Below are positions 1 through 64,000 of a DNA stretch of 64,000 nt, piece by piece. The position numbers and the translations under genes were made by a program. Source of the DNA: Podarcis liolepis. Lineage: Eukaryota. Location of the stretch: the NCBI GenBank assembly GCA_965112155.1, contig OZ218113.1. One strand, 5' to 3'. Position 1 is the stretch's first letter, and every line of letters begins with the position of its first letter. The notes beneath the pieces were generated by a model. The model made no database searches and was not told the origin of the DNA. It saw only the letters and a program-made list of their open reading frames with translations.

Positions 1-371
1 GTATGGGATGAGATCATACAGTCCCCATCCAATTCCACTTTGCATCCATTTGAGGTCCAGCCCTGATTGCAAAAGCCTGCAGATCTCCACCCCTTTAGAG
101 CTGACAAAATAATGCACATTTTGCCCAGGTTTCCCACCCTTCCTTGTGTGTGTTTGTGTGCCTGTGTGTGTGTGTGTGCATGTATGCACAGCATACATTT
201 AAAAAACATTTAAAGCACACACACAAAACCAAGTTTGTGTGTGCTTTAAATGTATGCTGCATACGCAGAATTACCACTCACATTGCTACAGTTCCCAGCA
301 CCCTTACCAAACTATCATTCCCAAGATTCTTGGTTGTGTATATGCTTTCAATGTATGGTGCATATGCAGCC

Positions 372-374
<3 letters not shown>

Positions 375-414
<40 letters not shown>
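375..414. repeat. (GT)n microsatellite
   Basis: Direct reading. Confidence 0.95.
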
Positions 415-416
<2 letters not shown>

Positions 417-1656
417 TTTAAGTGAGACATAGCTGCAAACCCTGTGATTGCAACTTCACTGTGTCAAGCTGCCACGATTTATTGATTTGTTTATTTCATT
501 TTTATCCCACCCTCCTTCTGAGGAACTCAAGGAGCTGCACATGGTTCTTCCTCGCTCTCCATTTCACCCCCACAACTTCCCTGTGAGGTGGGTCAGGTTA
601 AGAGATTGTGACTGACCCAAGAGGCATGACCAGAGTTCTGGGACAAATCCCAGCCGGCCATAAACACTCGAGGTGCTAAAGGGCCCCTGAGGAGTCCTGG
701 AGAGCAACTTCCAGCCCTTGTAGACAATACTGAGCTAGAGATGGACTCTGCAGGAGGAAGAACATGCTTGATCACAAAGGTACAGCTCCTCTCCTAATCC
801 TGCCAGCGGTGACCCCAACATCCTGAAGCAAGAGGTTCCAAAGGTCAATTCTGCAGTGCAATCTGTGGCTAAGTACTTTCCAAAGGACCTTTCCACTGGA
901 GAAACATCATGTCAATCATTTTAAAGCTGCACTGTTTTGCTCTTTGACTGGGTTGTTGTTGTTGTTGTTGTTGTTTTGGTGGGGTGGGGAAGAACTCAGG
1001 CTGGATCTAGACACATCCAAGAAGCGTTTCAGATAAACGAGTTGCAAACTTTGTATGGGAAATCAGGTTAGCAAAAAACAGAACTCCACAGCGCCATCTC
1101 TTGTCGCAGTGTTAGAATGCATAAACAAGGCGTATAAAGCCAATTGTAGCTGAGTCCAGTCTCCTGTTCTGCTGATAACCCTCCCTTCCCAGTCTGACCC
1201 CAGCAACACCGCAGCGCCAGCTTTTGGCTCGGTAGAGTCTATGATGCTGGGAATGATGATGCATCAGGTACCCCACCCTTTTCACATGGGGTGGGGGCTG
1301 CCTTGCTGGTGCTTGAAAGGGCTGGAGGTCATGTTGGGAGGGATGCAATCTGGGTCTGTGGACATCTCTGGCAGAGAATCAATCCAAGACTCAAAAGGCA
1401 AGAGGTGGAGAAATTCAGTGATGAGAACCAGGGTGGGATGGAGGCAGAAAGAGGCACCCATGCATTTGGGGGCTTAGCCCTAACATGGAGTGAACCCTTT
1501 TGGCTCTATTTACTTTGCATCTGGGTTAGGATATTCCTGAAATAAGAGTCTGCCAGGCTGAAATAAGAGTCACAGCAGGCAGAAATTCAAGAGGAGAAGC
1601 TGCCCTCCAGCTCCAGTCAATTCAGCTCCACACTTTGGGGAAAGTAAAACCTGTTA

Positions 1657-1882
1657 CAGTGGTACCTCGGGTTACAGACGCTTCAGGTTACAGACTTCGC
1701 TAACTCAGAAATAGTACCTCGGGTTAAGAACTTTGTTTCAGGATGAGAACAGAAACCGTGCTCCGGCGGTGCGGCGGCAGCTGGAGGCCCCATTAGCTAA
1801 AGTGCTGCTTCAGGTTAAGAACAGTTTCAGGTTAAGAACGGACCTCCGGAACGAATTAAGTACGTAACCAGAGGTAGCACTG
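1657..1882 (+). mobile_element. Tigger-type MITE
   Basis: TA|CAGTGGTACCTCGGGTT...GAGGTAGCACTG|TA. Confidence 0.9.
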
Positions 1883-2250
1883 TATATTTCTTTTCTGCTG
1901 CTTTGTGCCGCTATTAAATATGGTAGCATCTTGCCAGGTTGGGTGAGTGAGGTCCAATAGTCTTCCCTGAGCTCCCAGAACTCAGCTCTTGAACCTGCAT
2001 GCAATACCAGGGAAACATGGGCATTTTCTTTGCAAATTGCTTGGGGAAGACAAGCATGAACAGAGGGTGCTCTTCCTTTGCAGCTGGGTCATCATCACAG
2101 CCAGGCCAGACAGAGGGCTTCTGAAATTTGAGCCCCAGCACCTCTTGCAAACTAAGCAAAGGAGGTGGGGGGGGAGATTCCTTGGCACACAGTCCCCACC
2201 CTTGAAAAGTAAAGATTCACTCCCCTCTGAAAAAATACCCTCCAGTCCAA

Positions 2251-2251
<1 letters not shown>

Positions 2252-2287
<36 letters not shown>
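2252..2287. repeat. (CA)n microsatellite
   Basis: Direct reading. Confidence 0.95.
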
Positions 2288-2290
<3 letters not shown>

Positions 2291-4790
2291 TCTCCTTTCC
2301 CCCTGCAAACAACCCCTCCCCATTCTTATGGGGCTGGTCTAGGGTCCCATATGCAGCAGCAGGGGCTGAGATAGCTGTCTGGATTGGGGGGGGGGCTTCC
2401 ACTCCCCCAGAGAAGGAAAGAGAGAAGGAACTCAGTGTCCCACACCCAACCCCAACCCCTGTGGCGCACGATGATGTCTCTCCCACCCTCTCAGCCTGGG
2501 GCAGAGCCAAGTGGGGAAATGGCTTTTGCAGGACAAAGGCTGGAAAGAACCCAGGAGTCCTGACTGCCAGCCCCCCCCCCCCCCGCGCGTAAAGCCCCAC
2601 ACTTCCCTCTTTAAAATAGGGGGCAGCAAAAGAAAAGAAAAAAGATCATCTTCCACCTCCCTCTGCTCTAAAACAATTAAGTGCCACCATCTCAGCCAGA
2701 AAACGGGGAATTGAATGATGAGCCCTTTCCATGTGTTTGATATCTCAAGTCATCGTCTGTTGGGACCCAGGAGTTCTCAGGGAGAAAGGCCCACAGCCCC
2801 CGCTTTTAACCATGAAATGTCCTGGCTTGAAGCATTTTCACTCTAACTGCTGTACCCTACTCCCTTTGGGGTGCGGGGCACGGGAGGCAGCTAAGGGACT
2901 CATCCTGGCTCCTGTCAAGACAGGCAGACATGCAACTGCCCCCAGCCCTGAGCTGTCACACACAGAGATGGGCGTGCCACCTTCACCTGTTGAATTTATA
3001 CCTGTCCTGCAGCAGTGAGAGGCATAGAAGTTTGTGGGGGAGGGATAAGACTATCTTCAGTGGTCCTTCCCATTTTCCTCCCTGTTGAGATATCTTATGG
3101 GGGGGCATGTATGAATTGGCAGACCCCTTCCTAAATTATTGTTCAGCGCACTGATGTGGAACCTCCAGGCGAAACACAACCACCTTTCCCAGGCCTGGCG
3201 CCATGTTTCCCAGGGAAAAGGAGGCTTGTGGGGGGGGGTATAGCCATAGAGCCATAGAGACAGCTCTGGAGTGAGGTGAGGAGTCCTCATCAGGGGCAGT
3301 TTTGGGGTGCTGTTAAGAGCAGCAGAATGGAAAGCATATAGGTCTGAGCCACTGGAAAGCTCTCTACTCCCTTGCAAGCCCCACACTGAACGAGACAAGA
3401 GCTGCCAGCCTACTCTTGGTCAGGTGAGAGCCTGCCTTTGGCATCTCACTGTCCTCTGGTAGTCTCCATTGGAAGAGTTTGGTTCTGGTACTCAGGGACT
3501 ACAGGGGCACCAGGGATTCCACCTACCGGTAAGTAAAGCATGATGGAGGTACTGAGGCAACCTTTCCATGCTCCAAATCAGCTGTTTATGACAAGTTCAA
3601 TATAAAGTGAAGCCCTGTTAAATAGGAAGTAGTGTCTTTGAGAATGTACAGAGTGCCTTCTGTGCCCACCATCACAGTCTCACCAGAACCAGTTCCACAC
3701 ATATGCTTGAAGTCTGAAGGGTTCAGGCTTACAAGCCCCACAGCGTTTAGATTAGGACCAAGGGGTATCGGGTTCAAATCCACACACAGCCAACATGGCT
3801 TGCCTTCAGCTCTGCGAACCTTAAGTTTGCCATCCTTCAGCCTAACCTGCCATATAGGGTAGTTTTGAGGATAAGAAGTGCCCCCCCCCAGCAACTTGGA
3901 GAAGTGGGGCATATATAAATGCGAGAGATTAAGCTTCTGGTTGGCATTCGACGGAACTTGGGCATTGCAGGAGGGAGTGGTGCCTAGTGGTGGGAGCTGC
4001 TCCTTCCTAATCCAGTGCTTCCAGCCTCCATTTATTCTCAGGAAGGCTGAAATGACAAAACTGGGATTTGTTTTTTAAAAAAAGTTTGAAGAAGAAGCTG
4101 AACTGTGGGGGAGAGGTTTAGGAGAGAATACATGAGACAAAGCAGACCATCTTGTGGGCTGGATTCAGCACCCCCCCCCACCCCGCCCCGGCTCACCATT
4201 TGGGTGGGGGCCACCCCGGTCACTAACAGCAACACGGCCGTCTGCAGCAGAAAGGACTGAGCGTTCCTCCTGACCTCACAGCAACCCTGGCCAGGAGGAA
4301 CAGCCAGCGAGCAGCAAGGGCGGCCGGTGGCCTCCACCCTGCCTGGAAACGGAGGGCTGGAGTAAGATGCCTTATACTGAGTCAGCCTCTTGGGTCCATC
4401 TGGCTCAGTACTGTCTGCACTGACCGGCAGCAGTGACTCTCCGTTGTTTCAGACAGGAGTCCCTCGCTGATCCCTGGCGTTCTGCTTGCTTGCCAAGCAG
4501 ATTCTCCACCTCTGAGCTGCCTACCCAGAGATGGAGGAATAGCATTGCCACACAGCGCTCTAACCACTATGCACCTCCTCCCCCACACACACACATGTGC
4601 ATGCAGCAGTGGCTGAGAAACAGGGTTGCCAACTGCCCATCTAGCCCCCGCTCCTCTGCTGTTTTGATTTGGCACAACAAGCAGTAGAAAGTCCCCAGCT
4701 AACTTCTCCAACGAGAGCCTCGGCTAAAGGCAGAGGAGCGGGCCCAAAGCTGGTCAGGTGGCCACTCTGGAGTGCCAGCGGTGTGCTGTA

Positions 4791-5003
4791 CAGTGGTACC
4801 ACGGGTTACATACGCTTCAGGTTACAGACTCTGCTAACGCAGAAATATTACCTCGGGTTCAGGATGAGAACAGAAATCGTGCTTCAGCGGCGCAGCGGCA
4901 GCAGGAGGCCCCATTAGCTAAAGTGGTGCTACAGGTTAAGAACAGTTTCAGGTTAAGAACAGACCTCCGGAACGAATTAAGTACTTATCCCAAGGTACCA
5001 CTG
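4791..5003 (+). mobile_element. Tigger-type MITE (same family as 1657)
   Basis: TA|CAGTGGTACC...GGTACCACTG|TA; internal sequence shared with 1657-1882. Confidence 0.9.
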
Positions 5004-6295
5004 TAATTGGTTACCGTGTTGGACTGGGGCTGTCGGAGGCATGGGGTTAAATCCATACTTCTCCAAAAAGTTTCCTGGGTGATCAGTGTGCCAGGCACTC
5101 TCTCAGCCTGGTCTTCCTCATAGGGTTGTTGGGAGAGTAAAATAGGGAGGCGGGGGAGAGAGGAAATCACATACATCACCTCCAGCTCCCTGCAAAAAAA
5201 ATGGGACTATAAATATAATAAAGTGGGGGGGGGGCAGACTCAGACTTTCAGCACATCCCTACCATGCAATAATTACAGGGGGTGTCATATTTGGAACGTC
5301 TGTATTTATTTAGAAATTCATCAAGTGTGCTGGTTCTACTTCACTTCCAATATGGGATGGGAGCTGCACCTGTTGAATTTCTGCCAATGTTAAAGCCACG
5401 AAAGATGCCCCAACTATGGGAAGATGGAGGGAGGGATATGGCAATCATACAAACCAGCTAGCCCTCCTTATCCCTTTCCCGCATCTTGTTTGCAGCATCT
5501 TGTATAGCGTCACCTCTTTTGACCTACCTTCGTCTCTAACCACAAGGCGCTGCTGCTGCTGCTGCTCGCAGACCCTAAAAGGGAACCCTGGCGTCCTAGT
5601 TCCCAGGCCTCGCCCACCCACCCCATTTCCTGGCTCCGTCCCTCGGCAAGTGTCTGTGTGTGGGCCGGATGGCTGATTTTCCCACCCAAGCGCTGCTCGA
5701 GCGCAAAGCCCGTTAACAAGGACGCCCGCCCAGGGTCTTCAACGCACACTCTCCCGTTGCAGGAAATTGGGGGGGGGGAGGGTGTTGCGTTTCCCTGAGC
5801 GATGGATTCCCCTCCCCAAATTTGGGGCAGGGGGTTGGAGGAGGCCAAAGGAAGGTTCAGCTGAAGTTTCAGAATAAATAAACACGTGGGATTGAGCCTC
5901 TGCAGCCTTCTTTGTCTTCCTCTCAGGGGAGGTCGCTGGGGTTGGCAGACCTCTGTACATGCTCAGAGGCACTCTTTTACTCTGGCCACCAGGATGCTGG
6001 ACGAGTGGGGCCACTGGCCCGAGCCACCGGGTTCTCCTTATGAACCTCCCATTTATTCACACTGTTCTAGCCTTTTTGGCGACCAGTAACTTGGAAGGGG
6101 AAGGGAATGGACAGAATTCGAACCCCAGACCGCCAGTGTCAGGTAGAAAACAGCCAGCCATCCGCATTCTTTCAGAAACTTGCAGGACAGTGCTTTGCTC
6201 TCTCCACATGCTTCCTCCACAAAAACCAGTCATTAATTAATTTCTTGCTATTTGAGGGTTTGGTATTGAAAAGAGGACAGCAGAGCTGGTTAAAT

Positions 6296-6442
6296 CAGTG
6301 GCGTAGCGTGGGTTATCAGCACCTGGGGCAAGGCAAGTAATTTGCGTCCCCTAATCCGTGGATTTGCGCCCCCTAACCCTAACCCCCAGATGTTGCGCCC
6401 AGTGCGGCCGGCCCCCCCCGCACCCCCCACGCTAAGCCACTG
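6296..6442. mobile_element. hAT-type MITE
   Basis: TIR CAGTGGCGTAGCGTGGG; 8-bp TSD GGTTAAAT. Confidence 0.9.
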
Positions 6443-7007
6443 GGTTAAATTACGGTAAACCTGGGACTCACTTGAGCAAGAGCTTGTGGTGTTGTTGTTT
6501 TTTTAAAGGCTCAACTAAACTGGTGCTAAACTGGCCTGGAAAACACACCTTTCAGTAAAATTAGCAGATGTACCCAGGCTCTCACCAAACACAGGCTGAC
6601 TGGCGAATGATAAGAGGTGGGCATGGCAAGGCCCTCAGCCAAAGAATTAAACTAGTACCCTTCCACGTGGACAATACCCTGGGACAACAAATCTCTGGCT
6701 GTGGGCAACAGGCGAGAGAAGTCCCAGAGTTGGCTTACTGTGGGACACCTGCCATTTCAATGACCCACAATGCCCTGGGGCAGCATCGCTAAAATGGTGT
6801 GTGGTTTCTGATATCCAGCTGCTGAGTACAGGTACAGGTGGGAAGGATAAATGGTGGGTGCTGGTGGGGTGTTTGGGCCCTGGCAGCTGCCCCAAGGAGG
6901 CAGGTGCTGGCAGCAGCCCTGTGCATCAGAAAGCATAGCTATGTTGCACTTGCTACTGGTATATGTGCTCTCAGGGGAGGAATAATAGCTCACTGGAAGA
7001 AGATGTA

Positions 7008-7249
7008 CAGTGGCACCTCGGGTTAAGAACTTAATTCGTTCCGGAGTTCCGTTCCTAACCTGAAACTGTTCTTAACCTGAGGTACCACTTTAGCTAATGG
7101 GGCCTCCCGCCGCTGTCACACCGCTGGAGCATGATTTCTGTTCTCATCCTGAAGCAAAGTTCTTAACCCGAGGTACTATTTCTGGGTTAGCGGAGTCTGT
7201 AACCTGAAGCGTCTGTAATCTGAAGCGTCTGTAACCCGAGGTTCCACTG
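7008..7249 (-). mobile_element. Tigger-type MITE (same family, reverse)
   Basis: TA|CAGTGGCACCTCGGG...CCCGAGGTTCCACTG|TA. Confidence 0.9.
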
Positions 7250-8772
7250 TACTTCGCATTGAGAAGGCCCCGAGTGCAATCCCTGAAACATCCAGGTAAA
7301 ATGGACCAGCTGGCAGGTAAGGGGACTCTGAAGGGCAGCTGCCAGAGGATGGAGTAGACTAGAGGTGGCGAAGATTTTCCGGCCCAAGAACCACATTACT
7401 TTCAGGGGCACACATGCCAGTGTTGGGCAGGGCAGTGGATATAACTTTTACCTTTTGCATAGTAGGCTTGTTTTGACACTCTGTTCTCCATCCAGGGAAG
7501 CAAGGGGTGTGGGAGATGAGCAGCCAAAACTAATAAATGCATATTCTTGCTAGTTAGCATGAGAAGGGAACAAGTCCACAAAGCCGTACGGCTGATAGGT
7601 AGATACTCAGACCATAGAAACGCAATTGGTAGAGAGGACTATGTGTGATGTCATTTCCCCAAAGGAACATGTCATACTTTCTCTTTTTCTTCCTTTGAAC
7701 GTGTATTGGATTTGAACATAACCTCTGCTTGCTACAGCTTTAGACACATGCCTGAAGCTGGTTACACTGTAAATAGAAGTATTTTGCCTGCATAGTTTTT
7801 ACTGCTGCCATTGCTGTCAACCAATGCATGATTACAAAGTAAGGTAATTTTTTATTTTTAAACTTGCTTCCCAGGTTGTTGCCCGATTCTTTGTTAAGCA
7901 GGGTAAGAAGGGGAAGGCCAGCTTACTTCATTTGACTGGACTTGCTCAAAAGAAGACACCACAGCTTAATTCCTACGCTTTTAAATTTTGCTGACAAGGA
8001 TGGGATTTTGAAACTCTCTTTAAGCCACACACATGGAGGGTCAATTTGCAATTGATATCTCTTCTCCTACCCATTAAAACCCATCCCACAAGGGGCATGG
8101 TCAAAGTTTGGTGTTTGGTGGAGTTTTGGGGTTTTTTTAAAGGCTTTTTCAAAGGTTTCCAGAGGTTTAGAGGGTGTTTGCAGGCTTTTCCAGTGGTGTT
8201 CCCAATATACGTGATTTCCCTGCGTAAATGGGGAGTTGCCTTTAAATGTAATCAGTGAAAAGGACTGAAGGGAGGGTGCAAAAGGAATGCCTTGTAACCC
8301 CTTTTCCACACCCTTCCCTATTTCAGGGCTCAGTTTCCAGAACATGTGAGGTAATGTCAACAGTGACCCTGAGCATGCAAAGAGTGCCCTTCCTCGACTT
8401 CCACTTAGTCATTAATTCATGAGAAGCTAAGAAGGGCTTGACTGCTGGATCAGGAAAAAGGCCCATCTATAATTGTGGACAGATGAAAGCATTAGCAGGA
8501 TTTTAACCACACTTGTAAAGTAACAAAACTTATGGACAATTTAGACTGATGGAAAATTTGGGTATGAACTGATATGTAGTTGTAAACATTGTTTTTAGGA
8601 ACCATGGAGGGGATAGGGTGAAGTCTCAAGATTCAGAGTAATCTCATTTAATGGATTCTTAATTGATTTTGTTATATGTTTATAGATATATTTTTAAATC
8701 AAATAAAAAAAATTACAACAAAAAAAGGGAAAAGGCCCATCTACTCCACTGTTCTCACAGTGGCTGGCCAGA

Positions 8773-8871
8773 CATGGGCATAGCCAAGATTTTTGTTGGG
8801 GAGGGAGCCTCAGTTTGCTATGTATTTTTATTGATTTGGGGGGCAGCTGCCCCCCTCCAGCTATGCCCATG
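8773..8871. mobile_element. hAT-type MITE inserted in an older repeat
   Basis: TIR CATGGGCATAGC; TSD TGGCCAGA. Confidence 0.85.
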
Positions 8872-10113
8872 TGGCCAGACGCCCGTTATGGGAAGCTGAA
8901 TTTCCCAGGTGCCCGTGGGAAGAACAAATCCAGACTTCCAAACCTCTTACTCCCCCAAATAACTCTGGAAACACTTTCATGCCCGTTTGAAATCAAGGTT
9001 CCCGTGCCTTTTAACAGCTGCTGCAACAGCAGGCATAAATTTAACCGGTGCAGTGTGTGTCTCCCCAATAAAGTATGACAATGGGGGGGGGTGAAAATCT
9101 TGCAGGATCAGACCAGAAGGGTCCCGTCCAGTCCAGCATCCTGTTCTCACAGTGGCCAACCAGAGGTCCATTCTGGGATGCCTGCAAGCAGGCCCTGGGT
9201 GCAACTGCAGCCTCTGTCCATAGAGATAGGAAGCTCTACTGGATGAATTTCTGCCTGTGGTGCAGATGCTGTAGCCACAGAGCCCCTTTAAGAGGGGGAG
9301 AGGGACCCATGGCACCCCTATAAGGTCTGAAGGGTGATGGGGGCACTGGGATGGGGCCTGTGTGGGGAGGGGGCAGCCCATCCCTTCCAGTGTACAGCCG
9401 CTGCCCCATCTGTTCCTTATTAAAAGTCTCCAGAAAGCTCACATTCCACCCTAAGGCTGATATTAACCCTCTCTGCACCATGTGCAAGGCAAGCACATTC
9501 CTGCCAAGTGCCCCCACACCACACCACCCCCAAGAAATTGCAGGAACTGCAGGAACTGGGCCTCCTCATTCTAGCCACACATCATCAGCTTTAACTCATG
9601 TTGAATTTGCCTGGGAGAGGCTTGGGTCTTCTTCTTATTTCTTTTAGGGGGAGGGGGTTTTTCTGTATCACGCTTGGTTTAAGGGGAGATATTTGCGGGT
9701 TTTGTGGGGGGAGAGAAATAACAGAGCAGGAGAGCTAAGTGTCCCCAGACACCCGACACTTGCACACTCCAAAAAATATTGGCGTTCTGACAATGAAGAG
9801 GAGGGATGGGAAGGAATGAGTTAACTGGAGGGGCTTGGAGGGGCATGATCTGCGCCCCCCTAATAGCACACATTCCTTACAACCTCACAGATCCCCCCAT
9901 CTCCTCAGTTTCCTTAAGGTCCAGGAATTTTTTCCTGCTGAACAAGTTCTAAGATCTCCCTCTCTAAGCACCACAAAGGGTTAACGTATTCCAGAGTTTG
10001 TTGGGTGCCCCACAGCCATCGAGCCCCCACCCCAAAATTAGGCCAAGAGTTGCATTGCCACCACACCCATCCATGCAAACTACAGCCAGACTTGGTTAGG
10101 CTGACTCATGCAG

Positions 10114-10114
<1 letters not shown>

Positions 10115-10161
<47 letters not shown>
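10115..10161. repeat. (GT)n microsatellite
   Basis: Direct reading. Confidence 0.95.
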
Positions 10162-10164
<3 letters not shown>

Positions 10165-11637
10165 AGCAATCCTGCTGGGGGTGGGCTGGGAATAGGAAGA
10201 GGGGGTGGGCTTCTTCATCTGTTGTGATCTCAGTTTCTCTGGCTTGCTCACGCCCTCAGCACCCACAGTCTAGGGGGTGAACCTAATTTTTGCCCCAGAA
10301 ACTGTCATGAACAGCAAGCTCAGTTCTGCAAGCAGCTCAAGGATCATAAAGGGCAGAAAGCCTCTAGGCATGAGCGGAGTGTATTCCATTCACCTCCAGC
10401 TAGCTACATGAACAGACACATCTGATGTGTTTTTGCAAAAAAAAAAGGGGGGGGTCACATCTTACTGGCTTTGATTTCTAGGATGGCTTCTCTGGGCCTG
10501 GAAGTCACAGCAAGTCAGCAAACCGTGAAAGCCAGTTTTCTGTGTGGTCCCTTTACACTAGCAAAGTGACTACCTCTCCTCAAATGTGCAAAGCTTAGAC
10601 AGACTCTCACCAAGTCCACTGTTCCCTATTTGCAGCCTGTCGCCATTTCCCCTGACTTCCATCTTAATTGGGCTGCTAATACTTCAGAAAACGGGTGCAT
10701 GTGGATATGGGAGACAATGATGATGAAGACCTCCGGGGGATGGGATGCGGTCCAAGTTACCATCCAGACTCCCCCCCACCTTTCTCCAAAACTAGGGGCT
10801 ATCAACAGGGCAAGCCGTGGGAAAGATCCTGGGAGGTCGCTGTGTCAGTTGTGGTCGATGTTTCTGGAAAACCAGGTCTTTAATTTTGAAATTATGGGGT
10901 CTGGGAGAGAGGCACAACCCTCTCTCTCCTCTGCTGTTTCTCCCCTGGAGCCTGATCCCACTGGCACCACTCTGCAAAAAAAAGAAGCAGCCCACTAGTT
11001 ATTGTCCCTCTCTTCCATGGGTTCCCAACCCCCCTTGTCAATATATTATATATAGCATTAGAATGCATGGACCTTTATCTCCCTTAAGCTCCATTTACTA
11101 CTGTATGTATTTTTGCATATTTATATTGTAAACTGCCTTGTGGTTTTCTGGTGGAGGGTGGTATAGGGATTTAATAATAATAATAATGATGATGATTCCA
11201 GACTTGATGAGGTGCCCCTGGTCACTAATCTCACCTTCCCCTTCCTCCTCTTAACTGACCAGAATCCACTTGGTTTCCAGAGAAAGAACCAGCACCCAGA
11301 TCTCCTGATCCCCCTACCACTTGGCATATTACTATTCTTCAGCCAACTAGTCCTCATGTCCCACCAATGGCTACCAGCCGGCCCAGGACTCTAAAAGGGG
11401 TCACTGTTGCCACCCCCTAACCATTGCAGCCCCCCACTAACCTAGGAGAACTCTCCCTGCTCTGAATCTGGTCACCTTAACCTAATTCTGCCCTGAGCGC
11501 TATAAATATGGGATCCTCTCAGCTACTCTCTCTCTCTTTCTTACCCCCCACCCCGTTTCCTCCCCGCCCACACCACCACCACCAACTGTTCTCATAAGAC
11601 TCTCCTCTCATTCCAGCCAGGTGGAGGCGCCAGCCCT

Positions 11638-11643
11638 TTTATT
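11638..11643 (-). other. Candidate CD248 polyadenylation signal (AATAAA), implying a ~1.7 kb 3' UTR
   Basis: Plus-strand tttatt downstream of the CD248 stop, preceded in the transcript by a U-rich tract. Confidence 0.4.
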
Positions 11644-13316
11644 GGACACACTGAAGAAAGAAAGAAAAGAAGAAGGAACGAAAAAAAAAGAAAAAGAAAA
11701 AATAACCAAGGGGGAACAATTCCCCCACAAAGGAAAAGTACATCAGCAGTCACGATCAGTGCAGACCCTTTCCTGGCATGCAGAGATCTGCGTTTCCAAC
11801 CCCCAGCCCACCTCGGCCCCTCCATCCTTCCTTCCTCCCTTCTACCCACCCTCCACCCCACACCTCGCCTCTTTGCAACAAGACACACACAAGCGCCCTG
11901 CTGGCACCTGGGAAAAATCTGTCCTCCTCATTGGAGTGCGCTTTCTGAATCTGCCTCCCCCCTCCACTGCGTGGGTCTGGAATGCACTTCTTTTGCAAAG
12001 GGGGCGGGCGGGAGGGGCGGGTGCAAATCATGAATTGGGGTCCCATCCCAGCGTGGGCCTTTTCCTCCTCCCACACCCCAACTCAAGAAGGGCATGGAGT
12101 TTTTTGCCTGCAATGAGAGAGGTTCTTGTGACCCAGAGGCTTCAGCCCAAGAGTGTCCCTCCTCCCTCCGGCCCCTCTGACCAGATGGACAAGGGGGTGG
12201 CGTGGAGGGGGAGAGGCATTGGTGTGGGCCCAGCCTCCCCCAGCTAGATACCCCTTTTCCTAGCTTGTGTGCACTCCAGGGGCATTAAAGGGGTCCTTGG
12301 CATCCTGAGGCAAAGGAGCCCATTCCTAGGGGCCTGAGGTCCCTTCTCCCCACCCCAATAAAATATCTGAGTGGGCTGGGCTCCCCTAAAGTTGCTGGGT
12401 GTTGCCATTCAAATGGTGCGTGCGTGCCTCGTCTTGTGATCGTGGGGCAAGGCTTACCTGGCCCCCCCAATATGTTATTCAAGTCGGCACCCCTGTCCTG
12501 AGGTGACAGTGCGTCCCCAACTAGCAGGGTGTGCTCTGTGTGGCAGATCAGAGAGAACTCTGCACCCCCCCCCACCCTGCCCCCCAAGGTGTTGGGGAAG
12601 GGCGAGCCTCCCTGGCAGAGAGCGCAAATGCAACAGGACTGGTTACGTTTTGAAGTCGCACGCCTCTCCATCTGCCGAAGGCTTCGCCCCCATCCCCACA
12701 AGACCCCCAACTTCAGTCTCAGATTGCCCAACTGTGCCCCTGGAGGAGGGGGAGGGGGGATTCTGCGTGAAACCCTGGAGAGGCGCTGCCCGTCCAGTGC
12801 TGATCTGGAGGGACCCCTGTTCTTAAAGTTCCTGGTTCAGACGTTCCCAGCATTGTATGGCGTCTCTTGTGTCCCAGCCAGGGAGGGACAGCTCTGGTCC
12901 AGTGTCAAGAGTCTCTTTGCCACAGCAGCCTTCCAGCTGGCCTGGCCTGGGTCCCTGGGCTCTCTTCCCAGTAGTTCAGGGACAGAACATCTGCCCCACA
13001 TTTCAGGAAGTTCCAGGCTCAATCCGTAGTGGCATCTCCAGGCAGGCCCGGAATTATCCCCCATCTAAAACCCAGGAGAGCTGCTGCCAGTCCGTGTAGA
13101 CAATACTGAACCAGATGGACCAATGACCGGGTTCCTACGTTGCTCCAAGCCAAGTAAGAGGCCTCTGTCGTTTCCTGGTTGTGGTCAGATATAACTGGCC
13201 ACATGTGGTGTTGGTTTTCTGAGGATCCAGCTTTCCTGCCAGCTGTGAGCAGCGGAGTGTTCTGTGCCAGCCAGGCGTGGGGGGGGGGGGCACAGCGCAG
13301 CTGGCCGGCCTAGGGC

Positions 13317-15488
13317 TCAGACGCTGGTTCTGCACGTGGCCGGCTGGCCGGGCCTGGAGGCCGTCGGGGGAGCCCCTTTGCCCGCCGAGCTGATCACCCA
13401 CCGGTAGCACTGGGTGACGCTGCGGCTCTTGGCCTGGGCACCGCAGCGGGTGCAGTAGACGATGCCCAGTGCCAGCATGATGACCACGAAGACGCAGATG
13501 GGCACCAGCAGCGCCACCAGCAGCCACCGGTCATCCCTCCGCTGCCGCCCGGGCGCCCCGTCGGGGGTTGGAGTGGCGGGGGGAGCAGAAGTGGGGGGCG
13601 CTGCTCGGACTCCCCCGACCACCGCGGGACTCTCCTCCTCACCAGGCGAATCAGCCGAGACGGGACGGCGGTGGAGGGGAGGCGGAGCGATCGTCGGAGC
13701 GAGCGGGGCCGTCGGGGATGTGGGATCCGCCAGCAGTGAAGGGGGACTCGGGGTGTCTTGGGGGGCGTCCGTTACGGGGAACGGGGAGGGGGATCGGGAG
13801 GCAGGGGGGAGGCCCCAAGCAGCGGTGGGGGTGGAGTTGGGGGGCATGCGAGAACGTCGGGAGGAGGGGCTGGCGTCTAAAAGGGGCGCGGTCGACTTCG
13901 GGTTTGGGGGTTCCGTGGCCGGCAGCATGCGGGGAACCAGGCGGGGGTCTGCGGGGAAGAACGGAGAGGCGACTCTGGCGTCCTGGAAAACGGAGAGGTG
14001 CTCGGAAAGGGCCAGGTTGTGATCGCTGTCATCCTCTTCCTCTACGCCGTCCTCGAGCTCGCCCTCCATCTCCAAACCCAGCCCGTCGTCGAGGTGGTGT
14101 AGGAAGCCGGCTCCGCGGTAGCTCTGGGCGGTGGCCATCGGGGGTGGGTGGGGCGCGGGGCTGCAGGTGATGCCGTCGGGCTCCAAGTCGTAGCCCTCGG
14201 TGCAGTAGCACTCGAAGCCCCCGACGTAGTTGACGCACATCTGCTGGCACACGCCGGGGATCTGGCACTCGTCGGTGTCGGCGCAGCGGCCGGGCTCCTC
14301 CTCCGACGGGCTGAAGCCCAGGTGGCAGCGGCACACGAAGGAGCCGTCGGTGTTCTCGCACTGGTGCTCGCAAGGCGCCTCTGCGCACTCGTCCAGGTCC
14401 TCGCACAGGTGCCCGTCGCTGCCCAGCTCGTAGCCCGCGGGGCATTGGCACCGGTACCCGTCTGCCGCCTCCCCGTCGGCCACGCAGCCGAACTGGCACG
14501 GGCGGCCCCGGCAGGCGTCTCCGTCGGCACCGCCGTCGTGGTGGGTGTGGGAGGCGCAGGAGTGTCCGTCGGGGAGCAGGAAGTACCCGGCGTGGCACTC
14601 GCAGGAGTAGCCCGAGCCCTCGTCCAGGCAGAGCTGCTGGCACCCACCGTTGTCCCCCTCGCACCAGCTGTGCTGATAGACGGCCTCCCGGCACAGCGGC
14701 GCGTCCTTGGACCAGGCCACGCTGCCGTCCTCCTTCTGCATGCACAGTACCGACACCGCCGGCCCTGCCCGGCCGCAGGTCACGGCAGCCACCGTGCCGA
14801 AGGGGACGTAGCGGAGGGCGCCGCTGGCCGGGCCGAACGGGGTGCTGTAGGCGACCGTCGAGGCTCCTCCACCTCCTCCTCCTCCTTCCTCCTCCTCCTC
14901 CATCTCCTCCTCTTCCGCCAGGCCCGCGCACATCCCCTGGAAGGAGAAGCGGCAGAGGTAGCCGTCGACTGGGACGGTGCACGAGCCGTCGAGCCACTGC
15001 AGGTCCAGCTCGCCCAGCACCACGCACCGGGGCGCAGCACAGCTGGGTCCCCCGACGGCGCTGCTAGGCGAGCGCGCCCAGTTGGTGTAGGACGTGTCTT
15101 GGTCGCCCGTCGTCCAAGTGAAGCCCCGCAGCGGCCGTTGCGGGAAGCACTGGCGCGGCTGGCGCTGCAGCCCGATCCAGAGGAGCCGCTGCGGGCCTTG
15201 CGCGTGGCCGCCGCCCCCTCGAACATCGCGGAGCAGCTCGGCCACCTGGGCCGCCTCCTCGGGGTACTTCAGCGTGGCCAGGTTGCCCCCCAGCTCCCGG
15301 CACCCGCGCCAGGCGTCCAGGAAGCTGCGGCGCTGGAAGTAGACGGCGTAGCAGCCGTCGGGGCCGCAGGCGGCCTGCGCCTCTTGCGCCCCGGCGCCGG
15401 GAAGCCGCCAAGCTACAAGCAGCAGCGCCAGCAGCAGCAGCAGCCGCCGCGGCCTGGGCCGTCCTCGTCCTCCTCTTCGCCGGAGCAT
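13317..15488 (-). CDS. CD248: Endosialin/TEM1, single-exon CDS, 723 aa: signal peptide, C-type lectin, sushi, 4 EGF-like, mucin-like stalk, TM helix, PDZ-binding tail
   Basis: The 766-aa track ORF starts at a GTG; the first ATG (15488) precedes a Leu-rich signal peptide. It contains LWIGLQRQPRQC..PLRGFTWTTGDQDT, DTDECQIPGVCQQMCVNYVGGFECYC, RDDRWLLVALLVP and C-terminal CRTSV, all matching mammalian CD248. Confidence 0.97.
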   Translation of the reverse strand: MLRRRGGRGRPRPRRLLLLLALLLVAWRLPGAGAQEAQAACGPDGCYAVYFQRRSFLDAWRGCRELGGNLATLKYPEEAAQVAELLRDVRGGGGHAQGPQRLLWIGLQRQPRQCFPQRPLRGFTWTTGDQDTSYTNWARSPSSAVGGPSCAAPRCVVLGELDLQWLDGSCTVPVDGYLCRFSFQGMCAGLAEEEEMEEEEEGGGGGGGASTVAYSTPFGPASGALRYVPFGTVAAVTCGRAGPAVSVLCMQKEDGSVAWSKDAPLCREAVYQHSWCEGDNGGCQQLCLDEGSGYSCECHAGYFLLPDGHSCASHTHHDGGADGDACRGRPCQFGCVADGEAADGYRCQCPAGYELGSDGHLCEDLDECAEAPCEHQCENTDGSFVCRCHLGFSPSEEEPGRCADTDECQIPGVCQQMCVNYVGGFECYCTEGYDLEPDGITCSPAPHPPPMATAQSYRGAGFLHHLDDGLGLEMEGELEDGVEEEDDSDHNLALSEHLSVFQDARVASPFFPADPRLVPRMLPATEPPNPKSTAPLLDASPSSRRSRMPPNSTPTAAWGLPPASRSPSPFPVTDAPQDTPSPPSLLADPTSPTAPLAPTIAPPPLHRRPVSADSPGEEESPAVVGGVRAAPPTSAPPATPTPDGAPGRQRRDDRWLLVALLVPICVFVVIMLALGIVYCTRCGAQAKSRSVTQCYRWVISSAGKGAPPTASRPGQPATCRTSV

Positions 15489-16329
15489 CGCCCTGCCCTG
15501 CCGCGCCGCTGCCGTCCAGCGCTCTGACAGCCCGGGGGCCCCCCATTCCCCTTCCTTTCCCCTTTTTCCCAGCCAGGGTGGGATGGGGAGGAGCCGCAGA
15601 CGGAGCGGGCGTCCCACTCCCCGCCTTTGCCCTTCTAAGGCGCCGATCTGAGCCCCTGCCAGGAGGGAACCGGAGTCGGGGAAGAATAAGAGAAGGAGGA
15701 GGAAGAAGGAAACCTCCAGCCGCGGCGGGAGAGCGGCAGGCAGGCAGACAGGGAGGCCACAGACAGACGGAGAAAGACCCCCACCCGGAATCCTGCCCCG
15801 GCTGCTTAGCAGAGAGAGACTCGCAAAAGCAGCCCGGACCCTCTCAATTCTTCTCTATCTTCCTCCAGCCCCTTCTCTTGCTCTCTAACCCAGGTGGGGA
15901 GCTTTTTTCCAGACAGGGGGCCACACTCCTTACTGGGTGACCTTCCAAGGGCCGCATGGTGAGTGGGGCCACAGGCAAAAGAGCACAAGGTCCCCCACCC
16001 CTGCTCTAACCACTAGGTCCAACTTTATTCTGAGCCAGTGTGACCTCAGCTGAAGTACTGCGAGTGCAGGATGAGAAGTCCAGAAGCAGATATAGACAAG
16101 TTGGTTCAGCGTTGGATCATAGAATTGTAGAGTTGGAAGGGACCACATGGGTCATCTAGTCCAACCCCCTGAAATGCAGGAATCTGTTGCCCAACATGGG
16201 ACTGGAACCCATGACCCTGTGATTAGGAGTCTCTTACTCTAATGACTGAGCTATACTGATTCAGCCCCCAAATGTAGGCTTGGGTTTAAAGGGGGTCTGG
16301 AAAGGTTGCAAATACCTTTCTCTAGCCTG

Positions 16330-16846
16330 CTGTTGTTGTTATTTAGTCATTCAGTCGTGTCCGACTCTTCGTGACCCCCTGGACAGTGGTTGGACAGGCA
16401 CTCTTGTCTTCCACTGCCTCCCGCAGTTTGGTCAAACTCATGCTGGTAGCTTCAAGAACACTATCCAACCATCTCATCCTCTGTCGTCCCCTTCTCCTTG
16501 TGCCCTCCATCTTTCCCAACATCAGGGTCTTTTCCAGGGAATCTTCCCTTCTCATGAGGTGGCCAAAGTATTGGAGTCTCAACTTTAGGATCTGTCCTTC
16601 CAGTGAGCACTCAGGGCTGATTTCCTTCAGAATGGAGAGGTTTGATCTTCTTGCAGTCCATGGGACTCTCAAGAGTCTCCTCCAGCACCAGAATTCAAAA
16701 GCATCAATTCTTCGGCGATCAGCCTTCTTTATGGTCCAGCTCTCACTTCCATACATCACTACTGGGAAGACCATAGCTTTAACTATACGGACCTTTCTTG
16801 GCAAGGTGATGTCTCTGCTTTTTAAGATGCTGTCTAGGTTTGTCAG
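16330..16846 (-). mobile_element. RTE-BovB LINE, 5'-truncated 3' end
   Basis: LDSILKSRDITLP.KVRIVKAMVFPVVMYGSESWTIKKADRRRIDAFE.WCWRRLLRVPW; (CAA)n tail. Confidence 0.92.
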
Positions 16847-18542
16847 TTTTTGTACAGCCCATGGTACAAAAATAAAAAAAATGTACACAGATTTCCCAGG
16901 GACATGTGGCCCCTGGAAAGTGGCCCCGAAGGGAACGTGGCCCTTGGGCTGAGAGAGCGTTCCAGTTCAACCAGCAGAGGCTCACATTTTAGGGGTGTTC
17001 CTCACTGCACTCACATTCACACGCTGCCATGTGTTCCTCTTCCAGCCTCTCCATTCAGACTGATAGGCGGGGGGGGGCGGGGGGAGGACTGGGAAGGTGC
17101 AGATGTGGCACAGGGAGGTCGGTGTCCCTAGTCAACAGCAAGGAAATAAGTGGAATTCCTTTTGCGTGGGAAACGGCAGGGGAGATTTTTTTGGGGGGGG
17201 AGGGATGGGATGGAGCACATATATTGCAGGGAGGGGGGCTGCTGGGGAGGGAAGGAAGAGGAGAGGAACCCTGCAGTTATTGCCAGCCTTGAATCAATTA
17301 ATGCAAAGGCCTGCTAAAGAAATGAAGCTGATGCTGGCAGAAGCCCCCCACCCACCCACCAGACCCACCCGCCTTCCCTCGACCTCCTATCTCCATTGTG
17401 CAGAGACTTGGCTCTCTCCCTTTATTCGCACAACCGCACACAGGCCTCTCCCAGCCATTCCAAGTGTGCAGGGGAGGAGGAAAGGAGGTCCCCCCCACAC
17501 ACACACACACACAATCCCAAGTCGTCCTTCAGATGGGATGTCTCTGGCTTGGCTAAGGCCCATCGTTCCCCAGCTGCACCTATTTACCAGGGAGAGACCC
17601 TGTTCTCTGCTTTGCGTGTCCCCATAAATCAAGGCCTGCCTGTTATCGCTGTTCCTGCCCTTCCAGGAATGCCTTGTTAAAATGGTTTTGGCAGCACGAA
17701 ACCGTGTGGAAGCACCGAGCTGGGTGGGAACTCTGAAAGCGTCTCCTCGGCAGCAGGGGTCGCCAACGTGGTGCCCATGGGTGCAGTGGCACCTGCAAAG
17801 CCTCTGAGCTCCTGCCACAAATCACTGCTCACTTGGTCATGAGGTGGGGGGGTGGCAGTATCCTGTTTCTCCCTTGAAAAGCGCATAGAAGGAAGGAGGA
17901 AGAGTGGTGATCTCTCCCACTTTTTTGCTCTTTCAGCTTTATGTGCTTTTCCAAGCGCAAATTAATTCTGTTGGAACAGATCCTGCTTATAATTCTGATC
18001 CTTGGAGAAAGTGATATGCATGTATGTAGCCTTCTGTGTGTGTATGTGTGTGTCTCTCCAGGAGGTGGGAAATCTGGAGGAGTGGGTGTGAATTGACTTG
18101 AATTTCTCCCCCCATCCTTCCCAGCCATGGGGAGGGGCCCAGGCAGCAGAAGCCACCCCCCAAGGCAGCACCCCCATGGGCACCCTTCTCTGCCCCCCCC
18201 ATCTCCACCACTGGCAGAGAAGCAGCACGGGCGTCTGTGCTGATCTGGGGTGAGATTGTGCCCATTTCCGTCAAGATCTCGCCAAAATCGCATGAGATCT
18301 TGCAGCGTATGCGAGGTCTCATAGGAAATTGGAGCAATCTCACCAGAAATCAGTGCGGGCACCGCTTCTCTGCCAACAGCTGAGGGGGCAAGGTGGGCGG
18401 CACAGGCAACAGGGCAGGGCAGCACCTCCTGTTTTGTCTCAGGCCCTTGCAATGAGGGCAACCTCAGACACACCTCGAGTTGGAAGTTTGGGTGCAACCC
18501 AGCCTGCAAAAGAGGGGTTTTTATGGATTTAAGATAAAGAAG

Positions 18543-19099
18543 AGAAGAAGAAGAAGAGTTTGGATTTGATATCCCGCCTTTCACTCCCTTTAAGGAGTCT
18601 CAAAGCGGCTAACATTCTCCTTTCCCTTCCTCCCCCACAACAAACACTCTGTGAGGTGAGTGGGGCTGAGAGACTTCAGAGAAGTGTGACTGGCCCAAGG
18701 TCACCCAGCAGCTGCATGTGGAGGAGCGGCGACGCGAACCCCGTTCACCAGAATACGAGACTAATATAATAATAATATAATAATAATAATTTATTATTTA
18801 TACCCCGCCCATCTGGCTGGGTTTCCCCAGCCACTCTGGGCGGCTTCCAAAAGAATATTAAAATACTATGATACATCAAACATTAAAAGCTTCCCTAAAC
18901 AGGGCTGCCTTCAGATGTCTTCTAAAAGTCTGGTAGTTGTTGTTCTCTTTGACATCTGGTGGGAGGGCGTTCCACAGGGAGGGCGCCACTACCGAGAAGG
19001 CCCTCTGCCTGGTTCCCTGTAACTTGGCTTCTCGCAGTGAGGGAACCGCCAGAAGGCCCTCGGTGCTGGACCGCTCTTAACCACTACACCACACTGGCT
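18543..19099 (-). mobile_element. Squam3/MIR-like SINE with (CTT)n tail, split by an L2 3' fragment (~18762-19068)
   Basis: The tRNA-like head (ctcttaaccactacacc) at ~19070-19099 is separated from the SINE body by an (AAT)n-tailed L2 end. Confidence 0.7.
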
Positions 19100-19814
19100 A
19101 AAGTGAGGAACCCCCAGATTCCCATAATGTACCCATCTCTATGCTGATCTCTCCCTTTTCCTGCTTATTGTGGTTTAGGTTGCATCCTGTCTGCAACTTC
19201 CTCTTCCTTGTACGACTCTCTCTCAGACCTGGAGGTGAGAGGTCACACTTTACCCTCTTGAGGAAAGAAAAGCAGCAAGTGGTGTGTGCCTGTGACTTGT
19301 TCTTGTCTAAACTAGCTAGTTCACAACTAGACACCTCTTCTATCCAAGTAGTGCATTTCCTATAATAAGCAACTTTTTTTCCCCTGCTCTCTAACCAAGA
19401 TTCTCAAAGGCAGACCCTGCTTACTTTGCATTCCAAATGGCTTCAGTATGCAATTGGCCCAGTTCTTCCATACAAAGCTCTCTTAACATAGCTCTGGGTC
19501 ATTTTTGCAGCCCTAAGAATCTAGGGTTGCCTTAGCTCAACCGTCTTCCAAACCAGTCTTGTATTTTAATCATGCTGCTGAAGGCTTCGTCTTGAGCTTC
19601 TCGCAGGAGGGATTCATCAGCGGAAGAGTATCTGTTCAGCAATTGCATGATATGTTGGATAAAAAATAACTAAATAACAAGAGACATTTATTCTCATTAC
19701 TTGCAAGCCCCACACACTGTTTCCTTTGGGTCATTGTCTCTCAAGGGGGTGATGAAAGCAGTAATTCATTCCATGCAACACACTCTCCAATGAAAATAGG
19801 GATATCCTATTTTA

Positions 19815-19815
<1 letters not shown>

Positions 19816-19848
<33 letters not shown>
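19816..19848. repeat. (GTT)n microsatellite (tail of an L2 fragment)
   Basis: Direct reading. Confidence 0.9.
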
Positions 19849-22800
19849 ATAACCCGCCCATCTGACTGGGTTGCCCCAGCCACTCTTGGCGGCTCCCAAC
19901 ATATATAAAAACATAATAAAACATTAATAAACATTCCCTATACAGGGCTGCCTTCAGATGAATTCTAAAGGTTGTATAGTTACTTATCTCCTTGTCTCGG
20001 GGGTCTCATGACTCCATACCCTCCAACATTTCTCTGATGAAAATAGAGACAGTCTAAGGAGAAGCATGACATTCCGTGATCAAATGAGAAACTAGGATGG
20101 CTTCTGTAAATCCAGGACTGTCCCTGGAAAACAGGGACACTTGGAGGAGTCTGCATGCAACAATCACATGATATCATGTTTTAGGATCAACTGTGTTACT
20201 TGAACAACTCTCAAGTGCATTGAAAAACATTGTTTGTTTATTTCACCAACCACCAGGTGGCATCGTTCAGCTTCATCCTGCTGGCAAGCAACAACCTAAC
20301 TTAAAAGAACGCTGAAGGAACTGGAAGGATGTTCCCAGGAAGATCTATAGAGAGCCTTCTTTTAACAAATAGGGTATACAGGAAGCTGTAGACGGCTGGC
20401 TTTCTCACCAGTTTGGAGGCTCACCAAAACCATACCCTGAGCATCTTCTGGCCAGTGGAAGGTGGGGCAGGGAGAGGCAGTCTTGCAAGACGTTTTACTT
20501 GGGCTGGGCTTGTGGTGGTGGCTGAGGTCAAGCTGCTACAGGGCCGGGTTTGAAAATTTATGATGTGGATTATCTGATTTTCCTCGCCGAATGTTCTTAA
20601 ACATCTTGTTTAAAACCTTGGGGATGGGGCGGGCTAGAGAGGGGAACGGGGAAAGAAAACATGCTGTCCTTTGCAACGCATCATGTCCTTATGTCAGGAG
20701 CTCCCACGTCGCTAATATGCTGGGGGGAAATGTATGCGCTCAGATGAAGGACATTAATGAATAAGCGCAGAGGCATGATGGAAGTCCCTCAGCGGCAGGC
20801 CGGGGGGAGGAGGTCCCTGGATCTCTCCCGGAGTTTAAGAATAAATAGTTTTCTTCTCCCTCGTGCTCCTCCTCCTCCCCCCACTTTTGCAGAATGCCTT
20901 AAACGTTTCTTGCGCACGTTGTCATGTTCTTCGGAGATGAACTTGTGACTTCTTTCTCCGTTGGCACAGCTTTTTAACCATTCTCTGGAGCGCCGCACCG
21001 AGAAGCTGGAGAGCATAAGGAGAGGCCTGCCAGCTGGATCAGGCCAAAGGCCCACGTAGTCCAGCGTCCTGGTCTCACAGTGGCCAGCCAGAGGATTCAA
21101 TGGGAAGGCGGCAGGCAGGGCTTGAGCACAAGGGCAACTCTCCCCAATTGTAACGCCCAGCAGTTGGTGACATGCTGCCTCCAAGAGTGGAGGGAGAACT
21201 CAGCTGTCATGGCTACTGTGATAAGAATTTTGAGGTCTTGGATATATGTTCAATGTTCATAAGTGTACCAACCAAACACGTACATAGATCAGCACAGGAA
21301 GACCGACCTGAAACCATTTTTGATTCCCAAACTGACCTCAATTATTTCTCTGCAAGGTCAAAATGGAAAAGCCTCCGCATTGTCTTTTCCTTCACAAACC
21401 CTGTCTTAAGGACACATTTAAGATATGAATAGGGTGTGAGGCTGTGACCTGGCTCAGGAACTAAGTATTTATCATTACAAAAGACTGGCCAGGCTCCCCA
21501 GGCAATCCAATCAAGTGACCCTTAGACAGGTAACCTGTCAGACAGGTGGTAAACAAACCACTCAGATTCCTGATGTAAACCGCCCTTTCTGTGATGTAGG
21601 TGTGATGTATGGAGGGGTGGTCTTGGATGGGAATTTCAAAAGTCTTTATAAGCCCTTGCACAGCATTTTTGTGGGTCCTCCTCCTTTCCTGCGAGTGAGG
21701 GGAGCACCCTGTTGCAACAGATCAATAAAGATCAAGCTTACTAGCTGCTTTGCTTCTCAATATTCTCTGGTTGGCCTCTGTTATTTTCTCCTACCAATAG
21801 GTAACCTATATAAGGACTCTATATGGACTCTTGGATACCCCATAAGGGGAAAAGGGCAGATTTTGTTTACAACACTACTACCCAGTGCCGCAAAGGAACA
21901 CTGGAGATACTGTAGGCCCTTCCTATCTGCTATAGGGAGTTCAGGATCTGGGCGTTGTATTTGGGGGTTTGGGCAGGTGATCCTTTTTCAGAACAAATTG
22001 AAAATTTAGCAAGCAAGTCCAGCACAGAATTGCAAGGGCCACAGCACCTTTCTTCTTCTTCTTTCTCTTCTGTTGTTGTTGTTGTTATTCTTAATTTTTG
22101 TATGTTTATATTAAGTGGGTTACTAGTACAAAATTAACCCATGTAATTAAAACACTCAATAAATCCGTTCCATCAAAACAGCAAAGCATCTGCAATTAGC
22201 GTGTGCAGTAAAACAAGCCAATTAAAACGGCATAACAATCACAAGGGTTAAGGCAGCAATTAGCACGGGCGGTTTAGGTCAGGAGATTGGGGGAAGGCTT
22301 GTCTCAACTGGTGTGTCTTCAAGGGCTGGTGGAATGCCAGGACTCTCGTATTTCAGCAGAAATTATGCTCATCAGCTCTAAGTTTGCAGCTACGCATATT
22401 AATTGCACAAATCTGGATCAACTTTTCAAACTAAAATATCGCCTTAGCAGCAAGGAGGGGTTCATCTGCTAATTTTGGTTTCCCCGTTTCTTGTTTTTCC
22501 AATATATCTGCAACAATTTGTAGTAATAATAATAATAATAATAGGTTTAAAACAACAGCAGCACATACATAAAGCCAGTCCAAATTCAAAAGATACCAAA
22601 TGCACTTTACCCTACTGTATCTGTTTTTTTAAGATCACTTGGCTGAAGAACTGCATTGCAAAATTAAGAGAAATGCGAGTTTCAAAGGATGGCTACGTTG
22701 TGGTGGCAGTGGCAACAAAGCTGAATAGAATGTTTTTATTGATTTTTCAGTTACTCCGCAGGTCTTTTCAGTCCTGGATTATTATTTGTGAATGAATGTG

Positions 22801-23085
22801 CAAATGTACTGCTTTTCAGCATGGAGGTGGGGGGTGGGGGTGGGGGTCCGTACCTCCCTGTAGGAAAAGGGTAAAGGAGATCCAAGGAGCAAATAAAATA
22901 CACAGTGGGGGAGAATGAGAAATATTATGAGTTGCATCCAACTAAGCAGACCCATTGAAATCAATGGACTTAAAGTTAGCTGTGGGTATTAATTTCCCTG
23001 GGCCTCCTCTGAGCAGGGCTTATGTGGAGACAGCTCAGTAGAAAGAACTGTATACAGTAATAGAAAGGCCATGGTGAATAGCTCA

Positions 23086-23239
23086 GGCCTGGATAGCTCA
23101 GTTGGTTAGACCATGGTGCTGAGAACACCAAGGTTGCAGGTTCGATCCCTGTATGGACCAGCTGCATATTCCTGCACTGCAGGGGGTTGGACTGGATGAC
23201 CCTCGGGGTCCCTTCCAACTCTACAGTTCTATGATTCTA
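23086..23239 (+). mobile_element. tRNA-derived SINE with CR1-like tail (further copies ~16117-16255, ~30915-31030, ~37180-37323)
   Basis: A box TAGCTCAGTTGG, B box GGTTCGATCC, tail cccttccaactctacagttctatgattct. Confidence 0.8.
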
Positions 23240-24795
23240 ATTTTCAGAGATATAAATCCTCTCTTGCTCTTTACATATATTTTTTTTTCAAAATCTGGGG
23301 CAATGAATACGGCACCACCTTGAGGCAGAGGGTGCAAAATACAACTCTTCCTTTGGGGTTTGTTCTTAATCAATCAATCTAAATAAATAAGAGTTAAATA
23401 CTCAGCTAAGTGCACAGGGAGCATAGAAATTAGTAAATATTAATCTATTATCAATTACTCAATATGCCACTTAATGCCAAGATTGCTAAGTAGTTTACAA
23501 ATAAAATGCTAAGCAGTTTGCAAGTATGTAAAAGGGATTGAAGCACACACCCCCGCCACTTATGAAAAAAATGCGCAATTAAAATTCATCCCATTAAAGC
23601 GTTAAATTATAATCATCCACGATTAAGATATGGAATGAAACAACCCCATTAAAAGAGGGCAGCGATTAATAGCAAGAGATGCAGGTAAGCAAGCAGGTGG
23701 GTCTTCAGTAGACTTGAACGCCGGCTGGTGAATTTGAAGCAGCGAGTCTTTTGGTTTGGTTCTGCTGGGTTCCAGCTGGGGGTGAGCATTCGAGGGAATG
23801 GCATGGCTGATCAAATGGTCAGGGAGACTCTGGAGCAGAGGGCTACAACTCTGGAAAGTTAAAAGCTGGTTTAAACGGACTCTGGTCTGTGGATGGCATT
23901 CTGCTTTTGCCCATCACTGGATAATTTTTTGACTTTTTAAACGGAAAGGTCGTGGTCTGGGAGCAGAGGGCATTTAAGGGAGCACGACAGGTTCACCCGC
24001 CAAACTGAGAGCGCGCCAAAGGGGTGCCAGAACAATGATGGACAACAGAAGGAATGAGGAGGCACTGGATTTTGGTGTCGCACAGGGAGCTGCTGAAATG
24101 TTATAGTACAAATCCACCACCGCTGGGAGGGTGGTGATGTTTGTGGGGTGGTGGAAATAGTTAACCTTGTTCTCTGGGGCTGTTTGCAGTCCGCAGAAGG
24201 GCAGAGGACCTCTCATACACAGGCTTCATGATTTGGGGGTTGCAAATTTGTCTGAAGGAGTCGCACTCCCCGATAAGACTCTCTGGGGTTTGGTGTTGGA
24301 GGGTTGATGGCAGTTTGTGAAAAATATGAGGCTCCGTGGAAGGCTGCAATGGAAACAGAATTGCAGAGTTGCCAGTAGGTGGCAGTAGCGGGACCTTTCC
24401 GTGGCCTCACTACACCACTAAACCCCGATGAGGAGGAATGCCAATGCAGATGGGGGTGTTTCATATTTCATATGTGCCACCTTCACTGTTGAAGGCAGGA
24501 TGCCTTTGAATACTAATTCCTGAGAATCACAGGTGGGCAGAGTGCTGTGGTCCTGCGTGAGACATCTGGCTGGCCATGGTGAGAACAGGACATGAGACCG
24601 GGTGGACTTTACAGGATGTTAGCATCTCCAAATTGCATATGTAAAGCGCTAATTGCAAGAGCTATAGAACTCTATGATGCCATACACCTCTGTGACGGTT
24701 ATTTTCAGTTGATACCGTTATCACAGTTTTAACAGAGCAGCAAGTATGTTATGTTGTGCGGCTGTCTCCCTTAGTTAGTCTGTAACAGTTTAATC

Positions 24796-24922
24796 CAGTG
24801 TTTCCCAAACTTGGGTCTCCAGCTGTCTTTGGACTACAACTTCCATTATCCCTTGCTATCAGGATCAGTGGTTGGGGATTGTAGTCCAAAAGCAGCTGGA
24901 GACCCAAGTTTGGGAAACACTG
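24796..24922. mobile_element. Palindromic hAT (Charlie-like) MITE
   Basis: TIR CAGTGTTTCCCAAACTTGGGTCTCCAGCTG; TSD GTTTAATC/GCTTAATC. Confidence 0.85.
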
Positions 24923-24953
24923 GCTTAATCTATGTAAGACGTATTAGCAACTT

Positions 24954-25255
24954 GTAGAAAAAAGACAGTCACGGAACCAAGAAATTACACAAAAGAAATG
25001 AAATACCGTGAAAATCCCTGAAACGAGAAGTAATCGACTAGAAATATTATCTTATAGAATTAAACTAAATAACAAAAATCAAAAAGTTTAAGGAAAAAAT
25101 TAGAAAAACCTAGAGTTGAACAAAGCCTTAACGGGATGCCAGCTACAAACTTCGTTTCACTGAACTATTCAGTTTCCTCAGAAGGAAATAGAGAAATCAT
25201 AAACCTTAAATTATTTTAAAAGAACTCAAACTTTTTTTGTAAACTCAGGGGAGCA
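24954..25255 (-). mobile_element. 302-bp AT-rich insertion with 12-bp TSD carrying the hammerhead motif (Penelope-like or retrozyme-like)
   Basis: TATTAGCAACTT at 24942-24953 and 25256-25267. Confidence 0.65.
25126..25185 (-). ncRNA. Type I hammerhead ribozyme-like motif
   Basis: Minus RNA reads CCUU-CUGAGGA-A-ACUGAA(UAG)UUCAGU-GAAACG-(19 nt)-CGUU-AAGG: core boxes, 6-bp stem II, 3-bp stem III, GUU cleavage triplet, 4-bp stem I. Confidence 0.65.
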
Positions 25256-28200
25256 TATTAGCAACTTAAGCATCACCTGCCTGTTTTGTATATTTTAATC
25301 TGCAACTGCAAGTGCATGCACTAGAAGTTATTTGTTCTTTAAACTTTAAAAGAACGTGTCGTTTTTCTAGGAGGGAAAAGAGAACTAATTAAAGAGCCAA
25401 ATGACCCAGGGCTGACTTCTGCAAAACTGCTAAATGGGAACTGGAGCTCATTTCCCCAGACTTTTGGCCTGATCCAGCTGTGGGGTTCTTCTTCGTATGT
25501 TCTTATGTCTAGCTTGGAGTGCATCCTAAACACCATTTGGCTTCAGAGGTGGCTGCCCCCAATATTCGTTCACAGCAATTGGAACTTGGAGATTTGTCCT
25601 ATATGAGAACAGAACACAGAAATTCCCCATCCGAAGCACACAATGGCATGGTGCTCAAGTCTGTGGTGCAGGTGCTCACCATGATGGCCGCCATAGCCCA
25701 CGGAGGGTCCATAAGTGCTGGCAGCTATGCTGCTCCATTTTCCCACTCCATCCATTAAAAGTAGCAGTACCACAATGCTCAGCTTATTAAACTCAGCATG
25801 ACTATGCAGATCTCAGCAGTGCTTGCTGCCAAATGCCTGGGTTTCAACATGTACAACAAACGGAAATCTGCTAAAAGATCTTCAGCCACCTAAAATGTAA
25901 ACCTTTAGGCTTTTAATTAGAAATGCAATGAATTTGCTTTAATGGACAAGTCACTGGCCACATTTAACGCTGAGGCATCTTGCAGAAGATGTTCACTTAA
26001 GCCTTGATTACAGCACAGAACAGTTAAAAGCACCAGCGGGAACAGCTGAGTATTCAGAACCGTTTTTATTGGAGGGGTGGGGCAGTGGCAGCATCTTAAC
26101 CATAGTTAAGGGTTTGCATGCACCACTAAACTATGGTTAACATGAACCGAGGTTTCTAAGCAAACTACAAAGCTTAGTTAATGAGTGACTTTTGATCACC
26201 GTCAAATAAAGCCATACTTAAACTGTTGGGCTAGATTCACACAATGCCAAACCGCAGTTTAATGTTATACGCAAACCTTAGGTTCAGGGAAGGTAAACAA
26301 AGCCAAGATAACTTTAGGATAAGACGGATAAATTTTATTCAGTTATAGCAGGAGGAGGAAATTATGCCCAAGAGAGAGAAACTCTGGCCCTCTGGATGTT
26401 GCCGTTAAGACTTCAAATCTCATCAGTCCCAGTTAACGTGGCCAATCGTGAGGGATGATGGGATTTGTAGTCCAGCAACATCTGGAGGGCGAAAGGTTCC
26501 TCATCCCCGCTGTTATAAAACAAACTTGAAAGCCTTATCATCACCTCATTCAATTGCCAGAGCTGGGAGGGGCCACCGGTTACTATGGCGCTCTGGCAGA
26601 TGATGTCAACACTTCTGCTCAGAGTGGTGGGGATTCCTAGAGCTTTGCTCACCAGTGTTCTCCCCTCTCTACTGCACCACTGTAAAAGTGTATGCAAGGA
26701 GGCAGAAATATTTCAAGACCCCAGTATCTCATTTCTCCAGTTTGAGGAGGTTTCTTCTGTCAGGAATAACTTCCATTTTCTGTCCTGGGAAGAAGGGAAT
26801 GCAGGAAGCTGCAAGAGTAATCAGACTTTATAGGCTTCTGTTTTGTTTGTAATGGTAAACTGGGACTTTAAAGAAGCAGTTTATTTTCCATAGGGGAGAA
26901 GAGAGTGCCTGTAAAGCTTGATTTTAAAAAAATATATGTGACACTGGAACCCCTGGGGAAAAAATACAGCCTGGAACAAAGGCATGAACAACTCAGCCAG
27001 AGAAACCAGGAGTGGAGTAGAGGGCCTCAGCCTCACTTCCCAAGCCACACCCCACACTGGCCCTGCTCTGCATCTTCCTTGAGTGTTTTTGCCTGGATAG
27101 AATATGTCCTGGAATTCTGCTAATGCCTCTTGCTCACCTGAGTGGGGGGCAGACAGGCACTGGTGTGTGTGTGTGGAAACTAGCCTCCTGTACAAGGGTG
27201 GCATGTGTATCTCCACCTGATTCTCCCTCTCTCCCCACCCATCACTAGCATGTGACACACACACCCCAAAAAAAAATTGCCCAGAAGGGAATTCAGTCCC
27301 CAGGCTGCAAAATGTTCCCCAGCCCTGATTTGCAGAATCAACACAGGGTGGAACCTTGCTCTGATGGGAAAAAGTGACTCATCACCAGATACAGTTACCC
27401 AGAGGCTTTGCCAAGGCAGATAGGTTTAAATGCAGCAGGGAATATTGTTATTCCTTTTGTAAATGAAGAACCTGCAGCTAGACCAGGTTTCTCTGCTGCA
27501 GCAGAAATCACCTTATCACAAAGTTTAAGTGCATTGCAAAAATGTGCTGTAAATTTATCCACTTAATTAAAAAACAAATGAACTGCAGAATTAATCTCTC
27601 TTCTTCCTACCACCCACCCTGTGGGGTTTTTTTTGGGGGGGGGGGATAACTGTGCATAATAATAATACTTGCAAAAAAACAAACAGAAAGAAAGATGTCT
27701 GGTTTCCAGGCCCTAGCCTGGATTATCTACAAACTTCCCGATTTTGTCCTCGGCAGACTAGGCAGGTCACATTGGCACTGCTAATGCAGCGATTTGACTT
27801 CACCTCCAGAGGTGCGCTCCATTGTCTCTTGAGACAGATGGATGCCAATGACAAAAAATTAAAAAATTAATTCAGCTGTTTTGAAAAGTCATGCAATAAC
27901 CATGCTTGGCCTGCAGAGGACAGCAGAGCCCACTTTTTGACTGTTGCATGAGCTCATTTCCCCTGCCTGTCATTCTCAAGAGCAACAAATTCTTCCAATT
28001 TCTAATTAAGTTACCATGACAATTATAATTGGAGGGCAAGGGGAGGAGCTTAATCAGAACATGCACACTCCTATTTCTGTGGGAGAAATGCTTTGCCCTG
28101 TGTTTTATCCATATATATGCGCCTGACACAAACAAGGGCACTGATGAGTTATTTTCCAAAATTACAAGGTTCTCCTACTCTCAGACCTTCTTCTTAGTCA

Positions 28201-30113
28201 CAGCCTCTTACCTTAAAGCCCCACCCAGGGACAGACAATCAACAAAAAAAATATTAAAAATTGCTTAAAATATATATATCAAGGGCTGCATTCCCTCTGG
28301 GATAATCTGTTAGGGGCCACATGCTAGCCATGGGTGGAGGCAGAGATGAAAGTGTTTTGGATTTAAACCAACTAAACCATTCTCACCAGAGCTAGCTACC
28401 TCAGATTAGAATGGCCAGGCCTACCCAGAAATAGGCTCTCCTGGGTTTGATGGGTTTACTCTCAAATAAGCATGCAATGGATTTTGTTTTAGTGCCAACG
28501 GACTGTTACCAGTAGTGATTGGGAATCAAAGAGAAAGCAATTCCTTTCTGATTTTCATCTAAACATCCAATATACACATGCATAAATAAAGTATACTGTA
28601 TATATTTTGTATTACACAGAAGCACTTCTTTTCCCTCAAGTCATACAACCACGAAAAAGGGGTGTTTGGGGGGGGGGAATCAAATAAAACACTGCCCATT
28701 CCAGTTCTGAAATTACACAGGAAGAGACATATGATTAAAATACAGGAAGAATAATCAAACAGGAAAGAAGTCTGATGGCAGATTGGGGTGGGGCACCTAT
28801 GCCATACACCCTTGTCCCACCAAGGGACTTATTTGGTGCTGAAGGAACTTTGTGCAAGCTCAGAGACACTTTTAAAAAGAAAACTGGGTCATCCTCCCTG
28901 CCCCACCCGCAAAAAGCCTGGGTCTTTGTGTGACTCATTTAGAAGTTAAGCTCCGCCTCTACCACTCAGCAAGAGAAAAAAAGGATATGCGTCATCAAGA
29001 ATAGAGACCAAGAAGAGTTGAGACTCCTTAACCACAAGTTCGCTTTAGGGCAAAGGGATAGGGGGGGAATTGGTCTTTCAAAATGCGCTCAGGAAACTAG
29101 TCTCAGTTGAGCAATGTACAGCCATCAATAGCAACTTGCTCTTAAAAAGATTCTGAACTTTAAAAGGACAGATTTGAAAATGTGAAGCTAACAGCAGTGC
29201 CTCTGAGCATGTGCAAGCTATCTCCTGCAAACGCTGACAGACACCTAAAACCAGGAATGGGGAACTAGTAGCCCTCCAGATGTTAATGAACTACAACTCC
29301 CATCATCCCTATCCATCGGCCATGTCAGCAGGGAGGCTGATGGGAAGGCTGCCTTGGCTTCACCACCCCCGGTCTAAAAAATGAACACTTGATGGCAGAT
29401 ATTTAACACACTCTCACAAATTATGAATAATCCCAGTTACCAGCAGCTATAAAAGCAACAAAATACCACACACACACCCCGGTCATTTCTGTCCTTAAAC
29501 ATTGTACAAATTGCAAGCACTTAGAAACCAGTGCTGCCAGATTAGGACAAAGACCCGGCATCCTGTCACAGTGGCCAAACAAATGCCTTTGGGAAGCGTG
29601 CAAGAGGCAGGCAAACTCCCAGGCTTCAGTGCCAGAGAGGTAGAAAACAGCCTCGCCGTGAAATTTGCTTTAAAATGAAAGTAAAAGAAACCACGGTCGA
29701 GAGGTGGTGCCATCAAGGTGGGACTCTGGGCCTCCCTCAGAGAAGCTCCACAGGCAGCGACGTTTGAAGGAAGTGACGCAAGCCACATCCCCAGCTAATA
29801 AAAGGGTGGAAAGGCCATTACATCCAGCCTCTAATAATCATTGCGCCACGGAGGTGTGACGCTGAGTGCCGGGCTAAGACGGCTCCGGACAGCCTTGGGC
29901 CCAACACACTTTCAGACCAGCCACATTCCTCATGGGCCTGCTGTGGAGATGAAGGACAGGATTGCTGTGGAACGCCAGGAAACTGTTACAGAACTGGACC
30001 ACTGGTTCCTCCAGCTCAGTGGTCCAGCAGCCGTTCCGCAGGGGTTCAGGGGGACAACAATGTCCACCCCTACTTGGAAATGCCAGGAATCAAACCTGGA
30101 GCTTGGTGTAGGC

Positions 30114-30355
30114 CATGGGTCAGCAAACTTTTTCAGCAGAGGGCCAGTCCACCGCCCCTCAGACCTTGTGGGGGGCCAGACTATATTTTTTTGGGGGGGG
30201 GGGAATAAAACAAATTCCTATGCGTCACAAATAACCCAGAGATGCATTTTAAATAAAAGGGCACATTCTACACCGGTTCCCGGACCATCTGCGGCCCAGA
30301 TTTAGAAGGCGATTGGGCCGGATCCAGCCCCCGGGGCTTGGTTTGCCTACCCATG
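30114..30355. mobile_element. hAT MITE nested in a SINE-like repeat
   Basis: TIR CATGGGT..GCAAAC; perfect TSD GTGTAGGC. Confidence 0.85.
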
Positions 30356-32251
30356 GTGTAGGCCAAGGGGTGCTCTACCACTGAGTTACAGCCTTTCCGC
30401 AGCATTTGAGCAGGAGGCAAAGGAGAATCTAGCACCCGTTCCCCCACGAAGCTTGGGTGTTGCGCTGCCTTTCTGAACCGAGCCCCAAACCTCTTTTGGC
30501 TGACGCCCAGCTGGGAAGGAGAGACTGAGCAGTGCCAGTATGACTCAGCTTCAGGGATGCTGGAGGCACAGGAGATGGCAGTGAAAGCTGCGAACCCCAC
30601 CCAGGACTTTGGTCTGCCTTGGCCGACAGCAGGTAACTGGGCCAGCCACACCCCAAGGAGAGAGATCTAAGCAGGCAGCTAGGCAGCTGAGCCCGCACTG
30701 GAGGCAGGGGCTGGAGGCAGCTCTTCCAGGAGTCTCAATTACTACAATGTGCAGAGGGCTTAGGTGGGCACAGAATCCTGCCTCTTAGTGGGATTGGTGC
30801 TCTCAAGTGCATACTGCACTAGCCCCAGGCAGGGGCTGATGGGAGTTGTAGTCCAAAACATCTGGAAGGTATCAGGTTAGGAGAGGCTGCCTTCAAGAGC
30901 CAGCAATGGAATTTATATAGAGAGTTGGAAGTGACTACAAGCATCATCTAGTCCAACCCCCCGTAATGCAAGAATCTTTTGCCCAACAAAGGACTCGAAC
31001 CCATGACCCTAAGTCTCATGCTCTACCAATCAAAAAGAACAAAAAACTTCAGCCTGGGGCCAAGTCACAATTTTAGGCAATCCGCTTCTTACAAATCTGA
31101 TTACCCCCAGGAGTTGAAAGGGATCCAAAAGGTCATGGAGCACAACTGGTTGACAACGGAGGCGATCTGCTCCTAGTGTCTGTAGCAGGTGAATATGCAG
31201 ACTCTGCTTAAAAACACTGTAAGCAAACAGGCCATCTCCCGATGCAATTCCCCCTCCCCACAAATAACTACGTAATACCCTCTGCAAGTTCTTCCCCAAG
31301 TTTAGGCAAAATCCCTTCTCGTAACTTGGGTTTGGGGCCTATATAATTCACTTTCCTCTGTGAAGTGTCAATAGCACCTTCCTGATGTTACCATTTCTGC
31401 ATCAGACTTAATGCAGCAAAAGAAAAGCACAAAGCTCGTCCAGTGTGCTTTCACCACACCCTATGGACGGACCAAAGTCCAAGCACCAGACTATTTTAAA
31501 AGCCTTCTATGATAGGCCTGTGTTATAAATGAGGAAGTGCCTGTTTTCTATTCAGCTTGTGATATATGTATGTACACACACACACATGAATACTTCCAGC
31601 AGGCAAGAAGTTCTGTGAAACGTGAAAGAGCATATTTTGAAGGTTACAAAGAGGAGGTTTAACTACTGAAAGTTTCCCCAGCAGTGCTTGGTAAGCTATT
31701 AACTTTTTAAGCCAGCAGTGAGCAAGTCACAAGGAGAGGCGAACATTTCCTCCATTAAATTTTCTCCATTTCCTCAGGAGAGACTTTGGAGGGAAAGGCG
31801 ATGTTCCATCCATTCTGCTTTAGGAGTCTTAGATGAGACAGAACCTTTAAGTGTTTGTTCTAGATTCATGATCATCGGGTTTTATTTAATATGAAACCCA
31901 AGTTTCTAGCTCTTGTGGCTAGAGAGATGGGGCAGAAATCATGTGGGCATCACCTGGTTAATGCTGGAAGCAAACAGGTGGATGAAGGTTTCTAGTACCG
32001 ATGGAGGAAAAGGAGGGGGGATTCTGTCTGACCTCTGGGCAGAGGTAGAATTTTGTCAGAACAACAAGCAGATTTAGTGACCTGGCGCAACTCACAGGTT
32101 GAATGGGTTGCTTTTCTTGGCAGAGAATTAGGAAAGTTTTAACACCAAGTACACACAGCCCTGTGCTTAACCCCCAAGGCTCAGGTTGAGTGAGAAAGAA
32201 AGGGGGGGGGGGAGAGACAGACACACGCAAGAGGTAGCATTATTTAATTTT

Positions 32252-32257
32252 TTTATT
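32252..32257 (-). other. CFL1: CFL1 polyadenylation signal AATAAA (adjacent ATTAAA)
   Basis: Plus-strand tttatt about 760 bp past the stop codon. Confidence 0.7.
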
Positions 32258-33016
32258 GAAGATCATTGGTGCTGCTTCCATATTTTGTTAATTCCACCCC
32301 CAACATTGAGATGGGTGCAACTTTCTCCACAATATCTCATTTATACACAGTACTACGGACAAGCACAAAGCCACTATGGCGGTAAAGAGGGAGGGGTTGT
32401 GGGTCACTGGGAGGGGGGGGCCGGGAACACAGCTGCCATTCCACATTTGTTTTCCAAAAACACACATACAGAGACCAAAAAAAGAAAAAAAAATTACACA
32501 CTGGGAATGATGGACTAATTTTGGAATGAGGGGCCATGGAGACCCCTGCCTTTAGGTGCCCCCTTCCTTTTGCCCTCCCTCCCACACCATTTTCAAGCCT
32601 TGGCCAGGAGTGGAATCCTGCTTGAGAGTGGTCCCAAAGCTGGAATGGAGGAAACCAATGGTCCCATGGGGTGAAGGAAGCAGCCAAGAAGTGGGGCCTC
32701 AAGGAATGCCACCTTAAGAGTCTAGGCTTGGAGAGGGGGAGGAAGGATAGAGGAAGGTTTGGGGGGCCGGGGAAGAGGGAGAAGGAGTTGTAGCTGGTTT
32801 GGCAAGTTTTAACAGCAGCCGCAAGGTTGGGCTGCAGCTGCTTTCATGAGAAGGGAGCACCAGAGGGGGTAAAAAGGTGAGAAGGCAGAAAACCGGAACC
32901 TAACTAAAACGGAGAACCCACCCCACGTCCCACCCACCGAACCCCCAAAAAATGATAGCACAGGGCCAATAATATGGAAGCTCCGAAGACGCTGGCACAA
33001 CGGGGGAGGGGGTGGC

Positions 33017-33129
33017 TCACAAGGGCTTGCCCTCCAAGCTGATGACGGCACTGCCGCCCAATTTCTCCGCAAGGGTGCAGCGATCCTTGACTTCCTCGTA
33101 GCAGTTTGCTTGCAACTCGTGCTTGATCC
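33017..33129 (-). CDS. CFL1: Cofilin-1 exon 4 coding part (113 bp, ends TGA)
   Basis: Encodes [37 protein letters not shown], diagnostic of CFL1 rather than CFL2 or DSTN. Exons total 501 bp = 166 aa. Confidence 0.97.
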
Positions 33130-34525
33130 CTGCAAGGAAAGAGGTGGGGACATGAGTGGCTCTTGCAGACCTCCATCATGTATTCCTGCCCAGTCAACAG
33201 GCCGATCCCCAGATCAAACAGCAACCCCTTCCCCACTAGCAGCTACTAGAGATAGAACAAAGGCTGAAGAACAATGCCTCCCCCACACCCACACATCTGT
33301 TATCCACCCCTTTAATCCCAATCTCTGTATTTGGTCCACCACCACAGCTCCCCAGTCTCAACAACTCACCACCTCTGCAATTTGTAGCAGGCACAAATTG
33401 CACTGGCAATTTGCACAGCCAAAGTCACTGTCAGGTGGCAGCTGGAAAAAGCTCTCAAGAACAGCCTCCACCAATGGTACCCTCCAGAAGATCGTGGACT
33501 ATAGTCCCCGGCAAGCTGGGGCTGGTGAGAGCTGCAATCCTGAAACATCTGTGGGACGTCAGGCTAGCGAAGGCTGCCCAAGAAACTTATGAAGAGATGG
33601 GACTTCTTTGTCTCAACGCTCCATTTGTAGCATCTGAAAAGTCATTCAGCCTGCTTAGCTGCTATTCAGATGCAGGGAGGGGGGTCAGATTGGGGAGAGC
33701 GGTCAAGTCAATTTCAGGTGGGGAGAAGTGTGGGCCGGTACAAAGTTGGGAGACAGTTGTGGGAATTAGCATGCTGTTTTCAGACAATGAGAGTGAAGGT
33801 GAATGAGAAGGCAACATAGAAGGGACCAAAAGTAGGGTTTCAGCCCAATCAACTGTTTATTCAGGAAGCAAAGGCAGCCCTGGTTGGGGAAGTTTTTAAT
33901 GTTTACTGCTGTATCAAGTTTTTAATATTTGGTTGGGAGTCGCTCAGAGTGGCTGGGGAAACCCAGCCAGATGGGCGGGGTATAAATAATAAATTACTAT
34001 TAAATTAATATTTCACCACTACATTGTTAACAGCCATTTTAAGGGCATTTCAAAGATGCATAGCGCTGAATCAATGTCTAAATCTGTCCCATTGATTTCA
34101 ACATTGCCAACTTAATTCTGGATTCAACCCACAATGATATAACTGAAACATTGCTGGGGAGGCTCAAACCTCTAAATGAAGGGTGGTACCTGTTCCTGGA
34201 CAACTGCCAGCACACCTGCCTATGCTGGCTGGGGCTAATAGCAGTCCAGCAACATAGTGTGAGGGCCATAGCCTGGCCATCCCTGCTCTATGAGCCTCTG
34301 AGCACAGCACTACCAAGCCTTAAACTTTGGTCCCTACCATTTGCCACTTCTGATCAAGTGAAGGCCTTCTTTCCATTTTGGGAGAGGGGGGAGCCTTATT
34401 GCAGATGGGACCATGGCACAGGAAAGCAGAGGCCAGTGTCAACTTGATTCTCACAAGGTCAGTTTCTGCCCCTCCAAGATGGTTGCAGAGAGGCAATCAC
34501 AAGAGAAAAGCGTCTTACAAAATTA

Positions 34526-34896
34526 CCATATATAGTCGAGTATAAGCCGAGGCAACTAATTCTACCACAAAAAACTGGGAAAACTTATTGGAGTACAAGC
34601 CGGTTCACCACACCACAAACCTCCTGGTGGGCCGGAGTGAGTGTGTGTGCATGCGTGCATATGGCAGAGGGGGCTTCTCTCTCCCCCCCAGCCCCTCCCG
34701 TCCCCCTGCCTACTTCAAGGCCAATGGTAGCAGCGGCGGAGGAAGAACAAGTAGCCCAAAAGGGCTGCTTTCGGGCTGCTTGTTCCTCCGCCGCCAACAG
34801 CAGCAAAGGGAACCCTCACTCAAGTGTAAGCCGAGGGGGGCTTTTTCAGCATAAAAAATGTTCTGAAAAAGTCAGCTTATACACAAGTATATACAA
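34526..34896. mobile_element. Tc2/pogo-like MITE in CFL1 intron 3
   Basis: TA|CCATATATAGTCGAGTATAAGC...GCTTATACACAAGTATATACAA|TA (decayed TIRs). Confidence 0.75.
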
Positions 34897-35092
34897 TAAT
34901 CACTACACAGACAGTAATTACAGTGGCACTGACTGGCAGCTCTCCAGTATTTCAGACACAGCTCCCCTCCAGCGTGGGGCCATCTGCATAAGAGGCCTGT
35001 GCTCTACTGCTGAGCTCCAGCCCTTCCCCCAGCAGACCAGTCCCCAACTCCTATCCCCCTGCTGTGAAACAGGCAACCGCACCAGTTCTCAC

Positions 35093-35169
35093 CTGTTAAT
35101 TTTTTCTTGATGGCATCCTTAGAACTGGCATAGATCATCTTGCTCTTCAGGGGGGCACACTCAGGCGCC
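35093..35169 (-). CDS. CFL1: Cofilin-1 exon 3 (77 bp)
   Basis: CAG|GGCGCCTGAG...TTAACAG|GTGAG; encodes APECAPLKSKMIYASSKDAIKKKLT. Confidence 0.97.
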
Positions 35170-36438
35170 CTGCGGGGAGACAAAACAGCAACCTCAACAT
35201 CAGGAGCGTGACCAGCCCCAATTCCCATGGGAATAACAAATATATATTCTCCCTTCTTAGTCTGAACAGGGTGAAAACAGCTCAAGGAGCGGACAAGGAT
35301 AGAGGAGGGAAGATGCCTAAGGGTATAGCAGCTGCCACGTCATCCATATGCCTAATGGAGTCACTTCCTCAAACGGAATCCTGGGACAAAGACATTTCCC
35401 CCCTCACCTGCTGGAACAGAGGGTGGGGGAACTTGTGGTCCTCCAGATGTTGTTGGACTGCCTTCAGTCTCAGCCAGCATGGCCAATGGTGAGTTGAGCC
35501 CAGGAACGTCATGAGGGCCCAGGTTTCCCCAGTTCTGTGCTACAGATTCCATGACCTACAGCCTTTTAAATTGAAGACTACAACAGGACAGCCCAAATTT
35601 CCTTACACACTGTGTAGGGCAACAATTGCCTCTCATTCCTGAGTTGTGTATACCGCCCCCCTTACCTGAGATATACAGGGTGTTTAAAATGGTTGTGCTG
35701 TTGCCGTGCCACAATTTGATATTGGCACAAACTGAACTGCTTGGCAAGGGATTTCTATTCTCCGCATCCCAGGTATATGGGAGGCGGGTGCATACATGTG
35801 GAGGGATGCTTCCCTAAAAGGACTTTAACCCCATGTTATCATGGCAACAGTGCCAGGAAGCACTGAAGGTGCCTGAGGCAGCGAACTCCCCCTATCCCTA
35901 GGACTTCCAGGCAAGCCACATCAAAGCAGCTCTGCCCCCATTGTCAACTCTGAAAAGAACTAAGGTGCCCGGAGTGAAATCCTCGAGTTCTGCCATGAAA
36001 ATCCTAGAGCCCTCAGCCAAGCTCAGTCACTTGCTATCTTCTCCAGCGGGTTGCTGTCAACTCTTTCCAAGGCATCAACAGCCTTTGGTTTGACACCCGG
36101 GAAGAAGAGTGGCAAGACAGGTCCTGAATAAGCCTTTTCATGAGATCTGGAAGCAAGGCTAGACTGGGGGAGGGGGATGGCTGGAGCAGATAGAATCCGT
36201 GTCCAGCTCAGAAAAAGTAGCCAGGGAAGTAGCCTCCGACAAAGGGTTCCAAACACACCAGACCCTCTGCTCTGATTGCATTTGCTTGGTAGCATTTTTT
36301 TGGCCAAAAGAACTACTCTTCAACATGATTCCGTGAGTACGGGAAGGGGGGGAGCCTGGGGGCAGGGGATATGGGGTGGCCTGGCAGTAGCCCCAGAGTA
36401 GGCTTTAGTTTGTTTTGTTTTTAGGAAGGAGTCCTCAC

Positions 36439-36746
36439 CAGAAGATGAAGACAAGGTCCTCCTTTTTGCTTTCCTTTGTCTCATAGGTGGCATCGTAAAG
36501 GGCATAGCGGCAGTCACAGTCCGGCAGCATCTTGACGAAGTAGAGGTAAGGGTCATCAATGGTGTCCCCCACATCCCCCACCAGGATCTCCTTCCCCTCT
36601 TCCAGGATGATGTTCTTCTTATCTTCGCTCAAGCAGAAGAGCACAGCTTTCTTGCGCTTCTTCACCTCTTCTGGGGTGGATGCTTTGCGCACCTTCATGT
36701 CATTGAAGACCTTGATAACTCCATCGGAGACGGCTACGCCAGATGC
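36439..36746 (-). CDS. CFL1: Cofilin-1 exon 2 (308 bp)
   Basis: CAG|GCATCTGGC...TTCTG|GTGAG; encodes [21 protein letters not shown]...[10 protein letters not shown]. Confidence 0.97.
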
Positions 36747-37861
36747 CTGCCCAGGGAGGGAGGGAGGGAGAAAGAAGGGAAAGGAGTCAGCCAATAGCCA
36801 CACCAAAGCCTCCACATGTGGGAGAGAGAATAAGATGCACTCCCTCCCACTTTCACAGTACTGGATCTCTGGGTTATCCAATGAACCAGATGGCAGGAGA
36901 ATCAGGACGGATAAAGAAAATACTTATTCGTGTGGTGCATAATTCATTTACAGAATTCGCTGCCACTTGATGTGGTGATGTGCACTAGCCCAGATGGCTT
37001 TGAAAGGGATTAGACAAGATTACTAGCTTCCCACACATGATGACTATGTGGACCCGCCCATGTTCAGAGGTGCAACTGTGCCTGAATATCAGTCACTGGA
37101 GAGAAACACCAGGTTGCCCTCATGGCCTGCTTAACTGTGGAAAAACAGGATGCTGGGCTGACTGGGCCTTTGGTCTGATCCATAGAATCACAGATTTGGA
37201 AGGGACCCTGAGGACCATATAGTCTAACCCTCTGCAATGCAGGAATATGCTGGTGTCCCATACGGTGTCTGAACCCTGCAACCTTGGCGTTATCAGTTCG
37301 ATGATCTAACAAACTAAGCTATTCAGAATGACATCCAGGCTGATCCAGAAGAACTTACATTTACCCATGCAAATTAGCAAAGGCTCAAAAATGGATCCGC
37401 AAACTCACTTGCCATAAGAATCCTTTCAAACTCTGTAAAGCATGAGCCATCACTGATTCCCCCCCCCCCTTCTGAGTGCTTCGGAAGTAGAGCATGACAC
37501 AGACCAGCCCCCACCCTCTTCCTGAGCTCAGAACTGGGGAGCAGAGATTTTCTCCCTGATCTTGCACTGCAGAGGCAACTTCAAAGCACATGTGCAATGG
37601 AGATAAGCCTCAAACTCTCCATCCCTACAGGAAATGAAGAGGAAAAGGTTTAAGGCAACCACAAATTTTGGCCGGCTACTGAGCCCAGGCAGTTATGGAC
37701 AAGATTCCAGAGCCTAAACCTAGATGCCTTTCCCTATCCTGGTCAGAGCAGGTTCTGTGAAGAAACTTACTCCCACAGAGTCATCTGGAGTTAAGCCACA
37801 TAAAACTTTTTTTTTTTAACAAGGACTTCTTCAAATGACTAGACAGTGAATTTGGGGCAGA

Positions 37862-37894
<33 letters not shown>

Positions 37895-39279
37895 AAGGGG
37901 CCCATCCAATTGACCTTTTAAACAGAGTCAGAAATTCCCATCACTAAAATGAAGAGATAGAAGGAAATGGATTCAGGTTAAGGTTAGGATGATGATGGAA
38001 GGCAGGATGGGGAGTGGCATATACGGGCAATTTAACAGCCAGAATTGGAAATAAACTAACTAGGGAGTGTTTTTTTTAAAGAAAAATCTCCTAGGTTCCA
38101 TGCCTGCCCCCAGGAGAGGCCAGGAGCAGAGATGCCGGGAATCTGGCACTAGCTTTCTGGGGTGGGAAAAGCACAGAATGCAAGAGCAGAGACAGCAGGT
38201 GCCCCAAAGCCGCCAGTCTGGAGGGAGGTGCTTGGCCTCCTGCCTCCAGCACCAGAAAAGGAAGTAGACTTGTGTCGCAGGGGATGGGGGGGAGGAGGGG
38301 GGAAGAGGAGAGAAGGTTAAGTGGCAGCATTCAGGAGATGCGTGCTCAGGACTGTGGTTTTTCTTAAGAGAGGGAGAGATCTATTGTCACCAGCAGAAGC
38401 TGGGAAACCACAAGGGATCTCTTAGGAGGGGTGCAAATCCCGGGCAAGGGAAGCAGCCTGTCCAGTTCAGAGTTTGGGTAGTGAAAAAGGGGGTGCGTTT
38501 TTACAACCGGCAATAGAGAGCAATTTTGGCAAGGGGGAGGGGAGGAGAAAAGGGTGAGAGTATCAAGAGCCCAGGAATTTCTCGCCAGCACTATTAAGGA
38601 GTCTCTTGGCAGGCCAGCTCTTCGCTGCAGGAAGGATATAAACCTCAAGCCTGAGAGTGTCATTTGATAGACATTTTAGGAGAGGTGCCACATTCAGCCA
38701 GCATTTAGAACCTGCTCTTTGGAGAGGGAGCAAATAGTTTTATCCAGGCCTTTTGAGTGGGGTGGGGGATAAAACTGCTGCAATGCCACAGCCACGTGAA
38801 AGTCTTGACTCCCCCCTCCCCGCGCCGGGACTTACACACAATAGGCTGCTCTATATATCCCTCTTCCCTTTCAACCTGCATCTCCGTAGAGAGAAGCTGC
38901 TGTTGAAAAGGGAGGGAGAGAGGAAGAGCGGGAGGGACGGAGGCGGCAGGGAAAGAACAGAGGTCCGGGAAAGGAAGAGGGCAGCGAGTTCCCTCTGCGC
39001 AAGTCTTTCAAATTAAGTCATTTTAAGAAGCAAGAAAGGGCAATGAAGGTTCGGAAGGCATTTGCACACCCCACACTTATGGGGGTCCTGGGTTCTACCC
39101 TCTCTCATCCAGCTCTACAAAATGGGGGGGGGGGGGTGTAAAAGGAAAAAAAGAAGATTCCATCCAGCATCATACCCCGTCAGAAGGGTGATATATAGGT
39201 CGGGTGTGGTGGGGGGAGGGGGAGGAGATTGGGAGGATGAGGGGCTTCCCTTCCCCCTCCCACTACAGAAAATAGCTCC

Positions 39280-39800
39280 TCCCCATGTGACTGGCCATGT
39301 GACTGCCAGAATGCGGCGAGGGGGGAGGACGGCGAGGAGCTAAGCGGGGGGGGGGGCGCTACATCGAGCCACAGAGGCACCTTCGCCGCCAAAGCCAGGT
39401 GGGGCGGGGGGGAAAGGGGCCCCCGAGAGCCCCCCTCAAAATGGCGGCCGGGAGACAAGATGGCGGCCCGGTGTGTGGGGCGGGCGGTGGGGGGGCGGTG
39501 GAGGCGAGGGGCCGCGCCGGGTCTTACCATGGTGCTGCAGGCGACGAAGGGAAAGGTGAAGGAGGGAGAGAAGGTGTGCGCGGCGTCGGCGGTGCTCTTC
39601 GCGCTCGGAGCTGCTGCTGCTGGTGCGGCGTCGGCGTCGACTGCTGCTTCCTTCTCCGAGGCGGCGGCTCCGACTCCGTCTGCGCGTCAAGCGAGGCCCG
39701 AAAGGAACTGCAGCCCCGCCCCGGCACGACGCTTCCGCTTTAAGGCGCCTCCCGAGGAGGAGCCGCTTCCGGTCCGGGGCGCGGGGCGCCATGGGAAACC
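39280..39800 (-). promoter_or_regulatory. CFL1: CFL1 CpG-island promoter, 5' UTR and proximal intron 1
   Basis: CpG-rich; TATA-like TTAAAG at 39738-39743 (-); ETS CGGAAG at 39732-39737 and 39766-39772; two YY1 motifs at 39437-39467. Confidence 0.8.
39528..39530 (-). CDS. CFL1: Cofilin-1 coding exon 1 (ATG only)
   Basis: Minus strand gcagcaccATG|GTAAGA inside a CpG island; an ATG-only first coding exon is the known cofilin gene structure. Confidence 0.93.
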
Positions 39801-39812
39801 GAGTCCTCCCCC

Positions 39813-39815
<3 letters not shown>

Positions 39816-39865
<50 letters not shown>

Positions 39866-39874
39866 CCCCCCCCC
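39816..39874. repeat. (CT)n plus poly-C tract upstream of the CFL1 promoter
   Basis: Direct reading. Confidence 0.95.
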
Positions 39875-40439
39875 CAAAAAGGCCTCCTCTCCTTTCCACT
39901 GGCCTTTCCCATTCCCGACTGCCCCCCCCACAAGAATCCTGGGAAACGTAGTTCATTGTGACAGGCCGGAGTGGGGGAACCTGCGGCCGCCGGCGCCTGC
40001 TGGGACTCCAGCTCCCATCATCCATGCCAGCCAGCCTGGCAGCTGTAGTCTAGTCAACCTCTGGAGGGCCACATTCGGCAATCAGGGGGCGTTTTGAGCC
40101 GGAACTCGCGGGAACTGAGTTCCCTTACCTTTTAAAAATGAAATATATATTTTTTGTCTGGGGGTGCAGGAACAGATACACACCCAATGGCTGTAATCTA
40201 TAAAGTTGTGGCCATTTCCAATCCAGATCATTGTCTGCTTGACTTTATTAATCACATTTTACATTTAGCCACTGCCCGTGTTGGGGGGGGGCACTGTGAC
40301 TAGACCTGCAATAAACAAAACAAACTTCATGGTGAGTTCCCCCACCTTTTTTCCAGAAATAAAGGACTGGGGGTAAGTGTCACAGAGATAGAAGGGAGCA
40401 GAAATATCTTGTGTTTTATCTAGGAATTATTATGTTGTA

Positions 40440-40796
40440 CAGTCATACCTCGGGCTACAGATGCTTCAGGTTGCATTTTTTTCAGGTTACCGGAAGCTGT
40501 ACACCGGCTCCCTCAACCAATAAAGCGAGATGAGCACCGCAACCCCAGAGTCGGCCACGACTGGACCTAATGGTCAGGGGGCCCTTTACCTGCCGAAACC
40601 CGGAAGTACCAGAACGGGTTACTTCTGGGTTTCAGTGGTTGCGCATGCACAGAAGCGCTAAATCGCGCTTTGCACATGCGCAGAAACACTGAATCGCAAC
40701 CTGCACGTGCGCAGACACGGCATTGCGGGTTGCAAACCCTGTGGGTTGCGAACACGCCTCCCGCACAGATCACATTCGCAACCCGAGCATCCACTG
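40440..40796. mobile_element. Tigger-type MITE containing a Sauria-SINE 3' fragment (~40490-40590)
   Basis: TA|CAGTCATACCTCGGG...CCCGAGCATCCACTG|TA; internal gagatgagcaccgcaaccccagagtcggccacgactggacctaatggtcagggg. Confidence 0.8.
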
Positions 40797-41379
40797 TATT
40801 TAGTAATAAGTAAATAGTCCTTTTTTCTAAACAAAGTGTTTAGTGGTACTCTCATTTTGACTCAAGAAAATCACCACTTTATAGTTCAAATTGGGAAAAA
40901 TAAATACAGTAAATGGATAAAAGTACAAAGATTCACATTTTTAGGGGTATGCATACCCCTGCATCCCCCCAGAAAAAAGCACTGAGTAATAATAATAAGC
41001 AACAGTAACAGAGTAAAGAAGGAGAGAGTAACATCTGTGGCCTTCCAGATGTTACTAGACTCCCATCAGCCCTAGCCACAGCAAGCCAGTGCCAGGAATG
41101 ATGGGAGATTTAGTTCAACAAACATAGGGAGGCCAACATGCACCCCTTTCTTGGTGTGATAATATTATCTCCAGATGGCCAACCATGTTAGTCTGTGGCA
41201 AAACCAGCAAAGATCATGTGATGTGTTAAAGACCAAGAAATATACCATAGCACAAACTATAGTGGATTGAAGTCCACTGCACCAGGTTGCGTCGAGTGTA
41301 ATCCTGAGCTACCTATGTGTGCTTAGGTGTGCTTGTATTGCAATCAGTGAGGTCAGAGACGCAGATAATTATGTAGTTG

Positions 41380-41800
41380 AAAGGGTGGTGGCTGACCAAC
41401 TGCAAACATGCCTAGGTGAAGCAGATTATCTAGCCCTGTTTCAATCCAGCTTCAGGCCTTTTTATGGCAATGGAAAACCCTTGGTCACCCTGCCTGATGA
41501 CCTTTATTGTGAGAGAGACTGGAGAGAGCAAGATCCTTGTTGGCTCTCCTCAATCTCTCCATGTCTTTCAACCCCACTGGCTGCACTTTCTTTCTGAAAC
41601 GATTTGGGGTTGCGACTTGGAGGCCCTGCTCTACAGTGGCTCTGCTCCTACCAGAAAGTACAGCTGGAATAACTGCATCTTGGCCGCATGGTTTGGGGGG
41701 CATTGGGATCCCTCAGGGGGTCCGTCTATTTTGCCTCCTATGCTACTGTTGGGAGCAGTCTTCCAGGAACCTGGGAGCTCTATCTCTCCATCTAAATCAG
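41380..41800 (+). mobile_element. Decayed L2/CR1-group reverse transcriptase fragment
   Basis: DYLALFQSSFRP resembles the LDPFQSGFRP motif; frameshifted. Confidence 0.55.
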
Positions 41801-41830
41801 GGGAGGCTGTACAAGTGCTGGACCACTTTC

Positions 41831-41995
41831 CAGTGGCGTAGCGTGGGTTGTCAGCACCCGGGGCAAGGCAAGTAATTTGCGCCCCCTAACCCGTGGATTT
41901 GCGCCCCCTAACCCGTGGATTTGCGCCCTCTAACCCTAACCCCCAGATGTTGCGCCCGGTGCGGCCCCCCCTGCACCCCCCACGCTACGCCACTG
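41831..41995. mobile_element. hAT-type MITE (same family as 6296)
   Basis: TIR CAGTGGCGTAGCGTGGG; 8-bp TSD CCACTTTC. Confidence 0.9.
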
Positions 41996-42500
41996 CCACT
42001 TTCTGAAGGCCAGTAAACTGCAACTGAATGCCAGCAATAGCGCTAATGACAGGCAATTCCTATATCTGGGAAACGAGGAAGACAATAGCTTGGGAATGAT
42101 CATGGATCCATTGCTGTCACTGGTGGTTTCAGCAGCAAGTGTTTATTTCCAGCTCTGGCTGGTTTGCCTGCTATCCCCATTCCTGGACCAGGACAGCTGC
42201 GTTTCAGCAAGCCTTTCATGACTGGACTACTGCAGTGCATTCTACATGGGGCTACCCTTGAAGATGCCACTACTAGTCCCACAAATGGCTGCACGTTAAG
42301 TCTTGCCTGGAGGGCCATATTTGCCAAGCCTAAAGTGGCTCACCCATACTATCGCTTATGCTTGTCCTTCGCACTGTCAGTATTTTGGCATGCGTTTAAG
42401 ACACATTTGTTTATCTTGGCCTTTGGAGGACAATTGTTGTCATAAGCCTGCTATTCCTTTTCTGCTGGAGTAGCAGTTTGACTGTTTTAGTTTTAACTTA

Positions 42501-42759
42501 CCGTATTTTTCGCTCTATAAGACGCACCAGACCACAAGACACACCTAGTTTTTGGAGGAGGAAAACAAGAGAAAAAATATTCTGAATCTCAGAAGCCAGA
42601 ACAGCAAGAGGGATCGCTGCACAGTGAAAGCAGCAATCCCTCTTGCTGTTCTGGCTTCTGGGATAGCTGCACAGCCTGCATTCGCTCCATAAGACGCACA
42701 CACATTTCCCCTTACTTTTTAGGAGGGAAAAAGTGAGTCTTATAGAGCAAAAAATACGG
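42501..42759. mobile_element. Tc2/pogo-like MITE
   Basis: TA|CCGTATTTTTCGCTCTATAAGAC...GTCTTATAGAGCAAAAAATACGG|TA. Confidence 0.88.
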
Positions 42760-42952
42760 TATTTTGTTTTTGGTTGTGTCTGTTTTCTAATGTGTGCTAC
42801 CTTGAACTCCTTCAGGAGAAAGGGGAGGGAAGAAATAAGAATAAAAAGTAATATACAGTGGTAATTCACAAAACAGTTGCTGCTGGATGGCCAACTGTCA
42901 TGGGTGCTCTAGTTGCGATTCCTGCATTGCAGCGGGGGTACGGGACACTAGC

Positions 42953-43088
42953 CAGTGTTGCCCAAACTTGGCTTTCCAGCTGTTTTTGGACTACATTTCC
43001 CATTATCCCTAGACAGCAAGACCAGTGGTCAGGGATGATGGGAATTGTGGTCCAAAAGCAGCTGGAGCCCCAAGTTTGGGAAACACTG
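42953..43088. mobile_element. Palindromic hAT MITE nested in a SINE
   Basis: Same family as 24796; interrupts the ggactag..atg segment of a CR1-tailed SINE. Confidence 0.75.
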
Positions 43089-45922
43089 GACTAGTTGATG
43101 CTCAGGGCCTCATCCAACTCTACAATTCTATGCTTTTATGTTAACAGAGTCCAACATTGGCAAGCCAATCAAGACATGTGGGGTTTTAAAACTGCTTTGT
43201 CTCCTCCCCATTCAACCCATATGATAGCAATGAACCTCTTGCAGTTTAATGGTTGCAGTTTCTCTTCAAACTGTTTGAAGTTTTAAAAATGGAAGTTAAG
43301 GGCTTTTTTTTCCAGCCACACTAGGGCAGGCTTGTAGGTCTCCCACAGGGGTGGATAGGAGACGGAGTCCAAGTGGTCGAATAAAAATAATGTGCGTTTG
43401 AAAGGATGTTTGGGGGTTTAATAGAATTCAAGGCTTCTTGAACAGTCAAGGATTCTTTTTGAGGCAAATGTCTACAGATTGTGCACACCTAATTCCTGGC
43501 CTCATCCTTCAAGCAACATGTGGCTAGAGTAAGATGGAGCAAGGGCATTTATTGATGAAAACGTTTTCATGCTACCATTTGGTCCTAACAGGGGCCCCTG
43601 AGGAAATTTAACAAAAGCAAAAAACACACACAAAACATCCATTTAAAGAGTAAGAAAATTAAAGCAAAATAAAAACAAAACAAAACAAAACGAGGAGTAC
43701 AGGAGCATTAAAATCCAGGTGGTAGAGACCCTCCTATGAAATTTTGGAGAGCTGCTGCCAGTCAGTGTAGACAATGCTGAGCTAGATGGACCCATGGGTC
43801 TGACTCAGTTCAAGTCTGCTTCCTGTGTTCCTGTTTGATTTGGAAGAGCCGTGGGTCACCGCAGAGCATCTGCTGTGCAGACAGAAGGCCCCACAATTTC
43901 CTAGAAGGGTCTCTACCAACCCTAACAGGAGATACAGGGGTTTGAACCCAGGAACTTCAACAGATGCTCTACCACTGAGCTAAGGGACTGGCTGCGAGGT
44001 GCCTGGGATGAAGACACCCACGTTCAAATTACTTGGCAGCACTAGAATGTGCATAACTCAACCAGCCTCCCACCGCAGCAGAGATCCTAGCCACACGCTG
44101 GGGCAGGGGGTGTGGGGGAATGAAAGGCTGAGGGAAGCTAAAAGGAACACATTTGTTCTGTGCTTTGATTTCCAACCACCCCCCATCCCTCCTCAGCACC
44201 TCCAGTTTTAATTTCCCATGGTTTGGTTAAAAAGAATAAGGAGGGAAAAGAGAGGAGAAAACCGAACTGGAAATTCTGAAGAGATTTTTTGCTCTGGAAA
44301 TAGAAGGCGAGGGAAATTCTTTGGTCCCCGACGATTGCCGAGCGAGTGAGACAGAGTAGGCACTCATAAATTATATGCCCATTTTAGGAAAACATAAAAA
44401 GCCTGGAGAAAAAAGATCCACATCTGCCAGCAGGAAAATAGCTCGGCTTAAAGAGGAGGTAGTTTGAAGGGCACAACAGCATCAGTGCTAGGAAGGTGGG
44501 GTGGGGGGGAGAGAGATGCCACTCCATTCGCACTGTTAGATAAACCTGCCTGATGCACACTCTCCAAAACAATATGGGGGTAAAGTGTGCGTGAACTAGT
44601 GAAAACAGTGCACAAAAATGCATTGCATAAAGGGAAATCTCCTTTGTAAAAATTAAGCAAAATTGCATACTAATATGTGTATGTTAGGAGAAATTCAAAC
44701 TAAAACATTGTTGAATTTCCGTGAGGACTTCAGTAGCCAATAAAATGCTCTGCAGGTGTTGCTGGGACTCCAGCTTCCCCCACAGCCAGCATGGCCAGTG
44801 GTTAGGGATAATGCTTTCCCCCAGCGAGGCTGGAAATAGCACGGAAGACCTAATGAGGCCTGGGGGGTGGGGCGCAAAGAGGTTCCCCAGTCCTGCCCTA
44901 CAACGTACAGGAAATTTTCTTCTTTACAGCCCCATGAACAAAGGGCTCACTTGCACAAAGCTTAGAAAAGTTGTCCCTGGAAAAAGAAATTACATTAAAA
45001 TGGTAGATTTCGAGCAGATCCACCCCATACATTGAAAGCACATCCAATACACATTGAAAGCACATGACTTCCACCAAAGAATGGTAGGAACTGTAATTCC
45101 TTACAGTTGCTGGGACCTGTAGCTCTGTGAGGCAGGCCCCCAGGATTCTCCGGTTGAAGCGATGTGCTTAAATGTGCATTGGATGTGCTTTATACCTTAT
45201 TTTCCTATAGCATTCCTATGGTGTGGGTCTGCCCTATGGTAACTAGACCCTCTCAATGGAATTGCTGACTGAGTAAAGTTGCTGCTCATCTTACTGCTTC
45301 CTGTTCCTGTTTTCATAGTCATTTGATCTGCAAATATTTTGATTTCTGCTTATAAAACCTAATGGCCCATTTTATTTTCTGATTGATTGGAAATCCTACT
45401 ACAGTGCACAGATGGTGGCGGTTTTAATGCATCATTCGTTTATTATTTTGCAGTTTAATCGCTGTTTCTTACTCTGAGAGCCGGTATTTTGGGGCTGGTT
45501 GGAAGGGGATGTTTTGAACCTGTGGTGGGGACAGGCTCCAATGATGTAGCTGGACTACACGTCCCATCATCCCTTACCAACTGAGCATGCTGGTTGGGAC
45601 TAATGGAAGTTGGGAGTCCAACGACTTGCAAAGAGCAATAGTTTCCCTGATCCTTCTCTTTTTCCAAGAGAGAGGCCCAAAGGAACAGCCTGCTGATTAA
45701 TTCATAGCACTTAATGGGTCTTAGTCCCAGGAAACTGCATATTAGTAGGGGCAGAGAATCTTTTTCACTTTAAGGGCCACTCTCCATTGCATACAACCTT
45801 CCCAGGGCCAGAAGCAAAAGTGGTTGCACAATGGACTCCCATACTGTTGTTGGCATCCGTCTGTCTGCACTTCCAGGGGTGAAGCCAAGCCGATGCGTGA
45901 ATAGCAGCACCTAAGTGAACTG

Positions 45923-46364
45923 TTGTCTTTAATTAAAGCTATGGTTTTCCCAGTAGTGATGTATGGAAGTGAGAGAAGGCTGATCGCAGAAGAATTGATG
46001 CTTTTGAATTCTGGTGCTGGAGGAGACTCTTGAGAGTCCCATGGACTGCAAGAAGATCAAACCTATCCATTCTGAAGGAAATCAGCCCTGAGTGCTCACT
46101 GGAAGGACAGATCCTGAAGCTGAGGCTCCAATACTTTGGCCACCTCATGAGAAGAGAAGACTCCCTGGAAAAGACCCTGAAGTTGGGAAAGATGGAGGGC
46201 ACAAGGAGAAGGGGACGACGGAGGACGAGATGGTTGGACAGTGTTCTCGAAGCTACCAGCATGAGTTTGACCAAGCTACGGGAGGCAGTGGAAAACAGGA
46301 GTGCCTGGCGTTCTCTGGTCCATGGGGTCACGAAGAGTCGGACACGACTAAACAACTAAACAAC
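45923..46364 (+). mobile_element. RTE-BovB LINE 3' end
   Basis: Same peptide and (CAA) tail; TSD AAGTGAACTG at 45913-45922 and 46365-46374. Confidence 0.92.
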
Positions 46365-47569
46365 AAGTGAACTGACCTCCCTGGGGCACAAGCCTGAGTC
46401 GTGTGTATGGAGGTCCTGTACTGCCCAGACAGCAATACCCTCCTCTTAGCATCATTGATGTGGTCCAAAGGAAAGCAGAGCACTACATTCCAGCCACAGG
46501 TTTCACACCTCTCCATCCAGGCCACCAAGAGGCATTGCCACTCTTCACAAACACATTCCAGGGGTCAGGAAACACTCAAATGTGGGCAAGGGGAAGGACT
46601 GATAAGGGGTGAGGCCTGGAGAAAGGGTTGGGGAGAGTCCTGAGGGCCAGGCAAAGATGCTGGGAGGCACCCATTGCTTTTGCTGGGACTGAGCCTTTTG
46701 AGGACTCACATACTTTGGAAGCCCCATTGGCTGTCAATTGGCTTTACTTCTGAGTAGACACATTTGAACACAGACACACACACCTAGATCATGTTGCAGC
46801 ATCTTCACCGCTCTTTCCCATTTCCAAAAAGGCCTTTAAAAAAGATTCTCAAAGAGAGAGGCGGTTGATTCATTCTGTGTTGCACCTTGGACTCAACTTG
46901 CCTGGGGTTAAAGCTCACTAAACTCAAATAGGCCTTCCTTACTTCAGAGTAGGCATGCCTCAGTTTGCACTGCCAGAGAGAAGGCCGCAACAACTGTTTC
47001 CTTATCCTTTGCAAAAATTAATTAAAAAGAGAGAGGTTCTTCATTGAGGGAGAAAGGGCTACAAGGCCTCCCCCACCTGCAGCTATTGACACCCCTTTGT
47101 TTGTGCCAAAACTGTGTTTTAAGTGGAACCCCCAGGATGAGGCACAGGGTAGGTGCACACCATACATATAAAACACATGCAAAAAATACAACACACACAA
47201 AGAATCCCGGGGAATTTTTTCTGCCTCAAACAACTACAATTCCCAGCATCCTTTAACTTTCGCAGGATTCTTGGAGGGGGGGGAGATAGGTATGCACTTT
47301 AGATGTGCATTGGATGTAGAGCGTGGATCAGATAGCCACTGCAGCAGCCCCTTTTTTTGCTGTTTGCGAGGGTGGGGGGAGGCACTTGAAGCAGAGATCA
47401 AGGAAGGCTTGGAGGGGGGAGAGAGAGAAATGAGAAGTACCCCTCCGCATTGCAGCAAATCTCCTTCACCCCCACCCTCCATCTCTAGGAAGGAAAGAAG
47501 GAAGGAAGGAAGGCTTCAGCATCTTTTGATGCACGCAATTCTAAGCCTTTGCATAGATGCACCAGAAAG

Positions 47570-48050
47570 GGACAAAGGGGGACTTGTGTAGCGGCGAGCC
47601 GGGCGCGCGTCCTTCCCTCCTCCCCCTCCTTTTCCTCTCTGCAACACCCAGGCGCGTGCACGTTGCAGCTGCTGTTGGTGCTGCCTGCCTCTCCGCGCGC
47701 CCTGCCCGGGCCGCTCGTTGCTCCCCCGCCCTCCTTCTTCTTCGCTTCTCTCGCTTCCAAATAAGGCGTCGCGCGAGCCAAACCCTCAAGCGCCTCCCTG
47801 ATTCTCACAACCTGATTTGCCCTTATTTGGGCATGTGGAGCGGCGGCGAGGAGGCGCAGCGCCTGGCACGCGGGCGCCCCCCTGCCGCCGTGGGTGGGCA
47901 CTGCAGGGTTTCCTTTTGCCTTCTCTCCTGGGAAGGAAAAGCCGTGCAAAGAATTGGAGGGGGGGAGGGAAAGGGAAAGTGGGGGAGGGGAAAACCCTGG
48001 AGATTTCCACACGTGTGTGCGTGCGTGTGTTACCTTCGCAATAGGCAACA
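47570..48050. promoter_or_regulatory. Orphan CpG island with two CArG (SRF) boxes; putative CFL1 enhancer or alternative promoter
   Basis: CCAAATAAGG at 47757-47766 and CCTTATTTGG at 47821-47830 in a CpG-rich segment with no recognisable ORF. Confidence 0.7.
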
Positions 48051-48699
48051 CCCAACAGGGAGCTGCAGATGGGATCCCAGTCATTACATCCGCCTCTCCT
48101 GTGCCCTGTTCTTTCCACTGATGTAAGATAAACAGCGGGATTGCTGGCTGGGCTCTGCTAATTGCTGCCATCTGGCTTTTCTTTATTAATTAATTTTAGA
48201 GCCTCATTCCCACTCACCTGGTGGAAGGACAAATTCCCTGATTGGCACATGTGACACACACATCAAGAGGCCTAACTGATTTTCCAAGCGGCCTAGTAAT
48301 GTCAAATCATGCAGCCTAGTGGTGTTGTCGCCCCCACCCCCAAAAAAATTCTATCTGGAATCCAGCAATTGCTGAACAAGCAACCCATTCATAAAATCAT
48401 AGCATTGTAGAGTTGGAAGGCACACCCAAGGGTTTTCTGGCCCAGCCTTCTACAATGCAGGAATTCATTAACATATTTTGAACTATTGGTGTGGCAGAAG
48501 TGGAAGGGTTGCATAAGGGTAATTTCCAAATGTAAATTGGGTACTTTTGGGAGCCTACGTTTTGTGGGAGAATGAGCCTGGAACTTACTTAGGCCCCATT
48601 GGCACTATAAAGCAGTATTAGACCACTTTAAGCAGGCTTCCCCCAAAGAATCCTGGGAACTGTAGTTTTTTAAAAAACAACAACAGGTGCTTGGATTTG

Positions 48700-49250
48700 C
48701 TTGTTGTTGTTTAGTCGTTTAGTCGTGTCCGACTCTTCATGACCCCATGGAGCAGAGCACGCCAGGCACGCCTGTCTTCCATGCCTCCCGCAGTTTGGTC
48801 AGACTCATGTTTGTAGCTTCGAGAACACTGTCCAACCATCTCGTCCTCCGTTGTCCCCTTCTCCTTGTGCCCTCAATCTTTCCCAACATCAGGGTCTTTT
48901 CCAGGGAGTCTTCTCTTCTCATGAGGTGGCCAAAGTATTGGAGCCTCAGCTTCACGATCTGTCCTTTCAGTGAGCACTCGGGGCTGATTTCCTTCAGAAT
49001 GGATAGGTTTGATCTTCTTGCAGTCCATGGGACTCTCAAGAGTCTCCTCCAGCACCATAATTCAAAAGCATGAATTCTTCGGCGATCAGCCTTCTTTACG
49101 GTCCAGCTCTCACTTCCATACATCACTACTGGGAAAACCATAGCTTTAACAATACGGACCTTTGTTGGCAAGGTGATGTCTCTACTTTTTAAGACGCCGT
49201 CTAAGTTTGCCATCGCCTTTCTCCCAAGGAGAAGGCGTCTTTTAATTTCG
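48700..49250 (-). mobile_element. RTE-BovB LINE 3' end
   Basis: ORF 48737-49213 is the BovB C-terminus; flanked by TGGATTTG. Confidence 0.92.
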
Positions 49251-49786
49251 TGGATTTGGGTTTGCTAGGAGACCCTATTCCCATCACAGAGCTACAGTTC
49301 CCAGAATTCCCTGGGAAGAGGGATTGAAGCTCTGAGAGGTTTTTTTTAGAAGCTAGTATTCAAAGAAATTAGTGCCATCATAGGCCAATGAAGTGGTAGA
49401 TGATACTATTCTGTGTTTGCTACCTGTGTTCTCAGGGGGCAAGTCTAATTTACCTTCAAGGGAACTCATTACATTTTGTTAGCAGCAGCCAGACAGGTGA
49501 TCCCTCAGGGTTGGAAAGATGCAAACATTACCAATAGATTATTGCTGCAGTACATATATGTATACAGTATTTAATTACCCTGCCAGAAAGATTAAGATTA
49601 ATGCATCAGTTGAAATTATGCAGGGGCTCAGTGGACCCAGAGTTTTAGATTGGTGGGATTTTATTTTGTATGAGAACATTAAAAAGGAGGATCACTACAT
49701 TCCAGCCCAATACAAAAATGGTAGGTGGTGGTTGTTTTTTGGAGGGCGGAGGTTAAGGACTAAAGTATGACAATTAGTTTTTTATA

Positions 49787-50463
49787 CAGTGGTACCCCGC
49801 AAGATGAACGCCTCGCAAGACGGAAAACCCGCTAGACGAAAGGGTTTTCCATTTTGGAGGCGCTTCGCAAAACGAATTTCCCTATGGGCTTGCTTCGCAA
49901 GACGACAGCCCATAGGGAAATCTCTGGGACAGCGGGGAAGCGCAGCGTGTCTTCCCCACTGTCCTCGGACCTCCTCCCCCTGCCCGGCATCGGAACGAAC
50001 CTCCGATGCCGGGCGGGGGGGGGGACGCCTCCTCCCCCCGCCCGGCATCGGAACGAAGCTCCGATGCCGGGCGGGGGGGGGGGAACGCCTCCTCCCGCCG
50101 CCCAGCTTCGGATGGCTTTCCTGAAGACTTGGGGTGGGAGGAGGGTTTTCCTTCCCACCGCCAACATTCAGAATGCTGTTCTGAATGTTGGCGGTGCGGA
50201 GGAAAAACCCTCCTCCCACGCAAGCCCCGGGAACAGAGGGAAAGCGCTGCGCGCCTTCCCCTCTGTTCCCGTACCTGTCCTGAAGGCTTGCGGTGGGGAG
50301 AAAATCCCTTCTCCGCACCGCCAGCCTGGCAAGCGGTTTCCCTAGGAACGCATTAATTGATTTTCAATGCATTCCTATGGGAAACCGTGCTTCGCAAGAC
50401 GAAAAACTCGCAAGAAGAAAAAACTTGCGGAACCAATTAATTTCGTCTTGCGAGGCACCACTG
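49787..50463. mobile_element. GC-rich Tigger-type non-autonomous element with internal tandem and inverted repeats
   Basis: TA|CAGTGGTACCCCGCAAGA...TCTTGCGAGGCACCACTG|TA. Confidence 0.88.
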
Positions 50464-50608
50464 TATAAAAATTGAACCTCTCCTCTCTCAATTTGTACAC
50501 CTGTAATGACAGAAGACTTGGAATGTTTTACCATTTAATGTTGTTTTGTTCTTGTTACTTATCTGTGAAAATGCAGGAGTAATAATAGAAACCCCAAGTG
50601 TTTCACCA

Positions 50609-50720
50609 CATGGGCGTAGCCAAGGGGGGCAGCTGCCTCCCCTAAACCAATAAAAGTACTTGAGGTTCTGCCCCCCCTAACAAAAGCCTGCCCCCCAACA
50701 AAATCCTAGCTATGCCCATG
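50609..50720. mobile_element. hAT-type MITE
   Basis: TIR CATGGGCGTAGC; TSD TTTCACCA/TTTCAGCA. Confidence 0.8.
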
Positions 50721-52017
50721 TTTCAGCATAGTGGGGAACAAGTTGAGATTGGGGGGGGGAGCAATCTGTGTGCCTGCTCTGATGGGCAACTTCATGCACC
50801 CCCCCCCCCCGCACTTCTGATGGTTCTTTCTTTTTAACCAGACTTCGATCAGACAGCCCTACAAACATTAAATTGAGGGACTGCCCTCTAAAATAGGGTA
50901 CATGGCTACCCTAATTCCAATGGCTCTGAAGGTCTTTCCGTGCAGTGATGTCTAGATGGATTGGGAACTAAGATTTTTCCTCCCCTGTAAACTCCCCATT
51001 TTGGCCCCCTCCACCCTTTTACCATTTTGCCTGGCTAATCTGCAAGGATCTCCATCCATCCATCCGCCTGTCTACACAGCGGATAAATTTACAAGCTGAC
51101 AAATTCCTGGAGTTCATATAGTGGCGGCAAAATTCCTGGCAATAGCAGATTAGACTGCAAAGCAGCTGGTGAGAAGATGGCTTGACCTTACGGTCTTGGA
51201 AATCAGCCTTCTGTGCTGGGCTGCGTGGCTTTGCAGCAGGAGGTAAGGAGTAGCTAAAATTTAGCTGCAAAATAAAGCTTCTGGGTCCAGAGGCAGTAAA
51301 CCTAAAGTACTGGTTGCTAGGGGTCATGAAGGGGGAGAGTGGGTTATTGCCTAATTGCCTCAGAGTCACCTGGTTGGCTATTGTGGGGAAACACTATGAT
51401 GTGAGGCTGTTAAAGGCAGCCTTGAAGAAGGGCTTGGATTAAAGTTTGCAATCTGACTTTGCAATCAGTTTCAAGGGCTTGGGCTTTTCGTGGACTCTTG
51501 TTTCTACAATTCATCCCTACTCCCTGGTGACATATGAACCTAACCAAATGCCATGCTGCGTCAAAAACCTTGCCTCTCTTTTATTTATTTAATTTTTTAC
51601 ATGCCCTTTGCCATAATGTCCCAGGACAGGTTACAATTATAAATAAAAATGAAACCATTGCAATAATCCCCCCGTCAGTCTTTTTCCCCTTTTACTAAAC
51701 ACAGCTCTAGCTTGGGTCCCCCCCCCCCATGTTTGATCCCTACTCAGCACTCACCAGTCACTGAAGCAGGCAGTGAAACAGAAGGTCAGCACCCTGCCCC
51801 CCACTGGTGGTGCATAATAGAGGTGGACCACGGGGAACCCAGCTCTGGGGCTTCTTTCAGAGCTGGAGCAATGGTGTCATCTGCTGGAGCACCAGGGTGA
51901 CTGGTAGATGCTCCTTGTTTTGGCAAGTGAGGTGATAATGAGGCTTTCAAGTTTCAGAAGGAGGAGTTACTTAATTTATGTACCACTTCATATTTCAACA
52001 TACACCCCCTTAGCAGT

Positions 52018-53658
52018 TTACAAATCTGAACAAAAAGGATTTTTCCGGTGTTTTAAAATTTGTCTAAAGTGAGACATAGCATTATCATTGAAAGTGTTAG
52101 TGGCACGACTTACAGCAGCTTTATCAGGGTGATATTTTTCAACAAAACTTTGCACTTCAACCCATTTTGCACACATTTCTTTGATCAGTGCAGTAGGAAC
52201 ACTGTCTCTTCTCTCCTCCTCCTCCTCCGAAGACAATTTCTCAGTTGTCGCCCGTTGCTGCTCCTTCAGAATGTTTTGAAGTTCTTCTGTGGTGAGTTCC
52301 GTCTTGTGGTCCTCCACTAACTCCTCAACATCATCACTACTCACTTCCAAGCCCATGGACTTTCCCAGAGACACAATCTCCTCAACAATAGGAGCATCCT
52401 CTTCAACATCCTCAAATACACATTCAGGGACAGCTTCTGGCCACAATGTCTTCCATGCTGACTTCATTGTTCTCTGAGACACATCCCTCCATGCTTTGTC
52501 TATAAGATGTAAGCAATGTAGGATATTGAAATTATTCTTCCAGAACTCTCTGAGGGTTAGCTCTGTGTCTGAGGTAACCTCAAAGCACCTTTGGAACAGT
52601 GCTCTGGTGTAAAGCTTCTTAAAATTAGGTATGACCTGCTGGTCCATGGGCTGGATGAGAGAAGTTGTGTTGGGGGGCAAAAACATTACATTGATAAAAC
52701 TGAACTCTTCCACCAACTCTTCCTCCAACCCTGGAGGGTGAGCTGGAGCACTATCCATAACAAGCAGGCACTTCATTGGGAGATTTTTGTACTGGAGGTA
52801 TTCTTTTACACTTGGCCCAAACACTTCATGAACCCACTCAATAAAAAACTGCCTGGTTACCCAAGCTTTGCTGTTTGCCCTCCACATCACAGGCAATTTG
52901 CTTTTTATGACATTGTTTTTCTTAAATACCCAGGGGTTCTCAGAATGGTAGACTAGCAAAGGCGTCACCTTAAAATCTCCACTTGCATTCCCACATAATA
53001 AAAGGGTTAGCCTGTCTTTCATGGGCTTGTGTCCTGGCAATGATTTCTCCTCCTTTGTTATGTAGGTATTCTTTGGCATTTTCTTCCAAAAGAGGCCTGT
53101 CTCATCACAGTTGAAAACTTGTTGGGGAAGGAAACCATCTGCCTCTACATAATCTTTAAATGCCAAAACAAATCGGTTGGCTTCTTCTTTGATGGCACTG
53201 GCAGCTTCACCAAGCCTCACCACACTGTGGATGCCACTTCTCCTCTTAAAATTATCAAACCACCCTCTGCTTGCCTTGAAAATATCACTCTCAGCACTTG
53301 TTCCAGGGGTGCTTTTGATGAGGTCAGCATGCAAATCTAAAGCTTTTTTACAAATCATGCTCTCAGAAATGCGGTCACCCGCCAACTGTTTTTCATTTAT
53401 CCATATGAAAAGCAATTTTTCCACTTCTTCAATTGTCTGTGTTCTTTGTCTTGTAAGTGTTTTAACACCTCTTGCAACATTGGCTCCTTTAATGGCTTCT
53501 TTATTTTTTAAGATGCTAGAAACTGTAGATTTGGCAATACCAAACTGCTTTGCCAGATCACTTACACGGACACCACTTTCATGTTTGGAAATAATTTCCT
53601 TCTTCACCTCTATTGTTATTCTGTTAAGGATTTTCTTGGCTTTACAGCTTTTATCCAT
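52018..53658 (-). CDS. Tigger/pogo-family transposase (TIGD1-like), 546 aa uninterrupted: CENP-B-type HTH, HTH_Tnp_Tc5, DDE_1
   Basis: FKASRGWFDNFKRR, FNCDETGLFWK, KDRLTLLLCGNASGD, LVMDSAPAH and LPPNTTSLIQPMDQ; catalytic triad with 36 residues between the second and third Asp (DD36D). Confidence 0.9.
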   Translation of the reverse strand: MDKSCKAKKILNRITIEVKKEIISKHESGVRVSDLAKQFGIAKSTVSSILKNKEAIKGANVARGVKTLTRQRTQTIEEVEKLLFIWINEKQLAGDRISESMICKKALDLHADLIKSTPGTSAESDIFKASRGWFDNFKRRSGIHSVVRLGEAASAIKEEANRFVLAFKDYVEADGFLPQQVFNCDETGLFWKKMPKNTYITKEEKSLPGHKPMKDRLTLLLCGNASGDFKVTPLLVYHSENPWVFKKNNVIKSKLPVMWRANSKAWVTRQFFIEWVHEVFGPSVKEYLQYKNLPMKCLLVMDSAPAHPPGLEEELVEEFSFINVMFLPPNTTSLIQPMDQQVIPNFKKLYTRALFQRCFEVTSDTELTLREFWKNNFNILHCLHLIDKAWRDVSQRTMKSAWKTLWPEAVPECVFEDVEEDAPIVEEIVSLGKSMGLEVSSDDVEELVEDHKTELTTEELQNILKEQQRATTEKLSSEEEEERRDSVPTALIKEMCAKWVEVQSFVEKYHPDKAAVSRATNTFNDNAMSHFRQILKHRKNPFCSDL

Positions 53659-53995
53659 TTCTCACAGCACGGGGTGATTGGCAGAGGGCTCCTGAGATGA
53701 GATGAATACAGATTTATGCACTGGGTTCCACAGTCACAAAAACAAACTGGTTGCAAGAGAGCTCCTGAGATGAGCACAGATTGATTGCATACAGTCACCA
53801 AATAAGCCCAAATATCACCTCTGTGGTGCACGGGTGCCAACAGCTAGGCCTCAGGATCTTGCACTCAGCAGAAGCTGCGTGGCATGTTCGACTTCCGAGG
53901 TGTGTTCAAAAACCGAAGCATTTACTTCCAGGTTTACAGCTTTCGTAAACCGAAACATTCATCAATAGAAACATTCGAAAACCGAGGTCCCACTG
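52042..53995 (-). mobile_element. Tigger DNA transposon, 3'-truncated (5' TIR only)
   Basis: Minus strand begins CAGTGGGACCTCGGTTTTCGAA at 53995; no matching TIR was seen downstream of the ORF. Confidence 0.8.
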
Positions 53996-55123
53996 TGTAA
54001 GAAACACAATACAATTTCCGCATTCAAAACCAAATACTGTACCAAATTATAAATCATGATTCCACATTCTAATTTAATTCAATAAATGTGCATGTAAGTG
54101 AAAGAACCAAGTACCACAAAAAAAAAATCTTATACAAAACATCCAAATGCAGAAGACCCTTCGGAAGCTGCAGGCAGACATGCAGGGTGTGTTAGAGCTA
54201 TGACAAATTGCAGGCAGCTGACTTCACAGCACCTCTCTGTTGCTCACGCGGCTTGCCTCTTATTGAATTAGGTGTAACCACACCTTTAGCACATATAATG
54301 CCTCTGCCTGCCTGTTGATGAGCAATCTTCAAAGAACACAGGATGACTACACACCTGACAGAAGGAGCGGAAGGATGATTTCAGTCTTACTCCATCTACT
54401 CTCCCCAACCCCGTCTCATGAACCATGTGCCACCTTGGAGGTCCACTCCTTCAACAAATTTATTGTGCTAGCCAGAGGCCATGACAATCACCTTGGAGAT
54501 TATATAGAGAGAATCTATTCTGAAACATAGGAAGCTGCCTTATACAGAATCAGACCCACTGGTCCATCTAACTATATTGACTGGCAGCAGCTCTCCAGGC
54601 AGGGCTCTCTGCCAGCCCTACCTGGAGATGCTGGGGATTGAGCCTCTGGGATCTCCTGAATGCAAAAATTGTGGTCAAACCACTGAGAAATGGCCCTTCC
54701 TGGTTCACAGATGTCTTTTTAAATTTGCAAAGCGGAGCAGTGCATATTAAGGTTCTCTTAATAAGGCAGCAATCTTAATCTGTGTTATGTAAACATGAAA
54801 AGGCACTTAGGAGCAGAGTAATAATTGGCAGCTTCAGCTATAAGAATCAAAGTAGCAGGTGATGGGAAAGAAAGATCCTTCTCTGGTGGAAACCCTGGAG
54901 AGCGGCTGCCAGTCAAAGCAGATGCCACTGGCCTAGACGGACAAATAATTTGCAGCTTCTTCCCTTTCATGGGAGGGACTGTAACTCGGTGACAAAGCAT
55001 CAGCACTGCATGCAGACGGCATGCAGCATCTCCTGTTAGAAAGGGATTGAGCAGTTTAAATGTATCCCAGGTCCAAAGAGGGGAGAAGCAGCAGCTCATA
55101 GTAATCCATGGGAAAGCCTAATA

Positions 55124-55259
55124 CCGTCTTCCTCAAACTCGGCCCTCCGGATGTTTTGAGACTACAATTCCCATCATCCCTGACCACTGGTCCTGCTAGC
55201 TAGGGATCATGGGAGTTTTAGGCCAAAAATATCTGGAGGGCCCAGTTTGAGGAAGCCTG
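55124..55259. mobile_element. Palindromic hAT MITE
   Basis: cttcctcaaact...agtttgaggaagcctg; TSD GCCTAATA/GTCTAATA. Confidence 0.82.
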
Positions 55260-55949
55260 GTCTAATATATCCACATAATTGTGACTGGGCGTTTAGAGTT
55301 GCTGCCAACTAATCTCTGTTCAGAGTAGATCCAATGTAACAAATTGGCCGAAGTGGGATCACGTTCATTATGATCAGAGCATCTACTCCAAGTAGGGCTA
55401 ATGCTGGATACAACTCTTAGTGCGTCCACACACCCCAAAACAGATCGCAGCAAAGAGGGGTGCTTCTGCTCTACCTCTTTCCTTAAAAAAAAAGAAGTTT
55501 TTCAACATATTCATAAAGTAGCCCAGCTAATACAAACGCACGTGCATCTCATTATTTCCATGATTGCAGGTTGGAGACTGTAGTTGGGAGTGCCTTGCGA
55601 CAGCCCTGCAGTGCACTGTCTTCTGAGTACTGCGGAATGGAGGCTTGCCTGAAGCCGAGAGAGTAGTTTGCAAGGGCCCTTCAAAATGCACTCCAGTAGT
55701 AATTGGCCCCAATGCAGGAAGGGCTGAGACTGAAACAGTACAGTAGCTTGCAACAACCCTGCAGTGTTGCCCGCTATGACACCCCTACTGCATAGCTGTC
55801 AACGTTTCCCTTTTTTAAAGGGAAATTCCCTTATTCCGAATAGGACTCCTCGCAAGAAAAGGGAAAAGTTGACAGCTATGCCCTATTGCAGGAGGGGCTT
55901 CACAGGTCTGCGATGCTTACTGGTGGGAGGCTCAGGTGGGTCTGGTTGG

Positions 55950-56500
55950 CTTTTGTGAGCAAAGGCGAGTCGTATTTCTTTTTACCTTCCCCAGAGCCAA
56001 ATCCAGCGCTCAGTTGCCTACGGGAGACTCAACCTGCCCCACCGACTCGCGGGCAAAGCGGCTGTCATTTTAGATCTGCCCAGGCGCCTCTCTCACTTTC
56101 GCCTCTGGAGAGAAGGCTGGTTGAGAGCGGGAACGCGGAAGCGGCCGCTCTTCCCTTTTCATGCGTCTACGGTTCCGCCCGTCGGCCTCTAGGGGGCGAA
56201 GCGCGCGTGCGCAGTCGCTGCCTGGCAGGCCGCTCTGCCTTCCCCGCTTCATCTCCCCGTCGAGTTCCGGGTCAAAGAGAAAAGAGAAACTTTCCGGCGC
56301 CTTCGGAAGATGCCGAAGCCCACTCAGGGGGTCCCGAACCCCTTATTTACGCGCTGGCTCCAGGAGTGGCGCGACCAGGCCGCCGAGCGCGGGCGCCTCA
56401 GGAGCCAACGCGCCTATGAACGGGTAAGCCACGCCCTCTAGTGGCAGGCCACGCCCTCCGGGTGTTTTGCTCCGCCCATATCCCCCTTCGCGCTCGTTGG
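55950..56500 (+). promoter_or_regulatory. MUS81: MUS81 CpG-island promoter
   Basis: CpG-rich; ETS-like CGGAAG/TTCCGG sites, NRF1-like GCGCGTGCGC, and CTCF-like motifs at 56186-56198 (+) and 56431-56444 (-). Confidence 0.75.
56310..56423 (+). CDS. MUS81: MUS81 crossover-junction endonuclease, coding exon 1
   Basis: MPKPTQGVPNPLFTRWLQEWRDQAAERGRLRSQRAYER|GTAAG matches human CPNPLFVRWLTEWRDEA; in-frame upstream TAG at 56190. Not in the ORF track. Confidence 0.92.
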
Positions 56501-57099
56501 ATTCCCCTCAGCACCCAATTTATAATGTAGTAATATAATGCTAACACATAATATTAAACTTCTTGGACTTTTCTCCCCAGCTGGCCATTAGGATAACTTG
56601 CATCTGAAATTGTTTGTTTCCTCCTCTCTCCCAATACATTTTCCTCTAGTGCTATGCCTTAAAATTATAAGCCTTCGGGCAGGGACCTATGAGTAAAGCT
56701 GCTATGGGAGCTCTGTTTTTGGCTGAACAAGCAGGATCGATAAACATGCATAAATGATGGGTAAGATCTTGACTTGGAGTCCACCCATGTTAGTTACTAA
56801 TTTCAATATGTATCTTCTAAGTATCACTTACAAAGCAATCCTGTACATATACTGTATACTGAGAAATCTTACTCCCAAATAAAGTGAGTATCAGGTTGAA
56901 ATTGAAGTCTGGATCCAGCCCTAAGTATCAGCAACTATGAACTGACCAAAGAGAATATGTATGGGTTAGTTCAAATTTCACAGAGTGGTTGTGGCTCCAG
57001 CCTGAACTGCTCTCCTTGTTAGTCAAAGCGAAGAGACAGGGGAAACCATGTGCACCTCTCCTTACTATCAAAACAATAAATCCTCTTCCTTGTGTTCAG

Positions 57100-57247
57100 G
57101 CGCTGAGCTCTCTCCGCAAATACCCACTCCCTTTGCGCAGCGGGCGCGAGGCTCGGATCCTCCAGTACTTTGGTGAGCACATCTGCCGCCAGCTAGACGA
57201 GCAGCTGGAGAGACACTGCCAAGCCCAGGATGGCACAGTGTTGACAG
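57100..57247 (+). CDS. MUS81: MUS81 exon 2 (N-terminal HhH)
   Basis: ttcag|[36 protein letters not shown]...|GTGAG; ends in phase 1. Confidence 0.95.
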
Positions 57248-58204
57248 GTGAGTGGTGAGGCAGCCGTGTGAAGGTCCAGTGTGTGCTCGAGTCTGTTCCT
57301 TAAATAGAAAGTAAGGTTCCAGTCCTCATGGTACTGAATAAAGGACTGGTTTAAATAGAAACATAGGAGGCTGGTTTATACTGAGTCAGACTATCTGTCC
57401 ATGTAGCACAGTATTGCTTGCCCACAGTGGTTTGCAAAAGCTCTCCAGAGTTTCATACAGTCCTACCTGAAGATGCCAGGGATTGACTCTGAGATTTTCT
57501 GTATGCAAAGAAAGTACCCTTCCACTGTGTTTTGGCTCTTCCCTCTGAAACAAGTAGAGTCTTCTCTTGCCACTTAAGTCATATTCAAGGAGGAGCCTGG
57601 TGAGTATCCCCTGGAAGGAAGTTCCACATTTACATGCTGGCAGAGTGAATGTTGTGCTTTGGGTAGCCGACTCCTGCACATCAGAGGGGTGGAACAAAAA
57701 GGAGGGTGTCAGGTGATGAGGGGAAATTCCAATGGATGCAGGCAGGCCTCACAGTGCAATCCTGTGCATGTCTGTGCAGAAGCCAGCCCCACACTTAACT
57801 CCCAGGTAGCTGCATATTGGATTGCTGTCTAAGGCTGTTTAGGGCTGATATGAACAGGCCAGCATGGGAATTGGCATCATCTAGGTTGGGCCTTGGGGAT
57901 GTTCATTTATCACTAAAGCTGCACAGGTTTCTAGTCCTTATGGCTAGTCCTTGAAAACTGGTAGCATTTCATTAAACGAACAAAAGCTAAGCAGGATGTT
58001 GGCATTTGGAAAGCTTAGTCTTTTAATGCATTCACGGCTGCTTGCTCTTTTGCCCCCTCTCTCTTTCTCTGTCTCTCCCTCTGGGGGGGGGCAGGGGGAA
58101 GAGAGAAGTGCACATATGAGCAAATCTCCTTCATTGGTCTCAGCTGGAATTTCATTAGTCTCCACTAAACATCTATTAAACAGAGTTTATACTGTGAATT
58201 CCAG

Positions 58205-58246
58205 GTCTGCATGCCACAGCTTCTTCTCAGAAGGATCAAGCGGATG
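58205..58246 (+). CDS. MUS81: Possible extra 42-bp symmetric MUS81 linker exon
   Basis: ttccag|...GATG|GTGAGC; open in the phase-1 frame (GLHATASSQKDQAD); no homology support. Confidence 0.3.
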
Positions 58247-58527
58247 GTGAGCTGCTTGGCAGCAGAGCGCTCCAGCCTGCCCTCTGTGCCACAGAGCCAG
58301 ATCAAAACAAAGGACAGTGCTTAAAGGTCCGTGTAAATATCTTGCCCTTACAAGCAATTGAACTATTAGTATGGCCATGTCTCAACTCTCTTTGCCTGAG
58401 CGAGTTCCTCCTAAATTCAAGAGGCAGCCCACTTCCCCTCTTTTCCTCTTCCCGTCTCTTGGAGTGGGGCTGAGTGGATTTAGGGTAGGGTGACGATGCT
58501 GTGATCTTTTCCCACGAATCGTCCCAG

Positions 58528-58589
58528 CCACTGCTGCGCTGGCAGATTACCCAAGTCTGCTCATCCATGCCTGTGCCAACCACTTAAAG
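58528..58589 (+). CDS. MUS81: Probable MUS81 exon 3 (linker, 62 bp)
   Basis: cccag|...AAG|GTGAGA; open reading, and it supplies the phase 1 to phase 0 conversion needed between exons 2 and 4. Confidence 0.55.
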
Positions 58590-60489
58590 GTGAGAATGCA
58601 ACATGTGCATTATCATCAGAATGGGCTGCCAAACATTCATTGAATGATGGTGCAGGTCATAGACTAGAACAAGGGTTGGGGAACCTTTTCAAGCCTTCTC
58701 TCCTTGGCAACCAGCAGTGGGTGCTGCAGAGGCACAAGTGGGTGGCGCTAGAGTCAAAAGCGGGAGGACAAAGGGGCATCACTCCTAACCTTTGTACAGC
58801 AGGCTGCATTTCAGCCATGCAAAAGTTAGTGTTTTCTATATACTGTAAATACACCCACACTCTTCTCCATCCTCCACCAGGCAAGTAAGAGACATTGTTA
58901 CAGTTTAAAGACACATTCCAGCCAAACTAAAGCACCCATGGTTCTGGTTTTAATTTACAAGGGGGTCCAGGATACCTTAAGGACCGCCTGATCCCTTCCT
59001 CATCATTGATGTCTTCAGTAGAGTCACTGTTAGTGCTTCCCCACCCCCCGCATGGCTTGGATGCCCACCTCAAATCCACCAGGAGCTGTGCATTCAGCAT
59101 TGTGACTCAGATTTTGAGGACCTCCCTCCCATCTGAGATCAGGCAGGCCCCCTCTCTGCTGAATGTCCAGCACGTACTGAAGACATTTCAGCTGGGATTT
59201 TGACTGAATTCTGATTTACTTACTGTATTGGTGAGTTTCTTGCACACCCCTTAGATGCTGTCATAATTCAGCAGTACAGTATATAAATTTTCTAAATAGA
59301 TAGATAAATAGGGTGTCGCTTAGGGAGAGGCTCAGAGGAACACATTTGGCTTCCAAGCCTGAGTTTCTCACTCCCTCTTGGGCTACAGCTTCATGGATGG
59401 ATTAATACCCATTCTTGCTGTCAACCAGAAGAAGTAAAAATTCATCTATTCATCATTTGCTTGAACACTGGCCTGAAATGGAGTCCTGTGTAACTTGACA
59501 GCTTGCGTTGTGCAATTTATTATTATTTTTTATAAGATATTTATTTAAAAAATTTGGATATAAGAAAAAAATGAAAAATAAACATACAAAATAATAAACA
59601 ATTAAAAACACACATTAATTTTCAACTTCCATACCCTTATTTCCTCCGACCTCCTCATACTTCCCTTCTTTGTATTCCAGTTCAATTTGTTAGTTCAGCA
59701 AATCCTTACCATTGCGTTGTGCAATTTAAACCACATGGTGCAAGCTTTAAAAGCTACTGCCTTCTGGTTCTTTCTGCTGTCCTGCCCCCCCCCCCCGCAA
59801 AAAAAGTTTGATTGCCACATTGCTATGCCGCACCTCTGAGAGGTGTGGCTGAGGATCATGTAGTGGCCACGCACAGCTGCCTTTCATATTTCCATGGGTC
59901 CTGGGGCAGGCAGCTTTCCCAGTGGATGGTGCCAAAAGCACATTTATCCATTTCGCTTCTTAGCCCGCCGGCCAAAATGCTCTCCTACAAAGCGCGCGCT
60001 CTGCTCCTCCCCGAATGGTCAAAGGCCTTGCAACAGAAAAGACCTTTCATCAAATTTTGAAAAGAGGCATTGTGGCTGGCAGGGAAGCCGTCAGGGAAGG
60101 TAGCCGGCCTGGTTTGCTCATGAAAACATGGAACAGTATTGGGTCAGTTCCCCCACCTCCCACCCCGATTTCCCACTTTTATCCCATAGAAGGGCATTGA
60201 GAACTAGCTATGAATCAGGAAGTCCCTGGTTTAACTCTTGCTTCTGTCACATGCTTACCAAGTCACTTTGGGCTAGTGATGGGGAACCTTTTTCAATGGA
60301 GAGCCGGGTTCCTTTCTGGTCCACCTGGCAGGGGGCACATGTTGGTGGTGGGTGGGGCCAGAGGCGAAAGTAGACGGAGCAACAAATAATTTTTACTTTT
60401 GTACAGAAGGCTAGTTTTTATACCCCCCCCCACACACATCTCCCTATCTTTTATCTAGGCAAGCGAGAAACATTATCAGAGTTCATTTT

Positions 60490-60897
60490 TTTTAAAAAGA
60501 TATTTATTAAAGTTTCAGCATATTACAAAAATAAGAGAGAGAGAAAAAATGAAAATGAAAATACAAAGGAAAAACAGTTAAAAACAAATCAGTCTTTCCA
60601 TATCTTATCTTTCATTTATTTGTTTCCCTGACCTCCTCACACCTCCCTTTTTTGTATTCCAGTTCAATTAGTTAATTCAGCAAATCCTTTCCCTCTTTGA
60701 TTTTATCTTGATCTTTTATCTTAATATATTATAACTTTAGGTTATCACCTGTTAACAATCCATTTTTACACATTCCTTTATAATATTGCTGCTAAAAACC
60801 ACTTAACTTTAATCCAGCACCATTCTAACATTCATTAATTTTGCAGTATTTCTGTAGATAATCTTTAAATTTCTTCCAATCTTCTTCCACCGACTCT
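60490..60897 (-). mobile_element. L1-like LINE 3' end (shorter related copy ~59520-59710)
   Basis: Minus strand VEEDWKKFKDYLQKYCK* followed by an AT-rich UTR and A-rich tail; two related copies. Confidence 0.6.
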
Positions 60898-61282
60898 CAT
60901 CAGAGTTCAAGGCCACGTTCTGGCCAGGGGGGAAAACCTCAAAGCTTTCAGCTGAGCTGGGGAGGGGTGTGGCCTGGAGAGAGCCCTGAGGGCCAGAGAG
61001 ACAGACCTGGAGTGTCACATTTGGCCTCCAAGCCTAGAGTCGTCCCCGTCCCCCCGCCTTAGGAAAGTCCCTCCCACTCAGCCTCGGTTCTTCCAACTAA
61101 GCTGTTGTGCTCGGGTCCTGTTTGCGGCCTTCCTATTGAGGCACCTGAATGACTACTGAGAACAGGATGCTGGGCTAGATGGGCCCCTTCTGGCCTGACC
61201 TAGCAGGGCTTTTCCTTGTGTTCATATGTTCTTAAGACTGGTGGAGTCCCAGAAGAAGACACACCTGGTTTTCCTTTTTCAG

Positions 61283-61381
61283 AAGAAGCAACCAGTATCA
61301 CGCCAGCGTGGCCGGAGGTACTTCCCAGATCCCCGTTCTGGAGCCTTTGCCATTTTGGTGGCTCTGTACCAGGACAGTGTG
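61283..61381 (+). CDS. MUS81: MUS81 exon 4 (start of winged-helix domain, 99 bp)
   Basis: tttttcag|KKQPVSRQRGRRYFPDPRSGAFAILVALYQDSV|GTAAG, compare human YWPARHSGARVILLVLYREHL. Confidence 0.9.
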
Positions 61382-61642
61382 GTAAGATAACAGCTGATGC
61401 AGAATACAGTAAGCTCAAAAACATCACATTTGGGGAGGGGGAGAACCTAGAGCCCACCTTTCCCAGAAGGCTTGTGGGGAAACCCCAGGTGCAGGATGAA
61501 GACCTGAACATTGGAGGATTGTGGGAGTGGCTTTTGTTTTGGAATCCTCTTTAAGAAGTCAGCAAAGGTGGGGCAGTGTTAAGAGGTGGGAATCCTGGGA
61601 GGAAATGTAAAATCTATCCTGCCTTTTTGACCCTTCTTCCAG

Positions 61643-61723
61643 AATCCTCTCTCCCGGGGTTTCCTGACAAAGCCGGAATTACAGAGAGCAGCTCAGCCGC
61701 TGTGTGAGAAATCTTTCTTTCTT
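61643..61723 (+). CDS. MUS81: MUS81 exon 5
   Basis: ttccag|NPLSRGFLTKPELQRAAQPLCEKSFFL|GTGAGT, compare human NPNGHHFLTKEELLQR. Confidence 0.9.
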
Positions 61724-62054
61724 GTGAGTTCCTGTATGATCTGTATTATTTTATTGGTACTGTTGTCACTTTGACTAGAACAAGAAACTTATATAGATTG
61801 ATGAATTAAGAAAATCTTTGGATACCTCCAGACTCTTAACTGTTTTGCAGGAGAGATTCCAGTGTGTCCCAGAAGTTTATGTTTGTGCAATTGAAGTGGA
61901 TTAGAACCCTTTGTCACCCTCGTACAACAATCCACTCTTTTAAGATTCAAAAGCTGACCTTTTGTGGTTAGAAAAGTGATGAGGAAATGCATGGGAAAAT
62001 GGGGGAGGGATGAACGGCTAATGGGAAGACCTATAAAACCCTGCAAGCAAATGA

Positions 62055-62641
62055 CCGTATTTTTCGCTCTATAAGACGCACCTGACCATAAGACGCACCT
62101 AGTTCTAGAGGAGGAGAACAAGAAAAAAAATGTTCTCTCCCTCTCTGCTCAGCACCTCTCCAGCAAAGCGGGAGGAGAAATGGAAGGGGCTCCGTTTCTC
62201 CTGCCGCTTCGCTGAAGGGGCGCTGTGCAGCTTTCCCTCTCTGCGCAGCGTCCCTTCAGCAAAGTGGCAGGAGAAGCGGAGCCCCTTCCATTTCTCCTCC
62301 TGCTTGGCTGAAGGGGCGCTGCGCAGAGAGGGAAAGCTGCGCAGCGGCTTTCCAGCGAAGCCAGGAAAGCAAGAGGGATCAATCCCTCTTGCTCTCCTGG
62401 CTTCAGCAAAAGCAACGCAAAGCTTCCTGAGCAGAGCGGGAGCACTCCCACTCTGCTCAGGAGGCTTCGGGAGGCTATCGCTGAAGCCAGGAGAGCAAGA
62501 GGGATCAGTGCACACCGATCCCTCTCACTCTCCTGGCTTCAGGGATAGCTGCGCAGCCTGCATTCTCTCCATAAGATGCACACACATTTCCCCTTACTTT
62601 TTAGGAGGGGAAAAGTGCGTCTTATACAGCGAAAAATATGG
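62055..62641. mobile_element. Tc2/pogo-like MITE (longer member of the 42501 family), in MUS81 intron
   Basis: Same TIRs as 42501-42759, with an internal palindromic expansion. Confidence 0.88.
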
Positions 62642-63031
62642 TAGGGCGAATGACCATTGCCATTTAACCTCTCCGCAAAGAGGTAGGAATGAGTTCTCAG
62701 TTATGACCGAACCTAGTTTAACACCATGTCAGTTTTACACAAGGAAATCGGAATGAATGCACAATAAACAGGCCGTTTGGAGGAGCCCTATTGGAGTGAT
62801 AATCTGGTTCTTAGTCTGCCTTATGACCCTGCACTCGCAATAATGCGGATACCAGTTTGCAAGAAATGTTAGAATACATTTTTTAAAAAAATCAGCAAAA
62901 CACTTCAAAGGCATCAGGATCCCTCCAACCTTGTGGGTTGGTGGGAAGAAGGGGAAAGTTCTGCTGCAGCAGGACATTTTCTCTCCTGAGATTATGTATA
63001 TTGTTGTTGCTGCTTCTGCTTCCCCCAACAG

Positions 63032-63120
63032 GCTGATCCTGGGAGTAAGAACACTGCCTGGTCTGCAATCAGCACTCTGCTTCGCAAGGAGTTGGTCCTC
63101 AAGACCAATATCCCAGCCAG
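63032..63120 (+). CDS. MUS81: MUS81 exon 6
   Basis: aacag|[30 protein letters not shown]|GTAAGG, compare human PWPALRSLLHRNLVLRTHQPAR. Confidence 0.92.
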
Positions 63121-63234
63121 GTAAGGATGTTGCACCAGCTACCTGGGAGGTAAGGGAGAATCCATAGATAGCACATAGCTTGTATTGGAGTGAGGTGTGC
63201 AAGCTTTTAGCATGAGCCACACATTTGCTTACAG

Positions 63235-63370
63235 CAGGCATAGGCAAACTCAGCCCTCCAGATGTTTTGAGACTACAATTCCCATCATCCCTGACCACTG
63301 GTCCTGTTATCTAGGGATGATGGGAGTTGTAGTCCCAAAACATCTGAAGGGCCGAGTTTGCCTATGCCTG
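63235..63370. mobile_element. Palindromic hAT MITE in MUS81 intron
   Basis: TIR CAGGCATAGGCAAACTC; perfect TSD GCTTACAG. Confidence 0.9.
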
Positions 63371-63898
63371 GCTTACAGGCTCCGATCCAACTGTATGAAG
63401 TGCTCAAAAGTTTTAAGAGAAGAGAAAGACGAAAGTGGAGGATCTTTGGGTCCCAGAAGGGATGGCATCTTTCACACAAAAACACACACAGAGAGAGAAA
63501 TGGGCAGGGACCCTGCTGCCTACATGCCCCATCAGTGGAAAGCCCTGCTTTGTTCTGTGGTGTCAGCCGTTGTCTCTGACCAAAAGGATAACAGAGACAT
63601 CACCTGTCTGATATGCATTGGGAAGGGGTTCCAGGCAGGAGGTGCTGCCACACTCAAGGCCCGATTCCTGCATTGTGGGGAACAAACCTCCTCATCAGAG
63701 GGGACCTGCAGGAGGCTTTCTCCTGCGCAGCCCAATGATCTGTCAAGTATAGAGCGGGTGGGACCATCTTTAGCATGAACCTGCCTAGTGAAAGCTGAAG
63801 CGCAGCAGCCTTTTAACTCTGGAAACATCAACCAGATGGGAGAGAGGCTGGGAGGCTGGGTGGAGGCCATTTTGACTCACCCTCCTCTGCTCCGGCAG

Positions 63899-64000
63899 AT
63901 ACTCTCTGACAGACGCAGGGCTCACCTTAGCCCGGGAACTGGCAGCTTTGAATGAGCCAAAGGACAAGGACTCCAACTCGCTGGCAGCTGAGGCAGCTGA
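63899..64000 (+). CDS. MUS81: MUS81 exon 7 (truncated by window end)
   Basis: ggcag|A TAC TCT CTG ACA...: YSLTDAGLTLARELA, compare human YSLTPEGLELAQKLA. Confidence 0.92.

Follow-up and report, generated by a model that had tools for sequence, protein, structure and literature searches.

The locus considered here raises a plain question: is an uninterrupted Tigger transposase frame that lies head-to-head with MUS81 in the lizard Podarcis liolepis a host gene or a leftover of transposition? A sequence-only reading of the window (here, the whole 64,000-nucleotide stretch of DNA that was analysed) had proposed a lineage-restricted, spliced TIGD-like gene driven from the MUS81 promoter region, and the splice junction, the minus-strand reads, the orthologues and the scarcity of changes at conserved columns described below all fit this proposal. 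We put at roughly 0.6 the probability that this is a 3'-truncated, immobile Tigger gene which is spliced to a host exon of the MUS81 island in close relatives, has likely been domesticated in lacertids and most likely binds the inverted repeats of its own family. Taken separately, domestication in lacertids appears likely, because the element has lost one end, is spliced to an exon of the MUS81 promoter in relatives and is whole in related lizards.

A truncated Tigger element upstream of MUS81

The element and its neighbor comprise the following features (window coordinates).

52018..53658, minus strand: Tigger/pogo transposase ORF, 546 aa, zero stops
Residues 10-56, 77-145 and 214-402 of this ORF: CENP-B_N, HTH_Tnp_Tc5 and DDE_1 domains
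53972..53995, minus strand: 5' terminal inverted repeat (TIR), length approximate, first three bases CAG
52018..52040, minus strand: truncation junction; the stop and the seven codons before it are flanking DNA
56310..56423, plus strand: first coding exon of MUS81, joined to ~57100
55900..56500, strandless: CpG island by sequence, o/e 0.6-1.1

The 546-codon frame is intact as claimed, and a Pfam profile search places all three domains above the curated cut-offs. The DD36D triad is complete in the window, with 36 residues separating the last two of D185, D302 and D339, which is within the DD29-36D range of pogo/Tigger transposases (PMC7386202). The protein deviates from its family at the conserved K232, R243 and H376, and residue 303 is Ser instead of the usual Asn. 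The ORF is CpG-depleted (o/e 0.16), similarly to broken family copies. Its ATG indeed has G at -3 and +4, but the gtgagAAATGG start context recurs in sister copies L002 and L004 and was, therefore, inherited from the element, so that it is no sign of domestication. Since an in-frame stop stands two codons ahead of the ATG and every upstream frame closes before it, the gene has no host coding exon in frame and is not a host-transposase fusion.

The element is immobile, 3'-truncated and antisense, ~2 kb upstream of MUS81. As had been noted, it has a 5' TIR, beginning at 53995, and no 3' TIR: the family 3' end (~480 bp including the TIR) is absent, with family similarity ending at ~52040. Comparison of the 3' ends of copies L003 and L007 with the DNA near the ORF yielded zero matches, and a search of the rest of the window for a relocated 3' end retrieved only unrelated short elements at 1.6-7.1 kb. 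A mobile element would have two TIRs flanked by TA; here there is one, and its flank is CA, as compared to TA at 45 of the 54 TIR ends of the fetched loci. The head-to-head arrangement is secure, MUS81 starting at 56310 on the plus strand with its exon joint (56422-57099) present in 4/4 raw RNA runs.

The frame and the triad, being intact, could suggest that the copy is young and was inserted recently, or even that it can still move, and the sequence-only reading had cautioned that the copy might be young. This is extremely improbable: the 3' TIR is missing, the same truncation tail is found in Zootoca vivipara, and the nearest genomic copies are only 85-87% identical to the ORF, with no near-identical copy among the 40 scored of 1890 candidates.

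A transcript spliced at the tip of the transposon

Evidence of transcription comes mainly from four contig sets of four studies, which represent two related organisms (A and B) rather than a P. liolepis sample and the RNA origin of which is presumed. Together with the sequence, they delineate the following transcript.

55986..56187, minus strand: exon 1, non-coding and of host origin, at the margin of the MUS81 CpG island
53993..55985, minus strand: 5' leader intron, GT-AG, 1993 nt, joint in 4/4 contig sets
53659..53992, minus strand: element-derived 5' leader, start of exon 2 (contigs and sequence)
51560..52017, minus strand, 3' end approximate: host-derived 3' UTR with old repeat fragments (72-87%); contigs cover 51578-52093
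51580..51589, minus strand: overlapping AATAAA hexamers (sequence and end of contig cover)

In every set, 55986 is joined to 53992 across an intron that reads CT..AC on the plus strand, and contig cover of the intron bins 54104-54441, 54949-55117 and 55287-55455 is zero. The donor predicted at 55986/55985 (GGGAAG/gtaaaa) is thus the one used, whereas splicing from a second one, proposed near 55920, was not observed. The predicted acceptors at 53691 and ~53764 fared worse: both catctcagG motifs (the former type is present in copy L002 as well) lie inside the 5' leader, and the contigs run unspliced across 53634-53865 in 4/4 sets. The acceptor in use is 53993/53992, its AG (53994-53993) being part of the terminal CAG of the TIR. 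The pyrimidine tract ahead of the TIR (12/20) is not unusually strong, as it is matched or exceeded at 19 of the 54 fetched TIR ends.

At the 3' end, one contig reaches 51578 and cover at 51400-51568 is zero in all four sets, so that the AATAAA pointed out earlier is the likely poly(A) signal. Stranded raw RNA, with the MUS81 exon joint as strand control, shows sense depths of 1.2 and 2.1 and antisense depth of 0 (X23, X24) in the 3' UTR bin 51856-52069. Raw read depth over the gene is only ~1-4, and the 55986-53992 junction falls below the 3-read listing threshold in these runs; depth of 10-85 over 52498-53139 was left out as cross-mapping of paralogues at 90% likeness. A domesticated gene is expected to be transcribed and processed, and in relatives we find both the canonical intron and the sense reads.

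Exon 1 contigs extend to 56103 (X1) and 56187 (X5), MUS81 contigs begin at 56228-56296, and one contig (X13) spans exon 1 and the MUS81 5' region; contig ends do not mark starts. In a head-to-head CpG-island pair, the two divergent starts would lie no more than ~1 kb apart in a single island. A bidirectional promoter common to both genes, as previously suggested, is inferred from these adjoining 5' exons rather than from mapped start sites. The island contains putative NRF1-like (56203) and ETS-like (56136, 56265, 56292 and 56304) motifs. In the scenario that we favor, transcription would start at the MUS81 promoter in the reverse direction, and the transcript, as seen in relatives, passes from the host donor through the terminal CAG into the ORF and on to near the host AATAAA.

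The leader contains 6-8 upstream ATGs (six in the window), and the short frames all end ahead of the main ATG. Such a leader, along with the low read depth, agrees with a different scenario, namely, a neutral relic that happens to be transcribed: antisense transcripts leaving the MUS81 island would have met a usable TIR acceptor, and the frame would have been lucky in a slowly mutating region. In view of the evidence considered below, we regard this as unlikely.

Lacertid orthologues

The locus already carries a RefSeq model, 'tigger transposable element-derived protein 1-like', in three lacertids: Podarcis raffonei (XP_053226160/1), P. muralis (XP_028565566/7; 98% identity) and Zootoca vivipara (XP_034954627; 93%). 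These models, which are automatic annotation only, are whole, are 93-98% identical to the window protein (10/546 differences in P. raffonei and 10/546 in P. muralis, two accessions each, and 40/546 in Zootoca) and share its locus-specific C-terminal tail; judging by sequence, they very likely represent the same gene. Organisms A and B have contigs in which the MUS81-island exon is spliced to the element, and Zootoca is linked by the common tail only. Because this tail is common to both genera, insertion and truncation would predate the Podarcis-Zootoca split.

A frame whole in four species speaks against a neutral relic; in favor of the relic, no Lacerta agilis orthologue was among the matches listed (120 of 1297, 120 of 936, 24 of 24). 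These matches included none of P. lilfordi either. The intact frame expected of a domesticated gene is seen in P. raffonei, P. muralis and Zootoca.

Is the protein under selection?

Purifying selection on the protein, which the scenario of domestication would involve, is supported by some tests, in which the orthologues are protein sequences, and not by another. Columns with conservation of 90% or more in a set of 83 outside homologues hold just 3 of 38 window-Zootoca differences, as against ~13 expected under simulated neutral mutation (P<0.002); this depletion, which a neutral relic would not be expected to show, holds at three thresholds and under two mutation models. In four pairs of broken copies, 22-33% of differences are at conserved columns, which make up 26-36% of all columns. 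The Podarcis-Zootoca pair is 93% identical, compared to 82-88% for those sister copies, three in number, that have an orthologue in Zootoca. Furthermore, the ORF has proportionally fewer amino-acid changes relative to P. muralis (10/~1170 sites) than the UTR has changes relative to organism A (17/741; Fisher p=0.015), although these are hand-read counts from different individuals, and the UTR count omits 53840-53992, which is possibly mixed with repeat copies.

By contrast, dN/dS on the window branch is 1.15 (CI 0.66-2.33) in a tree of 9 genomic copies and 1.02 by codon likelihood (p=0.95 against 1), i.e. the value that the sequence-only reading had set against domestication. With CpG codons masked, it is 1.0 (0.3 is rejected, 0.4 is borderline); CpG decay is not the cause, since masking 182 of 539 codons left the value unchanged. 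The window branch, the shortest synonymous one of the 9 tips, exceeds broken copies (0.45-0.5). Broken copies, with values of 0.45-0.7, are a poor neutral control, because their branches probably include active-phase evolution. Of the differences listed between the ORF and organisms A and B, 7/12 are non-synonymous (X1 record 5, with 18 differences in 328, was left out as a paralogue). The neutral relic gains from both the ratio near 1 and the short branch, as well as from the 5-12% chance survival of a single frame at the empirical rate of a younger family (4/16 intact); simulation gives 0.1-2%. At the level of this one old family, however, 5/8 near-full copies are intact, each with lacertid orthologues, for which the same empirical rate yields P = 1e-3 to 2e-5.

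What the protein might do

The structure model of the 546-aa protein (mean pLDDT 78) matches Mos1 and CENP-B, and the paired HTH domains match 1hlv (E 4.5e-10), a likeness to the pogo-derived DNA-binding proteins JRK and CENP-B. JRK binds the termini of its own family, Tigger15a (10.1101/2024.11.11.622097). By analogy, the ORF would be translated and the MUS81-linked protein might bind its family TIRs, acting as a regulator or competitor at transposon ends and not as a cutting enzyme; we consider such binding a tentative prediction, at somewhat less than even odds. JRK and CENP-B are old and widely conserved, whereas the window gene is young and weakly constrained. The 25-letter TIR pattern has 680 exact matches in the genome (0 for the reversed control).

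Alternatively, a still-catalytic nuclease could have been domesticated, either co-expressed with MUS81 for repair or moving non-autonomous copies in trans. A role in DNA repair has been proposed for SETMAR/Metnase, which would be a parallel. The window, P. raffonei and the P. muralis reference retain the complete Asp triad, the modelled fold matches Mos1 transpososomes, and window-Zootoca differences are nearly as sparse in the DDE region (12/222 sites, 5.4%) as in the two HTH domains (6/145, 4.1%), with 16/137 in the C-terminus. However, the Zootoca orthologue has D339E together with T187A, and D339E is also in contigs of two studies (X1 and X5), so that the proposed TIGD-like gene does not have the full triad in every orthologue. 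The 17 non-autonomous copies examined are ~10% apart and, therefore, old, and position alone links the protein to MUS81 biology. This alternative appears very unlikely.

Sister copies

Among the intact sister copies, two correspond to fusion models: L002 and L005, with Tigger-SCAN-zinc finger and Tigger-KRAB-zinc finger architectures. P0004, the orthologue of L004, has zero Pfam hits for a KRAB domain; its N-terminal motif presumably resembles a KRAB box. Horseshoe-bat protein fragments are 78-85% identical, as near as the lizard paralogues. A broader, rather doubtful scenario would have one Tigger family, probably horizontally acquired, leave ~8 full-length coding copies in the ancestor of lacertids, with five captured by different routes (the antisense promoter at MUS81 for one, zinc-finger fusions of the SCAN and KRAB types, an N-terminal extension of host origin and a transcript of the CSNK2A1 locus). 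The result would be a lacertid-specific regulator set that recognizes DNA with one common specificity and has TIR sites in the hundreds, the stand-alone MUS81-linked protein being one member.

Relation to known cases

The primate pair TIGD1-EIF4E2 is head-to-head, and 8/13 human Tigger-derived genes have a bidirectional arrangement; TIGD1 is described as lacking one TIR only, and model D(iii) of Kalitsis and Saffery 2009 involves a new upstream exon plus intron (PMC2777200). The MUS81-linked gene is likewise a lineage-restricted Tigger ORF that lies in antisense next to a host gene with a CpG island, with the catalytic core kept and one TIR gone. It differs in deriving from another family by an independent lacertid insertion beside MUS81, in using the terminal CAG as acceptor and in its CpG-depleted ORF body. 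Thus, it is likely a domesticated TIGD1-like gene of lacertids that arose along the published bidirectional-promoter route known in mammals. No paper on it was among those listed by literature searches.

The splice site is supplied by the transposon, as in the fusions between host genes and transposases described by Cosby et al. (10.1101/2020.05.07.082677), and L002 and L005 match zinc-finger fusion models. In 8/9 of those fusions the acceptor is just upstream of the ORF; in the unfused window gene, 334 nt separate the two, the acceptor being at the very end of the element.

Gao et al. 2020 require absence of TIR/TSD on both sides of a domesticated gene and liken TIGD1-like sequences to pseudogenes (PMC7386202), the latter view favoring the neutral relic. 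Because the 5' TIR is retained, their rule would class the window gene as a transposon. The five intact near-full copies with orthologues bear on this dismissal of narrowly distributed TIGD1-like sequences.

The MUS81-linked gene would represent a young, datable reptile case of gene birth by promoter capture, with the capturing splice site pinned to the base as the terminal CAG of the transposon. If the family TIR ends generally begin with CAG, like the fetched ones, any copy entering a transcribed region would bring a candidate acceptor; and since so many near-full copies of one family are intact and have orthologues, early domestication can be compared across sister copies of the same age.

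The Tigger element and its transcript

The Tigger feature of the window is real: the 546-codon open frame claimed in the sequence-only reading was found, and a domain search recognizes CENP-B_N, HTH_Tnp_Tc5 and DDE_1 domains in it. The DD36D triad, complete as had been claimed, consists of Asp 185, 302 and 339; passages of PMC7386202 define Tigger as DD29-36D. The structure predicted from a 92-sequence alignment (mean pLDDT 78) resembles the Mos1 transposase and the CENP-B DNA-binding domain.

53658-52018, minus strand: Tigger transposase ORF, 546 aa (open frame in the window sequence)
56310, plus strand: MUS81 start (sequence comparison)

When the element was searched against its own genome and the best 40 of 1890 candidates were scored, at least eight places, the window included, spanned at least 1400 query bases, the seven other near-full copies being 85-87% identical to the window copy. 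The 5' TIR of the window element begins at 53995. Its similarity to the family ends at about 52040; other copies continue for about 480 bp, with a conserved GTAAG donor-like motif and then the 3' TIR. Since these 3' ends have no match near the ORF, the window copy is immobile, as had been deduced from its unpaired 5' TIR, and the final seven codons and the stop are flanking DNA. The family is old: 17 of its non-autonomous copies differ from one another by about 10% (136 pairs).

Transcription was followed in relatives about 97-99% identical to the window, not in the window's own sample. Eight of the 24 listed runs were compared with the window, four as contig sets and four as raw reads. In all four contig sets, each from another study (three of organism A and one of organism B, both close relatives; roughly 100 million letters per set, with the label 'RNA?'), 53992 is joined to 55986, with 1993 nt skipped and GT-AG ends on the minus strand. 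The predicted donor at 55986/55985 is thus in use, and the acceptor AG is formed by bases 2-3 of the 5' TIR; use of the acceptors predicted at 53691 and 53764 was not seen in any of the four sets, since contigs cross 53634-53865 unspliced in all of them. Contig cover extends to 51578, beside an AATAAA pair, with none below 51569. At the other end, exon-1 contigs reach 56103-56187, MUS81 contigs start at 56228-56296 and one contig crosses both; as contigs cannot show start sites, we only infer that the two transcripts share a promoter. Four raw RNA runs, with 6-12% of each sampled, contain the MUS81 joint, and in them the Tigger junction falls below the three-read threshold; the two stranded runs have ORF-sense reads at a depth of about 1-4 over locus-specific parts. 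The spliced leader carries upstream ATGs, six in the element part and two in exon 1, whose frames are all short and closed before the main ATG. Two hairpin-forming short repeats within the intron (55128-55255 and 55790-55881) attract thousands of cross-mapping reads.

Orthologues and selection

The top protein match of the ORF is a TIGD1-like model of Zootoca vivipara, whose four-member cluster comprises two versions from Zootoca and one each from P. raffonei and P. muralis. The frame is whole in all these species. Identity to the window protein is 93% in Zootoca and 98% in both P. raffonei and P. muralis, the latter value pointing to a wall lizard as the probable source of the window, and all four species carry the truncation tail as well as five residues specific to the clade. 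No orthologue from L. agilis or P. lilfordi was among the matches listed, which fits loss, absence or missing annotation alike. Among the motifs suspected of reflecting decay, VVRLGE and VIPNFK are common to the four species, ENPWVF occurs throughout Podarcis but has G in Zootoca, and MDSAPAH is found in the window alone.

Two measures of constraint disagree. Between window and Zootoca (residues 1-539), 3 of 38 differences lie in the 186 columns that are conserved to 90% or more in 83 outside homologues, versus 13 expected from 1500 neutral simulations (P <0.002 with each of three thresholds and both mutation models). Pairs of broken copies are depleted little or not at all, and within-Podarcis pairs are too close for the test (2/10, p=0.27). 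The 93% identity of the Podarcis-Zootoca pair is also above the 82-88% of the pairs of three sister copies. In contrast, on the window branch of a tree of nine genomic copies dN is 0.038 and dS 0.033 (ratio 1.15, CI 0.66-2.33), a codon model gives 1.02, and without CpG codons the value is 1.0, with 0.3 rejected; such a dN/dS near 1 counts against domestication, as the sequence-only reading had held. The same model yields 0.24-0.39 for sister copies L002, L004 and L006 and 0.51 for broken copies. We infer an early relaxed phase followed by weak constraint, with few synonymous changes behind the ratio.

Taken together, the ORF is likely a domesticated lacertid TIGD1-like gene made by a published route. 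PMC2777200 describes head-to-head capture, with the TIGD1-EIF4E2 pair and a new-exon variant, and bioRxiv 2020.05.07.082677 describes splice sites supplied by transposons. In this scenario, what is observed is the splicing of an immobile element via the CAG of its TIR, with the frame kept whole in four species; transcription would start at the reverse side of the MUS81 promoter, and the protein would be weakly constrained. The protein is predicted to bind TIRs: the HTH domains are its least changed part between window and Zootoca (6/145 sites), the third catalytic Asp is unfixed (Zootoca and the contigs of runs X1 and X5 have Glu there) and the genome holds 680 exact TIR-pattern sites (control 0); JRK (bioRxiv 2024.11.11.622097) offers a precedent. 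For a catalytic role tied to MUS81, only the position beside that gene and the retained triad speak.

The gene was previously known as automatic annotation in three lacertid species, and passages of PMC7386202 leave TIGD1-like sequences out as pseudogene-like. No publication on a lacertid MUS81-linked Tigger gene was found in a literature coverage largely outside subscription journals. New here are the exact acceptor and the retention of five intact copies out of eight within one Tigger family.

Sister copies and relatives

Besides the window copy, four near-full copies have whole frames; L003, L007 and L008 are broken by stops and frameshifts.

G000:C2:118.3 Mb: intact copy L002 (genome search)
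G000:C2:106.9 Mb: intact copy L004 (genome search)
G000:C2:121.0 Mb: intact copy L005 (genome search)
G000:C6:5.15 Mb: intact copy L006 (genome search)

A lacertid orthologue was found for every intact copy. L002 and L005 match RefSeq models in which an N-terminal transposase is joined to SCAN-zinc finger (97%) and KRAB-zinc finger (94%; 82% in Zootoca) parts, respectively. L004 corresponds to a model in a zinc-finger locus that host sequence extends at the N-terminus, and L006 to one of P. muralis that goes by a casein kinase II alpha name. Because the Fig. 1 legend of 2020.05.07.082677 names a lacertid, its Table S3 may list these fusions.

A second, younger family (L014, L016-L030) has a different TIR, a median pairwise identity of 95% and 4 intact copies among the 16 best-scoring ones examined, at 2.4% per lineage. 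This empirical rate puts the probability of at least five intact copies among eight at 1e-3 to 2e-5, with the reservation that both sets were ranked by similarity. Chance survival of the window frame is 5-12% by the same rate and 0.1-2% by simulation, and is not decisive by itself.

The ORFs of L002, L004 and L006 are GC-richer at third positions (GC3 0.51-0.53 vs 0.39-0.46), with CpG o/e of 0.55-0.62 vs 0.12-0.26 in others and long synonymous branches. L002 (L036:3300-4825) has a GC-rich island about 1 kb upstream and a pyrimidine run just before its TIR, whose CAG may also be used as acceptor. In L006, the first and second catalytic motifs are altered in Podarcis (NCHETG, MDDALSD), the first Asp being kept in Zootoca and Lacerta. 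In another copy (L009/L012, G000:C8:24.55 Mb), an open frame of 364 codons is left after a large internal deletion.

Transposase fragments of Rhinolophus ferrumequinum (P0145-P0147, P0208) share 78-85% of their residues with the window protein, more than other bat Tigger proteins do (68-71%); at the protein level, this suggests possible horizontal transfer. In the passages seen of PMC10162687, one non-autonomous Tc-mariner is common to bats, Zootoca and L. agilis, and the word 'Tigger' is absent from them. TIGD1-like proteins of Molossus, Miniopterus and Myotis (P0008, P0009, P0011), representing three bat families, are 86-89% mutually identical and possibly belong to another domesticated Tigger gene.

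Other features of the window

About 36.4-36.7 kb, minus strand: cofilin exon (window)

A GC-rich patch at 47590-47890, which a distance of some 8 kb separates from the CpG-rich region at 39-40 kb, is possibly an upstream cofilin promoter; it contains what we take to be two CArG-like boxes, at about 47758 and 47821. A single-exon ORF for a 723-aa C-type lectin/EGF membrane protein (13317-15488, minus strand) is presumably CD248-like.
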